Shown: in pieces, positions 1 through 44,411 of the stretch
Layout of the letters: every line of letters begins with the position of its first letter
Position numbering within the stretch: the first letter of the stretch is position 1
IMG/VR virus record: IMGVR_UViG_2711768022_000010
Strand: one strand, 5' to 3'
DNA length: 44,411 nt
DNA from: a virus
Taxonomy: Duplodnaviria; Heunggongvirae; Uroviricota; Caudoviricetes
The notes under the pieces: generated by a model
Seen by the model: the letters and a program-made list of their open reading frames with translations, nothing else
What the model was told of the DNA's origin: nothing
Databases searched by the model: none
Position numbers and translations under genes: made by a program

Positions 1-1236
1 CTACGATAACCGCGCATTCAACATGGCTACCTGTTCGTCGTTCATGTCATCAATCCACATACCGTAAATTTCATACACCATCTGCGCAGTTTCATGCCCC
101 ATCTGGCTGGCTATAAACGCCGGGTTCGCTCCTGCCGTCAACAGCCAGCAGGCAAAAGTATGCCGCGTATGGTACGGATTACGGCGGCGAATACCAGCAC
201 GTTTTACTGCTGCATTCCATCTCGCACCCAAACTGCTTACCGAGTAATAAGGTTTCTGTTTTCCGTTACACACTCTGGGCATGAAAACAAAATGCAGTTT
301 TTGCTTTTCGGTTCTGCCGTACTCCCGATGATAAAAAGTGATTTCGCTTTTGCGATGATGCCCGGTCAGTTTGTATTGCTCCTTCAGTGCTTCAAGAGCA
401 GGCTGCAGTAGTGTTACCGTCCGGATCCCCGCATTTGTTTTTGGGGGACCGAACATATCCAGTATCGTCAGGTTTCTTCTGACATTCACAACTCCCTTCT
501 CGAAATCCACATCCTCCCACGCCAGAGCAGCCAGTTCCCCGTGACGAAGCCCGGAGTATACGGCAAATTTCCACAAGTTCTGGCTCTGTCCTTTTTCACT
601 TTCCATTAATGCATTGAATTCTGTTTTAGATAACGGGTCAGGCTTTATTCTGTTTCTCTGTAATTTCTTTACTCCTTCAAATGGTTTGGTTGATATAAAT
701 CCCGACTGATACGCAAAACGTAACAACGAACAGAGCAGGGCGATATAGTTATCAACTGTGCGCACGGTTCTTCCTTTTTTGTTGGATCTTGGATTATCCA
801 GGTAAAGCGTTTCTCCATGCAGCAGTTCATTCCGGTAGTTTAAGATATCGCTATAACGAATATGCGATATCGGAGTACTCTCACAAATTATTATCCTGAG
901 TGTTTTTAATTGTGATTTCGTTTTCTTCATTGTGTTTGTTGTTAACTCTGTTTCTTTAATTTTTGTCCAGATATCACAAAGCTCCCCGAACGTTTTTATG
1001 ACCCTCGTTGTCACCATTTTTGCCCCAGTGCTGGACTGGGGAAAACGTCTTAAATACTCAAACTCACCGGAATTGATTTCATGAACTATCAACGCTCTTA
1101 AATTCCCGGCTTTTTTAATGTTACTGTTAGTAACCTCCCAGCCTTTCAATGTTTCCCGACATCGTTTTCCTCGAAACATGAACCAGATGCGAATGTATTT
1201 ACCTCGAATCTCGACACCTGTTGGTAATTTAGACAT
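1..1236 (-). CDS. intR: Prophage integrase (tyrosine recombinase), Rac IntR-like
   Basis: 411-aa ORF; N-terminus MSKLPTGVEIRGKYIRIWF matches recalled Rac IntR; C-terminal catalytic region with R...H..R...Y pattern typical of tyrosine recombinases; window begins at its stop codon. Confidence 0.93.
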   Translation of the reverse strand: MSKLPTGVEIRGKYIRIWFMFRGKRCRETLKGWEVTNSNIKKAGNLRALIVHEINSGEFEYLRRFPQSSTGAKMVTTRVIKTFGELCDIWTKIKETELTTNTMKKTKSQLKTLRIIICESTPISHIRYSDILNYRNELLHGETLYLDNPRSNKKGRTVRTVDNYIALLCSLLRFAYQSGFISTKPFEGVKKLQRNRIKPDPLSKTEFNALMESEKGQSQNLWKFAVYSGLRHGELAALAWEDVDFEKGVVNVRRNLTILDMFGPPKTNAGIRTVTLLQPALEALKEQYKLTGHHRKSEITFYHREYGRTEKQKLHFVFMPRVCNGKQKPYYSVSSLGARWNAAVKRAGIRRRNPYHTRHTFACWLLTAGANPAFIASQMGHETAQMVYEIYGMWIDDMNDEQVAMLNARLS

Positions 1237-1237
1237 A

Positions 1238-1477
1238 TCATGAGTCTTTGATAAACTGATTTATCTTTGGATAGTTATACCAGATAATCCCTCGCTTACT
1301 GTCTGGCTTCCCTAAAGGAGATACTCGTTTGAAGTGGAAGCCTTCCACCCAACAGTTCTGGCGGTATGCTTCAATTTGTCTGGCCCCCAGACCAGTGCGA
1401 AGCATCAGGCCGTATTCAACCATCCACTCTTCATTAAAGATTACTTGTGCCATCGCATCACCTCTGGCAGGCGCCAA
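1238..1477 (-). CDS. xisR: Excisionase-like protein (YdaQ/XisR-like)
   Basis: 79-aa ORF ending 2 nt before the int start codon, the conserved xis-int arrangement; sequence recalled as Rac ydaQ. Confidence 0.75.
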
Positions 1478-1552
1478 TGTTAGACTTAAATTGACGCCCG
1501 ATGTTGATTATTAATAATCAGCTATGAAGTTTTAATTTGAATACAATGCAAT

Positions 1553-1741
1553 TCACGAGGACTGAAGTTTCTCGCAATTAAAATTTATCAGTTTTACTTT
1601 CTGCTCTCTGGAAACGCCTGCTTCTTTTTTACCTGAGAGCATTTTTTCGCATTCTGATTTCGTTAGTTTAGATTTTGAATATCTTGTCCAGTTAGTAGGA
1701 GTGCCACCTTCCTTTTCAATAGTGGCGGTAATTTTATACAT
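1553..1741 (-). CDS. ydaC: Small hypothetical protein (YdaC-like)
   Basis: ATG at 1741 preceded by GGAGGTG RBS (MYKITATIEKEGG...); overlaps the ancestral ralR stop (ATGTATAA). The longer track ORF 1553..1813 probably starts too far upstream. Confidence 0.5.
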   Translation of the reverse strand: MYKITATIEKEGGTPTNWTRYSKSKLTKSECEKMLSGKKEAGVSREQKVKLINFNCEKLQSS

Positions 1742-1778
1742 GAACACCTCCATTATTATTTCCAGTGGTTCGTTTATT

Positions 1779-1928
1779 TCATCGTTCGAGTGCTTCTTTT
1801 TCACTTCCACCATAACCGGTTCGGGATTCGCATCCGTTACACTTCGCTCGGTAATATCCTGAAATGGCTTTCACCGTTACTGATGGACAACCACAAAATG
1901 GACATGGTTTAACATTGTCATATCTCAT
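1779..1928 (-). pseudogene. ralR: ralR (restriction alleviation / DNase toxin) homolog, apparently truncated by an in-frame TGA
   Basis: Reverse-strand translation from ATG at 1928 gives MRYDNVKPCPFCGCPSVTVKAISGYYRAKCNGCESRTGYGGSEKEALER then TGA; the same frame continues NKRTTGNNNGGVHV-stop, matching the recalled K-12 RalR C-terminus where Trp (TGG) stands at the TGA position. Confidence 0.55.
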
Positions 1929-1983
1929 AATTTTTCTCATAAAAATATTTCAAGTTGGCGGTGCATTACACCGCCAGGCTGAA

Positions 1984-2793
1984 TTATTCCTCTGAATTAT
2001 CGATTACACTGTATTCCCCGGTTAATACAGAGGAATCTGCAGGATCGATTGTCAGTGGTTCCTTTTCATCCATTGATACTGCACGCTGGATCTCAATTGA
2101 TACGGGCAGATATTTGAACAGGCGACGAATAGCCGTTTTCTTTGCCATTTCTTCCCAGTGAGTTACCCACGGCCCGTTATTACCAGCTTTACTCTGGCTG
2201 CGCACCAGCTCAATCTGTTTGCGCGTCATAACTTCAAACTGAGTACCTCCGTCTTTCAGTCTTGCGACAGCATAGACGTGGGTAACAGGGGCATCTTCGT
2301 TTTCTCCTGGGCGGTGTATTAACTTTTCATCAAGGCCAAATTCGAAATTAAACTCGTCACCTTCACGGACAACACGGGCTGACAGGCTGGCGATTTGACC
2401 TGAACGGCGAGCCAGATCAATCATGCCGCGATAGCCAATGATTAGCTGAACGTTTTTTTTACCGCTCTTTTCGTTTTTATTACCAAAAGGCAGTAAATAT
2501 GCATGACCGAGGGCGCTACCGGGCTCAAGTCCGAGCTGTGAACACTGTACGATTGCACTGACAAAACTCATAGTGTCACAGTTTCCTAACGCCGGAACTT
2601 TACGAATTTCTGTGGTGGCGATACGGATCATACGTTCAGCCGTCATATGGCGTGGAAGAGCTGCTGCCAGTTGCTCTTTCATTGATGGCTGGTTAATAAA
2701 ACTAATCACGTCGTTATTTTTAATTGCTGCTGGTGCACGGTTTCCCTGAGTTTTTTGCAGATCGGCTTTTGCGATTGGTGGTTGCTTAGTCAT
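1984..2793 (-). CDS. recT: RecT single-strand annealing recombinase
   Basis: Start [14 protein letters not shown] at 2793 (269 aa), 8-nt overlap with recE end; sequence recognised as Rac RecT. Confidence 0.93.
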
Positions 2794-5386
2794 TTGCATA
2801 TTCCTTAGCCCAGCGGGGCAGTGATAACGTCTTAATAGCTGGCCATTCATCGGTATTGAGGCAGTCAGCCAGGGTTCGCAGATTGCGGTGATATTCCAGC
2901 TGACCTGCCAGTTTTGCTTCTTCGCCCATCATGAAAATTTCAACCGGATAACGTCCGCATTCAATAGTTGTGCTGGCAACCAGAAAAACGAAAGTTGGCT
3001 GCACTCCAAACTGTGCTTCATAACCGTCACTGTAGAATGCATCCTGAACGTGATAGCGGTAGTCGTAATAAGCGGTTTTGAATCGTTGAATATCCGCCGT
3101 AGTTTTCACGTCCATGATCCAGTGAAATTCAGGGATAATTTTGTCCGGACGGCACCGACACAAAATTGCTGTTTCAGGATCTTCCCAGTAAATTGATGAT
3201 TCAGCGTGTCCGGCGCTTTCAACAAGCCATTGCCCCAGCGGCAAAGCCATAACGCTCTGATACATGAGTTCAATTTTCCGGCCTTCTTCGGCAGTGATAA
3301 CCGTTTTTCCTGTGCTTGCGCATTCCCTCAGAAACGCTTTCTCTTCTTCTTTTCCGGAGTTTGTCCGGCGGTTAAATTCAGGTGCTACGATAAAGCGGTT
3401 ACTGAATTCTTCCGGCTCAAGTACCCGGCAGTGGAAAGCGGTTCCTAAATCGAGCGTTTTTGTCTTTGTGGTGTCCACGGGGGCATTTTTACGCCACAAA
3501 TACAGTGCCGGAGTATCAGCAATGTCATCGAGCTGAGACTTACTGACACCGGGACCCGCGTGGTAATTCTCATTCGAAATTCCGTAATAAATACCTGGCT
3601 CTATGTCTTCTACGATTACGGGATCTGCGACTTCGCCAGTTTCATCACTGCAATCGCGATGCGGATCGCTGCCAGCATTCTCATTGTGCGGATGTTCAGC
3701 GCCTTCCATTTCCTCCGGATCATTTTCCTTAGCTTCAACCTGACTCTCTTCATCGAATGTTTCCTGGTATGTTGCGTCGCCCATCACCGCACCACAGTCA
3801 GGGCAGTTATCCCCGCCAGTCTGGCCGCAGGCATTGCAGGCTATTTCCGGTTCCTGTTGCACTACTGGCTCAGGTTGATTCATATCCGGGCTGGTTTTTT
3901 CCGTTTCTGGCTGGTTCTGGTACACACAATCGCGAGTCTGGATCCCCTTTACCCATTTCGGATCGTTCGGGTCGCTAATTCCGTCAACAAATTCACCACG
4001 TGATGCAGCAAGCAATTTATCGGCATCGACAGGATTTTTTGATGGAATGTTTTTCCGGGCTTCATGGAGTTCTGCCCGCAGTTCCTGATATTTCGCATCA
4101 ACAGAATTTACCTGTGACTGAGCATCCAGCGGCTGCGTGTCCTGATGATGTTCAGTTGCGTCCGGTTCCATTGTTTCAGCCTCTCCCTGTTCAACTGCCG
4201 TTGTTCCAGATGGTTGCGGTTTTTCTTCATCATCCTGTTTTCCTTCTTCTGTTACTCGCTGCGGCATCGGGGCAGAGGAGCGACCGCAGGCAATATCCAC
4301 GATTTCCGGATCAGGGTTGGCATGATCGGTTTCAGTCAGTACTTTGTTCAGATATTCAGTGACGTGCGCGGGGATGACCTCGATCCCAATTGGTGCTTCT
4401 TTTACGGACGCAACCACGATGGCGCGGGAATAATCCAGCCCGCCAGGCATGGTGATGAATTTGTCGCGGAAAACAGAAAAGGGCGGTTTATTTTCAGCGA
4501 TAATTTCCTCAATGCGTTTAGCGTGTGCCGGATGAAGGTTATAGATGTCCAGATCCATTGAACGGGCCAGTACGCCAGTGGCTACGTCCCGCGCCAGTGA
4601 CGTCAGATCGTGTACGAAACCTTCGCCGCGATCGGTGAGGTTTCCGCCGCCAGCATTAGCACCGGAAGCCGTGCGAGTGATGTGTGAAACACGATTACCC
4701 TTCATCCACTCTTTTGTCAGCAGTCCTCGATCGGTGTAGTCAGCGTTCAGGTATGCTTCGAAAAAAGCAGTTATCAGTCCCAGGTTTGAATTACCAGGAT
4801 TAGGGAAAACTTTGTCAGTGTCACGAACCAGTTTGTGGAGTTCGCGAATTTCCAGCGGGTCGAGCAGGCTGGTTTTGTGGGAAACAGCCAGGGCAGTAAC
4901 AGCCGGTAGTTCTTCAGCCCGAGCAATGTGTAATGCCTGGAGTCCGTCGCGTGAAACGTGCGTTACCGGTTTTTCGCTGCCGTGTTGAGCAAGCCAACGA
5001 ATGGGCAGTTCCTGGCCAGAAATTGGGAGTAGCATATTCTCCTCAATCTCAGTCATGTCTTCGCCGTTGACGTTGGTATTGCCTTGATAGTGAGCGTTGT
5101 CTGGTGCTGCTCCCGGTTTTAGTTCCCATGTCATGGAGTCTTTGCTGAGTTGATAGCGTTCACTCCAGGTAAAATCGATCTCACCTTCAGCGGGCAGGTC
5201 ATTAACGACAGGAAAATTCGTGGCAACAGCTTTAAAATAGCTGCTCAGTTTTTTACCTGACTTAACGATCAGGTAGTCCAGAGTGGCACAGGTCGATTCA
5301 AAATCGTTGCTTGCCCACAGGACGACGTCAGGTTCACCGGATGATTTTTTCGCTTTCCGTAACAGGAAGAGTGGTTTTGTGCTCAT
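2786..5386 (-). CDS. recE: RecE exonuclease VIII
   Basis: 866-aa ORF, same length as K-12 RecE; acidic central linker and C-terminal nuclease domain; immediately upstream of recT on the same strand. Confidence 0.93.
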
Positions 5387-5487
5387 TGTTTTTTAACCTC
5401 AACTCAGATTAAAATTCGTTTTGTTCAGTGAATGATCTTGCCGGATACACACTGTTCATAGCCTGCGCCATACGCAGGCTATTTCTT

Positions 5488-5763
5488 TCAGATTTCACCT
5501 TTTAATTTCATTGCAATTAGAGTTGCCAGAAATTCGGCTTTTTTTTCTGCGGGCAGATTCTTTCCGATATGCACCAGGCACATTTTTTTGACACCTTCAT
5601 CAAGTGTTTTTACGTTGCCTGATGGACCATCGATATCAACCACAGTGAATGGGGTTTCTTTATTTTCTGTTTTAATTACGTAGCCAATGCGCTTTCCTTC
5701 CAGATTCACCTCGTGAACAATGTCATCGGTAGTTACAACAGTGGCTTCATAATTGGTAATCAT
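5488..5763 (-). CDS. racC: RacC protein
   Basis: ATG at 5763 preceded by GGAGA RBS; product MITNYEATVVTTDD... (91 aa) recalled as Rac RacC. Confidence 0.8.
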   Translation of the reverse strand: MITNYEATVVTTDDIVHEVNLEGKRIGYVIKTENKETPFTVVDIDGPSGNVKTLDEGVKKMCLVHIGKNLPAEKKAEFLATLIAMKLKGEI

Positions 5764-5837
5764 GTTTTTCTCCTTAATTAAGGTTGAGCGAATACCTGCC
5801 ATTTCTGGCATAAATTCAGTTTCGAATAGTCAATTAA

Positions 5838-6008
5838 TTAAAGTTCATGTGCCATCTGGTCTTTTTCGGCACAAGCTTCACTGCAATATTTTCTCGGTTC
5901 GTCTTTTGATAAAATCCCGTGCATGAAGTGAAGCATTCTTTCAATAGCTTTGCTTTCTTCAACGTCTTTTTTGCAAAGGTGGTAAGCACATTTTATTTTC
6001 TTAGTCAT
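5838..6008 (-). CDS. ydaE: Small Cys-containing protein YdaE-like (56 aa)
   Basis: Hand translation [56 protein letters not shown]; start codon overlaps kilR stop (ATGA); below the 60-aa cutoff of the ORF track. Confidence 0.75.
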   Translation of the reverse strand: MTKKIKCAYHLCKKDVEESKAIERMLHFMHGILSKDEPRKYCSEACAEKDQMAHEL

Positions 6009-6229
6009 CACCATGACTCCGCCTTTACAGGTAAACCATCACGACCGAGGAAGACTTTAATCATGCGGTCAGTAATGCATGTTTTTGTGGTCAGGTTACG
6101 AATATATAGTTTTCGCTTTTTAATATTGTTTGCCGAGGCAATATATGTCCGGCCTTCATGAAGAACATAATCGCCAGGAGTCACACACTGACGTGGTATT
6201 TCATCAGTTCCGAAGTGATGTGCAATCAT
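6008..6229 (-). CDS. kilR: KilR cell-division inhibitor
   Basis: 73 aa from [16 protein letters not shown]...; recalled as Rac KilR (FtsZ-targeting killing function). Confidence 0.85.
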
Positions 6230-6670
6230 AATTATCTCCATTTTTACAAATGAACTTTGTTGATGCGGTGCCTGGTGCCTCCAGGTGACTGCAACCAGTT
6301 AACAATTACAGTCGGCTTTCCCACCCAAACCAATAAGGACTAACATGACTTTTAACTGTGCCACGTGCGCTTAGCCGCATTCACCGCATCACAAAATTCA
6401 CTTTAAAAAGGGCGGACATCAGCCGAACTTCAAGAAAAAAACTGATGCCGCCAGGACTACACACAGCAATGTCGTTATTTACAACCGGAGGCGCACTCCC
6501 ACCATTTAAATTTAACAGACAAGACCGACTCTTTATGGATATCGGAAATGCGCCTTCGTGTTGTGCCCGGTTTTATTTCACCACCTCCGGGCTTCGGTGG
6601 TCTCGGCTATACCCCTACAGCGAGAGCTTGTGTTAACATTTCAATACCCTTACAGTTGAGAGTTATTGAT

Positions 6671-7159
6671 ATGTTGGATGTATTTACTCCATTGTTGAAA
6701 CTTTTTGCTAACGAGCCACTCGAAATACTTATGTATACGATTATCATTTTTGGTCTCACTCTCTGGCTGATACCGAAAGAGTTTACTGTCGCATTCAATG
6801 CTTATACTGAAATACCTTGGCTCTTTCAGATTATCGTTTTTGCCTTTTCTTTCGTGGTCGCCATTTCCTTCTCAAGATTGCGAGCACATATTCAAAAGCA
6901 TTATTCATTACTACCAGAGCAACGAGTATTGCTTCGTTTATCTGAGAAAGAAATCGCTGTATTTAAAGATTTCCTTAAAACAGGAAATCTTATTATCACT
7001 TCTCCTTGCCGTAACCCGGTTATGAAAAAATTAGAACGGAAGGGCATCATTCAACATCAGAGTGATAGCGCAAACTGTTCTTATTATCTCGTCACCGAAA
7101 AATACTCCCATTTTATGAAGTTATTCTGGAACAGCAGGAGTAGACGTTTTAATCGTTAG
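6671..7159 (+). CDS. sieB: Superinfection exclusion protein SieB
   Basis: 162 aa from MLDVFTPLLKLFANEPLEILMYTIIIFGLTLWLIPKEF with N-terminal hydrophobic helices; recalled as Rac SieB; opposite strand to flanking early genes. Confidence 0.85.
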   Translation: MLDVFTPLLKLFANEPLEILMYTIIIFGLTLWLIPKEFTVAFNAYTEIPWLFQIIVFAFSFVVAISFSRLRAHIQKHYSLLPEQRVLLRLSEKEIAVFKDFLKTGNLIITSPCRNPVMKKLERKGIIQHQSDSANCSYYLVTEKYSHFMKLFWNSRSRRFNR

Positions 7160-7311
7160 CTTACTGTGTGCTTCTCCAACCATCGGCGCGCACCAGTTTC
7201 GGTTTTAAATGTTTTGCTTTTGGTATACGTCATGGCAGTGAACGTTCCATCCTGGTTGGGGAACACGCCGCACACCAGGGATTCGTTGTTGCCGAGGTCG
7301 ATTTTTTGCAT
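7156..7311 (-). CDS. ydaF: Small protein YdaF-like (51 aa)
   Basis: Hand translation MQKIDLGNNESLVCGVFPNQDGTFTAMTYTKSKTFKTETGARRWLEKHTVS; stop overlaps sieB stop by 4 nt; below ORF-track cutoff. Confidence 0.7.
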   Translation of the reverse strand: MQKIDLGNNESLVCGVFPNQDGTFTAMTYTKSKTFKTETGARRWLEKHTVS

Positions 7312-7321
7312 TTTGCGAATC

Positions 7322-7456
7322 TCACATCTTGTTGCTGTGTATAGCGACTTCTGCCTGCCAGAGATCCCAGTCGTTGCTGCGTAAAGCCTGCACAGCCTGG
7401 TTGTAAGTGATACCGCAACAATCCATCAAATACTGAACTACTTCGTAATGCACCAT
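7322..7456 (-). CDS. ydaG: Small protein YdaG-like (44 aa)
   Basis: MVHYEVVQYLMDCCGITYNQAVQALRSNDWDLWQAEVAIHSNKM within track ORF 7322..7504; recalled Rac ydaG. Confidence 0.75.
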   Translation of the reverse strand: MVHYEVVQYLMDCCGITYNQAVQALRSNDWDLWQAEVAIHSNKM

Positions 7457-7746
7457 CTTATCTCTCCCCTTAACGCCGGGTGGCGGAACTGAAACCTGCT
7501 GCACTGCAAAATCTGAACCCTGCCGTCATGTTCATACGCCTCGGGCTGGCTACTTAACCCCTGACCACTGCCTGGTAACTCGAAGTATTGCCCTGCGTTC
7601 TGTGGGGCGGGGTGGGTTGGTAGGTATATAATGTACTTTGTGTTCATTGATGTAAAGTACTATAAGTACATTTTGTGTGTAAAAAAATGAGATGGGATAA
7701 AGTGAAGCACAAACCCGGAGGGGGACGCTACCGGATTTATGCTGGT

Positions 7747-8184
7747 TTAAGAGGCTTTTTGTTTTTTCTTTCGTGCTAGCTCTTCGTAAATTGCATTGTA
7801 CTTCTGTTTTTTCTCCTCAAGAGTTTTTAAAAGTTCATCTGTCTCACTGTCAGGGAGCTCGTCCAGAAGGTCAATGATGATTTTTTGTCTTGGATTTAAC
7901 TCCTGATAGAAACGTACCTGTCCACTTTCTTCTGTATCCTCTCCCAAAAGATAGGTTGGTGTTGTTCCAATGAGTGTTGCTAATTCCCTTAATTTCTCTC
8001 GGCGAGGAATTGTTTCGCCATTAAACCATTTGCTAACCGCTTTTGGTGTTAATTTCATTCGACGGGCAATTTCTGCCTGCCTTCCATGTTGTTCATAACC
8101 AGCGTTTTCACAGGCTAGCGCAAGCCTACTGGCGAACTCTTTACGCGCTTTATCTTCATGAACCATAAGTTCAATGATATTCAC
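7747..8184 (-). CDS. racR: Prophage repressor RacR (XRE-family HTH)
   Basis: HTH segment RQAEIARRMKLTPKAVSKWFNGETIPRREKLRELATLIG; divergent from ydaS-ydaT as in Rac; exact start (8184 or 8166) uncertain. Confidence 0.8.
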   Translation of the reverse strand: MNIIELMVHEDKARKEFASRLALACENAGYEQHGRQAEIARRMKLTPKAVSKWFNGETIPRREKLRELATLIGTTPTYLLGEDTEESGQVRFYQELNPRQKIIIDLLDELPDSETDELLKTLEEKKQKYNAIYEELARKKKQKAS

Positions 8185-8186
8185 TC

Positions 8187-8221
8187 TTGAATGTACTGTC
8201 AGTTCTGTTATAGCATGTACT
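8187..8221 (+). promoter_or_regulatory. Candidate ydaS promoter/operator: TTGAAT, 15-16 nt spacer, TTATAG/TATAGC, flanked by two ATGTACT direct repeats
   Basis: TTGAAT 8187-8192; -10-like hexamer at 8208-8214; ATGTACT at 8191-8197 and 8215-8221; sits in the 61-bp racR/ydaS divergent intergenic region. Confidence 0.35.
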
Positions 8222-8245
8222 CAAAGTTCACATTGTGAGGGTGAT

Positions 8246-8500
8246 ATGAACCAGAAAACACTTGAAGATGTAATCAAAACTGTTCGCGTTTCTGTTGTGG
8301 CCGACGTTTGTGGTGTCAGCCAAAGAGCAATCTACAAATGGATGGATAACGGAAAATTGCCTCGCACAGAATATACCGGCGAAACAAATTACGCTGAAAA
8401 AATCGCTCATGCATCAAACGGATTATTTTCTGCTGATGTAATTTTAACTATTGGCAGAAATAAAACTACTACGAAAAAGCTGATGGGAGTTGATTCATGA
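8246..8500 (+). CDS. ydaS: Cro-like small regulator YdaS
   Basis: ATG 8246 preceded by GAGGGTG; product MNQKTLEDVIKTVRVSVVADVCGVSQRAIYKWM... with HTH; overlaps ydaT start by 4 nt. Start could lie upstream (track ORF begins 8174). Confidence 0.7.
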   Translation: MNQKTLEDVIKTVRVSVVADVCGVSQRAIYKWMDNGKLPRTEYTGETNYAEKIAHASNGLFSADVILTIGRNKTTTKKLMGVDS

Positions 8501-8919
8501 AAATCAAGCATGAGCACATCGAGTCAGTGTTGTTAGCCCTGGCAGCCGAAAAAGGGCAGGCATGGGTAGCCAATGCCATTACTGAAGAATATCTGCGCCA
8601 GGGGGGCGGCGAATTGCCCCTGGTACCAGGCAAGGACTGGAATAATCAGCAGAATATCTATCACCGTTGGTTGAAAGGTGAAACGAAAACGCAAAGAGAA
8701 AAAATTCAGAAGCTGATCCCAGCAATTCTGGCAATCCTTCCGCGCGAGCTGCGTCACCGACTCTGCATCTTCGATACCCTGGAACGCCGTGCATTACTGG
8801 CGGCGCAGGAAGCGTTAAGTACGGCAATTGATGCGCATGATGATGCAGTCCAAGCCGTTTACCGGAAAGCGCATTTCAGCGGCGGCGGGTCTTCCGACGA
8901 TTCTGTCATTGTTCATTAA
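8497..8919 (+). CDS. ydaT: YdaT (toxic partner of ydaS, repressed by RacR)
   Basis: 140-aa ORF MKIKHEHIESVLLALAAEKGQAW..., same length as K-12 YdaT. Confidence 0.85.
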   Translation: MKIKHEHIESVLLALAAEKGQAWVANAITEEYLRQGGGELPLVPGKDWNNQQNIYHRWLKGETKTQREKIQKLIPAILAILPRELRHRLCIFDTLERRALLAAQEALSTAIDAHDDAVQAVYRKAHFSGGGSSDDSVIVH

Positions 8920-8931
8920 GCAAAAGTTTCC

Positions 8932-9789
8932 ATGCTGTTTGTGCTTATTCTAAGCCACCGGGCAGCATCATACGGGGCAATTATGGCCGCATTACCATAC
9001 ATGCAACTGTACATAGCTGATTACCTGGCTGACACCATGCATTTGTCAGCAGAGGAGCATGGTGCGTATTTGTTGCTGATGTTCAATTACTGGCAAACAG
9101 GAAAGCCAATACCTAAAAACAGGCTGGCAAAAATTGCCCGTCTGACTAACGAGCGATGGGCTGATGTTGAACCATCCTTGCAGGAGTTTTTTTGCGATAA
9201 CGGCGAGGAATGGGTGCATCTTCGGATTGAGGAAGATCTGGCATCAGTCAGGGAAAAATTAACCAAAAAATCAGCCGCAGGAAAAGCATCTGTTCAGGCC
9301 AGAAGAAGCAGAAAGGAAGCAGATGTTCAAACAAAACAAGAGAGAAATTTAACAGGTGTTCAAACAGATGTTGAAGTGGTGTTTGAACATGATGTCAACA
9401 CAAAGGCAACTAATAAAGATACAGATAAAGATCTAAAAACAGATCCCCCCCTAAATCCCCCCCGGGGGAATCGAGGTGTCAAAAAGTTTGACCCTCTGGA
9501 TATTGCTTTGCCGAACTGGATTTCTGTCTCGCTTTGGCGTGAGTGGGTTGAATTTCGCCAGGCATTGCGAAAACCGATTCGAACGGAGCAGGGCGCTAAC
9601 GGGGCGATACGGGAGCTGGAAAAATTCCGCCAGCAGGGTTTTTCACCTGAGCAGGTGATTCGACACAGCATCGCCAATGAATACCAGGGCTTGTTCGCGC
9701 CGAAAGGTGTTCGACCTGAGACGTTACTCCGACAGGTTAACACCGTCTCGTTACCGGATAGTGCGATCCCGCCAGGCTTCAGGGGGTAA
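8932..9789 (+). CDS. ydaU: Replication initiation protein, lambda O-like (DUF1376-type), YdaU
   Basis: 285-aa ORF, same length as K-12 YdaU; motif MAALPYMQLYIADYLADT typical of this family; directly upstream of a DnaC-like gene. True start may be the internal Met at about 8983. Confidence 0.8.
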   Translation: MLFVLILSHRAASYGAIMAALPYMQLYIADYLADTMHLSAEEHGAYLLLMFNYWQTGKPIPKNRLAKIARLTNERWADVEPSLQEFFCDNGEEWVHLRIEEDLASVREKLTKKSAAGKASVQARRSRKEADVQTKQERNLTGVQTDVEVVFEHDVNTKATNKDTDKDLKTDPPLNPPRGNRGVKKFDPLDIALPNWISVSLWREWVEFRQALRKPIRTEQGANGAIRELEKFRQQGFSPEQVIRHSIANEYQGLFAPKGVRPETLLRQVNTVSLPDSAIPPGFRG

Positions 9790-9795
9790 CTGACC

Positions 9796-10542
9796 ATGAA
9801 AAATATTGCGACAGGCGACGTTCTTGAACGTATCCGCAGACTGGCCCCGTCACATGTAACCGCGCCATTCAAGACGGTAGCGGAGTGGCGCGAGTGGCAA
9901 CTTTCCGAAGGCCAGAAACGTTGTGAGGAGATCAACCGTCAGAATCGTCAGTTGCGGGTGGAAAAAATTCTGAATCGCTCTGGCATCCAGCCATTGCACC
10001 GCAAATGCTCGTTTTCGAATTACCAGGTGCAGAACGAAGCGCAGCGATACGCGTTGAGTCAGGCGAAATCCATCGCTGATGAACTGATGACCGGGTGTAC
10101 AAATTTTGCGTTCAGCGGAAAACCTGGTACCGGGAAGAACCACTTAGCGGCAGCTATCGGGAATCGCCTGCTGAAAGACGGTCAGACAGTGATTGTGGTT
10201 ACCGTGGCTGATGTTATGAGTGCCCTGCACGCCAGCTATGACGATGGGCAGTCAGGCGAAAAATTTTTGCGGGAACTATGCGAAGTGGATCTGCTGGTTC
10301 TTGATGAAATTGGCATTCAGCGCGAGACGAAAAACGAGCAGGTGGTGCTGCACCAGATTGTTGATCGCCGGACAGCGTCGATGCGCAGCGTGGGGATGCT
10401 GACAAACCTGAACTATGAGGCCATGAAAACATTGCTCGGCGAGCGGATTATGGATCGCATGACCATGAACGGCGGGCGATGGGTGAATTTTAACTGGGAG
10501 AGCTGGCGTCCGAATGTCGTCCAGCCAGGAATTGAGAAGTAA
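9796..10542 (+). CDS. ydaV: DnaC/IstB-like replication ATPase, YdaV
   Basis: 248 aa; Walker [16 protein letters not shown]; Walker B LLVLDEIG. Confidence 0.85.
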
Positions 10543-10564
10543 TTTTTACCGGGAGGAAATTTTT

Positions 10565-11326
10565 ATGGAGACTGTTTTTGACGCACTGAAAGCAATGGGA
10601 AAAGCCACATCCATAGAACTTGCTGCGCGACTTGATATCAGTCGTGAAGAAGTGCTGAACGAACTATGGGAACTGAAAAAAGCTGGTTTCGTTGATAAAA
10701 GCGCGTACACCTGGCGTGTGGCTGATAACAACGTTCAGCAGGAACAGCCAATGCAGGCAGAACTGCCGGAAGAAACCACCACGGCAACTGTAGTGAAAAT
10801 CTCAGAGTGCGATTTAACCGCGACGATTGAACAACGCGGACCACAAACGGCGGATGAACTGGCTACGCTGTTCGGTACAACATCCCGCAAAGTTGCTTCA
10901 ACGCTGGCAATGGCAATCAGCAAAGGACGCCTGATTCGCGTAAACCAGAACAGTAAATTTCGTTACTGCATGCCGGGCGATAATTTACCAGCAGAGCCGA
11001 AAGCTGCATCGGTAGCGGAAACTGATGGTAAAGCCTTTCCTCAGCCAGCCGGTGTTGCGTTACCAGTACAGGAAGCGGCAACACAGGAAGATATTAAAAC
11101 AGAAACTGTGGCGGACATTGTGCAGTCGCTGCCATCGTTTACTGAAACGCAAGCGGATGACCTAGTTTTACCATCGCTGCATATGGCAAACCGCGAACTG
11201 CGTCGGGCGAAAAATCATGTCCAGAAGTGGGAGCGAGTCTGCGCCGCGCTGCGGGAGCTGAACAAGCACCGGGATATTGTCCGACAGATTGTCGATTCCT
11301 CCAGTCGTATTGTGTCGGAAAAGTGA
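10565..11326 (+). CDS. ydaW: Putative tandem winged-helix DNA-binding protein (YdaW-like, apparently full length)
   Basis: ATG 10565 after GGGAGG RBS; two repeats resembling winged-helix units ([30 protein letters not shown] and [33 protein letters not shown]). Confidence 0.55.
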
Positions 11327-11341
11327 TTGCCGGAGGCGCTT

Positions 11342-11758
11342 ATGGCAAAAGTTTTTACACAGGAAGAGCGTGAAAAAATTAAGGAGCAGGTTGTTGAGTT
11401 GGTACGCCAGAGTGGGCGCGAGACGTTAAGGCAACTGGAGGCCAAGACAGGTGCGACAAGATATCTGATGAGCATTCTTGCCAGAGAGTTGGTTGCCAGT
11501 GGCGATGTATACAACTCTGGCTATGGGTTATTCCCGTCTGAACAGGCTCGTAAGGATTGGAAAAACGCCCGCAAAAAACTATCCAGGGCAAAGGTGAAAA
11601 AAACGGTTGTGGTTGATCCTGACCTTATCTGGTCATTACCAGACGGAGAAATACGCCGCTATGACAGGCGTCAGAACATAATCTGTCGCGAGTGCCGGAA
11701 GAGTGAAGTTATGAAACGTGTACTGGCATTTTATCAAGGAAATCTTCGGTATTTATAG
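11342..11758 (+). CDS. Hypothetical basic protein with possible HTH
   Basis: ATG 11342 after CGGAGG RBS; product MAKVFTQEEREKIKEQVVELVRQSGRETLRQLEAKTGATRYLMSILAREL...; function unknown. Confidence 0.5.
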   Translation: MAKVFTQEEREKIKEQVVELVRQSGRETLRQLEAKTGATRYLMSILARELVASGDVYNSGYGLFPSEQARKDWKNARKKLSRAKVKKTVVVDPDLIWSLPDGEIRRYDRRQNIICRECRKSEVMKRVLAFYQGNLRYL

Positions 11759-11896
11759 ACGTTACTAGATCAAAGAGCATTAGTTCATATGTAAATTGAC
11801 ATTTTTCTGGCACAGGGGAGAGCTAGCGTGGTTGTCCGCTTTGTGCCAATAGCGGACATTGCTGGCTCATGGTATGTTAGTTTAAGGAGGCAGGTT

Positions 11897-12919
11897 ATGC
11901 CCTGTATTTCGCTGTGGTATAATAGTTGCGCAATTGATACAAGGGAGCGTTACATCGTGAAAATTGTTTTCGAGGTTAATGGAAAGAAAGTTCCACTAAA
12001 ATCTTTAAAATACATAAGCAAAAAAGATCAACTCGAAGTAATGAAAAACTGGTTCTTTGAAAACTTTGAAGATCCGGCAAATGCTTGTCCGTATGAAAGT
12101 AGAGAAGGTGGCTATGCTTACATATATGGCGGGCCGTATGATGCGAGCGAAGAACTACAATCCATCTTCGGTCAATATGTTAAATCTGAGTATATTGAGG
12201 AATTAGTAGATGAATTACAAACACAATGTTTTGACTGGTCTGGAAACTCAAATAATATAGATGATTGGTACGATGATGATATCTACGACGCTGTAACGTC
12301 TTCCGGTAATCCGTATTTAAAATTCATTGATAATATCGATAAAATAAAAAAACTTGCAAAAGATAAAACTGAACAACAGCAAAAAAACCACTTGCTTAGT
12401 TTGCTCTACACGAATGTTATTACAGCTTTGGAAACGCTTTATGTTGAGCTATTCATTAATTCTATAGAGAAAGATGATGTCTACATAGCCAATTGTATAG
12501 AAAAAGGTAAGACTGAATTTAAAGTAAGCAAAGATATTGCTGCGTTGCCTTTCAAGGGTGAACCCATCGAGAAAATTAGGGGAGAGCTAATCAGGTCAAT
12601 CAAGGAACACTTGATCAGTGCAAGCTGGCATAGCACTAAAAAGGTAATCGACCGCTATGAAGCTACATTCGATATAAAAGTACAAAAAGACTGTCCGATA
12701 GAAGCTATTGAATTGGCAACCCTCAATCGAAATCACTTAGTGCATCGTGGTGGAAAGGATAAAGAAGGGAACCTCGTAGTGATTACAGACCAGGATCTTG
12801 AAACGCTGATTGAAAATGCATCGAACCTGGCAATTATGCTCTACAACAGTTTAAATGTAGCAACGAATAAAACCACCATTTTGCAACCAGATGACAAACC
12901 GTTCATTCATGAATTTTAA
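11897..12919 (+). CDS. Hypothetical protein A of AT-rich cassette; C-terminal RNxxxH (HEPN-like) motif
   Basis: ATG 11897 with AGGAGG RBS 6 nt upstream (alternative GTG 11957 downstream of an extended -10 TGgTATAAT at 11915-11923); C-terminal segment ELATLNRNHLVHRGG fits the HEPN Rx4-6H signature; visibly AT-rich; not recognised from K-12 Rac. Confidence 0.7.
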   Translation: MPCISLWYNSCAIDTRERYIVKIVFEVNGKKVPLKSLKYISKKDQLEVMKNWFFENFEDPANACPYESREGGYAYIYGGPYDASEELQSIFGQYVKSEYIEELVDELQTQCFDWSGNSNNIDDWYDDDIYDAVTSSGNPYLKFIDNIDKIKKLAKDKTEQQQKNHLLSLLYTNVITALETLYVELFINSIEKDDVYIANCIEKGKTEFKVSKDIAALPFKGEPIEKIRGELIRSIKEHLISASWHSTKKVIDRYEATFDIKVQKDCPIEAIELATLNRNHLVHRGGKDKEGNLVVITDQDLETLIENASNLAIMLYNSLNVATNKTTILQPDDKPFIHEF

Positions 12920-12934
12920 TAGCGCAGGTCATAC

Positions 12935-13936
12935 ATGGATATTCGCACACGAAAGACAAAATTTTTAGAGTCGTTAGATTCAACTGAAGTGATACGCAAA
13001 GCAGTAAGTCTCGCTATAGATTGCATTATTGATAATCATAATAGTAATGAAGATACCCCCTTAGTTATTACCAGCTATGATGATCTCTGTAGAATCCAGG
13101 TGCTAAATTATGTACAGGAGTTTTGCGAAGCTGCATTCCCTGATATGGATGAATATTACTTTAGTCCTAACATACTTCGCATCAACGGCAAGACTAGTGA
13201 AGAAGCTTGTATTAACTTAATTAAACTCTTAAGAAGTACAAAAGGCATGCTATTCTGGTCCGATGCCCCATCGTGGTTCGCTAGCCTCCCCGACGGATTA
13301 TTCCATGTTGTTAACATTGATCAAAAAATCGTTACTCGCGGCCTTAATAAGAAAAACTCTAAGCCGACAATAATCAATAAAGATTACAGTGTAGATACAC
13401 TACTATCAGAGCTATTTTTGAATGGCGCACACATGGAGCAACCCAACGTACACAACGTTTCTGAGGGAAACATGAAGTTCTATGATGAATGCCATGCTGG
13501 ATTAATCAGACCAATACCCGCTCCAATAGGCGCGTCATACGATGAAGAGATCACAATTAATTCTCCAGATTGGCAAAAGCTCGCGTGTGTAGCTTTACGC
13601 CGCTATCAGTCGAAGGAATGTCATGACGGAATGCAATGGGATACAACCGATCATGGTTGGACTGATGTAATCGCGTATCCATTCGTCGAAGAAATACAAT
13701 CAATGGATAATAGTGGTTATCGACAATGTTTAGTTGGGCTGGTCACAATAAACAATTCAAATGCAAATTCTCCGTACCTATCTACCGTTTGGATACATCC
13801 ATTTTATCGCAGGAGAGGGTTATTAAGTAAGTTATGGCCAAAATTACAAGAGTTATATGGAAGTAACTTCGAAATTGAGCGACCTAATGAAAATATGAAA
13901 GCATTTCTGAAAAGTGCGAAACACGCAGATTACTAA
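12935..13936 (+). CDS. Hypothetical protein B of AT-rich cassette (333 aa)
   Basis: Starts 15 nt after gene A stop (operon-like); AT-rich; C-terminal stretch VWIHPFYRRRGLLSKLW vaguely resembles a GNAT acetyl-CoA-binding motif (weak); no recognised homolog. Confidence 0.72.
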   Translation: MDIRTRKTKFLESLDSTEVIRKAVSLAIDCIIDNHNSNEDTPLVITSYDDLCRIQVLNYVQEFCEAAFPDMDEYYFSPNILRINGKTSEEACINLIKLLRSTKGMLFWSDAPSWFASLPDGLFHVVNIDQKIVTRGLNKKNSKPTIINKDYSVDTLLSELFLNGAHMEQPNVHNVSEGNMKFYDECHAGLIRPIPAPIGASYDEEITINSPDWQKLACVALRRYQSKECHDGMQWDTTDHGWTDVIAYPFVEEIQSMDNSGYRQCLVGLVTINNSNANSPYLSTVWIHPFYRRRGLLSKLWPKLQELYGSNFEIERPNENMKAFLKSAKHADY

Positions 13937-14497
13937 TTTATGAATCAGTCTGTGGAGTTAGGGTTGGTGTGAACAAGTAGGGTAAGAGCCTCAACGTGAT
14001 GCTATGCCGACCTGCTCCCTGAGAATTCACACAGAAGGCTGCTAGCAATGTCTGCAGATCGCTCAAAGCGGACTAAAATGTTGGCTTGTTTCTGACTTAG
14101 AGCATTTAAGGAAGTGCTGGTGGTGACTGGTTGTTGTGTTCCATTTCTACAGAATAAAATCACAGAAACTATACCCAATAGTTGTATTGAATCACTGACG
14201 AGACAGCCTCATATTTATCAGGACTGGTGTGCGTCTAATACAGGGGGTTGTCGTGCTGGTTCTCAAATGTGCGCTGGCTATTGCGGCTGTAATGGCAATT
14301 TATTGTCTTGCTGTTGTTCTTATGGAGCGGCTTTCTGATTGATTACATACTGGCTAGAAAAAAGGTGTTACCTTGGTTTATCTTTGTCCGGCAAGGTGCG
14401 CTCATTAATCTTAAGTAAATTTATTGCTCAAGTATTCAGATTACTTCTTATGGTTGAAGTCTCCTGTCAATGTAGAACCAATATATTTACAAAAATG

Positions 14498-14527
14498 AGA
14501 CCCGTCGGGGATAGCCCTGCCGGGTCT
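14498..14527 (-). terminator. Rho-independent terminator for the minus-strand DUF1971-like gene
   Basis: On the minus strand AGACCCG...CGGGUCU 7-bp stem followed by CAUUUUUGU, about 30 nt downstream of the gene stop at 14557-14559. Confidence 0.5.
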
Positions 14528-14556
14528 GACTGTTAAAGCATTTTTAATATGATCAT

Positions 14557-14895
14557 CTATTTTTTGGTGCTATAGACTTTTTCGCCCGAAAAGTCTGGAG
14601 CGACCCAAAAGTTAATATTAAACTGAGCATCATCGCTTAGTTCAACACGGTGCCAGTATTGTGGTGGGCTTGTTGCAAAAGCGCCAGCATTAATGACTAC
14701 TTTTATCTCCGGTTCAGTAGCATTCTCATCAGTAAAACCATAATATGTTACAGTGCCTTCCATTACGCACAACTGCCCAAAAACACCTGCTGCTGTATTA
14801 TGATGTGTTAATAACGCTGAAGGTACGTTCTCTTTTGTGAAGAACGGAGTTGAGCGTTTGATTACCCAATCTTTAGGAATTCTCTTGTGTGTCAT
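14557..14895 (-). CDS. TehB-N-terminal-like / YeaR-like small protein (DUF1971-type)
   Basis: ATG 14895 after GGAGGAGG RBS; motifs HHNTAAGVFGQLCVMEGTVTYYGF and WHRVELSDD resemble the recalled N-terminal domain of TehB/YeaR proteins; family assignment from memory. Confidence 0.65.
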   Translation of the reverse strand: MTHKRIPKDWVIKRSTPFFTKENVPSALLTHHNTAAGVFGQLCVMEGTVTYYGFTDENATEPEIKVVINAGAFATSPPQYWHRVELSDDAQFNINFWVAPDFSGEKVYSTKK

Positions 14896-15708
14896 AACCA
14901 CCTCCTCCAAAACATGCATTAAAAATGCATCTTTTGGAGGGTTATGTCAAGCTGTTATGAAACACATAATTGATATGTTGATTAGAGGAGAAGATAGAAT
15001 AAATATGGTTGTTTTTCGTATAACTATTTGTTTTACTTTTAGTTTATGCATTCTGTGTGTTAGGAATAAGTTATTAAAGTTTAATCAAAAAATCTCGATG
15101 TAGTCCACATAGATTACTGTTACTGAACCTTATTGTGTGTATTAGTTGTGTTCTGAAATTTCAGCTTAATTATTTATGATGTATTTTTTAACGATAAATA
15201 TTTTCCCAGGATACCTTTACTGTGTATATAAATAAATTATATACGCATAAATAATGTAAAGGCGTCCTTTTAGATATATCTTATCAAATGTTAATGACTT
15301 GAGTGGGAAATATGATTCCAGCAACTTATCATGTGGCTACTTTATAAAAATAATGCCCATATAAAACAACAAGCGAAAAGGATTACGGATAAAAAAGGAG
15401 CGAGATGTGCGAACTTGTTATTTTCCATGTTTAACCACCTTAAATAATTGATGATGACGGGATGATTGCATCTGTAATGCTTTTATTGAAATGTTATGAT
15501 AAAAAAGAACTTTTGCATAACATTAAAATGTAATTTATCTAATCGTTTTTAATAATAAGTGTCGTATTTCTATCCTTGTACCAGCTATTTGATATGTAGT
15601 GTTTGTTCATGCTATGTGGGGCTTTACACCATAGCCAGTTTATTTATACTTTATTCGTCAGCCTGAACAACTGGCATCTGCTGCGCTGCGCCATCGAGAG
15701 ATTGAGAA

Positions 15709-16308
15709 ATGGCGCATATACAACTGGTCAAACAAACCTCTTCTGGTTTACTTCTCCCGGCGACGCCGGAGAGTTGCGATTTTCTGCATCAAATCAAAAT
15801 AGGTGAGTGGATACACGCAGACTTTAAGCGTGTGCGTAACTACGCATTCCACAAGCGTTTTTTCAAACTCCTGCAACTGGGATTCGATTACTGGACTCCG
15901 GTCGGTGGGGCGATCACGCCTCGCGAACGAGAACTGCTGTCTGGTTTCGTTGATTACCTGTGCGAATCAGTTGGTCGGGAACACACGCCAGCCCTGAGTG
16001 ATGCCGCAGAGCAATACCTTAACACCGTTGCGACTCGTAGAACCCGGGATACGGCGTTGCTAAAGTCGTTTGAGGCTTTCCGCGAGTGGGTAACCATTCA
16101 GGCCGGATTTTACACCGAGCATATTTATCCGGACGGTAGCCGTGGGCGTCGGGCAAAATCCATCGCTTTTGCGAATATGGACGAAGTCGAGTTTCAGCAG
16201 GTTTATAAATCTGTACTGAATGTGCTGTGGAACTGGATTCTGTTCCGTAAATTCTCCTCTCAGGAGGAAGTTGAAAATGTGGCCGCACAACTACTGGAGT
16301 TTGCGTAA
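15709..16308 (+). CDS. Lambdoid nin-region protein, DUF1367-like (YdfU-like)
   Basis: 199-aa ORF with RBS GAGAG; position between replication genes and Q; family recalled from Qin/DLP12 prophages. Confidence 0.65.
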   Translation: MAHIQLVKQTSSGLLLPATPESCDFLHQIKIGEWIHADFKRVRNYAFHKRFFKLLQLGFDYWTPVGGAITPRERELLSGFVDYLCESVGREHTPALSDAAEQYLNTVATRRTRDTALLKSFEAFREWVTIQAGFYTEHIYPDGSRGRRAKSIAFANMDEVEFQQVYKSVLNVLWNWILFRKFSSQEEVENVAAQLLEFA

Positions 16309-16598
16309 TGGTGAATTTACGTAAAGCGGCTAAAGGCCAGATGTGCCAGATCAGAATCCCTGGCTACTGCAATCACAATCCCGAAACCTCTGTGCTGGCG
16401 CATTACAGGCTGGCGGGGACGTGCGGAACAGCGACAAAACCACATGATATGCAGGCGGCGATAGCCTGTAGCTCATGCCACGATCTAATCGACGGGCGGG
16501 TAAAAACCAGCGATTACACCAAAGAAGAATTGCGCCTGATGCATGCTGAAGGGGTTTTTCGCACACAAGAAATCTGGAGAAAGAAAGGTCATTTATGA
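16308..16598 (+). CDS. YbcO-like putative nuclease (DUF1364), Cys-rich
   Basis: 96 aa; MVNLRKAAKGQMCQIRIPGYCNHNPETSVLAHYRLAGTCGTATKP closely parallels recalled DLP12 YbcO; start overlaps upstream stop (TAATG). Confidence 0.8.
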   Translation: MVNLRKAAKGQMCQIRIPGYCNHNPETSVLAHYRLAGTCGTATKPHDMQAAIACSSCHDLIDGRVKTSDYTKEELRLMHAEGVFRTQEIWRKKGHL

Positions 16599-17137
16599 TT
16601 TACCCAACGAATACAGGAAAAAGCGGAGAACACCTTCGCCTCACCACGCTGGAAAGTGTCTGGATTCAGGGAAAACTACGTATGTGGGGGCGCTGGTCGT
16701 ATATTGGCGGTGGCAGGTCAGGGAATATGTTCAATCAGTTGTTGGCATCCAAAAAACTGACGAAAACAGCCATTAATGAAGCCCTGCGCAGAATGAAAAA
16801 AGCGGGAATAGAGAAAGCTGAGCTGGAAGCGTTTTTGCGAGAGATGATCAACGGCAAGCAAAAGAGCTGGCTGGCGCATTGTACTGATGCAGAGGCGTTA
16901 TGTATTGATCGAGTCATAAGTGAGGTGCTGGCAGAGCATCCAGGATTGATTTGCATTCTCCGGCAACGCTATGAAGGGCGGGGGATGACTAAGCGCAAAA
17001 TGGCTGAATTGCTAAATGATGCACACCCAGAGTGGTGTTTTAGCACATGCGAAAAACGGATTGCTAATTGGTTAGCTGTTGCTGAGTATGCCCTATATAT
17101 TCCCATGCGTGAATCATTTGCTGAGAAAATGGCTTGA
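16595..17137 (+). CDS. Putative late antiterminator Q (phage-21/82-type family)
   Basis: 180 aa; RMWGRWSY motif reminiscent of the RWGAW motif of Q21-type antiterminators; lies immediately upstream of terminator hairpins and the lysis cassette. Confidence 0.6.
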   Translation: MIYPTNTGKSGEHLRLTTLESVWIQGKLRMWGRWSYIGGGRSGNMFNQLLASKKLTKTAINEALRRMKKAGIEKAELEAFLREMINGKQKSWLAHCTDAEALCIDRVISEVLAEHPGLICILRQRYEGRGMTKRKMAELLNDAHPEWCFSTCEKRIANWLAVAEYALYIPMRESFAEKMA

Positions 17138-17223
17138 TTTCTTACGTATAAACTGCTTCAATTTTGCTATGCTTCGCAAAGCTGTATCGCGAGGCGGATT
17201 GCAGACATGGACATCGTAAAAAA

Positions 17224-17244
17224 ACCGCTTAATGCGGTTTTTTT
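17224..17244 (+). terminator. Rho-independent terminator downstream of Q (candidate tR')
   Basis: ACCGC-UUAAU-GCGGU hairpin followed by U7 (17238-17244); about 90 nt after the Q stop. Confidence 0.5.
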
Positions 17245-17564
17245 ACGTCAGGAAAGCAGGGGAGAATGCTGCTAGTTGGGCAACTGGTCTTTCTGCTCCA
17301 AATTATAACAGAGACCAGTTATAGTTTCGGTGCTGTGTTTTTTTTACAATATTGTGATAACACATTGCTGGCGGGAGTTTTGATATTTCTTGGCAGGGGC
17401 TGATGATGCGTTATCCTGATGTCGTCAACTCATATAAAATGAGATGAGAGATCATTGCAGGGTGGTTTGTAATTCGCTGTTTAGCGGGACAATATGTTGT
17501 CTGATACAAGACACCCGACGCCTCAGATTACTATAATAAAGACGAAGCATCCTTTGTATTGACC

Positions 17565-17590
17565 AACCGCCTGTTTAGGCGGTTCTTTTT
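17565..17590 (+). terminator. Rho-independent terminator
   Basis: Perfect 7-bp stem AACCGCC/GGCGGTT with 6-nt loop followed by CTTTTT. Confidence 0.5.
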
Positions 17591-18181
17591 GGGCTGGTTT
17601 ATTGTATGCCAAATGATTATTAAAAAGGTTGTGTTAATAACAAGATCCGAAATAATATGCCTGCATATTTTTATCTTGCTTATATTCTGCATATTGTGCA
17701 TAGCAGGCTCATCCCTGCAATCAAAACTGTATGATGAGTATTTTTTGTTTTCCTTTTTTCCAGTCATCTGATGATGACCTGCTTCTTTTTAATCCGGATC
17801 GACATCAGTTTTTTAAGATAATTCCTGCGAGTTATATGCATAAATGCCACAAACTCCGCATTTTATGTGGTTGGGAGTTGCCGGGCGCGCAGTGAGTTTG
17901 CTAAGAAAACTCCTGCATGGTGAATCCCCCTGTGCGGTGGGGTGATACCATTAACCTTTTCTGTCGCCGACAGGTATCACGAACATTTTGTTCACCGGGA
18001 GGCACCCGGCACCATGCACTTCAATAGATTCTCTCCACATTATGGATATTCTTTCAGAATATCCCACGCAGACTTTGTGTAAATGTTAACAAATGTGCGT
18101 TTTATTTGATCTGATTCGCTGTTTGAGCGTCCAAAACAACGGTATATATAATCCTTTACTATATGACATATGTGAGGAAAA

Positions 18182-18610
18182 ATGGGTTTTCGTAGCGCAT
18201 CAATTCTTACGTTGATTATTAGTGGGATTATTATCGGGTGCACTGATGCTGTATCGACAAATTATCATGACCGTACATCATATTACTCCGATAAAGCAAT
18301 AGAGACACAGTATGTGAGTTCATCTGAACGTACTTCTGATGTTAGTGAGGATATCCGTCTGTATGCCCATCAAATCAAGAGCGCCATCGAAAAACAGTTC
18401 GGGGATGCGAGTAAGTATTCAGGAAAAGAGTGTACACTGAGAATGCATATGGCCCCGAATGGCCTTCTACTGGAGGTTAAAAGAGAAAGTGGAGACCTCG
18501 ATTTATGTCGTGAAGCGATGAATGCGATAAAGAATGCTGATATACCTGCCCCCCCTTCGCCGGAAGTATATAAAGTATTTCAAAATGGGGTGCTGGATTT
18601 TAAACCCTGA
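18182..18610 (+). CDS. Lipoprotein with TolA C-terminal domain (TolAIII)-like domain
   Basis: Signal peptide with lipobox IIGC; C-terminal YAHQIKSAIEKQFGDASKYSGKECTLRMHMAPNGLLLEVKRESGDLDLCREAMNAIKNADIPAPPSPEVYKVFQNGVLDFKP closely parallels the recalled C-terminus of E. coli TolA; RBS GAGGAAAA; candidate promoter TTGAGC (18123-18128), 18-nt spacer, TATAAT (18147-18152). Confidence 0.8.
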   Translation: MGFRSASILTLIISGIIIGCTDAVSTNYHDRTSYYSDKAIETQYVSSSERTSDVSEDIRLYAHQIKSAIEKQFGDASKYSGKECTLRMHMAPNGLLLEVKRESGDLDLCREAMNAIKNADIPAPPSPEVYKVFQNGVLDFKP

Positions 18611-18760
18611 TATTTATTGTTTTGTAATAAACGGTTTCGGCTTAGGTTTGTTCTGACACAGCTACGGCACTGAGCTAAATTTAGCGGATAGTCAGCTCTG
18701 AGCCAGTGGCGGACGTAACAACTACTATTGCTGAGATTTTAATGGATTGAGGAGCAAGAA

Positions 18761-19156
18761 GTGGGATTAAAGAAAATCGTTATGTTGACTTTTTGGGTCG
18801 GTTTTGTTGCGGGATGCACACCTTTACACCCTTCAGATTGCCACAAAACTACTGCTACAGGTAGTTGCAGTTCAGGACGCTGGGATGATCAGGATGAATG
18901 GGGGGCGCAAGCGCGGGGAATCAGAGCTGCAATTAATGCCAAACTTGATGAGCCGCATAACTGGAAAGGGAAAAAATGCAGGTTGCATATGGAATTCTCT
19001 CAGGATGGCACGGCGTTAAAAATATCTACCAGTAACGGTGATAAAGCCTATTGCGAAGCGATAAAGTCCGCAGCTCATAAAGCCAAATTTCCGGCCTTCA
19101 ACAATCCGGAAGTCTACAGAGATTTTCAGAAATCTGGCTTTGACATGCGAGGTTAG
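18761..19156 (+). CDS. Second, more divergent TolAIII-like lipoprotein (paralog)
   Basis: GTG start after GAGGAG RBS; lipobox VAGC; C-terminal KCRLHMEFSQDGTALKISTSNGDKAYCEAIKSAAHKAKFPAFNNPEVYRDFQKSGFDMRG aligns with the same TolAIII-like core (two conserved Cys, EVY..FQ motif). Confidence 0.75.
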   Translation: MGLKKIVMLTFWVGFVAGCTPLHPSDCHKTTATGSCSSGRWDDQDEWGAQARGIRAAINAKLDEPHNWKGKKCRLHMEFSQDGTALKISTSNGDKAYCEAIKSAAHKAKFPAFNNPEVYRDFQKSGFDMRG

Positions 19157-19281
19157 CTCTTCAATTACTATATCTCATTCATAGCAAACTGACAGATTTG
19201 ATGATGTTCTATATACGAAACCTGTGATGTCAAGTCTGAGCTAATACAAATAAACATAATATCAGAGAAATACATTTTATT

Positions 19282-19304
19282 AGCTCGCTACGGCGAGCTT
19301 TTTA
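19282..19304 (+). terminator. Rho-independent terminator after the lipoprotein morons
   Basis: Perfect stem AGCTCGC/GCGAGCT with tetraloop TACG followed by TTTTTAT. Confidence 0.55.
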
Positions 19305-19407
19305 TATTGCATCGTCTCCAGCATATATATCAATTAAGGCTCTGATTGATGTGTCTGAAAGCCTACACATAATAACTATGCCATCCGTTCCGTGCGGAGG
19401 TGAGGCT

Positions 19408-19623
19408 ATGAAATCCATGGACAAAATTTCAACAGGCATTGCCTACGGCACCTCCGCAGGCAGTGCTGGCTACTGGTTTTTACAGTTGCTCGATAGAGTA
19501 ACTCCGTCACAGTGGGCTGCAATCGGTGTGCTGGGTAGTCTGGTATTTGGCCTGCTGACGTACCTGACAAACCTTTATTTCAAGATTAAAGAAGATAAGC
19601 GCAAGGCTGCGAGAGGTGAATAA
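19408..19623 (+). CDS. Class II holin / pinholin, phage 21 S-like, dual-start (MKSM)
   Basis: [71 protein letters not shown] (71 aa) recalled as S21-like; two in-frame Met codons three codons apart; RBS GGAGGTGAGG. Confidence 0.85.
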
Positions 19624-20133
19624 TGCCTCCATCATTACGAAAAGTCGTTGCTGCTGCTATTGGTGGCGGAGCAATTGCTATAGCATCAGTGTTAATCACT
19701 GGCCCAAGTGGTAACGATGGTCTGGAAGGTGTCAGCTACATACCATACAAAGATATTGTTGGTGTATGGACTGTATGTCACGGGCATACAGGAAAAGACA
19801 TCATGCTCGGTAAAANNNNNNNNNNNNNNNNNNNNNNNNNNNNNNNNNNNNNNNNNNNNNNNNNNNNNNNNNNNNNNNNNNNNNNNNNNNNNNNNNNNNN
19901 NNNNNNNNNNNNNNNNNNNNNNNNNNNNNNNNNNNNNNNNNNNNNNNNNNNNNNNNNNNNNNNNNNNNNNNNNNNNNNNNNNNNNNNNNNNNNNNNNNNN
20001 NNNNNNNNNNNNNNNNNNNNNNNNNNNNNNNNNNNNNNNNNNNNNNNNNNNNNNNNNNNNNNNNNAGCAATGGAAAGGTCTCATGACTCGTCGTGAGATT
20101 GAGCGTGAAATCTGTTTGTGGGGTCAGCAATGA
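19623..20133 (+). CDS. SAR endolysin (phage 21 R-like lysozyme), interrupted by an assembly gap
   Basis: N-terminus [30 protein letters not shown] (Gly/Ala-rich signal-anchor-release domain) and C-terminus ...[21 protein letters not shown]; 250 N at 19816-20065 breaks the frame, so the two parts appear as separate ORFs. Confidence 0.75.
19816..20065. other. Assembly gap (250 N) inside the endolysin gene
   Basis: Run of n characters; flanking coding frames differ. Confidence 0.99.
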
Positions 20134-20594
20134 ACAGAGTAACCGCGATTATCTCCGCTCTGGTTATCTGCATCATCGTCTGCCTGTCATGGGCTGTTAA
20201 TCATTACCGTGATAACGCCATTACCTACAAAGCCCAGCGCGACAAAAATGCCAGAGAACTGAAGCTGGCGAACGCGGCAATTACTGACATGCAGATGCGT
20301 CAGCGTGATGTTGCTGCGCTCGATGCAAAATACACGAAGGAGTTAGCTGATGCGAAAGCTGAAAATGATGCTCTGCGTGATGATGTTGCCGCTGGTCGTC
20401 GTCGGTTGCACATCAAAGCAGTCTGTCAGTCAGTGCGTGAAGCCACCACCGCCTCCGGCGTGGATAATGCAGCCTCCCCCCGACTGGCAGACACCGCTGA
20501 ACGGGATTATTTCACCCTCCGGGAACGACTGGTAATGATGCAGGCCCAACTTGAAGGTGCTCAGCAATACATAACCGAGCAGTGTTTAAAGTAA
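20130..20594 (+). CDS. Rz-like inner-membrane spanin (i-spanin)
   Basis: [22 protein letters not shown]-terminal TMD followed by coiled-coil; ATGA overlap with endolysin stop. Confidence 0.85.
20350..20535 (+). CDS. Rz1-like outer-membrane lipoprotein spanin (o-spanin), embedded in Rz in another frame
   Basis: 61 aa; signal peptide with lipobox VVGC; proline-rich mature part ([16 protein letters not shown]); fully nested in the Rz gene. Confidence 0.8.
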
Positions 20595-20731
20595 AATCTT
20601 AACTACAATATGATTCATTTTGATGATTGTTTCATAAGGAACAGTGAAGTAAGATCTAAGAGGAGTTAAATTTTATACAGTATAATCATAATATTGCAGC
20701 AAGGTGGTTATAATTGAAAGAATATTTAGAT

Positions 20732-22189
20732 ATGAATACATCTCATGTAAGAGTTGTTACTCATATGTGTGGGTTCCTGGTTTGGCTCTATAGTCTTTCA
20801 ATGTTGCCACCAATGGTTGTAGCATTGTTTTATAAAGAAAAAAGCCTGTTCGTTTTCTTTATAACTTTCGTTATATTTTTTTGCATTGGTGGCGGAGCGT
20901 GGTATACAACTAAGAAATCTGGCATTCAATTACGTACCCGTGATGGGTTTATTATAATTGTAATGTTTTGGATTTTGTTTTCTGTTATTAGTGCATTCCC
21001 TTTATGGATTGACTCAGAACTTAATTTAACGTTCATTGATGCTCTGTTTGAAGGGGTTTCTGGAATAACAACAACAGGAGCAACTGTAATTGATGATGTT
21101 AGTTCATTACCTCGGGCATATTTGTACTATCGGTCACAGTTAAATTTTATAGGTGGTTTAGGAGTTATTGTTCTGGCGGTTGCAGTATTGCCATTATTGG
21201 GTATTGGTGGTGCAAAGCTTTATCAGTCAGAAATGCCGGGGCCATTTAAGGATGACAAACTCACTCCCCGCCTGGCCGATACGTCACGGACACTGTGGAT
21301 AACTTATTCTTTATTAGGTATTGCTTGTATTGTCTGTTATAGACTTGCAGGAATGCCTTTGTTTGATGCTATTTGTCACGGGATTTCCACAGTTTCGCTT
21401 GGTGGTTTCTCAACTCATAGCGAGAGTATCGGATATTTTAATAACTATTTGGTTGAGCTGGTGGCTGGTTCTTTTTCCCTGCTATCGGCTTTCAACTTCA
21501 CTCTTTGGTATATTGTTATTAGCAGAAAAACGATAAAACCTTTAATCAGAGATATTGAACTTCGTTTCTTTCTGTTAATAGCCTTAGGGGTGATCATTGT
21601 TACCTCTTTCCAGGTCTGGCATATAGGTATGTATGACTTGCATGGAAGTTTTATTCATTCGTTTTTTCTTGCCAGCTCCATGCTCACTGATAATGGTTTA
21701 GCTACGCAGGATTATGCAAACTGGCCCACGCACACGATAGTGTTTTTGCTGTTGTCAAGTTTCTTTGGGGGATGTATAGGTTCAACCTGTGGTGGAATTA
21801 AGTCACTTCGATTTCTTATACTTTTCAAACAAAGCAAACACGAGATAAATCAGCTTTCTCATCCCAGAGCGTTGTTGAGTGTAAATGTAGGAGGGAAGAT
21901 AGTTACAGATCGTGTAATGAGGTCTGTATGGAGTTTCTTTTTTCTTTATACTCTCTTCACGGTGTTTTTTATACTGGTGTTAAATGGTATGGGATATGAT
22001 TTTCTTACATCATTTGCAACAGTGGCTGCATGTATTAATAATATGGGATTAGGTTTTGGGGCTACTGCATCGTCATTCGGAGTGCTTAATGACATTGCAA
22101 AATATTTAATGTGCATAGCTATGATTCTTGGTCGCCTTGAAATTTATCCTGTTATTATATTGTTTTCAGGTTTTTTTTGGCGCTCCTAA
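20732..22189 (+). CDS. trkG: TrkG potassium uptake transporter (prophage moron)
   Basis: 485 aa from MNTSHVRVV; multi-pass membrane protein with repeated pore-loop GxG-containing segments; visibly AT-rich; known Rac cargo gene. Confidence 0.9.
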   Translation: MNTSHVRVVTHMCGFLVWLYSLSMLPPMVVALFYKEKSLFVFFITFVIFFCIGGGAWYTTKKSGIQLRTRDGFIIIVMFWILFSVISAFPLWIDSELNLTFIDALFEGVSGITTTGATVIDDVSSLPRAYLYYRSQLNFIGGLGVIVLAVAVLPLLGIGGAKLYQSEMPGPFKDDKLTPRLADTSRTLWITYSLLGIACIVCYRLAGMPLFDAICHGISTVSLGGFSTHSESIGYFNNYLVELVAGSFSLLSAFNFTLWYIVISRKTIKPLIRDIELRFFLLIALGVIIVTSFQVWHIGMYDLHGSFIHSFFLASSMLTDNGLATQDYANWPTHTIVFLLLSSFFGGCIGSTCGGIKSLRFLILFKQSKHEINQLSHPRALLSVNVGGKIVTDRVMRSVWSFFFLYTLFTVFFILVLNGMGYDFLTSFATVAACINNMGLGFGATASSFGVLNDIAKYLMCIAMILGRLEIYPVIILFSGFFWRS

Positions 22190-22326
22190 TATATGGCTGA
22201 TTTATAATTGTGAGTTTAATATTATGTTGACTCACTCATTGATCCAATACCTAACTTTACCAGCAACACCTCCGCCCCCAGTAGCACTGGCTGCTGGGGT
22301 GCGTTTTATTCATAAAGCAAGGCTGT

Positions 22327-23115
22327 ATGAGCGAGAAATTAAAGATAGTCTATCGCCCATTACAAGAATTGTCACCGTATGCGCACAACGCCAGGACGCA
22401 CAGTACTGAGCAGGTGGCACAACTGGTAGAAAGTATTAAGCAATTCGGCTGGACTAATCCGGTGCTGATTGACGAAAAGGGCGAAATTATTGCGGGTCAC
22501 GGTCGTGTTATGGCGGCTGAAATGCTCAAAATGGATTCTGTTCCGGTCATTGTTCTGTCTGGCCTGACGGATGAGCAGAAAAAGGCGTACCGCCTGGCAG
22601 ATAATCGCCTGCCGATGAATGCTGGCTGGGATGAAGATCTGTTGCGGATGGAGCTGTCGGACCTAATCAATGCTGATTTTGATGTCTCCCTGACAGGCTT
22701 CATCCCGGCAGAAATTGATGAACTGTTGACGGATGTTTTGCCCGGTACAGGAAATGAGGAGGAGCCGTATACGACGAAAATTGATACGCCTGTTTATGAG
22801 CCGTCAGGCGGTAAACCGGATATCAGTGAACTGTACGACGATACGAAAACTCAGGAGCTGATCAGCCGGATACGTTCGGCGTCCCTTGATCCTGATATTG
22901 AGAAATTCCTCCTGTGTGCAGCAGAACGTCACACGGTGTTTAATTTCAGCAGAATTGCGGACTATTACGCTCATGCCCCCGCTGAAATTCAGTGCCTTTT
23001 CGAGGAGTCGGCGCTGGTGATCATTGATTATCAGCAGGCTATTGAAAATGGATTTGTCCGAATGACGCAGCGCATGGTGGAGATCATGCATGGCGGGGAG
23101 GAGGAATATGCGTGA
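22327..23115 (+). CDS. ParB-like nuclease domain protein (YnaK-family, full length)
   Basis: N-terminal ParB/Srx-like region (PYAHNARTH..., IIAGHGRVMAA); located just upstream of the packaging genes as in many phages. Confidence 0.7.
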   Translation: MSEKLKIVYRPLQELSPYAHNARTHSTEQVAQLVESIKQFGWTNPVLIDEKGEIIAGHGRVMAAEMLKMDSVPVIVLSGLTDEQKKAYRLADNRLPMNAGWDEDLLRMELSDLINADFDVSLTGFIPAEIDELLTDVLPGTGNEEEPYTTKIDTPVYEPSGGKPDISELYDDTKTQELISRIRSASLDPDIEKFLLCAAERHTVFNFSRIADYYAHAPAEIQCLFEESALVIIDYQQAIENGFVRMTQRMVEIMHGGEEEYA

Positions 23116-24040
23116 TGATTTTTGCGCCTTTATTCTGACTCACGGGCGACCGGACAAAGTTCTGACTTACCGGACGTTGCGTCGTGCTGGCTATACCGGG
23201 AAAATTTTTATCGTTGTTGATGATGAAGATAAGACACGGCATCAGTACATGGCTGAATTTGGTGAACAGGTGCTGGTATTTTCCAAAGCCGATATTGCTA
23301 GTCGTTTTGACGAAGCCGATAATTTTAGTGACCGCCGCTCAATTTTTTACGCCCGTAATGCCTGTTTCGACCAGGCAAAACTGGTCGGGTGTAAATACTT
23401 CATTCAGCTCGATGATGATTATCACGAGTTCCAGTTTCGGGTGGATCGCAACTATGACCAGGCCTATTTCCCGATAAGGAAACTGGATGAGATCCTTTCT
23501 GAAATGCTTGCGTACTACGAATCAATACCTGCTCTTTCCATCGCTATGTCGCAGGGCGGGGATTTTCTTGGTGACAATGGCGGCCATGCTTCGTGGGTGA
23601 AACGCAAGGCAATGAACAGCTTTATCTGTTCGGTTGATCGACCGTTCTCATTCATGGGGCGCATTAACGAGGATGTGAATACGTACACGAATCTCGGTCG
23701 CTGTGGTGAATTGTTTATGACGATCGGTGCTGTCCAGTTAGGGCAGAAACAGACGCAGAAAAACAGCGGCGGAATGACCGAGCTGTATCTGGATTCCGGA
23801 ACCTACGTTAAAAGTTTTTACTCCGTCATGTATGCGCCGTCGTGCGTAAAAATCTCACTTATGGGTGCCAGTCATAAACGCATTCACCATCAGGTCACCT
23901 GGAACAACGCTGCAGTAAAAATCCTTCACGAAAAATACAGGAAGAAGACACCCTGCATATCAATGGGGGTGACAAATGATTCCGTATTCGAAAGTCGAGT
24001 CTCTGGCAGCGTGCCGGATGACTGCACAACAAATCGCTGA
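23108..24040 (+). CDS. Hypothetical protein with DxD-like motif (possible GT-A-type transferase)
   Basis: ATG 23108 after GGGGAGGAGGA RBS; contains FIQLDDDYHEF (DxD-like) and a Rossmann-like start GKIFIVVDDED; functional assignment is inference only. Confidence 0.6.
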   Translation: MRDDFCAFILTHGRPDKVLTYRTLRRAGYTGKIFIVVDDEDKTRHQYMAEFGEQVLVFSKADIASRFDEADNFSDRRSIFYARNACFDQAKLVGCKYFIQLDDDYHEFQFRVDRNYDQAYFPIRKLDEILSEMLAYYESIPALSIAMSQGGDFLGDNGGHASWVKRKAMNSFICSVDRPFSFMGRINEDVNTYTNLGRCGELFMTIGAVQLGQKQTQKNSGGMTELYLDSGTYVKSFYSVMYAPSCVKISLMGASHKRIHHQVTWNNAAVKILHEKYRKKTPCISMGVTNDSVFESRVSGSVPDDCTTNR

Positions 24041-24227
24041 CGTTCTGGATGTTGATCTGAACCGACTGAAAGAAAATCGGGAAGCAATGACAGATTTTTA
24101 TGCGGCCATCCGTAAGGGCAGAGCGAAAGGTGAAGCCGAGTTACGAGCGGCATTGTTTAAGCTTGCCAGAAAAGGGGATGCCTTTGCTCTGCGCGAACTA
24201 CTCAGGGTGGATAAAAATCAGGACTAA
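23976..24227 (+). CDS. Small hypothetical protein (possible HTH)
   Basis: 83-aa ORF overlapping the 3' end of the upstream gene by 65 nt; no clear RBS; may start at an internal Met. Confidence 0.35.
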   Translation: MIPYSKVESLAACRMTAQQIADVLDVDLNRLKENREAMTDFYAAIRKGRAKGEAELRAALFKLARKGDAFALRELLRVDKNQD

Positions 24228-24230
24228 CTG

Positions 24231-25325
24231 ATGAGCAGACCGGACTGGGGGGCGTTGCAGCAGGAGTATATTGCTGAATACACCCGCTCCGGTATATCTC
24301 CGGTGGCATGGTGTGAAGCAAGGGGACTGAATTACGCAACAGCCCGTCGTTACATCAAAAAAACTCCGAAAAATGCGCAGACAGAAATGTGCAAAACTGC
24401 GCAAAAAAGTGCGCAGAAAAAATCTGCGCAGACTGCACAAAAGCGGAACGAAAAATCTCAGGAAAAAAAGCCAGTATTCGATGCGGGCCTGAATGAGGGC
24501 GACGCGGAGGAATTTTCGTTCTGTCCCGATGAATTCGGCATTTCTGACCAGCAGGCTAAGTTTGCGATGCTTGTTGCTCAGGGTAAAAAGCCGACAGAGG
24601 CGTACCGACTAGCCGGTTATGAGGGGCAAGGTGCGACAGCTAACAGCAACGCCAGTCGTATGCTTAGAAATGCCAGGGTTTTTCGCGCTATCAGCTACTT
24701 CCGCAATCAGTACCAGAAACGCTATACCGCAGACCTGGATTTACTAGTGAGTCAGTTGATGGCTATTGTCCTGGCCGACCCCAATCAGCTTGCACAATTT
24801 CGCCGTGTTAACTGCCGTTATTGCTGGGGCGAGAATCATCTCTACCAGTGGCGCGATATAGCAGAATTCGACAAGGCAGCGGCGCAGGCTTCCAGAGATG
24901 GCAAACCCGAACCGGAATATGGAGGCCTCGGCTTTGTTGATAACGCCATACCCAATCCGGACTGCCCGAAGTGCTGCGGTGAGGGAACGGGACAGCTTTA
25001 TATGGCTGATACCACTCTGCTTGATGGGGATGCGCGGCAATTATATGCAGGGGCAAAATTCGGAAAATTCGGCGTTGAGATCCTGCTGGAGGATAAGGCT
25101 GCCGCCCGGCGTGAATTGTTGCGTTTGTTTTCTGCTGGCGGGGCTTTATGTGCAGATAAGCGGCTACGGGAACTGGAAATTGAACGGCGCAGAATGGAAA
25201 ACCAGAAGCTGCGCAAAGAGATCGAAACGGTGGAAGATAATGAACATCCCCAGCCTGTGGCGATCAATATTAATGTGGTTGATGCCAGAGTAAGGAGTGA
25301 TGAAGATGATCTCTCCGACGCTTAA
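24231..25325 (+). CDS. Putative terminase small subunit / DNA-packaging protein
   Basis: N-terminal HTH-like segment (ARGLNYATARRYIKK), low-complexity AQKSAQKK repeat, coiled-coil C-terminus; immediately upstream of, and overlapping, the large terminase gene. Confidence 0.55.
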   Translation: MSRPDWGALQQEYIAEYTRSGISPVAWCEARGLNYATARRYIKKTPKNAQTEMCKTAQKSAQKKSAQTAQKRNEKSQEKKPVFDAGLNEGDAEEFSFCPDEFGISDQQAKFAMLVAQGKKPTEAYRLAGYEGQGATANSNASRMLRNARVFRAISYFRNQYQKRYTADLDLLVSQLMAIVLADPNQLAQFRRVNCRYCWGENHLYQWRDIAEFDKAAAQASRDGKPEPEYGGLGFVDNAIPNPDCPKCCGEGTGQLYMADTTLLDGDARQLYAGAKFGKFGVEILLEDKAAARRELLRLFSAGGALCADKRLRELEIERRRMENQKLRKEIETVEDNEHPQPVAININVVDARVRSDEDDLSDA

Positions 25326-26607
25326 TGTGCCTCAGGCGCGATTTCTTTCAATGCCCCATAAATTTAAAGCCTATATTGCTGGTTTTGGCTCGGGCAAAAC
25401 ATGGGTTGGGTGTGGCGGCATATGCAAGGGGATTTGGGAGCATCCAGGTATAAATCAGGGATATTTTGCGCCAACGTATCCCCAAATTCGCGATATTTTT
25501 TACCCTACAGTGGAAGAAGTTGCTGCTGACTGGGGATTGAACGTAAAAATTAATGAGGGAAATAAAGAGGTTCACTTTTATTACGGACGCCAGTATCGGG
25601 GAACCACTATCTGCAGATCGATGGAGAAGCCACAAACGATCGTCGGTTTCAAAATTGGTAATGCGTTGGTGGATGAACTGGACATTTTGCCGAAGGAAAA
25701 AGCCAGAACGGCGTGGCGCAAGATAATTGCACGTATGCGTTATAAGATTGATGGACTTCGCAACGGTATTGACGTTACAACCACGCCGGAAGGATTCAAA
25801 TTTGTCTACGAGCAGTTTGTTAAAGCCGTGCGTGAAAAAACAGAGCTGGCCTCACTGTATGGTCTGGTGCAGGCATCTACTTTCGATAATGAAAAGAACC
25901 TGCCAGCAGATTACATTCCTTCGCTTCTTGAATCATACCCTCCAGAGCTGATTAAAGCCTATCTTCGAGGACAGTTTACTAACCTGACAAGTGGTACTGT
26001 TTACCATCAGTTTGACCGGAAACTGAATAATTGCGAAGAAGTGGAGCAGCCAGGGGAGCCGATTTATATTGGGATGGATTTTAACGTTGGAAAGATGGCG
26101 GGAATCGTCCATGTGCTGCGTTTGGGGCTTCCATGTGCGGTAACTGAAATCATCAATGCCTACGATACGCCGGATATGATCCGCATCATTAAAGAACGCT
26201 TCTGGCTGTATGATGGGAATGATTACCGGAAAGTGAGGGAAATTTATATTTATCCAGATGCTTCCGGGGATTCCAGAAAATCAAGTAACGCAAGTACGAC
26301 GGATATAGCCCAGCTTAAGCAGGCTGGTTTTAACGTTGTGGTGAACAGCTCGAACCCGCCAGTAAAAGATCGCGTTAACTCAATGAATGCAATGTTCTGC
26401 AATGCCAATGGTGAGCGTCGCTATAAAGTTAATGTGAAGCGTTGCCCGTTATATGCCGAATCTCTGGAGCAACAGGTCTGGGATGAGAAGGGGGAGCCTG
26501 ATAAAAAATCTGGCAATGATCACCCGAATGATGCCGGAGGTTATTTCATCGTTAAGCAATTCCCTATTGTCAAACCGACCGGAAGAGTCACATCACTTCG
26601 GATTTAA
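25297..26607 (+). CDS. Terminase large subunit
   Basis: 436 aa; Walker A AGFGSGKTW near N-terminus; followed directly by a portal-like gene. Confidence 0.85.
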   Translation: MMKMISPTLNVPQARFLSMPHKFKAYIAGFGSGKTWVGCGGICKGIWEHPGINQGYFAPTYPQIRDIFYPTVEEVAADWGLNVKINEGNKEVHFYYGRQYRGTTICRSMEKPQTIVGFKIGNALVDELDILPKEKARTAWRKIIARMRYKIDGLRNGIDVTTTPEGFKFVYEQFVKAVREKTELASLYGLVQASTFDNEKNLPADYIPSLLESYPPELIKAYLRGQFTNLTSGTVYHQFDRKLNNCEEVEQPGEPIYIGMDFNVGKMAGIVHVLRLGLPCAVTEIINAYDTPDMIRIIKERFWLYDGNDYRKVREIYIYPDASGDSRKSSNASTTDIAQLKQAGFNVVVNSSNPPVKDRVNSMNAMFCNANGERRYKVNVKRCPLYAESLEQQVWDEKGEPDKKSGNDHPNDAGGYFIVKQFPIVKPTGRVTSLRI

Positions 26608-26609
26608 TT

Positions 26610-28016
26610 ATGGCTGATATATCAACACCCAACCTCGACTATAACGATATGCTGGAGGCGTGGGATATTAACGACGCACTGATGGGCGGTACGCTTGAAA
26701 TGCGCAGGCAGGGGGAAAATTATCTCCCAAAATGGCCTAACGAAGATGAAGACGCTTATAAAAAACGCCTGTCTGTGGCTACGCTACTTCCTGTGTATGA
26801 AGAAAGCATCAAGCAAAATATTGGGCGCATATTTGCAGAGCCGACAGTATTGAGTGAGGAAACGCCGGCAAAAATCAGGGAATATGCAGAAAATATCGAC
26901 ATGGAGGGGAGCCGACTGGATGTGTGGGCGCAGCAATTTTTCAGCCTCGCATTTCAGTATGGTGTGGCACATGCGCTGGTGGACTATCCACGAACGGATA
27001 TGAAAGAGATTCGGACAAAAGCCGATGAAAACGCGACCGGTGGTCGTCCGTACGTTACGATGCTGAATCCACGCCAGGTTATTGGATGGAAATCGAAAGT
27101 TGAAAAAGGGAAAGTTGTTCTCACTGATTTGCGTATAAAAGAGGTCATCATTATTGATGGTGATGATTTCGGGCAGAAGAAGGTGGAGCAGATCCGCCAT
27201 ATTATGCCCCGTCGAGTTGAAATTTATCGACGTAGCGAAGGCACTAATGGCGAATCTGTCTGGACGCTTCATGAGTCATGGAATACCAGCCGTGATGATA
27301 TTCCTCTGGTAACACTGTACACGAAGAAAACAGGATTTATGCGTGGTACACCGCCATTGCTTAATCTTGGCTTGCTGAATATCAAGCACTGGCAAAGCCA
27401 GAGCGAGCAGGACAATATTCTTCATGTTGCCCGCGTTCCATTGCTGGTGGCCTACGGGCTGGACAGGAATGAAGAACTGACGGTTGGTGCATCCACCGCT
27501 ACGATTTTTGAGGACAGAACAAAAAATGGCCTCGAATATGTTGAACATAGTGGCGCAGCGATAGAATCTGGCGAAACATCACTTGAGAAGCTGGAAAATC
27601 AGATGCGTCATGCCGGCGCTAAACTTCTGCGTGCTGAAAATACATCCACCAAATCTGTTGATCAGACTAATGAAGAGCGAATGCAGGAAAACTCGCCGCT
27701 TTATACAATGGCGAACTCCCTCGAAGATGCCCTCGATAATATTCTCCAGATAATGGCGGAATGGATCGGAGAGAGTTGCGGTGGCAATGTGGATGTGCGC
27801 ACTGAACTGGATGTATCTGCCCAGGTGTTTGACTCATCCTCCGCGCTGGCTGTTCAGTCATTGCGTCAGGGCGGTGATATACGTCAGATTGATGCGGTTC
27901 GGGTGTTGCAGGCGTTGAAATTTATCGATCAGGATTCCCGTCCAGAGGAAGTGATCGATGAATTAAAAAATCAGAGTGTAATGCTGATGGAAATCAATGA
28001 TGCAAACCGTGAATGA
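26610..28016 (+). CDS. Portal protein
   Basis: 468-aa ORF between large terminase and a Mu F-like head morphogenesis gene; size and position typical of portals. Confidence 0.75.
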   Translation: MADISTPNLDYNDMLEAWDINDALMGGTLEMRRQGENYLPKWPNEDEDAYKKRLSVATLLPVYEESIKQNIGRIFAEPTVLSEETPAKIREYAENIDMEGSRLDVWAQQFFSLAFQYGVAHALVDYPRTDMKEIRTKADENATGGRPYVTMLNPRQVIGWKSKVEKGKVVLTDLRIKEVIIIDGDDFGQKKVEQIRHIMPRRVEIYRRSEGTNGESVWTLHESWNTSRDDIPLVTLYTKKTGFMRGTPPLLNLGLLNIKHWQSQSEQDNILHVARVPLLVAYGLDRNEELTVGASTATIFEDRTKNGLEYVEHSGAAIESGETSLEKLENQMRHAGAKLLRAENTSTKSVDQTNEERMQENSPLYTMANSLEDALDNILQIMAEWIGESCGGNVDVRTELDVSAQVFDSSSALAVQSLRQGGDIRQIDAVRVLQALKFIDQDSRPEEVIDELKNQSVMLMEINDANRE

Positions 28017-29112
28017 ACGGCTGCGTGATGAATCAATTGCTCATGCAGTCTGGATATCCCGCTATAGCACTGGCGTGGCTGCCAGAATGGTGAAAATACT
28101 GAATGACAGCGATGCGGAACTTACTGCTCGCCTGCTGATAGCACTGGACAGCCTCGATCCAGGTAGTTTTACCGTTAAGCGCCTGGAGTCACTTCTGGCG
28201 AGCGTCAGAGAGGTTAACCGCACTGCTATTAACAGCATGTTTACCAGTCTCTCCGGAGAGCTGAACGAGCTGGCAATTTATGAGGCTGGTTATCAGTTAA
28301 GTCTGTTTGATTCTATGCTACCTGATTTTGTTGCTGATGTTCACCCTCTGGTTGGTATCTCTCCTGATGCACTTTATGCCGCTGCAATGGCGCGACCATT
28401 CCAGGGACGACTGCTCAGTGAGTGGGCCTCAGATCTTGAGGCGGATCGGCTCAGACGCATAACAAATACAGTGCGTCAGGGTTTTTTGCTGGGGGATACC
28501 AATGAGCAGATCGCAAGAAAAATTCGGGGACATGTCAGTAAGGGATTTCAGGATGGTGCATTGCAGATGAGCCGGGCTAATGCGGCCAGCATTGCAAAAA
28601 CAGCGGTTGGACATCTTGCTGCTACTGCCCGTGAGAGTTTTGCCAGCGCGAATAATGATTTGATTAAGGGTAAGCAATGGTTATCAACGCTTGATAATCG
28701 TACTACGCCACAATGTCGAATCAGGGATCGCCTCAAATATACGCTGAATAATAAACCTGTAGGTCACAGCGTGCCTTATTTGCAGGGGCCGGGAAAAATT
28801 CATTTCTGCTGCCGCTCAACGGAAACGTTCATTCTGAAATCAGCGAAGGAACTGGGTATTGATGTTCGCGATATTTCCCCGGCTGAGCGGGCCAGCATGG
28901 ATGGCGTGGTGGCCGGAGATACAACCTACAGGGAATGGTTTTTGCGTCAGCCTTACACCAGACAAAAACAGATTGTGGGGGAAAGCCGAGCAAAGCTGAT
29001 TCGGGATGGTGGTATGTCGCCAGATGAATTTTACACCGATAAAGGCGAATGGCTGACGCTGAAGCAGCTCCGTGAGCGTGATGCACAGGTATTCAGAAAA
29101 GCAGGGATTTAA
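27997..29112 (+). CDS. Head morphogenesis protein (Mu gpF / SPP1 gp7-like)
   Basis: Motif LDNRTTPQCRIRD resembles the conserved D-x-R-T-x-x-x-C region of the Phage_Mu_F family. Confidence 0.78.
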   Translation: MMQTVNERLRDESIAHAVWISRYSTGVAARMVKILNDSDAELTARLLIALDSLDPGSFTVKRLESLLASVREVNRTAINSMFTSLSGELNELAIYEAGYQLSLFDSMLPDFVADVHPLVGISPDALYAAAMARPFQGRLLSEWASDLEADRLRRITNTVRQGFLLGDTNEQIARKIRGHVSKGFQDGALQMSRANAASIAKTAVGHLAATARESFASANNDLIKGKQWLSTLDNRTTPQCRIRDRLKYTLNNKPVGHSVPYLQGPGKIHFCCRSTETFILKSAKELGIDVRDISPAERASMDGVVAGDTTYREWFLRQPYTRQKQIVGESRAKLIRDGGMSPDEFYTDKGEWLTLKQLRERDAQVFRKAGI

Positions 29113-29131
29113 ATAAATCATTTATTACAAC

Positions 29132-29158
29132 AGGCTACCTTCGGGTGGCCTTTTTTAT
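29132..29158 (+). terminator. Rho-independent terminator with UUCG tetraloop
   Basis: AGGCUACC-UUCG-GGUGGCCU stem (one G-U pair) followed by UUUUUUAUU. Confidence 0.55.
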
Positions 29159-29216
29159 TGCTGCGATCCGGATGGTGAGCAGCGTAACTGTCGGAAGACT
29201 TAAACCAGGTACTAAT

Positions 29217-29981
29217 ATGAAACTGAAAACGGTCGAGATTAACGGAAAACAATACGCAGAAATTGATACTGCTGGCCTGCCAGTTTATGTGCACGACGAT
29301 GGTAAAGAAATTGGCTTCGATGCACCGCTGGCGACAAAAAAAATTACAGAGCTTAATGGCGAGGCAAAAAATCATCGCCTGGCTAAAGAAGCTGCAGAGG
29401 AAAAACTGGCTAAGTTTGCCGCTATCGAAGACCCGAAGAAGGCGATCGAGGCACTGGAAATGCTGTCAAAAATCGACCAGAAAAAGCTGCTCGATGCGGG
29501 ACAGGTTGACCAGGTTAAGGCAGAAATTACGAAAAATTTTCAGCAGCAATTAGATGAAGAAAAGCAACGCTCTCAGATGCTGGAGAAGCAGCTTTACGAT
29601 TCTATGATTGGCGGTAGTTTTGCGGGTTCAAAATATATTGCCGATAAAATTGCGATCCCGGCAGATTTATTACAAGCCCGCTTCGGGCAGGCATTCAAAG
29701 TGGAAGAAGGGAGGATCGTTGCTTATGACGCTTCCGGCAACAAAATTTATTCCCGCGCGAAGCCTGGCGAACTGGCGCAGTTTGATGAGGCGCTGGAGTT
29801 CCTTGTCGAAAATTACCCTCAGAAAGACTACATCCTGAAAGCCAGTGGCAACAATGGCGGCGGCTCCCGTCCGACACAGCATGATATTGGTCAGAAAACG
29901 ATGAAACGCTCTGCTTTTGATGCACTGGATGTTGCAGGTAAGCAAAACGCATTGAAAGACGGTATCACAATCGTTGATTAA
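29217..29981 (+). CDS. Putative scaffolding protein
   Basis: Start MKLKTVEINGK at 29217 (the longer track ORF would start inside the terminator); Ala/Glu/Lys/Gln-rich helical sequence between head morphogenesis and major capsid genes. Confidence 0.6.
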   Translation: MKLKTVEINGKQYAEIDTAGLPVYVHDDGKEIGFDAPLATKKITELNGEAKNHRLAKEAAEEKLAKFAAIEDPKKAIEALEMLSKIDQKKLLDAGQVDQVKAEITKNFQQQLDEEKQRSQMLEKQLYDSMIGGSFAGSKYIADKIAIPADLLQARFGQAFKVEEGRIVAYDASGNKIYSRAKPGELAQFDEALEFLVENYPQKDYILKASGNNGGGSRPTQHDIGQKTMKRSAFDALDVAGKQNALKDGITIVD

Positions 29982-30079
29982 CACATTTGTCAGCTTCCGG
30001 ATGGGAGCTGGTGTCAGGGCTGGATAGCTCATTACTCCATCTATTCACAATTACGCAAATTTTTAAGGAATATTTAATT

Positions 30080-31219
30080 ATGGCTGGAAATACCCTGACC
30101 GGGTTGATCCCGACTATTTATACCGCCCTGGATGTTGTATCCCGTGAGCAGGTAGGTTTTATCCCTGCGGTAGCAAAAAACGCAAAAGCTGACGCCGCAG
30201 CAAAAGATCAGACGGTAACCGCGCCAGTTGCGCCTGAGGCGAAAACCGAAGATATCGTACCGGGGCCGTCAGCTCCGAATACCGGTGATCAAAATATTGG
30301 CACTGTTGATGTAAAAATTACTAAATCCAAAATGGCACCGGTTAAATGGAATGGTGAAGAACAACTGGCTCTTGGCCCTTCAGGGACTTACAACACCATT
30401 CTGGCTGATCAGTTCAAGCAGGCTTTTCGCGCCCTTGCAAACGAGGTTGAGGCTGATCTTGGTGCGTTGTATTTCGGTGCTTCCCGCGCCGTGGGAACCG
30501 CAGGGACAACGCCGTTTGGTGTTAAAGATGATCTTTCTGATGCTGCTCTGGCTCGTCAGGTTCTGGAGGATAACGGCGCACCGACAACCGATCTGCAGAT
30601 GGTGCTTGGCTCCACTGCCATTGCTAATTTGCGCGGAAAACAGTCTGTATTGTTTAAAGTGAATGAATCCGGCACTGAACAGCTACTGCGTGAGGGCGTG
30701 TTGGGGCGTCTGGAGGGATTCAATATTCACAGTTCGGCAGGTGTGAAACGAGCGCCAAAGGTTGCTGCAACTGGTTATCTCGTGAATGGAGAGAAAAAAG
30801 AAGGCGATGTTCTTATTTCCATTGATACTGGTTCGGGGAGTATTTCTGCAGGTCAGATTGTTACGTTCGCTGGTGATCCGAATCAGTATGTTGTGGCAGC
30901 AGCGACCAGCAATCTGATTACTCTTGCAGCGCCCGGACTGCGTCAGGATCTGGCCGATGATACTGCCATCACAGTTGTTGGGGCCTTTACTGCAAATATG
31001 GCGTTTGATCGCAACGCGTTTCTGCTGGCATCCCGTACTCCGGCAATGCCGGAAGGTGGCGATAATGCTGATGATGTAATGAATGTTACGGACCCGATTT
31101 CAGGGATTACGTTCCAGATTGCACTGTATCGTCAGTATCGCCAGGTGCGCTATGAAGTTGGACTGGCATGGGGTGTTTCATCAGTGAAGCCGGCACATGG
31201 TTGTCTGATTCTTGGTTAA
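30080..31219 (+). CDS. Major capsid protein
   Basis: ATG 30080 after AAGGAA RBS; 379 aa; followed by a strong terminator as is common after major capsid genes. Confidence 0.78.
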   Translation: MAGNTLTGLIPTIYTALDVVSREQVGFIPAVAKNAKADAAAKDQTVTAPVAPEAKTEDIVPGPSAPNTGDQNIGTVDVKITKSKMAPVKWNGEEQLALGPSGTYNTILADQFKQAFRALANEVEADLGALYFGASRAVGTAGTTPFGVKDDLSDAALARQVLEDNGAPTTDLQMVLGSTAIANLRGKQSVLFKVNESGTEQLLREGVLGRLEGFNIHSSAGVKRAPKVAATGYLVNGEKKEGDVLISIDTGSGSISAGQIVTFAGDPNQYVVAAATSNLITLAAPGLRQDLADDTAITVVGAFTANMAFDRNAFLLASRTPAMPEGGDNADDVMNVTDPISGITFQIALYRQYRQVRYEVGLAWGVSSVKPAHGCLILG

Positions 31220-31229
31220 ACATTCAAAC

Positions 31230-31250
31230 GGGGCTTCGGCCCCATTTTTA
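31230..31250 (+). terminator. Rho-independent terminator with UUCG tetraloop after the capsid gene
   Basis: GGGGC-UUCG-GCCCC followed by AUUUUUA, 11 nt after the capsid stop. Confidence 0.6.
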
Positions 31251-31261
31251 ATGGGGGGCAT

Positions 31262-31438
31262 ATGGCCGGATTAACTAAAGAGCAAAGAGCACAGCGTGAA
31301 GCCGCACAAAAAACGCAAATTGAGTTAGTGGTTATGGTGACCGATTATCAGATGTTTCCCGGCGCACCAACTATCGCTAATGTTCATCCTGATGAAGTTG
31401 ACAACTGGAAGGCTATGGGCTGGAAAACTCAGGAGTAA
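31262..31438 (+). CDS. Small hypothetical protein (58 aa)
   Basis: Hand-found ORF MAGLTKEQRAQREAAQKTQIELVVMVTDYQMFPGAPTIANVHPDEVDNWKAMGWKTQE; its 3' end supplies the CAGGAG RBS of the next gene (translational coupling); below ORF-track cutoff. Confidence 0.35.
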   Translation: MAGLTKEQRAQREAAQKTQIELVVMVTDYQMFPGAPTIANVHPDEVDNWKAMGWKTQE

Positions 31439-31441
31439 CAC

Positions 31442-31837
31442 ATGATCACTTACGTGACCTGTGATGACGTTGATAATGCGTTTGGGAACGCCTGGACGAG
31501 TGAGAACGCTAAAAATAAAGCTGTTTTAATGGCTAATGCCTGGCTTAATGGCTTCAACCTGAAAATTAACCCATCCCGTATTCCGGAAGAGGTAAAACTT
31601 GCGGGAGCATATGCAGCCAGAATTGCCTCATTCGGTAAGTTGTTTCAGCAGAAAAATGATTCTGGCGTTGTTATCAGTAAAGCCGTGTCGGCTGACGGGG
31701 TCAGTGTATCGAAATCATTTTCTGAGTTGCCAGCAAACAGCACTGCATTGCTTGAACCCGATTTACAGCTTGCGATAGCACTGCTGAAACCGTACGGACT
31801 TAGTCGCTCACAAGTCAGGGTTGTGAGGGGGGGATAA
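31442..31837 (+). CDS. Head-tail connector / head completion protein
   Basis: 131-aa ORF, first of four small abutting or overlapping ORFs between capsid and major tail genes; function assigned by synteny only. Confidence 0.55.
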   Translation: MITYVTCDDVDNAFGNAWTSENAKNKAVLMANAWLNGFNLKINPSRIPEEVKLAGAYAARIASFGKLFQQKNDSGVVISKAVSADGVSVSKSFSELPANSTALLEPDLQLAIALLKPYGLSRSQVRVVRGG

Positions 31838-32220
31838 TGGGGCTTCGTGAAGAGATTCAGTCAGAGGTTGCCGCTGCTTTTGATGAGGATTTAGCGGACG
31901 CCGTGAGTGATTTTTCTGGTTCTTACGTTACGCACCGGCACTGGGATCCTGTGACGGAAACTGGCGGCGAATCAACCGCAATCTATACCGGGCGAGGCGT
32001 GTTGACACGTTATAAGCTGGGCAGAATTGATGGGATTAATATTTTGCATGGTGACCTTAAATTAACCGCTCTGGTATGCGAGGTTACGGATAAACCAGCT
32101 GTCGACCATATTATTGAGATTTATGATCCTGTATCAAGGCAGTTACAACGATACGAGGTAATTACAGCAAGTGTAGATCCTTCCGCATCAGTTTACTCTA
32201 TCCAGTTAAGGAGAGCGTAA
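31837..32220 (+). CDS. Head-tail joining protein
   Basis: 127-aa ORF, start overlaps upstream stop; synteny-based call. Confidence 0.55.
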   Translation: MGLREEIQSEVAAAFDEDLADAVSDFSGSYVTHRHWDPVTETGGESTAIYTGRGVLTRYKLGRIDGINILHGDLKLTALVCEVTDKPAVDHIIEIYDPVSRQLQRYEVITASVDPSASVYSIQLRRA

Positions 32221-32601
32221 ATGGCAAAGGCATGGGATATAGAACCGTCAATATTTGCCGGGATGATTGAGGAAGATGTAGGGCTGAAGATTCGCTACAT
32301 CGCTATGCAGATTCTTACTGCTATTGATATTGCTGCTCCGGTTGATACCGGACGTTTCAGAAATAACAACCTGGTGTCGTTACAGCATCCCGATTTTGGT
32401 ATATCTGATAACGTGGATCCGAACGGTACGATTGCTGTTCAGCGTGGGATCGGGGTTATTTCGAAAGCTGCAAATTACGGGGTTATTTATATCCAGAATA
32501 ACCTTCCTTATGCAGAGGCTCTTGAAAACGGTCATTCACAACAAGCGCCAACTGGCGTGTATGCCAACGCTTTTCATGGTGTTTTACAGGCTTACAAATG
32601 A
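32221..32601 (+). CDS. Tail component / head-tail joining protein
   Basis: 126-aa ORF; synteny-based call. Confidence 0.55.
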   Translation: MAKAWDIEPSIFAGMIEEDVGLKIRYIAMQILTAIDIAAPVDTGRFRNNNLVSLQHPDFGISDNVDPNGTIAVQRGIGVISKAANYGVIYIQNNLPYAEALENGHSQQAPTGVYANAFHGVLQAYK

Positions 32602-32990
32602 AGTTTACTGAAATCAGAAATACGGTTATTTCCAGAATGACGGCACAGACGATTATTGATGGAAAAGACGTATTGTATCCGAACGGGCCAACGTTCGATC
32701 CTTCCGGTAAGTTAATCTGGGCGCGGTTAAGTAATATTCCCGGGCAGGCTGGAGTTAATGAAATTGGCGCGGGGCCGGTTGTTTATCGCACGGGGATAAT
32801 CATTATTCAGTTATTTGTCCCCGCAGGTTCTGGTTCAAAACTCATTACTGAGACAGCCGATAAATTGCGGGAACTGTTTGAGTTTCAGGATGACGATCGT
32901 CTCAGTTACCAGGCTGTTTCCTCAATAGCCGTTGGCGAAAAGAATGGCTGGTTCCAGCTTAATCTTCAAATTCCATATCGCGCGCTCTAG
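32598..32990 (+). CDS. Tail completion / terminator protein
   Basis: 130-aa ORF, 4-nt overlap with upstream gene; synteny-based call. Confidence 0.55.
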   Translation: MKFTEIRNTVISRMTAQTIIDGKDVLYPNGPTFDPSGKLIWARLSNIPGQAGVNEIGAGPVVYRTGIIIIQLFVPAGSGSKLITETADKLRELFEFQDDDRLSYQAVSSIAVGEKNGWFQLNLQIPYRAL

Positions 32991-33016
32991 CGCAATTAAT
33001 GACATAGGAGGCTCCT

Positions 33017-33979
33017 GTGAGTTCAGGTGCAAAGGTTATCTCGGCATTTATCCGGGAGACGGTTGCAGGCACTACGCCAGCAAGTGGTGACTGGAGTTTA
33101 TTAAAACGCACAAGCTGGGGAGTAAAACCCACCCAGAATAAAGGCGAAAATAATGAGATTGGTGGCTCCCGGATGGCTCAGGGGGCGACGCCTGGCACTG
33201 TGGATGTCGGCGGTGATGTTGGTACCAAATTTCGCTGGGGTCAACATGATGATTTTCTTGCATCCTGTTTCGGCGCGGAATGGTCAGGCGATTCTCTGAC
33301 AATGGGGAATGAGCGAATAACATTTTCTCTGGCGACCTATGCGTCCGATGTCGGAATTGCCTCTGTCGTCAGAGGAGCGCAGGTTGGCTCATGGAAAATG
33401 CAGATCCCTAACGACGGCGATATTACAGCGACCGTAACCTTTGCCGGACTGGACTGGGAATCAAAGGCCGATGATACGAATTTTATCAAAGGCGAACCTG
33501 TGGATAGTGCAGGAAAGCTACGTTATTCGTTTAAGGAGGTTTCAGCAGTAAGCCTGAATGGTGTTGCCGGAGGTAACGGTTTTTGTATCGACAGTTTTGA
33601 TATTCAGTTCGATAACAAACTCCAGACACAGCGTTGTATCGGGACTGGCTCGCCTTATGCAGGAGCAAATATTCCGACTACTTTTACACCGTCCGGTACG
33701 GTGACGCTTTCATGGTCTAAAGCCGCGTGGGAAATCTGGAGTAAAACACTGACTGGAGAAACAGTTCCGTTCAGCTTCACGCTTTCGAATGGAGAGGGGG
33801 CATACACTTTCAGTTTCCCGAAGGTTCAGGTGTCAGGTGAATGGCCTGATGGGGGTAATAGCGACATTATCCAGGTTCAATTGAGCATTACCGCAGCAGA
33901 TGAAGCACCTACGATAACCAGAAAAAAAAATTCCCCGGCTGCCGTGATCGCAAAAGCCAGTGCTGAGGCGATTAGTTGA
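33017..33979 (+). CDS. Major tail (tube) protein
   Basis: GTG 33017 after AGGAGG RBS; 320 aa; Gly/Ser/Thr-rich; immediately upstream of the G/GT chaperone pair. Confidence 0.75.
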   Translation: MSSGAKVISAFIRETVAGTTPASGDWSLLKRTSWGVKPTQNKGENNEIGGSRMAQGATPGTVDVGGDVGTKFRWGQHDDFLASCFGAEWSGDSLTMGNERITFSLATYASDVGIASVVRGAQVGSWKMQIPNDGDITATVTFAGLDWESKADDTNFIKGEPVDSAGKLRYSFKEVSAVSLNGVAGGNGFCIDSFDIQFDNKLQTQRCIGTGSPYAGANIPTTFTPSGTVTLSWSKAAWEIWSKTLTGETVPFSFTLSNGEGAYTFSFPKVQVSGEWPDGGNSDIIQVQLSITAADEAPTITRKKNSPAAVIAKASAEAIS

Positions 33980-34027
33980 TTTTCCGTTATTCCTCCTGTG
34001 GTACTGCCCTACAGGGGGACGCATTGA

Positions 34028-34489
34028 ATGAGGTTATGGATGTTTATTCTTAATCAGAAAATTATCATTGGTGGAGAACGCTGGTTTACGCCAATGAAGG
34101 ACTTAAAACCTGTAGACGGGTTAAAACTGTTGGTGGCAAGCAGCGATAACGATCAGTATCGCTCCCGTAATGCATTAATCCGTCGCCACATTGAGAAAAT
34201 GGATGCCAGTTTGCACGTCGGAACGAAGGAGTTTGATATTTCAAAGGTTTCCGAGGTGGATTCTGTTGATGATTTACTCATTGATAATGCCGCTCGTTAT
34301 CTGCTGAAAGACTGGAAAGGGGTTGGTGAACTGGTTAATGGTGTTGAGGTTGCACTGGAATATACGGCAGAACGAGGGATCGCGCTGCTTAAGCAGAATC
34401 CAGAGTTGTACTGGCAGATCCTTGCAGAAGCAGCCAGCATCGCCCAGGGTAAAGAGCAGCAGAAGCAGGATACGATAAAAAAGCCATAG
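34028..34489 (+). CDS. Tail assembly chaperone (lambda G-like)
   Basis: 153-aa ORF ending in ...QDTIKKP with slippery heptamer A_AAA_AAG at 34477-34483 just before the stop. Confidence 0.75.
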   Translation: MRLWMFILNQKIIIGGERWFTPMKDLKPVDGLKLLVASSDNDQYRSRNALIRRHIEKMDASLHVGTKEFDISKVSEVDSVDDLLIDNAARYLLKDWKGVGELVNGVEVALEYTAERGIALLKQNPELYWQILAEAASIAQGKEQQKQDTIKKP

Positions 34490-34797
34490 CTGCCCAGCGG
34501 TGGTTATCGGAGTTCGGGGGAGAAAGGGGGGAAAAGGCAAGATGGAAGCGAGAAAAACTCAGGTTGCCACCGATACCGGAACCAGAAATAGACCCGGTGC
34601 TTAAGGAGTTGTTGTACGCCTATTCGGTAATATCCCGTGCCCGACGTTATGCTGGAATGGCTGGGGTGCCTTTGCCTTTATCTCTGACAGAGATAAATGA
34701 ATATTTAGCCACTCATCCGGTATTGATTGAGCGCGATGAATTTGAAGCAGTGATCTTTGCACTGGATGACCAGTATTTTCAGGAGCAGTGTGTGTAG
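34028..34797 (+). CDS. Tail assembly chaperone GT-like fusion via programmed -1 frameshift
   Basis: A -1 shift at A_AAA_AAG (34477-34483) joins the G frame to the frame of track ORF 34564..34797, which stays open back to the heptamer; conserved lambda G/GT arrangement upstream of the tape measure gene. Confidence 0.6.
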
Positions 34798-34962
34798 TTG
34801 TTAATTACGTACACTCTGTTACAGAGATGTGATGGTGTCTTTAATTAAATCGATGATGCTCCTGGAGAAAAGCATTGCGTGGCCTCGTAATCGCTATATC
34901 TACTATTATGTCGCCTGAAACCCACTTCGCGGTGGGTTTTTTGTTGTCAGGAGTTTTAATAA

Positions 34963-37900
34963 ATGGCAGAGCAAACCTCGCGTCTCGCAATAATTATTGA
35001 TAGCACTGGAGCGAAAAATAATGCTGACAATCTGACCTCCTCATTAGTCAAAATGACGCAGGCTGGGGAAACTGCTGCAAATAGCGCAGGGAAAGTGACT
35101 AAGGCAACAGAAGATGAGAAGAACGCGCTCGCAAAATTAAAAGCAGCTATTGATCCAGTTGGTGCCGCAATTGATACTGTCGGTCGACGCTATTCTGAAT
35201 TAAAGAAATTTTTCGATAAAGGGCTTATTGATAAAGAAGAATATGAATTTCTTGTCCGTAAACTTAATGAAACCACAGAGGAATTGAGCGGGGTTGCGCA
35301 AGCGCAGAGAGAAGCCGAGAAGGCCGGAAAACTTGCTGCCGCCCAGCAGGAAGCGCAGGCTCAGGCCTTTCAAAGAATGCTGGACAAGATCGACCCTCTG
35401 GCTGCGGCGCTAAGAAATCTTGAACAACAGCATGATGAACTTAATGCTGCGTTTGCATCCGGGAAAATAAATGGTTCTCAGTTTGAGAATTATAGCCGAA
35501 AAATACAGGAAACACGGCGAGAGCTTACCGGAGAGGCTCAGGCAGAGCGAGAAGCAGCAAAAGCGCATGATGAACAGGTTGTTGCTTTGCAACGTCTGAT
35601 TGCTCAACTTGATCCTGTCGGAACTGCTTTTAATCGTCTGGTAGAACAACAGAAACAGCTCAATGAAGCAAAAGCTAAGGGGATGCTTTCTCCTGAAATG
35701 TATGAGGAGCTTTCTGGAAAACTTCGTGCTATGCGGAGTGAGCTTGAGGTTACTCAATCACAATTAAGCAAAACCGGAATGTCGGCAAAACAAACGGCTT
35801 TTGCTATGCGCATGTTGCCTGTACAAATGACGGATATTGTTGTTGGGTTGTCCACTGGTCAGTCGCCATTTATGGTGTTAATGCAGCAGGGCGGCCAGCT
35901 AAAAGATATGTTCGGTGGGATTGGCCCGGCGATCAAAGGTGTAGGTTCTTATGTGCTGGGATTAATTAATCCTTTTACCCTGGCCGCAGCAGCCGTTGGG
36001 GTCTTAGGACTGGCTTACTATAAAGGCTCTCAGGAGCAGGACGAATTTAATAAATCTCTTATTCTTACCGGAAATCAGTTGGGGACAACCAGCGGGCAAT
36101 TGGGCGATATAGCTCAACGTGCCGGGAATGCGGCTGATTCGACAACTGGTGCTGCGGCGGCAGTATTAAATCAGCTTGTGCGTTCGGGAAAGGTAGCGAG
36201 CAGTTCGCTGGAGCAAGTGACGACAGCGATAGTAAAAACGAGCGAAGTAACAGGAATATCAACCGAACAACTGGTTAATGACTTCAATGAAATTGCAAAG
36301 GATCCTGTCAGTGCCATATCAAAACTTAATGATCAGTACCATTTTCTGACACTTGCGACTTATAACCAGATTAAGGCGCTACAGGATGAAGGGAACCAGC
36401 AGGAGGCCGCCCGCATTGCGACAGAAGAATACTCATCCTCAATGATCCAGCGCACCAACCAGATTAAAGAAAATCTTGGTTATCTTGAGACTGCATGGAA
36501 AGCTGTCGCAGACTCCGCAAAATGGGCATGGGATTCCATGCTGGATATTGGCCGTGAGGCCTCCCTTGATCAAAAAATCTCAGATGTTCTCCGTCAAATT
36601 GATGAAATAGAAAAAAATACCCGACCCGGAGTTTTCGGGTTAGGTGGCATTGGAGATGGCGGAGCTCAAAATAAAAGGCTGGCACGATTAAAGCAGCAAT
36701 TGGGCGTACTTCAAGCAGAAAAAATTGCTCAGGACGTACTAAATTCATCAATAAACGATTACAACAAGCGACAACAGGAAGGAATTGAACTCAGACAGAG
36801 AGCAGATGCCTTTTCAAAACAATATCAGACCCGGGAGCAGCAGAGAGCTAGTGAACTTGCAAAACTGGAAAAGCTAAAGAATCAGTATTCAAAGGAAGAA
36901 TATAATAATCTTATCGCTCAAATAAATGAGCGTTATAAAGATCCAAAGCAACCAAAGGCGAAAGGTTATTCTGATGATGCAGCCCAACGAATGATTGATC
37001 ATCTGAATCAACAGAATGCGTTACTAAGTTCACAAGCTGAGTTGACCGTTAAATTAAGTTCCTCTGAACAGGAACTGGTTAAGTGGCGTCAGCGGATTGC
37101 CGACCTAGAGTCACGACCATCATCGAAATTAACCCAGGATCAGAAATCGCTTCTCTTACACCGGGAAGAAATAACCACGTTGATGGAGAAAAATGTTGCG
37201 ATTGAAAAAAATAACAGGCTAATCAAGGAATCCGCCGAAATAACAGCATGGCGTGATTCATTGCAGGCTTCGATTGATAATCGTCAGCAGGGGTATGATA
37301 TTCAGATTGCTGGTTATGGGGTTGGCGATAAAAATCAGCAACGCCAGCAGGAATTACTGCGGATTGAACATGGATATAACAATCAGCGTCTGCAACTTGA
37401 ACGTGACTATGCAGATAAATCCCGTGGAATGTCAGATCATGTTTTTCAAGAGAAAATGCAGGCTCTGAATGATGCTCTGGAACGGGAAAAAGAAATTGTC
37501 AGACAGAAAAACGAGCAGCTCGATATTCAGGCAGGAGACTGGGTTAGTGGTGCCTCCCAGGGATTCAATAACTGGCTGGATGACACTAAGGATATCAGTG
37601 AGCAGATAAAATCAACCACGACTCAGATGTTTGATGGGATGACCGATGCGCTGGGTGATTTTGTCACGACAGGCAAGGCAAATTTTCGTTCTTTCGCTAC
37701 TTCCGTGATTTCGGATCTTAGTCGAATAGCATTAAAGGCTTCAATTACTGGGATTTTCGACAGCATTAGTAACAGTTCTTCTGGGGGGATTTTAGGAACT
37801 ATCGGGAGTGCTATTAGTAAATTTATTCCGAATGCAAAGGGCGGTGTTTATGAGTCTCCGTCATTGAGCACGTATTCGAACGGTATTTATGATTCCCCGC

Positions 37901-38196
37901 AATTTTTTGCTTTTGCAAAAGGGGCTGGTGTTTTTGGTGAGGCTGGACCGGAAGCCATTATGCCATTAACACGAACTTCCGATGGTTCTCTTGGTGTCAG
38001 AGCTATTAATAGTAAAAGTGGTAATGGAGGCGGAGATATTACCTATGCCCCTGTATACCAAATCACTATTCAAAATGACGGCCAGAATGGAGAGATTGGC
38101 CCTCAGGCAATAAAAGCACTTATGGGGATGGTTGATCAGCGGGTGCAGGGCAATCTGTTAAATATGCGACGTGATGGGGGAATGTTAAGTGGCTAA
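34963..38196 (+). CDS. Tail tape measure protein (lambda H-like)
   Basis: 1077 aa, long coiled-coil-rich sequence, CAGGAG RBS; followed by M, L, K, I, J homologs. Confidence 0.9.
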
Positions 38197-38527
38197 TACG
38201 GAAGAATTTCACTGGTTACCAGAGGATGGAATGAAAACAGAAAATAAACCATCGATAAAAACTGTAAGATTTGGTGATGGTTATGAGCAACGAAGTCCAA
38301 ATGGACTTAATCATTCTCTGCGCGTTTTCACCTGTGATTTCAAAGTTGAGGCGAATGAACGTGATTCATTTGAAAAATTTTTAGCCCGGCATGAAGGCTA
38401 TAAATCTTTTTTTTGGCGCCCGCCGGGTATTAACAGAAAAATCAGAGTGGTGTGTCGAACGTGGTCAGCGACAGAACATATCACCTATACCGATTTTTCG
38501 TGTCAGTTTGACGAAGTGGTGATCTGA
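38189..38527 (+). CDS. M: Minor tail protein M
   Basis: 112 aa; [10 protein letters not shown] and FFWRPP motifs parallel recalled lambda gpM. Confidence 0.85.
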
Positions 38528-39225
38528 TGCAGGACATACAACAGGAAACGCTGAATGAATGCATTCGTGCGGAGCAGTCGGCCAGCGTGGTGCTCTGGGA
38601 AATCGACCTGACCGAGGTAGGCGGGGATCGCTACTTTTTCTGCAATGAGCAGAACGAGAAAGGAGAGTCTGTCACCTGGCAGAGTCGGCAGTATCAGGCC
38701 TATCCCATTCAGGGGAGTGGATTTGAGATGAACGGCAAAGGTGCCAGTGCAAGGCCAACGCTGAAAGTCTCTAATCTGCACGGCATGGTCACCGGGATGG
38801 CGGAAGACCTGCAGAGTCTGGTCGGCGGAACGGTGGTCAGGCGTAAGGTTTACGCCCGTTTTCTGGATGCGGTGAACTTCGTCAACGGAAACAGTGACGC
38901 CGATCCGGAGCAGGAGGTGATCAGCCGCTGGCGTATTGAGCAGTGCAGCGAACTGAGCGCGGTCAGTGCCTCCTTTGTACTGTCCACGCCGACGGAAACG
39001 GACGGCGCTGTTTTTCCGGGGCGCATCATGCTTGCTAATACCTGCACCTGGACCTATCGCGGTGATGAGTGCGGTTATCACGGTCCGGCTGTCGCGGATG
39101 AATATGACCAGCCAACGTCCGATATCACGAAGGATAAATGCAGCAAATGCCTGAGCGGTTGTAAGTTCCGCAATAACGTCGGCAACTTTGGCGGCTTCCT
39201 TTCCATTAACAAACTTTCGCAGTAA
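38527..39225 (+). CDS. L: Minor tail protein L
   Basis: 232 aa, same length as lambda gpL; Cys cluster near C-terminus. Confidence 0.88.
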   Translation: MQDIQQETLNECIRAEQSASVVLWEIDLTEVGGDRYFFCNEQNEKGESVTWQSRQYQAYPIQGSGFEMNGKGASARPTLKVSNLHGMVTGMAEDLQSLVGGTVVRRKVYARFLDAVNFVNGNSDADPEQEVISRWRIEQCSELSAVSASFVLSTPTETDGAVFPGRIMLANTCTWTYRGDECGYHGPAVADEYDQPTSDITKDKCSKCLSGCKFRNNVGNFGGFLSINKLSQ

Positions 39226-39230
39226 ATCCC

Positions 39231-39974
39231 ATGACACAGACAGAATCAGCGATTCTGGCGCACGCCCGGCGATGTGCGCCAGCGGAGTCGTGCGGCTTCG
39301 TGGTGAGAACACCGGAGGGGGAAAGATATTTTCCCTGCGTGAATATTTCCGGTGAGCCGGAGGAGTATTTCCGGATGGCTCCGGAGGACTGGCTGCAGGC
39401 AGAGATGCAGGGTGAGATTGTGGCGCTGGTCCACAGCCACCCCGGTGGTCTGCCCTGGCTGAGTGAGGCCGACCGGCGGCTGCAGGTGCAGAGTGATTTG
39501 TCGTGGTGGCTGGTCTGCCGCGGGGCGATTCACAAGTTCCGCTGTGTGCCGCATCTCACCGGGCGGCGCTTTGAGCACGGGGTGACGGACTGTTACACGC
39601 TGTTCCGGGACGCTTACCATCTGGCGGGAATTGAGATGCCAGATTTTCATCGTGAGGACGACTGGTGGCGTAATGGTCAGAATCTCTATCTGGATAATCT
39701 GGAGGCTACAGGGCTGTATCAGGTGCCGTTGTCAACGGCGCAGCCGGGCGATGTGCTGCTGTGCTGTTTTGGTTCATCGGTGCCGAATCATGCCGCCATT
39801 TACTGTGGTGACGGCGAGCTGCTGCACCATATTCCTGAACAACTGAGCAAACGAGAGAGGTATACCGACAAATGGCAGCGACGCACACACTCCCTCTGGC
39901 GTCACCGGGCATGGCACGCATCTGCCTTTACGGGGATTTGCAGCGATTTGGCCGCCGCATCGACCTTCGTGTGA
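39231..39974 (+). CDS. K: Tail assembly protein K (JAB/MPN + NlpC/P60-like)
   Basis: MTQTESAILAHARRCAPAESCGFVV... with HSHP metal-binding motif; near-identical to recalled lambda gpK; overlaps I. Confidence 0.85.
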   Translation: MTQTESAILAHARRCAPAESCGFVVRTPEGERYFPCVNISGEPEEYFRMAPEDWLQAEMQGEIVALVHSHPGGLPWLSEADRRLQVQSDLSWWLVCRGAIHKFRCVPHLTGRRFEHGVTDCYTLFRDAYHLAGIEMPDFHREDDWWRNGQNLYLDNLEATGLYQVPLSTAQPGDVLLCCFGSSVPNHAAIYCGDGELLHHIPEQLSKRERYTDKWQRRTHSLWRHRAWHASAFTGICSDLAAASTFV

Positions 39975-40519
39975 AAACGGGGGCCGAAGCCATCCGGGCA
40001 CTGGCCACACAGCTCCCGGCATTTCGTCAGAAACTGAGCGACGGCTGGTATCAGGTGCGCATTGCCGGGCGTGATGCAGGCGAAAATGAATTATCTGCCC
40101 GTCTTAATGAACCGCTGGCAAATGGTGCCGTGATCCACATCGTTCCGCGTCTGGCGGGTGCCAAAAGTGGCGGTGTGTTTCAGGCGGTGCTGGGTGCGGC
40201 GCTGATTGCGGTGGCATGGTGGAACCCTGTGGGCTGGCTGGGGGCCGCGGCTGTATCGGGTATGTATGCAGCAGGGGCCAGTATGATCCTGGGTGGTGTG
40301 GCGCAGATGCTGGCACCGAAAGCCAGGACGCCCACGGCAGCCAGTACAGATAACGGCAAACAGAACACGTATTTCTCGTCACTGGATAACATGGTTGCCC
40401 AGGGTAATGTTCTGCCTGTTCTGTACGGGGAAATGCGCGTGGGGTCACGTGTGGTTTCTCAGGAGATCAGCACGGCAGACGAAGGGGATGGTGGTCAGGT
40501 TGTGGTGATTGGTCGCTGA
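39872..40519 (+). CDS. I: Tail assembly protein I
   Basis: MAATHTLPLASPGMARICLYGDLQRFGRRIDLRVKTGAEAIRALATQLPAFRQK... matches recalled lambda gpI. Confidence 0.85.
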   Translation: MAATHTLPLASPGMARICLYGDLQRFGRRIDLRVKTGAEAIRALATQLPAFRQKLSDGWYQVRIAGRDAGENELSARLNEPLANGAVIHIVPRLAGAKSGGVFQAVLGAALIAVAWWNPVGWLGAAAVSGMYAAGASMILGGVAQMLAPKARTPTAASTDNGKQNTYFSSLDNMVAQGNVLPVLYGEMRVGSRVVSQEISTADEGDGGQVVVIGR

Positions 40520-40537
40520 TGCAAAATGTTTTATGAG

Positions 40538-40560
40538 AAACCGCCTGCGGGCGGTTTTGT
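40538..40560 (+). terminator. Terminator-like hairpin between I and J
   Basis: AAACCGCC-TGCG-GGCGGTTT hairpin followed by TGTCGTTT; U-tract is interrupted, so termination is likely weak. Confidence 0.4.
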
Positions 40561-40579
40561 CGTTTATGGAGCGTGAGGA

Positions 40580-43500
40580 ATGGGTAAAGGCAGCAGTAAG
40601 GGGCATACCCCGCGCGAAGCGAAGGACAACCTGAAGTCCACGCAGCTGCTGAGTGTGATCGATGCCATCAGTGAAGGGCCGGTTGAAGGTCCGGTGGATG
40701 GATTAAAAAGCGTGCTGCTGAACAGTACGCCGGTGCTGGACAATGAGGGGAATACCAACATCTCCGGCGTCACGGTGGTGTTCCGGGCAGGTGAGCAGGA
40801 GCAGTCACCGCCGGAGGGATTTGAATCCTCCGGCTCCGAGACGGTGCTGGGTACGGAAGTGAAATATGACACGCCGATCACCCGGACCATCACGTCGGCA
40901 AACATCGACCGTCTGCGCTTTACCTTCGGTGTACAGGCACTGGTGGAAACCACCTCAAAGGGAGACAGGAATCCGTCGGAAGTCCGCCTGCTGGTTCAGA
41001 TACAGCGTAACGGTGGCTGGGTGACGGAAAAAGACATCACCATTAAGGGCAAAACCACCTCGCAGTATCTGGTCTCGGTGGTGGTGGATAACCTGCCGCC
41101 GCGCCCGTTTAATATCCGGATGCGCAGAATGACGCCGGAGATGTTGGTATTCCCCTCATTGTCCAGCACCGGCGTACTGTTCAGCAGCACGCTTTTTAAT
41201 CCATCCACCGGACCTTCAACCGGCCCTTCACTGATGGCATCGANNNNNNNNNNNNNNNNNNNNNNNNNNNNNNNNNNNNNNNNNNNNNNNNNNNNNNNNN
41301 NNNNNNNNNNNNNNNNNNNNNNNNNNNNNNNNNNNNNNNNNNNNNNNNNNNNNNNNNNNNNNNNNNNNNNNNNNNNNNNNNNNNNNNNNNNNNNNNNNNN
41401 NNNNNNNNNGGTGGATGGATTAAAAAGCGTGCTGCTGAACAGTACGCCGGTGCTGGACAATGAGGGGAATACCAACATCTCCGGCGTCACGGTGGTGTTC
41501 CGGGCAGGTGAGCAGGAGCAGTCACCGCCGGAGGGGTTTGAATCCTCCGGCTCCGAGACGGTGCTGGGTACGGAAGTGAAATATGACACGCCGATCACCC
41601 GGACCATCACGTCGGCAAACATCGACCGTCTGCGCTTTACCTTCGGTGTACAGGCACTGGTGGAAACCACCTCGCAGTATCTGGCCTCGGTGGTGGTGGA
41701 TAACCTGCCGCCGCGCCCGTTTAATATCCGGATGCGCAGGATGACACCGGACAGCACCACAGACCAGCTGCAGAACAAAACGCTCTGGTCGTCATACACC
41801 GAAATCATCGATGTGAAACAGTGCTACCCGAACACTGCACTGGTCGGCGTACAGGTGGACTCGGAGCAGTTCGGCAGCCAGCAGGTGAGTCGTAATTATC
41901 ATCTTCGCGGGCGCATTCTGCAGGTGCCGTCGAACTATAACCCGCAGACGCGACAATACAGCGGTATCTGGGACGGAACGTTAAAACCAGCATACAGCAA
42001 CAACATGGCCTGGTGTCTGTGGGATATGCTGACCCACCCGCGCTACGGCATGGGGAAACGTCTTGGTGCGGCGGATGTGGACAAATGGGCGCTGTATGTC
42101 ATCGGCCAGTACTGCGACCAGTCAGTGCCGGACGGCTTTGGCGGCACGGAGCCGCGCATCACCTGTAATGCGTACCTGACCACACAGCGCAAGGCGTGGG
42201 ATGTGCTCAGTGATTTCTGCTCGGCGATGCGCTGTATGCCGGTATGGAACGGGCAGACGCTGACGTTCGTGCAGGACCGACCGTCGGATAAGGTGTGGAC
42301 CTATAACCGCAGTAATGTGGTGATGCCGGATGATGGCGCGCCGTTCCGCTACAGCTTCAGCGCCCTGAAAGACCGCCATAATGCCGTTGAGGTGAACTGG
42401 ATTGACCCGGATAACGGCTGGGAGACGGCGACAGAGCTTGTGGAGGATACGCAGGCCATTGCCCGTTACGGTCGTAACGTCACGAAGATGGATGCTTTTG
42501 GCTGTACCAGCCGGGGGCAGGCACACCGCGCCGGGCTGTGGCTGATTAAAACAGAACTGCTGGAAACGCAGACCGTGGACTTCAGCGTGGGCGCAGAAGG
42601 GCTTCGCCATGTGCCGGGCGATGTCATTGAAATCTGTGATGATGACTATGCGGGTATCAGCATCGGCGGGCGCGTGCTGGCGGTAAACAGCCAGACCCGG
42701 ACGCTGACGCTCGACCGTGAAATCACGCTGCCATCCTCCGGTACCATGCTGATAAGCCTGGTTGACGGAAGTGGCAATCCGGTCAGCGTGGAGGTTCAGT
42801 CCGTCACCGACGGCGTGAAGGTGAAAGTGAGCCGTGTTCCTGACGGCGTTGCTGAATACAGCGTGTGGGGGCTGAAGCTGCCGACGTTGCGCCAGCGCCT
42901 GTTCCGCTGTGTGAGTANNNNNNNNNNNNNNNNNNNNNNNNNNNNNNNNNNNNNNNNNNNNNNNNNNNNNNNNNNNNNNNNNNNNNNNNNNNNNNNNNNN
43001 NNNNNNNNNNNNNNNNNNNNNNNNNNNNNNNNNNNNNNNNNNNNNNNNNNNNNNNNNNNNNNNNNNNNNNNNNNNNNNNNNNNNNNNNNNNNNNNNNNNN
43101 NNNNNNNNNNNNNNNNNNNNNNNNNNNNNNNNNNNNNNNNNNNNNNNNNNNNNNNNNNNNNNNNNNNNNNNGCTGACAGTCCGGGCGGTAAATGCCTGGG
43201 GACAGCAGGGCGATCCGGCGTCGGTATCGTTCAGGATTGCCGCACCGGTAGCACCGTCGCGGATTGAGCTGACGCCGGGCTATTTTCAGATAACTGCCAC
43301 GCCGCATCTTGCGGTTTATGATCCGACGGTACAGTTTGAGTTCTGGTTCTCGGAAACGCGGATTACCGATATCAGGCAGGTTGAAACCACAGCCCGCTAC
43401 CTTGGCGCGGGGCTGTACTGGATAGCCGCCAGTATCAATATCAAACCGGGCCATGATTATTACTTTTATATCCGCAGTGTGAACACCGTTGGCAAATCGG

Positions 43501-44411
43501 CATTCGTGGAGGCCGTCGGTCGGGCGAGCGATGATGCGGAAGGTTACCTGGATTTTTTCAAAGGCAAGATAACCGAATCCCATCTCGGTAAAGAGCTGCT
43601 GGAAAAAGTTGATCTGACGGAGGATAACGCCAGCAGACTGGATGAGTTTTCGAAAGAGTGGAAGGACGCTAACGATAAATGGAATGCGATGTGGGGCGTC
43701 AAAATTGAGCAGACCAAAGACGGCAAACATTATGTCGCGGGTATTGGCCTCAGCATGGAGGACACGGAGGAAGGCAAGCTGAGCCAGTTTCTGGTTGCCG
43801 CCAATCGTATCGCGTTTATTGACCCGGCAAACGGGAATGAAACGCCGATGTTTGTGGCGCAGGGCAACCAGATATTCATGAACGACGTGTTCCTGAAGCG
43901 CCTGACAGCCCCCGCCATTACCAGCGGTGGCAGTCCTCCGGTATTTTCCCTGACATCAGACGGAAAGCTGACCGCTAAAAATGCGGATATCAGTGGTAGT
44001 GTGAATGCGAACTCAGGAACGCTCAACAATGTCACGATTAACCAGAACTGTACGATTAAGGGCATGCTGGAGGCGACCCAGGTCAGAGGGGATTTCGTTA
44101 AAGCTGTATCAAAAGCCTTCCCGAAAAAAGTCGGTACGTGGGGTAACACGGAAACACCAGACGGTACGGTTACAGTCACCATCAGCGATGATCATAACTT
44201 TGACCGCCAGATTATTATTCCGCCCATTATTTTTAACGGTATAGCGTATGACGATCCGGGGAGCGGAAATAACCCGGGAGGCACGCGATACACGGGTTAT
44301 GGTTTTGAAGTTCGCAAAAACGGCGTATTAATCGCATCCAGAGAAACTAAAGGGGCCATTCCCGGTAGTTACAGTGCAGTTATTGATATGCCTAGTGGTG
44401 GTGGTAGCGTC
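40580..44411 (+). CDS. J: Tail tip / host specificity protein J (central tail fibre); 3'-partial at window edge; interrupted by two N-gaps and duplicated sequence
   Basis: [33 protein letters not shown]... and downstream blocks match recalled lambda gpJ through to the window end; frame changes across the gaps at 41244-41409 and 42918-43171. Confidence 0.85.
41131..41243. repeat. Inverted duplicate of J positions 40659-40771, abutting the N-gap
   Basis: 41131-41243 is the reverse complement of 40659-40771 (for example GACGCCGGAGATGTTGGTATTCCCC versus GGGGAATACCAACATCTCCGGCGTC). Confidence 0.9.
41244..41409. other. Assembly gap (166 N) inside J
   Basis: Run of n characters flanked by duplicated J sequence. 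Confidence 0.99.
41410..41745. repeat. Direct duplicate of J positions about 40693-41130 (with a 102-nt internal deletion and a few SNPs)
   Basis: Sequence after the gap restarts at GGTGGATGGATTAAAAAGCGTGCTG, identical to 40693 onward; differs at a few bases and lacks the segment encoding [34 protein letters not shown]. Confidence 0.85.
42918..43171. other. Assembly gap (254 N) inside J
   Basis: Run of n characters; J frame differs on either side. Confidence 0.99.

What the first reader, a model, noticed from the sequence alone, without database searches (positions are those of the whole stretch)
11897..13936. Uncharacterised two-gene AT-rich cassette with a HEPN-like RNxxxH protein: candidate anti-phage or toxin module
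Two tightly linked genes (15-nt spacer) sit between the replication genes and the nin/Q region, where the K-12 Rac remnant (from memory) goes almost directly to rzpR/rzoR/trkG. Both are visibly AT-rich against the prophage backbone, which suggests separate acquisition. Protein A ends with ...IEAIELATLNRNHLVHRGG..., which fits the Rx4-6H (RNxxxH) active-site signature of HEPN ribonucleases found in abortive-infection and toxin proteins. Protein B (333 aa) has no recognisable family; its C-terminal YRRRGLLSKLW stretch only weakly recalls a GNAT motif. I could not match the pair to any named defence system, so it may be a new HEPN-based module.
Basis: partly seen in the sequence, partly recalled or inferred. 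Interest (0 to 1): 0.8.

Follow-up and report, generated by a model that had tools for sequence, protein, structure and literature searches.

The report
Prophage HEPN defence gene plus acetyltransferase-like passenger
This AT-rich two-gene insert in a Rac-like E. coli prophage is real and its first gene is a HEPN-type anti-phage protein, but the same cassette was already tested and published in 2026 as defence system DS-33; there the second, acetyltransferase-like gene was not needed for protection.

Summary
The spacer is 15 nt. GC is 36-39% against about 49% in the neighbouring replication genes.

B has a family-specific N-terminal domain and a divergent GNAT fold.

The cassette is not new. 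Protein A is 100% identical to DS-33A, and B differs by one residue from DS-33B, in DeWeirdt et al. (Science 2026, PMC13092281). Their plaque data show 2-6 logs of protection against T7, T3, Bas67 and Bas26. Protection is lost on deleting A or mutating R258A and kept on deleting B.

My comparative data agree. A is a solitary gene in 77 of 80 genomes, both genes survive natural IS1 knock-outs of the other, and A has been deleted at least twice with B retained.

Still open are the RNA target, the trigger and B's role. The tested B allele carried P289L at an otherwise invariant residue.

Verdict: a real defence gene, already known, with modest residual interest.

The parts
11757..11956 (+). Left end of the variable (moron) segment and upstream non-coding leader of gene A. 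It includes an in-frame ATG at 11897 with an AAGGAGG Shine-Dalgarno sequence.
   Evidence: Homology to a QueH-carrying Rac-like prophage (L153) stops at 11756, the end of the DUF977 gene. Positions 11832-11933 are conserved at about 87% even in derivatives that have lost gene A. No consensus sigma-70 promoter was scored here. [quoted passage not shown]
11957..12919 (+). Gene A, identical to DS-33A (WP_014639476.1), 320 aa: HEPN/RES N-terminal domain 1 plus a RiboL-PSP-type HEPN RNase domain. This is the anti-phage effector.
12032..12232 (+). HEPN/RES N-terminal domain 1 (aa 26-92 of A), the presumed sensor or regulatory module.
   Evidence: Pfam PF18870 gives E 2.2e-5 and 25.2 bits when the N-terminal part is scanned alone; the gathering cut-off is 27.4. 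Invariant M29, W32, F33, P40, P45, G51, G52, G58, G59, P60. The same domain is fused to PIN_8 in P0117.
12728..12745 (+). HEPN active-site motif R258-N-H-L-V-H263 (Rx4H), followed by invariant R264.
   Evidence: Translation checked. R258, H263 and R264 are invariant in 47 sequences down to 26% identity. R258A abolishes defence in both published replicates.
12920..12934 (+). 15-nt A-B spacer (TAGCGCAGGTCATAC).
   Evidence: Sequence read. The length is constant at 15 nt in the paired loci down to 78% B identity, with one apparent exception caused by an alternative start call. It is also retained upstream of B in the derivatives that lost A.
12935..13936 (+). Gene B (WP_000354966.1; DS-33B with P289 instead of L289), 333 aa: a family-specific N-terminal alpha/beta domain (about aa 1-170) plus a divergent GNAT-fold domain (about aa 176-333). 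Function unknown; not required for the published defence phenotype.
13799..13801 (+). Codon P289 of B, at the end of strand beta4 just before the R292-R-R-G295 CoA-loop motif. The only published test used an L289 allele.
   Evidence: The window has CCA, Pro. The published DS-33B has Leu. Pro in 43 of 43 aligned relatives, invariant in the stand-alone homologues, and Pro in 56 of 56 fetched copies.
13937..14184 (+). Right-hand non-coding part of the variable segment.
   Evidence: Homology to the QueH-type prophage L153 resumes at 14185. In a second lambdoid backbone (L157, L158) the shared block runs on to 14357.

Best explanation
The segment 11757-14184 is accessory cargo (a moron) in a variable slot of a Rac-like lambdoid prophage, just downstream of the DUF977 replication-region gene.

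Gene A is a self-contained, single-protein anti-phage defence, published as DS-33A. Its N-terminal HEPN/RES-NTD1 module probably senses or gates. Its C-terminal RiboL-PSP-type HEPN domain is the effector.

By analogy with other solo HEPN defence proteins (HepS, ApeA, DARNA), A most likely sits in the lysogen as an inactive oligomer. An infection cue would switch it on. Two Rx4H motifs would then come together across a HEPN dimer and cut host or phage RNA (tRNA anticodon loops or mRNA). Translation stops and the infection aborts.

Gene B is co-transcribed and co-inherited with A but is functionally separable. It is a GNAT-fold protein, probably acetyl-CoA dependent, with its own N-terminal domain. 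It is not needed for A's known defence phenotype and must have a function of its own or a modulatory one.

Shown: the defence phenotype, the requirement for A and for R258, the dispensability of the L289 allele of B, the HEPN and GNAT folds, and the separability of the genes in genomes.

Inferred: RNase activity, dimer activation, an abortive mode, the sensor role of the NTD, and any acetyltransferase activity of B.
For: Identity with a tested system. A is 320/320 identical and B 332/333 identical to the DS-33 proteins. Table S6 of PMC13092281 lists the unit as defensive.

Published plaque data, -log10 EOP in two replicates:
- Wild type: T7 3.8/2.6, T3 3.3/2.4, Bas67 4.0/2.0, Bas26 5.0/5.9.
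- B deleted: T7 4.8/4.3, T3 3.3/3.3, Bas67 4.0/3.3, Bas26 5.0/4.9.
- A deleted: every value between -0.5 and 0.55.
- R258A: every value 0.78 or lower.

Autonomy of A. There is no conserved neighbour in 80 genome loci spanning many phyla.

Separability. In strain SF-173 IS1 splits B while A is intact and has the same accession. In AHB12 IS1 truncates A while B is intact. Loci L097, L146 and L147 have lost 11934-12855 or 11891-12877 but keep the leader, the spacer and an intact B.

Moron status. The slot after DUF977 holds QueH, an alpha/beta hydrolase or small ORFs in other prophages. The same cassette sits in two different nin-region backbones. GC is low.

Analogues. HepS and DARNA are solo HEPN abortive-infection anticodon nucleases that need their Rx4H residues.
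Against: - No RNase assay, RNA target, trigger or abortive-infection test for this protein was found in the paper's main text or tables.
- The window protein itself does not reach the Pfam thresholds: PF18870 scores 22-25 bits against 27.4, and PF18735 does not hit directly. Family assignment is transitive, through relatives and structure.
- 'B is dispensable' rests on one allele carrying P289L at an invariant residue, on a plasmid, with five phages in the mutant assays.
- A and B have co-diverged as a unit. dS runs 0.05/0.05 up to 0.65/0.64, the spacer is fixed at 15 nt, and both are under purifying selection. That is more linkage than two unrelated genes strictly need.
- Defence is equal or slightly stronger without B for T7, T5 and Bas67, which could mean that B modulates A.
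Confidence: 0.8

Rival explanations
1. Obligate two-component HEPN-GNAT system. B is an antitoxin-like or regulatory partner that keeps A off, for example by acetylating it as MntA AMPylates HepT, or is needed to activate it.
For: Tight 15-nt linkage, constant across paired loci. A and B have co-diverged with matching dS and both are under purifying selection. The pair moves as a unit between two lambdoid backbones and into other elements. Defence is slightly higher without B for T7 (+1.0 and +1.7 log), T5 and Bas67. The tested B allele carried P289L at an invariant site, so a null allele may have been compared with a deletion.
Against: Deleting B leaves cells viable and fully defended. A is solitary in 77 of 80 genome loci, with no B-like or other conserved partner. 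Strain SF-173 carries an IS1-disrupted B with an unchanged A protein. B persists intact after A is deleted or truncated. Distant B relatives at 56% identity or less stand alone. B has no MNT, RHH or DUF1778 features.
Confidence: 0.1
2. Two independent single-gene modules stacked in one moron. A is a HEPN defence. B is a second, autonomous function against other phages or elements, or a counter-defence or host-modifying acetyltransferase that benefits the mobile element (AcrVA5-like logic; that comparison is from my own knowledge).
For: B is kept intact with omega 0.19-0.42, and it is kept after at least two independent deletions of A. Its C-terminal half exists as a stand-alone family of about 160 aa, found next to replication genes on a phage contig (DUF3987 primase-helicase, ERF, terminase; L159) and on a small integrative element (HTH_17, DUF3631; L162). 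Distant full-length B relatives lie alone in variable neighbourhoods; one is next to a large ORF that I judge, from the sequence alone and untested, to look like an AAA-type ATPase.
Against: B alone, in the published construct lacking A, gave no protection against T7, T3, T5, Bas67 or Bas26, although with the L289 allele. DefensePredictor gave B a log-odds of only 1.08 against 9.45 for A. There is no PADLOC hit for B or its relatives. There is no biochemical evidence of acetyl transfer, and G295 of the CoA loop is not invariant.
Confidence: 0.3
3. Ordinary prophage housekeeping genes of the replication or nin region, with no conflict function.
For: Position between the replication genes (DnaC-like, DUF1627, DUF977) and the nin/Q-like genes. 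The stand-alone GNAT-like relatives also follow replication genes.
Against: The pair is absent from most prophages that share both flanks, and the slot holds unrelated cargo there. 3900 genomes carry DUF977 but only 209 carry the cassette. Defence has been shown experimentally. A relatives occur in non-phage contexts across phyla.
Confidence: 0.02

Closest known systems
DS-33 (working name 'GNAT') of DeWeirdt et al., DefensePredictor, Science 2026 (PMC13092281)
   Same: Same locus type. DS-33A is 320/320 identical to protein A and DS-33B is 332/333 identical to protein B. Same gene order. Found in an ECOR-collection strain. Defence against T7, T3, Bas67 and Bas26 depends on A and on R258.
   Different: The window's B has the consensus P289 where the tested allele has L289. 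The window shows the native prophage context, which the paper's tables do not describe.
PD-T4-2 (Vassallo et al. 2022): DUF262 protein plus RiboL-PSP-HEPN protein
   Same: The same HEPN subfamily (PF18735) is listed for PD-T4-2. The paper's HHblits links A to PD-T4-2_B at probability 96.1 over 55% of A.
   Different: There is no DUF262/ParB-like partner here. No PADLOC PD-T4-2 model matches A or any of 47 relatives. A carries the HEPN/RES-NTD1 domain instead.
Solo HEPN abortive-infection proteins: HepS (Gifsy-1 prophage), ApeA, DARNA/PD-T7-3
   Different: These are different HEPN families and architectures. DARNA has an N-terminal HEPN plus a Pds5-like domain, and HepS is a bare HEPN domain. 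A's trigger, oligomeric state and RNA target are unknown.
HepT/MntA (HEPN-MNT) type VII toxin-antitoxin
   Different: The neighbour is a GNAT fold, not a nucleotidyltransferase. It lies downstream, is dispensable, and is absent from most A relatives.
GNAT toxins of type II TA systems (TacT, AtaT, ItaT, KacT)
   Same: B has a GNAT fold.
   Different: There is no small RHH or DUF1778 antitoxin gene. B is twice as long and has a unique N-terminal domain. Its best structural matches are AAC(3), SSAT, HAT1, MYST and ESCO1-type enzymes rather than the tRNA-acetylating toxins. B survives without any partner.

Membership tests
DS-33 (DefensePredictor validated system) | Sequence identity of both proteins to the cloned unit (WP_014639476.1 plus WP_000354965.1) and the same gene order | tested here: met
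   A is 320/320 identical. B is 332/333, differing only at P289L. The same accession for A is annotated in a genome identical to the window.
HEPN superfamily | All-alpha HEPN fold | tested here: met
HEPN superfamily | Conserved Rx4-6H motif | tested here: met
   R258-NHLV-H263 is present. R258 and H263 are invariant in 47 relatives. The encoding bases were checked.
HEPN superfamily | Metal-independent RNase activity | not testable with these tools
   Only genetic evidence exists: R258A abolishes defence.
RiboL-PSP-HEPN (Pfam PF18735) | Match to the family profile at the curated threshold | tested here: inconclusive
   The window protein gives no PF18735 hit even at E up to 10. 21 of 47 full-length homologues do hit, best E 9.9e-10. 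The published HHblits probability is 96.1.
HEPN/RES N-terminal domain 1 (Pfam PF18870) | Match to the family profile at the curated threshold (27.4 bits) | tested here: inconclusive
   The window protein scores 22.2-25.2 bits, just under the cut-off. 46 of 47 homologues match at E below 0.01.
PD-T4-2 | DUF262/ParB-like partner gene next to the HEPN gene, and a match to the PADLOC PD-T4-2 models | tested here: not met
   There is no such neighbour. No PADLOC hit for A or its 47 relatives.
HepT/MntA type VII TA | Adjacent MNT nucleotidyltransferase antitoxin that is needed to tolerate the toxin | tested here: not met
   The neighbour is a GNAT fold. B is dispensable. A is solitary in most genomes.
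GNAT superfamily (protein B) | GNAT core fold | tested here: met
GNAT superfamily (protein B) | Profile match and the acetyl-CoA loop motif Q/R-x-x-G-x-G/A | tested here: inconclusive
   PF00583 scores 19.9 bits for the full protein and 21.3 bits for the C-terminal half, against a cut-off of 20.7. R292 is invariant. G295 is usually but not always kept, and the last position is L, M or F.
GNAT-type TA toxins (TacT/AtaT) | Cognate RHH or DUF1778 antitoxin gene adjacent; toxin of about 170 aa | tested here: not met
   There is no such gene or domain. B is 333 aa and persists alone.

The most novel reading that the evidence does not exclude
Protein B, a family-specific N-terminal domain fused to a divergent GNAT core whose stand-alone form sits next to replication genes on a phage contig and on a small integrative element, may be an autonomous, selected function of mobile elements. 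It could be a new single-gene defence with a different phage range, a counter-defence or host-modifying acetyltransferase, or a brake on the neighbouring HEPN protein. Its role may have been missed because the only published test used an allele with P289L at an invariant residue.
Probability: 0.3. Interest if true: 0.55.

Novelty: already known. Interest (0 to 1): 0.3.

Why it matters
Those were cloning with the native upstream region, a phage panel, mutating the catalytic arginine, and A alone against A plus B.

What this analysis adds:
- The native context: a variable cargo slot after DUF977 in a Rac-like prophage.
- Evidence that the HEPN gene is an autonomous module spread across many phyla.
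- Evidence that the GNAT-like gene is under selection and outlives loss of the HEPN gene.
- The caveat that the published 'dispensable' result used a B allele mutated at an invariant proline.

The open questions are the RNA target and trigger of DS-33A and the function of B. They are ordinary follow-up questions for a validated defence system, not a new kind of system.

Tried and rejected
- Direct Pfam, NCBIfam and PADLOC scans of both proteins gave only sub-threshold hits. PHROGs gave only families of unknown function.
- Sequence searches of the PDB with both family profiles gave nothing meaningful.
- A search for a conserved partner of A in 80 genome loci found none beyond B in the three closest loci.
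- Promoter and terminator scans of 11300-14700 were no better than shuffled sequence. Rfam found no RNA family in the cassette.
- DARNA/PD-T7-3 and HepS were considered as identities and rejected because their architectures differ.
- A domain-centric defence screen (PMC13069673) mentions neither HEPN nor GNAT.
- Full-text search for the protein accessions found nothing. They appear only in the supplementary tables.
- Only two distant matches to A exist among 50,697 deposited phage genomes.
- The TA reading and the housekeeping reading were rejected for the reasons given under the rivals.

Full report
**Observation.** The window is an essentially complete Rac-like lambdoid prophage integrated next to ttcA. 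A region identical to window 11700-14100 in E. coli FORC_081 is annotated intR, xisR, ralR, recET, kilR, sieB, repressors, ydaT, replication genes, DUF1627, DUF977, two hypothetical proteins, DUF1971 (minus strand), DUF1367/DUF1364/DUF1133, lysis genes, trkG, then structural genes. The two hypothetical genes are the finding. A is the mechanical ORF 11828..12919 and B is 12935..13936. They are separated by 15 nt. GC is 0.361 for A and 0.391 for B, against 0.488 for the replication region upstream and 0.46 for the window. The RNHLVH peptide is encoded at 12728-12745.

**Start codon of A.** PGAP starts at the GTG at 11957. Relatives start there with ATG. In several diverged paired loci the ORF is exactly 320 codons.

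**Are A and B one system?** I fetched 80 genome loci encoding A relatives from many phyla.
- Only the three closest, at 98-100% identity, have B downstream. No other neighbour family recurs in more than three loci. A is therefore normally a solitary gene.
- I also fetched 71 metagenomic and viral loci encoding B relatives. B at about 75% identity or more is normally preceded by A. More distant B relatives, at 56% or less and by their sample names mostly from marine metagenomes, stand alone.
- In the paired clade the spacer stays at 15 nt. The synonymous divergences of A and B track each other, from 0.05/0.05 up to 0.65/0.64. Both are under purifying selection, with omega 0.12-0.21 for A and 0.19-0.42 for B. 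The pair has been inherited as a unit and B is functional.
- Three 'B-only' loci at about 86% identity are deletion derivatives. They keep window-equivalent 11832-11933 (or 11836-11890), then jump to 12856-12878 and run on through the spacer and an intact B. A has been lost at least twice with B kept.
- In complete E. coli genomes, 209 carry each gene. Strain SF-173 has IS1 inside B with an unchanged A protein. Strain AHB12 has IS1 removing the first half of A with B intact.
- Neither gene therefore behaves as the antidote of the other.

**Context.** Compared with a Rac-like prophage that shares both flanks, the variable segment is 11757-14184. That prophage carries a small ORF and QueH instead. 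Other prophages have QueH plus hokD, a string of small ORFs, or an alpha/beta hydrolase in the slot after DUF977. DUF977 is in 3900 of 5426 genomes, the cassette in 209. The cassette also occurs in a second lambdoid backbone (hokD, DUF968, RusA) with homology from 11332 to 14357. It is mobile cargo in a hotspot.

**Already known.** The protein accessions led to DeWeirdt et al., 'DefensePredictor' (Science 2026, PMC13092281). Table S6 lists working id 'GNAT' on NZ_QOWT01000046.1 at 6922-8901, with WP_014639476.1 plus WP_000354965.1, marked defensive = TRUE and named DS-33. [quoted passage not shown] Protein A in the window is identical to DS-33A. B differs at one residue.

Table S7 gives -log10 EOP in two replicates:

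| Construct | T7 | T3 | Bas67 | Bas26 | T5 |
|---|---|---|---|---|---|
| Wild type | 3.78 / 2.60 | 3.30 / 2.40 | 4.0 / 1.98 | 5.0 / 5.9 | 0.77 / 0.08 |
| B deleted | 4.78 / 4.30 | 3.30 / 3.30 | 4.0 / 3.30 | 5.0 / 4.9 | 1.73 / 0.55 |
| A deleted | between -0.48 and 0.54 for all five phages | | | | |
| R258A | 0.78 or lower for all five phages | | | | |

Table S8 gives A a DefensePredictor log-odds of 9.45 and an HHblits link to PD-T4-2_B RiboL-PSP-HEPN at probability 96.1. B gets a log-odds of 1.08 and no homologue. I found no discussion of DS-33 in the main text beyond its being counted among four validated systems with HEPN domains. I found no RNase, trigger or abortive-infection data.

**Caveat on B.** The tested DS-33B has Leu at position 289. 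The window has Pro, as do 43 of 43 aligned relatives, all stand-alone homologues and 56 of 56 fetched copies. P289 sits at the end of strand beta4, immediately before the R292-R-R-G295 loop that corresponds to the acetyl-CoA-binding motif of GNATs. The published 'B is dispensable' result may therefore compare a hypomorph with a deletion. Two further observations keep B's role open: B is selected and co-inherited, and defence is equal or slightly higher without it.

**Mechanism.** The best-supported picture is that A is a self-contained HEPN ribonuclease defence. NTD1 acts as a sensor or gate. HEPN domains dimerise to form a composite Rx4H site. An infection cue activates RNA cleavage and so blocks phage production. 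[quoted passage not shown] Only the genetic requirement for A and R258 is shown. The rest is inference.

**Verdict.** The HEPN and anti-phage interpretation is right. The claims of novelty and of a two-gene system are not supported. The finding is already known as DS-33. The residual interest lies in B and in the still-unknown trigger and target.

Noticed in passing
window 14253-14342 (+): Unannotated 29-codon ORF with a GTG start and GGGGG 4-5 nt upstream. It encodes a hydrophobic peptide, VLVLKCALAIAAVMAIYCLAVVLMERLSD, followed by terminator-like hairpins at 14277-14331. It is intact, with only conservative substitutions, in 35 fetched loci, and it lies in sequence shared by two prophage backbones. 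It is a candidate small membrane peptide or type I toxin-like peptide.
   Followed up: partly
PMC13092281 Table S8 versus window 13799-13801: The published DS-33B allele carries P289L at a residue that is Pro in every relative examined. The published conclusion about the GNAT gene may therefore rest on a defective allele.
   Followed up: yes
L097 1422-2682; L146 5817-7075; L147 5878-7076: B-only loci are clean internal deletions of gene A that keep the leader, the spacer and B. In L147 the remnant follows a 780-aa ORF that looks to me like a P4-alpha-type primase (judged from its sequence, not tested), so the cassette may also ride on satellite-like elements.
   Followed up: partly
L151 5644-6606 (also P0147, P0148): In some prophages a deletion fuses the N-terminus of the DnaC-like replication protein in frame to the C-terminal 200 residues of B, giving a 320-aa chimera. 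This is prophage decay.
   Followed up: no
L002 (JAIHTM010000277.1, 'Collinsella sp.' MAG) and L003 (Serratia grimesii NBRC 13537): A 3.3-kb contig binned as Collinsella (Actinomycetota) carries the cassette with a gene A match 100% identical to the E. coli protein and the same B downstream. This is almost certainly a binning contaminant. A 98% identical copy in Serratia grimesii suggests recent cross-genus transfer.
   Followed up: no
window 1557-1735 (+) and 17885-18071 (+): Rfam hits above gathering score: the RalA antitoxin sRNA of the RalR/RalA type I TA (225 bits) and the sRNA STnc100 (86.6 bits). Both are known prophage-borne RNAs.
   Followed up: no
L153-L156 (slot after the DUF977 gene, equivalent to window 11757-14184): The slot downstream of DUF977 is a cargo hotspot in lambdoid prophages. 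Alternatives seen are epoxyqueuosine reductase QueH (with or without hokD), an alpha/beta hydrolase, or eight small hypothetical ORFs.
   Followed up: partly
H1 (NZ_CP084096.1), H7 (NZ_CP073936.1), L157, L158: Insertion sequences have hit the cassette repeatedly in different strains: IS1 in SF-173 and AHB12, and IS2- and ISSen4-family transposases annotated within the matches in H1 and H7, whose positions I did not examine. The IS1 in SF-173 has a 9-bp target duplication at window 13488-13496.
   Followed up: partly
P0117; L066, L067, L074: HEPN/RES-NTD1 is also found C-terminal to a PIN_8 nuclease, and N-terminal to unassigned domains of about 150-200 aa in Alphaproteobacteria. This fits an adaptor or sensor domain shared by several nuclease effectors.
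   Followed up: partly
L159 3619-5411; L162 1761-4614: The stand-alone GNAT-like relatives of B's C-terminal half, about 160 aa, sit directly after primase or helicase-type genes (DUF3987, DUF3631) on a phage contig and on a small integrative element.
   Followed up: partly

Follow-up and report, generated by a model that had tools for sequence, protein, structure and literature searches.

The small outer-membrane lipoproteins Llp of phage T5 and Cor of phages phi80, N15 and HK022 block the receptor FhuA from its periplasmic side, against both phages and colicins. An engineered precedent concerns TolA: a 1993 J Bacteriol study by Levengood-Freyermuth, Click and Webster reportedly found that E. 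coli expressing periplasmic TolA domain III (TolAIII) from a plasmid tolerated group A colicins and was leaky. In what would be the mirror image of the mechanism that we propose below, the N1 domain of filamentous-phage pIII, when present in the periplasm, sequesters TolA and blocks the uptake of colicin A and phage, a form of superinfection exclusion that produces colicin tolerance and phage resistance (PMC10424213). The two genes described here, A and B, differ from each of these systems. Llp and Cor bind and inactivate a receptor, whereas A and B would imitate a co-receptor, and there is no homology between them. The engineered TolAIII was artificial, soluble, overproduced and leaky; A and B are natural, predicted to be lipid-anchored, and diverged. 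The pIII case involves the same contact, that of TolAIII with g3p-N1 or a colicin, and no sequence relationship; there a ligand is overproduced to occupy TolA, whereas A or B, as a receptor copy, would occupy the ligand.

The window that we analysed is a viral record of 44,411 nucleotides (IMG/VR IMGVR_UViG_2711768022_000010). It holds an intact Rac-type E. coli prophage, and A and B both lie between its Q antiterminator and its holin. The original prediction had proposed two tandem lipoprotein genes between Q and the lysis genes, and both reading frames are present there, flanked by Q on one side and by holin, endolysin and Rz on the other. The features of the region are as follows.

16595-17137, plus strand: Q-like late antiterminator gene, DUF1133 type (phrog_753, 'anti-termination protein Q-like', E 2e-79)
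17134-17162, plus strand: candidate late promoter, TTGATT-17-TTCAAT, read by eye only
17215-17247, plus strand: hairpin and U-run 80 nt past Q, candidate tR'-type terminator of a short late-promoter transcript (-19.7 kcal/mol, z -8.3)
17508-17584, plus strand: second promoter-like site, AAGACA-18-TATAAT, with a terminator-like hairpin (17565-17584, z -1.9)
17885-18071, plus strand: STnc100-family prophage sRNA (Rfam RF02076, 86.6 bits against a gathering threshold of 47, E 2e-18, full-length)
18123-18152, plus strand: candidate sigma-70 promoter of the A-B unit, TTGAGC-18-TATAAT (10/12 consensus positions)
18182-18610, plus strand: gene A, predicted 142-aa outer-membrane lipoprotein precursor; ATG start, GAGGAA 5 nt upstream; signal peptide 1-19, Cys20 (predicted lipidation), disordered linker 21-54, TolA domain III 55-142
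18761-19156, plus strand: gene B, predicted 131-aa outer-membrane lipoprotein precursor; GTG start, GAGGAG 6 nt upstream; signal peptide 1-18, Cys19, linker with conserved Cys 27 and 36, TolA domain III about 44-131
19282-19304, plus strand: intrinsic terminator closing the A-B unit, AGCTCGC-tacg-GCGAGCT then TTTTTAT (hairpin 19282-19299 plus U-run)
19408-20594, plus strand: lysis cassette, the downstream border of the moron site
19408-19623, plus strand: holin, P21-type (Pfam Phage_holin_2_1, E 4.5e-35; essD in SE11)
19623-20096, plus strand: endolysin (rrrD in SE11; partly masked by N)
20118-20594, plus strand: Rz (Pfam Phage_lysis, E 3.7e-53; lysis protein in SE11)
20350-20535, plus strand: Rz1, embedded in Rz

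The Q-like gene, annotated as DUF1133 in E. coli SE11, is the upstream border of this late-operon moron site. The stx genes occupy the same Q-to-lysis insertion site with different cargo, and tRNA genes, which are present upstream of stx in Stx phages, were absent across the whole window. Like the stx, lambda bor and lom morons, A-B is self-contained: it has a promoter-like site and a terminator, and its base composition departs from that of its flanks (G+C 40-43% versus about 50%). Its cassettes also have sharp borders, that of A falling at the A stop codon and that of B enclosing 18726-19159. We conclude that the A-B unit has the anatomy of a phage moron. To our knowledge, K-12 Rac and most lambdoid phages lack it.

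The unit had been predicted to carry its own promoter and terminator. The terminator is real (-13 kcal/mol, z -4.5, with 0 of 200 shuffles equally good). The promoter sequence is also present, but the count of promoter-like sites in the region (11, versus 7.3 +/- 2.9 in shuffles) is within chance and not significant alone. Between A and B there is a single 9/12 promoter-like site (18653-18681), and no significant structure was found in 18611-18760 (z -0.8). Because no terminator-like structure separates them, A and B are probably co-transcribed, sharing one transcript. The hairpin at 17215-17247 may serve as tR', as its position and strength suggest; an isrK-like Rfam match at 17171-17244 was weak and below threshold. 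We also considered the promoter-like site and hairpin at 17508-17584 as a Q-linked pR'/tR' pair and rejected them, since this segment is part of a non-coding leader that accompanies gene A into prophages with a different Q, and the hairpin at 17215-17247 is stronger. The stretch 17509-18611 is common to other lambdoid prophages with different Q genes (83-94%). Just 5' of gene A, inside its conserved cassette, lies the STnc100-family sRNA, a member of a prophage sRNA family (bioRxiv 10.64898/2026.05.13.724894).

In both A and B, a lipoprotein signal is followed by 20-35 residues of flexible linker and then by the whole of TolA domain III. The N-terminus of A reads MGFR-SASILTLIISGIII-G-C(20)-T and that of B reads MGLKK-IVMLTFWVGFVA-G-C(19)-T, the latter with the hydrophobic stretch IVMLTFWVGFV. 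Both have a charged n-region, a hydrophobic h-region, a lipobox fitting [LVI][ASTVI][GAS]C and Thr rather than Asp at +2; the lipoboxes, IIGC in A and VAGC in B, are those originally called, and the lipobox is conserved across both families. Signal peptide cleavage would occur at Cys20 in A and Cys19 in B. For B we prefer the GTG start at 18761 over RefSeq's ATG at 18782, because an ATG at the equivalent codon begins the plasmid homologue.

The claim that the last 85 or so residues of A resemble the TolA C-terminal domain is borne out. Residues 55-142 of A align without gaps on TolA 334-421, with 52 of 86 positions identical (60.5%) over TolA 336-421, and the TolA sequence given in the original prediction agrees with that in the PDB. 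The best PDB matches of A are E. coli TolAIII sequences (1s62, 3qdp, 2x9a and 1tol; E ~1e-27). The match of A to PF06519, the TolA C-terminal domain, scores 82.6 bits (E 2.4e-23; cut-off 25 bits). B aligns significantly as well, with 26/77 identical residues (34%), E 5e-9 against the PDB TolAIII sequences and 54.6 bits for PF06519 (E 1.3e-14; same cut-off). Between A and B identity is 28%. Both retain the disulfide cysteines corresponding to TolA C363 and C388. AlphaFold models of both domains have a pLDDT of about 90 or more, with disordered N-terminal segments (residues 21-52 in A, 20-38 in B). Foldseek placed the A model closest to TolAIII 2x9a_B (rmsd 0.6 A, TM 0.94) and the B model closest to TolAIII 3qdp (rmsd 1.0 A, TM 0.93). 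By profile score, alpha/beta fold and disulfide pair, A and B thus belong to the TolA C-terminal domain family.

However, A and B are not TolA. They lack TolA domain I, the N-terminal transmembrane anchor that couples to TolQ-TolR, and have a lipoprotein signal peptide in its place. They also lack domain II, the long Ala/Lys/Glu-rich helix that spans the periplasm, and so are 142 and 131 aa long rather than 421. Without these domains there is no coupling to TolQR and the proton-motive force. The genes lie between phage Q and holin rather than in a tolQ-tolR-tolA-tolB-pal operon; compared with E. coli TolA, A and B are thus distinguished by a signal that points to the outer membrane, a prophage late operon and lower G+C. 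The NCBIfam matches are confined to the C-terminal end of each model, positions 293-386 of 387 in NF007065 (cut-off 213 bits; A 107.8, B 53.7) and 265-362 of 362 in TIGR02794 (cut-off 59.45 bits; A 75.6, B 47.2). A exceeds the TIGR02794 cut-off through its C-terminal domain alone, which explains why RefSeq names it 'tolA'. With no membrane anchor, no domain II and no tol-pal surroundings, A is less than that name claims; the name is misleading and could distort pangenome and essentiality analyses.

Both genes are under purifying selection. The dN/dS of A is 0.09-0.24 in the domain and 0.5-0.8 in the linker, and that of B is 0.08-0.13. The idea that A and B are a non-functional remnant, a captured tolA fragment drifting in a prophage, is therefore highly improbable, being effectively refuted by selection and distribution. 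Debris does build up in prophage late regions, and RefSeq's plain 'tolA' would suit such an origin. Against this, the reading frames are intact and have added lipoprotein signals, domain dN/dS is 0.08-0.24 across the pair, about 780 genomes share the cassette at 99% identity or more and diverged intact copies occur across genera, and the G+C of 40-43% argues against a recent E. coli tolA copy. We likewise discarded recent capture of the host tolA on the basis of that G+C and the 60% identity.

Of 5,426 complete E. coli genomes, 898 carry A-like genes, nearly all of these genes chromosomal and at the Q-holin site, and 1,269 carry B-like genes, so that A-like and B-like genes reach 16-23% of E. 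coli genomes. Variants of A fill the same slot in other lambdoid prophages. A tblastn search of prophages L013-L020 returned no B copy, which makes the A-B tandem specific to the Rac-type element. B is found more widely. On IncI1 conjugative plasmids B-like genes follow nikA-nikB; on the IncF plasmid pO157 one lies in the psiB-hok region, adjoining toxB; and in Enterobacter and Serratia they are chromosomal singletons. A third lipoprotein lineage is found on Klebsiella IncF plasmids. The segment common to plasmids and other genera is 18726-19159, and we conclude that B is its own cassette, of a family spread over Enterobacterales and plasmids. B had been described as a more divergent paralog of A: its identity to TolA is indeed lower (34% versus 60.5%), but that description is too simple, since B belongs to a separate and far wider family. 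Among deposited phage genomes, only 1 of 50,697 (mEp460_ev081) has these genes.

Part of this distribution would suit a lipoprotein for envelope fitness or host interaction that is unrelated to invaders, in which the TolAIII fold is reused as a generic outer-membrane binding module that might confer tolerance of serum, bile or stress (compare lambda Bor and TraT) or bind peptidoglycan-associated or TonB-box-like partners. Lambdoid phages are well known to carry outer-membrane lipoprotein morons that contribute to host fitness. The pO157 gene adjoins toxB, the Enterobacter copies sit among housekeeping genes, and a broad representative search returned, from diverse bacteria, numerous short lipoproteins that end in a domain of TolA/TonB type. 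However, the 60% identity of A to TolA, including an identical beta3 strand and helix, goes beyond what a generic scaffold needs, and we consider this explanation distinctly unlikely.

Homology to annotated families gave no function. Both proteins match PHROG 5772 ('unknown function') over all 128 profile positions (E 1.6e-62 for A, 6.7e-65 for B), and neither matched a PADLOC-DB 2.0 family at E up to 1. The absence of a PADLOC model is neutral for a defence role and lends it no support. In the full-text literature that we searched, no characterised function for a prophage or plasmid TolAIII lipoprotein was found, in line with the earlier statement that none was known. Three leads were discarded: a 'moron' hit in PMC12505904 was the author name Morona, tolA in a study of O157 in soil and water was the host gene, and a UPEC paper merely lists 'TolA protein, hypothetical protein' for a 1,355-bp strain-specific segment.

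The surfaces by which TolAIII binds its partners are more informative. Backbone beta-addition at TolA beta3 (L417, D418 and K420) is required by g3p-N1, colicin N and TolB (PMC4339652), and PDB 2x9a is itself a complex of IF1 g3p with TolAIII. In A, the LDFKP strand used by these three ligands and the helix QIKSAIE are unchanged, whereas B has FDMRG, without the proline, in place of LDFKP. TolA binds colicin A through the box 375-LLDIKP-380 and lysines 368, 379 and 396 (PMC3365938). The box reads LLEVKR in A, with H/K/K at the lysine positions, and ALKIST in B, with E/S/H; the colicin-A face of B thus carries a K368/D377 to E/K charge swap. Judged by these residues, the g3p/colicin N/TolB face is nearly unaltered in A and the colicin-A face is remodelled in B.

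Based on these features, we tentatively propose that A and B sit at the outer membrane as tethered decoys, binding the regions of group A colicins or of filamentous-phage g3p that would otherwise engage TolA; we regard this as plausible, if still short of probable. In E. coli the residue at +2 decides the destination of a lipoprotein under the Lol sorting rule, and Thr directs it to the outer membrane. Thr at +2 would thus send A and B to the inner leaflet of the outer membrane, so the 'periplasmic decoy' of the original prediction is better worded as a decoy tethered to the inner face of that membrane. There, uncoupled TolAIII domains would be displayed where the TolA-binding epitopes of invaders first emerge. 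The ligands could include group A colicins (A, N, K and E1, with E colicins via TolB), related Enterobacterales bacteriocins and g3p N1, which the decoy would capture through beta-strand addition. With no link to the proton-motive force, import would stall, leaving the lysogen or plasmid host tolerant to Tol-dependent bacteriocins, resistant to Ff- and If1-type phages, or both. Because A keeps the g3p/colicin N/TolB face and the colicin-A face of B is remodelled, the pair may cover different ligands. In the lysogen the unit would be expressed from its own promoter, and upon induction by Q-dependent read-through as well.

Several observations make a decoy role more plausible. The identity of LDFKP and QIKSAIE in A is one. 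Relatives on IncI1 and IncF plasmids are another, because the I and F pili of such plasmids are the receptors of TolA-dependent filamentous phages. The Serratia relative, in addition, adjoins defence genes (GmrSD and HEPN). The independence from lysis genes of the Enterobacter and Serratia singletons, the moron anatomy and the low dN/dS of the domains also speak for it. Against it, g3p and colicin N bind the same face as TolB, so a faithful decoy should titrate TolB too and cause tol-like leakiness, a phenotype that looks costly for a gene this common in E. coli. Filamentous phages require a conjugative pilus and most Rac lysogens have none, so for the prophage copies the colicin half alone has an obvious selective reason. 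That the plasmid pO157 is non-conjugative also counts against a decoy, as do the promoter match, no better than chance by count, and the Enterobacter copy, which lies amid ordinary metabolic genes with no defence context.

The main rival to the decoy proposal, which we consider unlikely, is a deliberate disturbance of Tol-Pal that serves the phage. A and B, made mainly late through Q-dependent read-through shortly ahead of the holin, would bind the TolB N-terminus or otherwise compete with TolA, and so block the TolA-driven release of Pal from TolB. The result would be a transient tol phenotype with a weakened, blebbing outer membrane, which could help the spanin step of lysis or the release of vesicles or virions. 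A shares with TolA the LDFKP strand that binds TolB, A-B lies directly upstream of the holin and downstream of Q, and A variants hold this slot in other lambdoid prophages. EDL933_2012 of CP-933O, a possible relative annotated as TolA, was reported to be induced 32-fold by ciprofloxacin (PMC11125564), and a review suggests that vesicle production could be regulated by modulating TolB interactions (PMC7391070). However, strong purifying selection keeps B-family members on plasmids and in chromosomal singletons that have no lysis genes around them, and the unit ends in a terminator ahead of the holin, which fits a moron that is expressed in the lysogen. Lysis in most lambdoid phages, moreover, proceeds without such genes, and only 1 of 50,697 deposited phage genomes has them.

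If the decoy reading extends to the relatives, outer-membrane-tethered TolAIII copies could form a widespread, hitherto unrecognised class of mobile-element defence acting by co-receptor mimicry, intercepting Tol-dependent bacteriocins and filamentous-phage g3p on their way to the energised TolA, with Rac A and B as a two-decoy array of differing ligand ranges. We regard this wider claim as possible and rather doubtful. The class so defined spans prophage late-region morons, IncI1 and IncF backbones and small chromosomal islets across Enterobacterales, and a conjugative plasmid with such a gene would bring its own remedy for the filamentous phages drawn by its pili.

If A and B are decoys, receptor-domain mimicry would join the short list of envelope protections conferred by prophages and plasmids, as a mechanism present in between one in six and one in four sequenced E. 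coli, on the EHEC virulence plasmid pO157 and on IncI1 resistance plasmids. Colicin competition in the gut would be affected, as would the efficacy of colicin- and pyocin-like therapeutics and of plasmid-dependent filamentous phages directed against resistance plasmids. If A and B instead disturb Tol-Pal, they would be its first natural regulators and offer a handle on vesicle production and phage release. On either reading, A and B are natural probes of the TolAIII surfaces that serve TolB as opposed to invaders.

The prediction of two tandem lipoproteins held up: genes A and B are same-strand ORFs, and each product begins with a lipoprotein signal, consisting of MGFR, SASILTLIISGIII and the lipobox IIGC in A, and of MGLKK, IVMLTFWVGFV and the lipobox VAGC in B. 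Both carry a threonine at +2, next to the lipid-modified cysteine. For B, a GTG start is preferable to the RefSeq ATG at 18782, because GAGGAG precedes it, it supplies a charged n-region, and a plasmid homolog has an ATG start at the corresponding position.

Features from the antiterminator gene Q to the end of the A-B unit.
16595-17137, + strand: Q-like antiterminator gene (phrog_753, E 2e-79)
17134-17247 segment, + strand: weak promoter-like site TTGATT-17-TTCAAT right after the Q stop codon, identified by eye
17215-17247, + strand: highly stable hairpin plus U-run, 80 nt past Q (-19.7 kcal/mol, z -8.3)
17508-17584, + strand: second promoter-like site and hairpin, from motif and hairpin
17885-18071, + strand: STnc100 prophage sRNA directly upstream of A (Rfam RF02076, full-length, 86.6 bits against a gathering score of 47)
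18123-18152, + strand: promoter-like site TTGAGC-18-TATAAT (10/12 positions)
18182-18610, + strand: gene A, ORF of 142 aa, ATG start
18761-19156, + strand: gene B, ORF of 131 aa, GTG start
19282-19299, + strand: terminator closing A-B (z -4.5)

Both proteins score well above the 25-bit cut-off of the Pfam TolA_C family (PF06519), A with 82.6 bits and B with 54.6. In a comparison with PDB sequences, residues 55-142 of A form an ungapped alignment with E. coli TolA 334-421 (E ~1e-27), and B matches TolA at E 5e-9. Measured identity to TolA is 60.5% for A (52/86) and 34% for B; A and B share 28%. This pairwise alignment, suggested as a check in the original prediction, bears out its likening of the first protein's C-terminus to TolA domain III (TolAIII), including the TolA sequence it gave. 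AlphaFold predicts, in each protein, a disordered linker followed by a confident domain (pLDDT ~90 or more), and Foldseek superimposes these models on TolAIII (A on 2x9a_B, rmsd 0.6 A, TM 0.94; B on 3qdp, rmsd 1.0 A, TM 0.93), with TonB C-terminal domains as distant matches only. Throughout the A and B families, the lipobox cysteine, both disulfide cysteines and a small number of core residues do not vary. B-family linkers carry two further conserved cysteines (C27 and C36 in B), spaced C-x7-C-x8-C from the lipid cysteine, which suggests a small disulfide loop.

A and B are not TolA. They lack domain I, the TolQR-coupled anchor, as well as domain II, and their operon context differs from that of TolA. 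On the NF007065 equivalog model they reach 107.8 and 53.7 bits, both under the cut-off of 213. RefSeq (PGAP) nevertheless labels A 'tolA: cell envelope integrity protein TolA' (in records such as NC_011415.1), presumably because its C-terminal domain is by itself enough to pass the TIGR02794 threshold (75.6 bits against 59.45). This name overstates the protein, and prophage-bearing genomes consequently seem to have two tolA genes. The TolA-domain assignment is thus already visible in public annotation, and the bare observation is not new. The literature we searched gave no account of such proteins as stand-alone, predicted outer-membrane lipoproteins or as distinct mobile families, none of how common their genes are, including on pO157 and the IncI1 backbone, and, as anticipated, no characterization of their function; both belong to PHROG 5772, annotated 'unknown', and neither matches a PADLOC defence model.

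The window is an intact Rac-type prophage, with intR, recET, kilR, sieB, ydaSTUV, a NinB-like gene, HNH and Q upstream of A and B, and holin, endolysin, Rz/Rz1, trkG, parB-like, terminase, head and tail genes downstream. Its late region has the intact, ancestor-like Rac form, which K-12 has lost. The Trk potassium transporter gene trkG (20714-22189, +) directly follows Rz, as in K-12 Rac. The endolysin ORF (19623-20096) is interrupted by a masked N run at ~19800-20050 (an X run in translation, G+C 0.17), which is an artefact of the sequence as supplied and has no biological meaning. A variable slot, flanked by the replication genes and the nin region, contains two adjacent ORFs of 363 and 333 aa (11828-13936, +) with weak, below-cut-off Pfam matches to HEPN_RES_NTD1 (22 bits) and GNAT (20 bits), which may be an uncharacterised defence pair; the otherwise near-identical Rac prophage of E. 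coli SE11 has DUF262 and TPR genes and an IS3 there.

Stx phages carry stx between Q and the lysis genes. Given the Q-like antiterminator at 16595-17137, A and B occupy this same site, as proposed. The ~1 kb from Q to A has no convincing ORFs and contains three features. First, the promoter-like site and hairpin at 17134-17247 look like a pR'/tR' pair with a transcript of ~60-70 nt, the hairpin being the candidate tR'; an isrK-like Rfam match here is sub-threshold (21.6 bits against 50). The others are the second promoter-like site with its hairpin, and STnc100. The promoter predicted for A-B is present as a motif, but the region has no significant excess of such sites (11 observed versus 7.3 +/- 2.9 in shuffles); the predicted terminator is genuine. 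Fold analysis of the gap between A and B found no terminator-like structure, so the two genes are probably co-transcribed. The unit has a G+C content of 40-43%, versus ~50% in the nin/Q genes and Rz.

DNA comparison shows A and B to be separate arrivals. Segment 17509-18611, comprising leader, STnc100 and A, is 83-94% common to other lambdoid prophages, with its right limit of homology exactly at the A stop codon; because STnc100 moves with A in this segment, the two may form one mobile unit or shared transcript. Segment 18726-19159, approximately the B ORF and its ribosome-binding site, is 80-88% common to plasmids and other genera. B is indeed the more divergent protein, but "paralog" fits less well for a gene that arrived on its own and has its own broad family. 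The A family is narrow: its ~46 clusters at 90% identity come almost entirely from E. coli or Shigella. Variants of A, at 91, 74 and 66% identity, likewise lie between a Q gene, which is of one or another of two types, and a P21-type holin, and in most cases B is missing there. Of 5,426 complete E. coli genomes, 898 have A-like genes, at 959 chromosomal and three plasmid places, and 1,269 have B-like genes, with 536 of the places being on plasmids. The B family spans 370 clusters in Citrobacter, Enterobacter, Klebsiella, Raoultella and Serratia. Both genes together were found in only one of 50,697 deposited phage genomes, mEp460_ev081 (LR597641.1 40342-41751, 99.9% identity), whose name suggests an evolved or recombinant derivative; the segment may come from a Rac-type prophage.

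Among sampled B-family contexts, the gene on IncI1 conjugative plasmids directly follows nikA-nikB (8001-8429 in locus L002; 4965-5396 in L021 and L022), starting 68 nt past nikB, which encodes the relaxase and has the same orientation, and it looks to belong to the backbone's nikAB transfer operon. On IncF pO157 it lies past psiB-psiA-hok and ahead of toxB; a Serratia marcescens singleton adjoins GmrSD and HEPN genes, and an Enterobacter singleton sits amid metabolic genes. A third TolAIII lipoprotein lineage (144 aa, lipobox ITAC, C-terminus ALDFRL, 33% identical to A) is found on ~310 plasmids, mostly from Klebsiella. In one example, on a conjugative IncF plasmid of Klebsiella pneumoniae (NZ_CP024040.1; locus L012 6217-7246), it adjoins a secreted thioredoxin-fold gene with a CVYC motif; an ATPase and UvrD-helicase pair resembling Gabija lies a few kb away. 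An exhaustive profile-free search with B returned 130 representatives, most of which have a lipobox and a length of 110-160 aa; small lipoproteins of the TolAIII type are therefore a general pattern.

dN/dS of B is 0.08-0.13 across prophage, plasmid, Serratia and Enterobacter copies; that of A is 0.09-0.24 in the domain versus 0.5-0.8 in signal and linker, as would be seen if function resided in the folded domain and the linker served as a tether. By these usual criteria both genes are functional, and the idea that they are a non-functional remnant, contradicted by selection and distribution alike, is highly improbable.

TolAIII is a hub for the TolB N-terminus, the N1 domain of the filamentous-phage adsorption protein g3p (Ff and IF1) and colicin N (PMC4339652). 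TolB, g3p-N1 and colicin N all bind by beta-strand addition to beta3 (L417, D418, K420), and proline substitutions there abolish all three interactions and give a tol phenotype (PMC4339652). Colicin A binds on the opposite edge (375-LLDIKP-380) and makes cation-pi contacts with K368, K379 and K396 (PMC3365938). Periplasmic overproduction of pIII-N1 blocks colicin A and lowers phage uptake by four logs (PMC10424213).

TolAIII binding elements and their counterparts in A and B.
beta3, LDFKP: identical in A; FDMRG in B (no proline, Asp kept, Lys to Arg)
Helix, QIKSAIE: identical in A; GIRAAIN in B (I344, A347, I348 kept)
Colicin A box, LLDIKP: LLEVKR in A; ALKIST in B
Lysines 368/379/396: H/K/K in A; E/S/H in B
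K368-D377 salt bridge: H and E in A; swapped to E and K in B (residues 77/86)

We tentatively hypothesize that A and B act at the envelope as outer-membrane-tethered TolAIII decoys for colicins or g3p, a reading that is plausible but far from assured. Thr at +2 would sort them to the inner face of the outer membrane, where the domain, on a 20-35-residue tether and uncoupled from the proton-motive force, would be the first to encounter colicin translocation domains or g3p-N1 on their way in and would trap them in an unproductive complex. In A the mimicry would extend to the entire TolA surface; B would bind another range of ligands. The solved IF1 g3p-TolAIII complex is the structure that A matches best. 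The plasmid contexts of the relatives agree with the decoy idea, as TolA-dependent filamentous phages are drawn to the pili that IncI1 and IncF plasmids produce. Genera carrying B make Tol-dependent bacteriocins: colicin A (Citrobacter), cloacin DF13, klebicins and bacteriocin 28b.

The main difficulty for a decoy, and at once the chief argument for its rival, is that A keeps the TolB face and so might titrate TolB and weaken the envelope. A and B could instead disturb Tol-Pal for the phage, the weakened envelope itself being the purpose. Their position just before holin, where Q-dependent read-through would transcribe them, fits this, as would, if it is homologous to A or B, an EDL933 prophage gene annotated TolA that is reported to rise 32-fold with ciprofloxacin (PMC11125564). 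However, the B family is kept under strong constraint where no lysis genes exist, and the A-B unit has its own terminator; we regard this alternative as rather unlikely. A role as generic envelope-fitness lipoproteins, in the manner of Bor, is less likely still. We classify A and B as putative protective or modulating envelope lipoproteins that mobile elements carry and that consist of a co-receptor domain copy on a lipid anchor, and the decoy hypothesis would be relevant to colicin ecology and plasmid-dependent phages.
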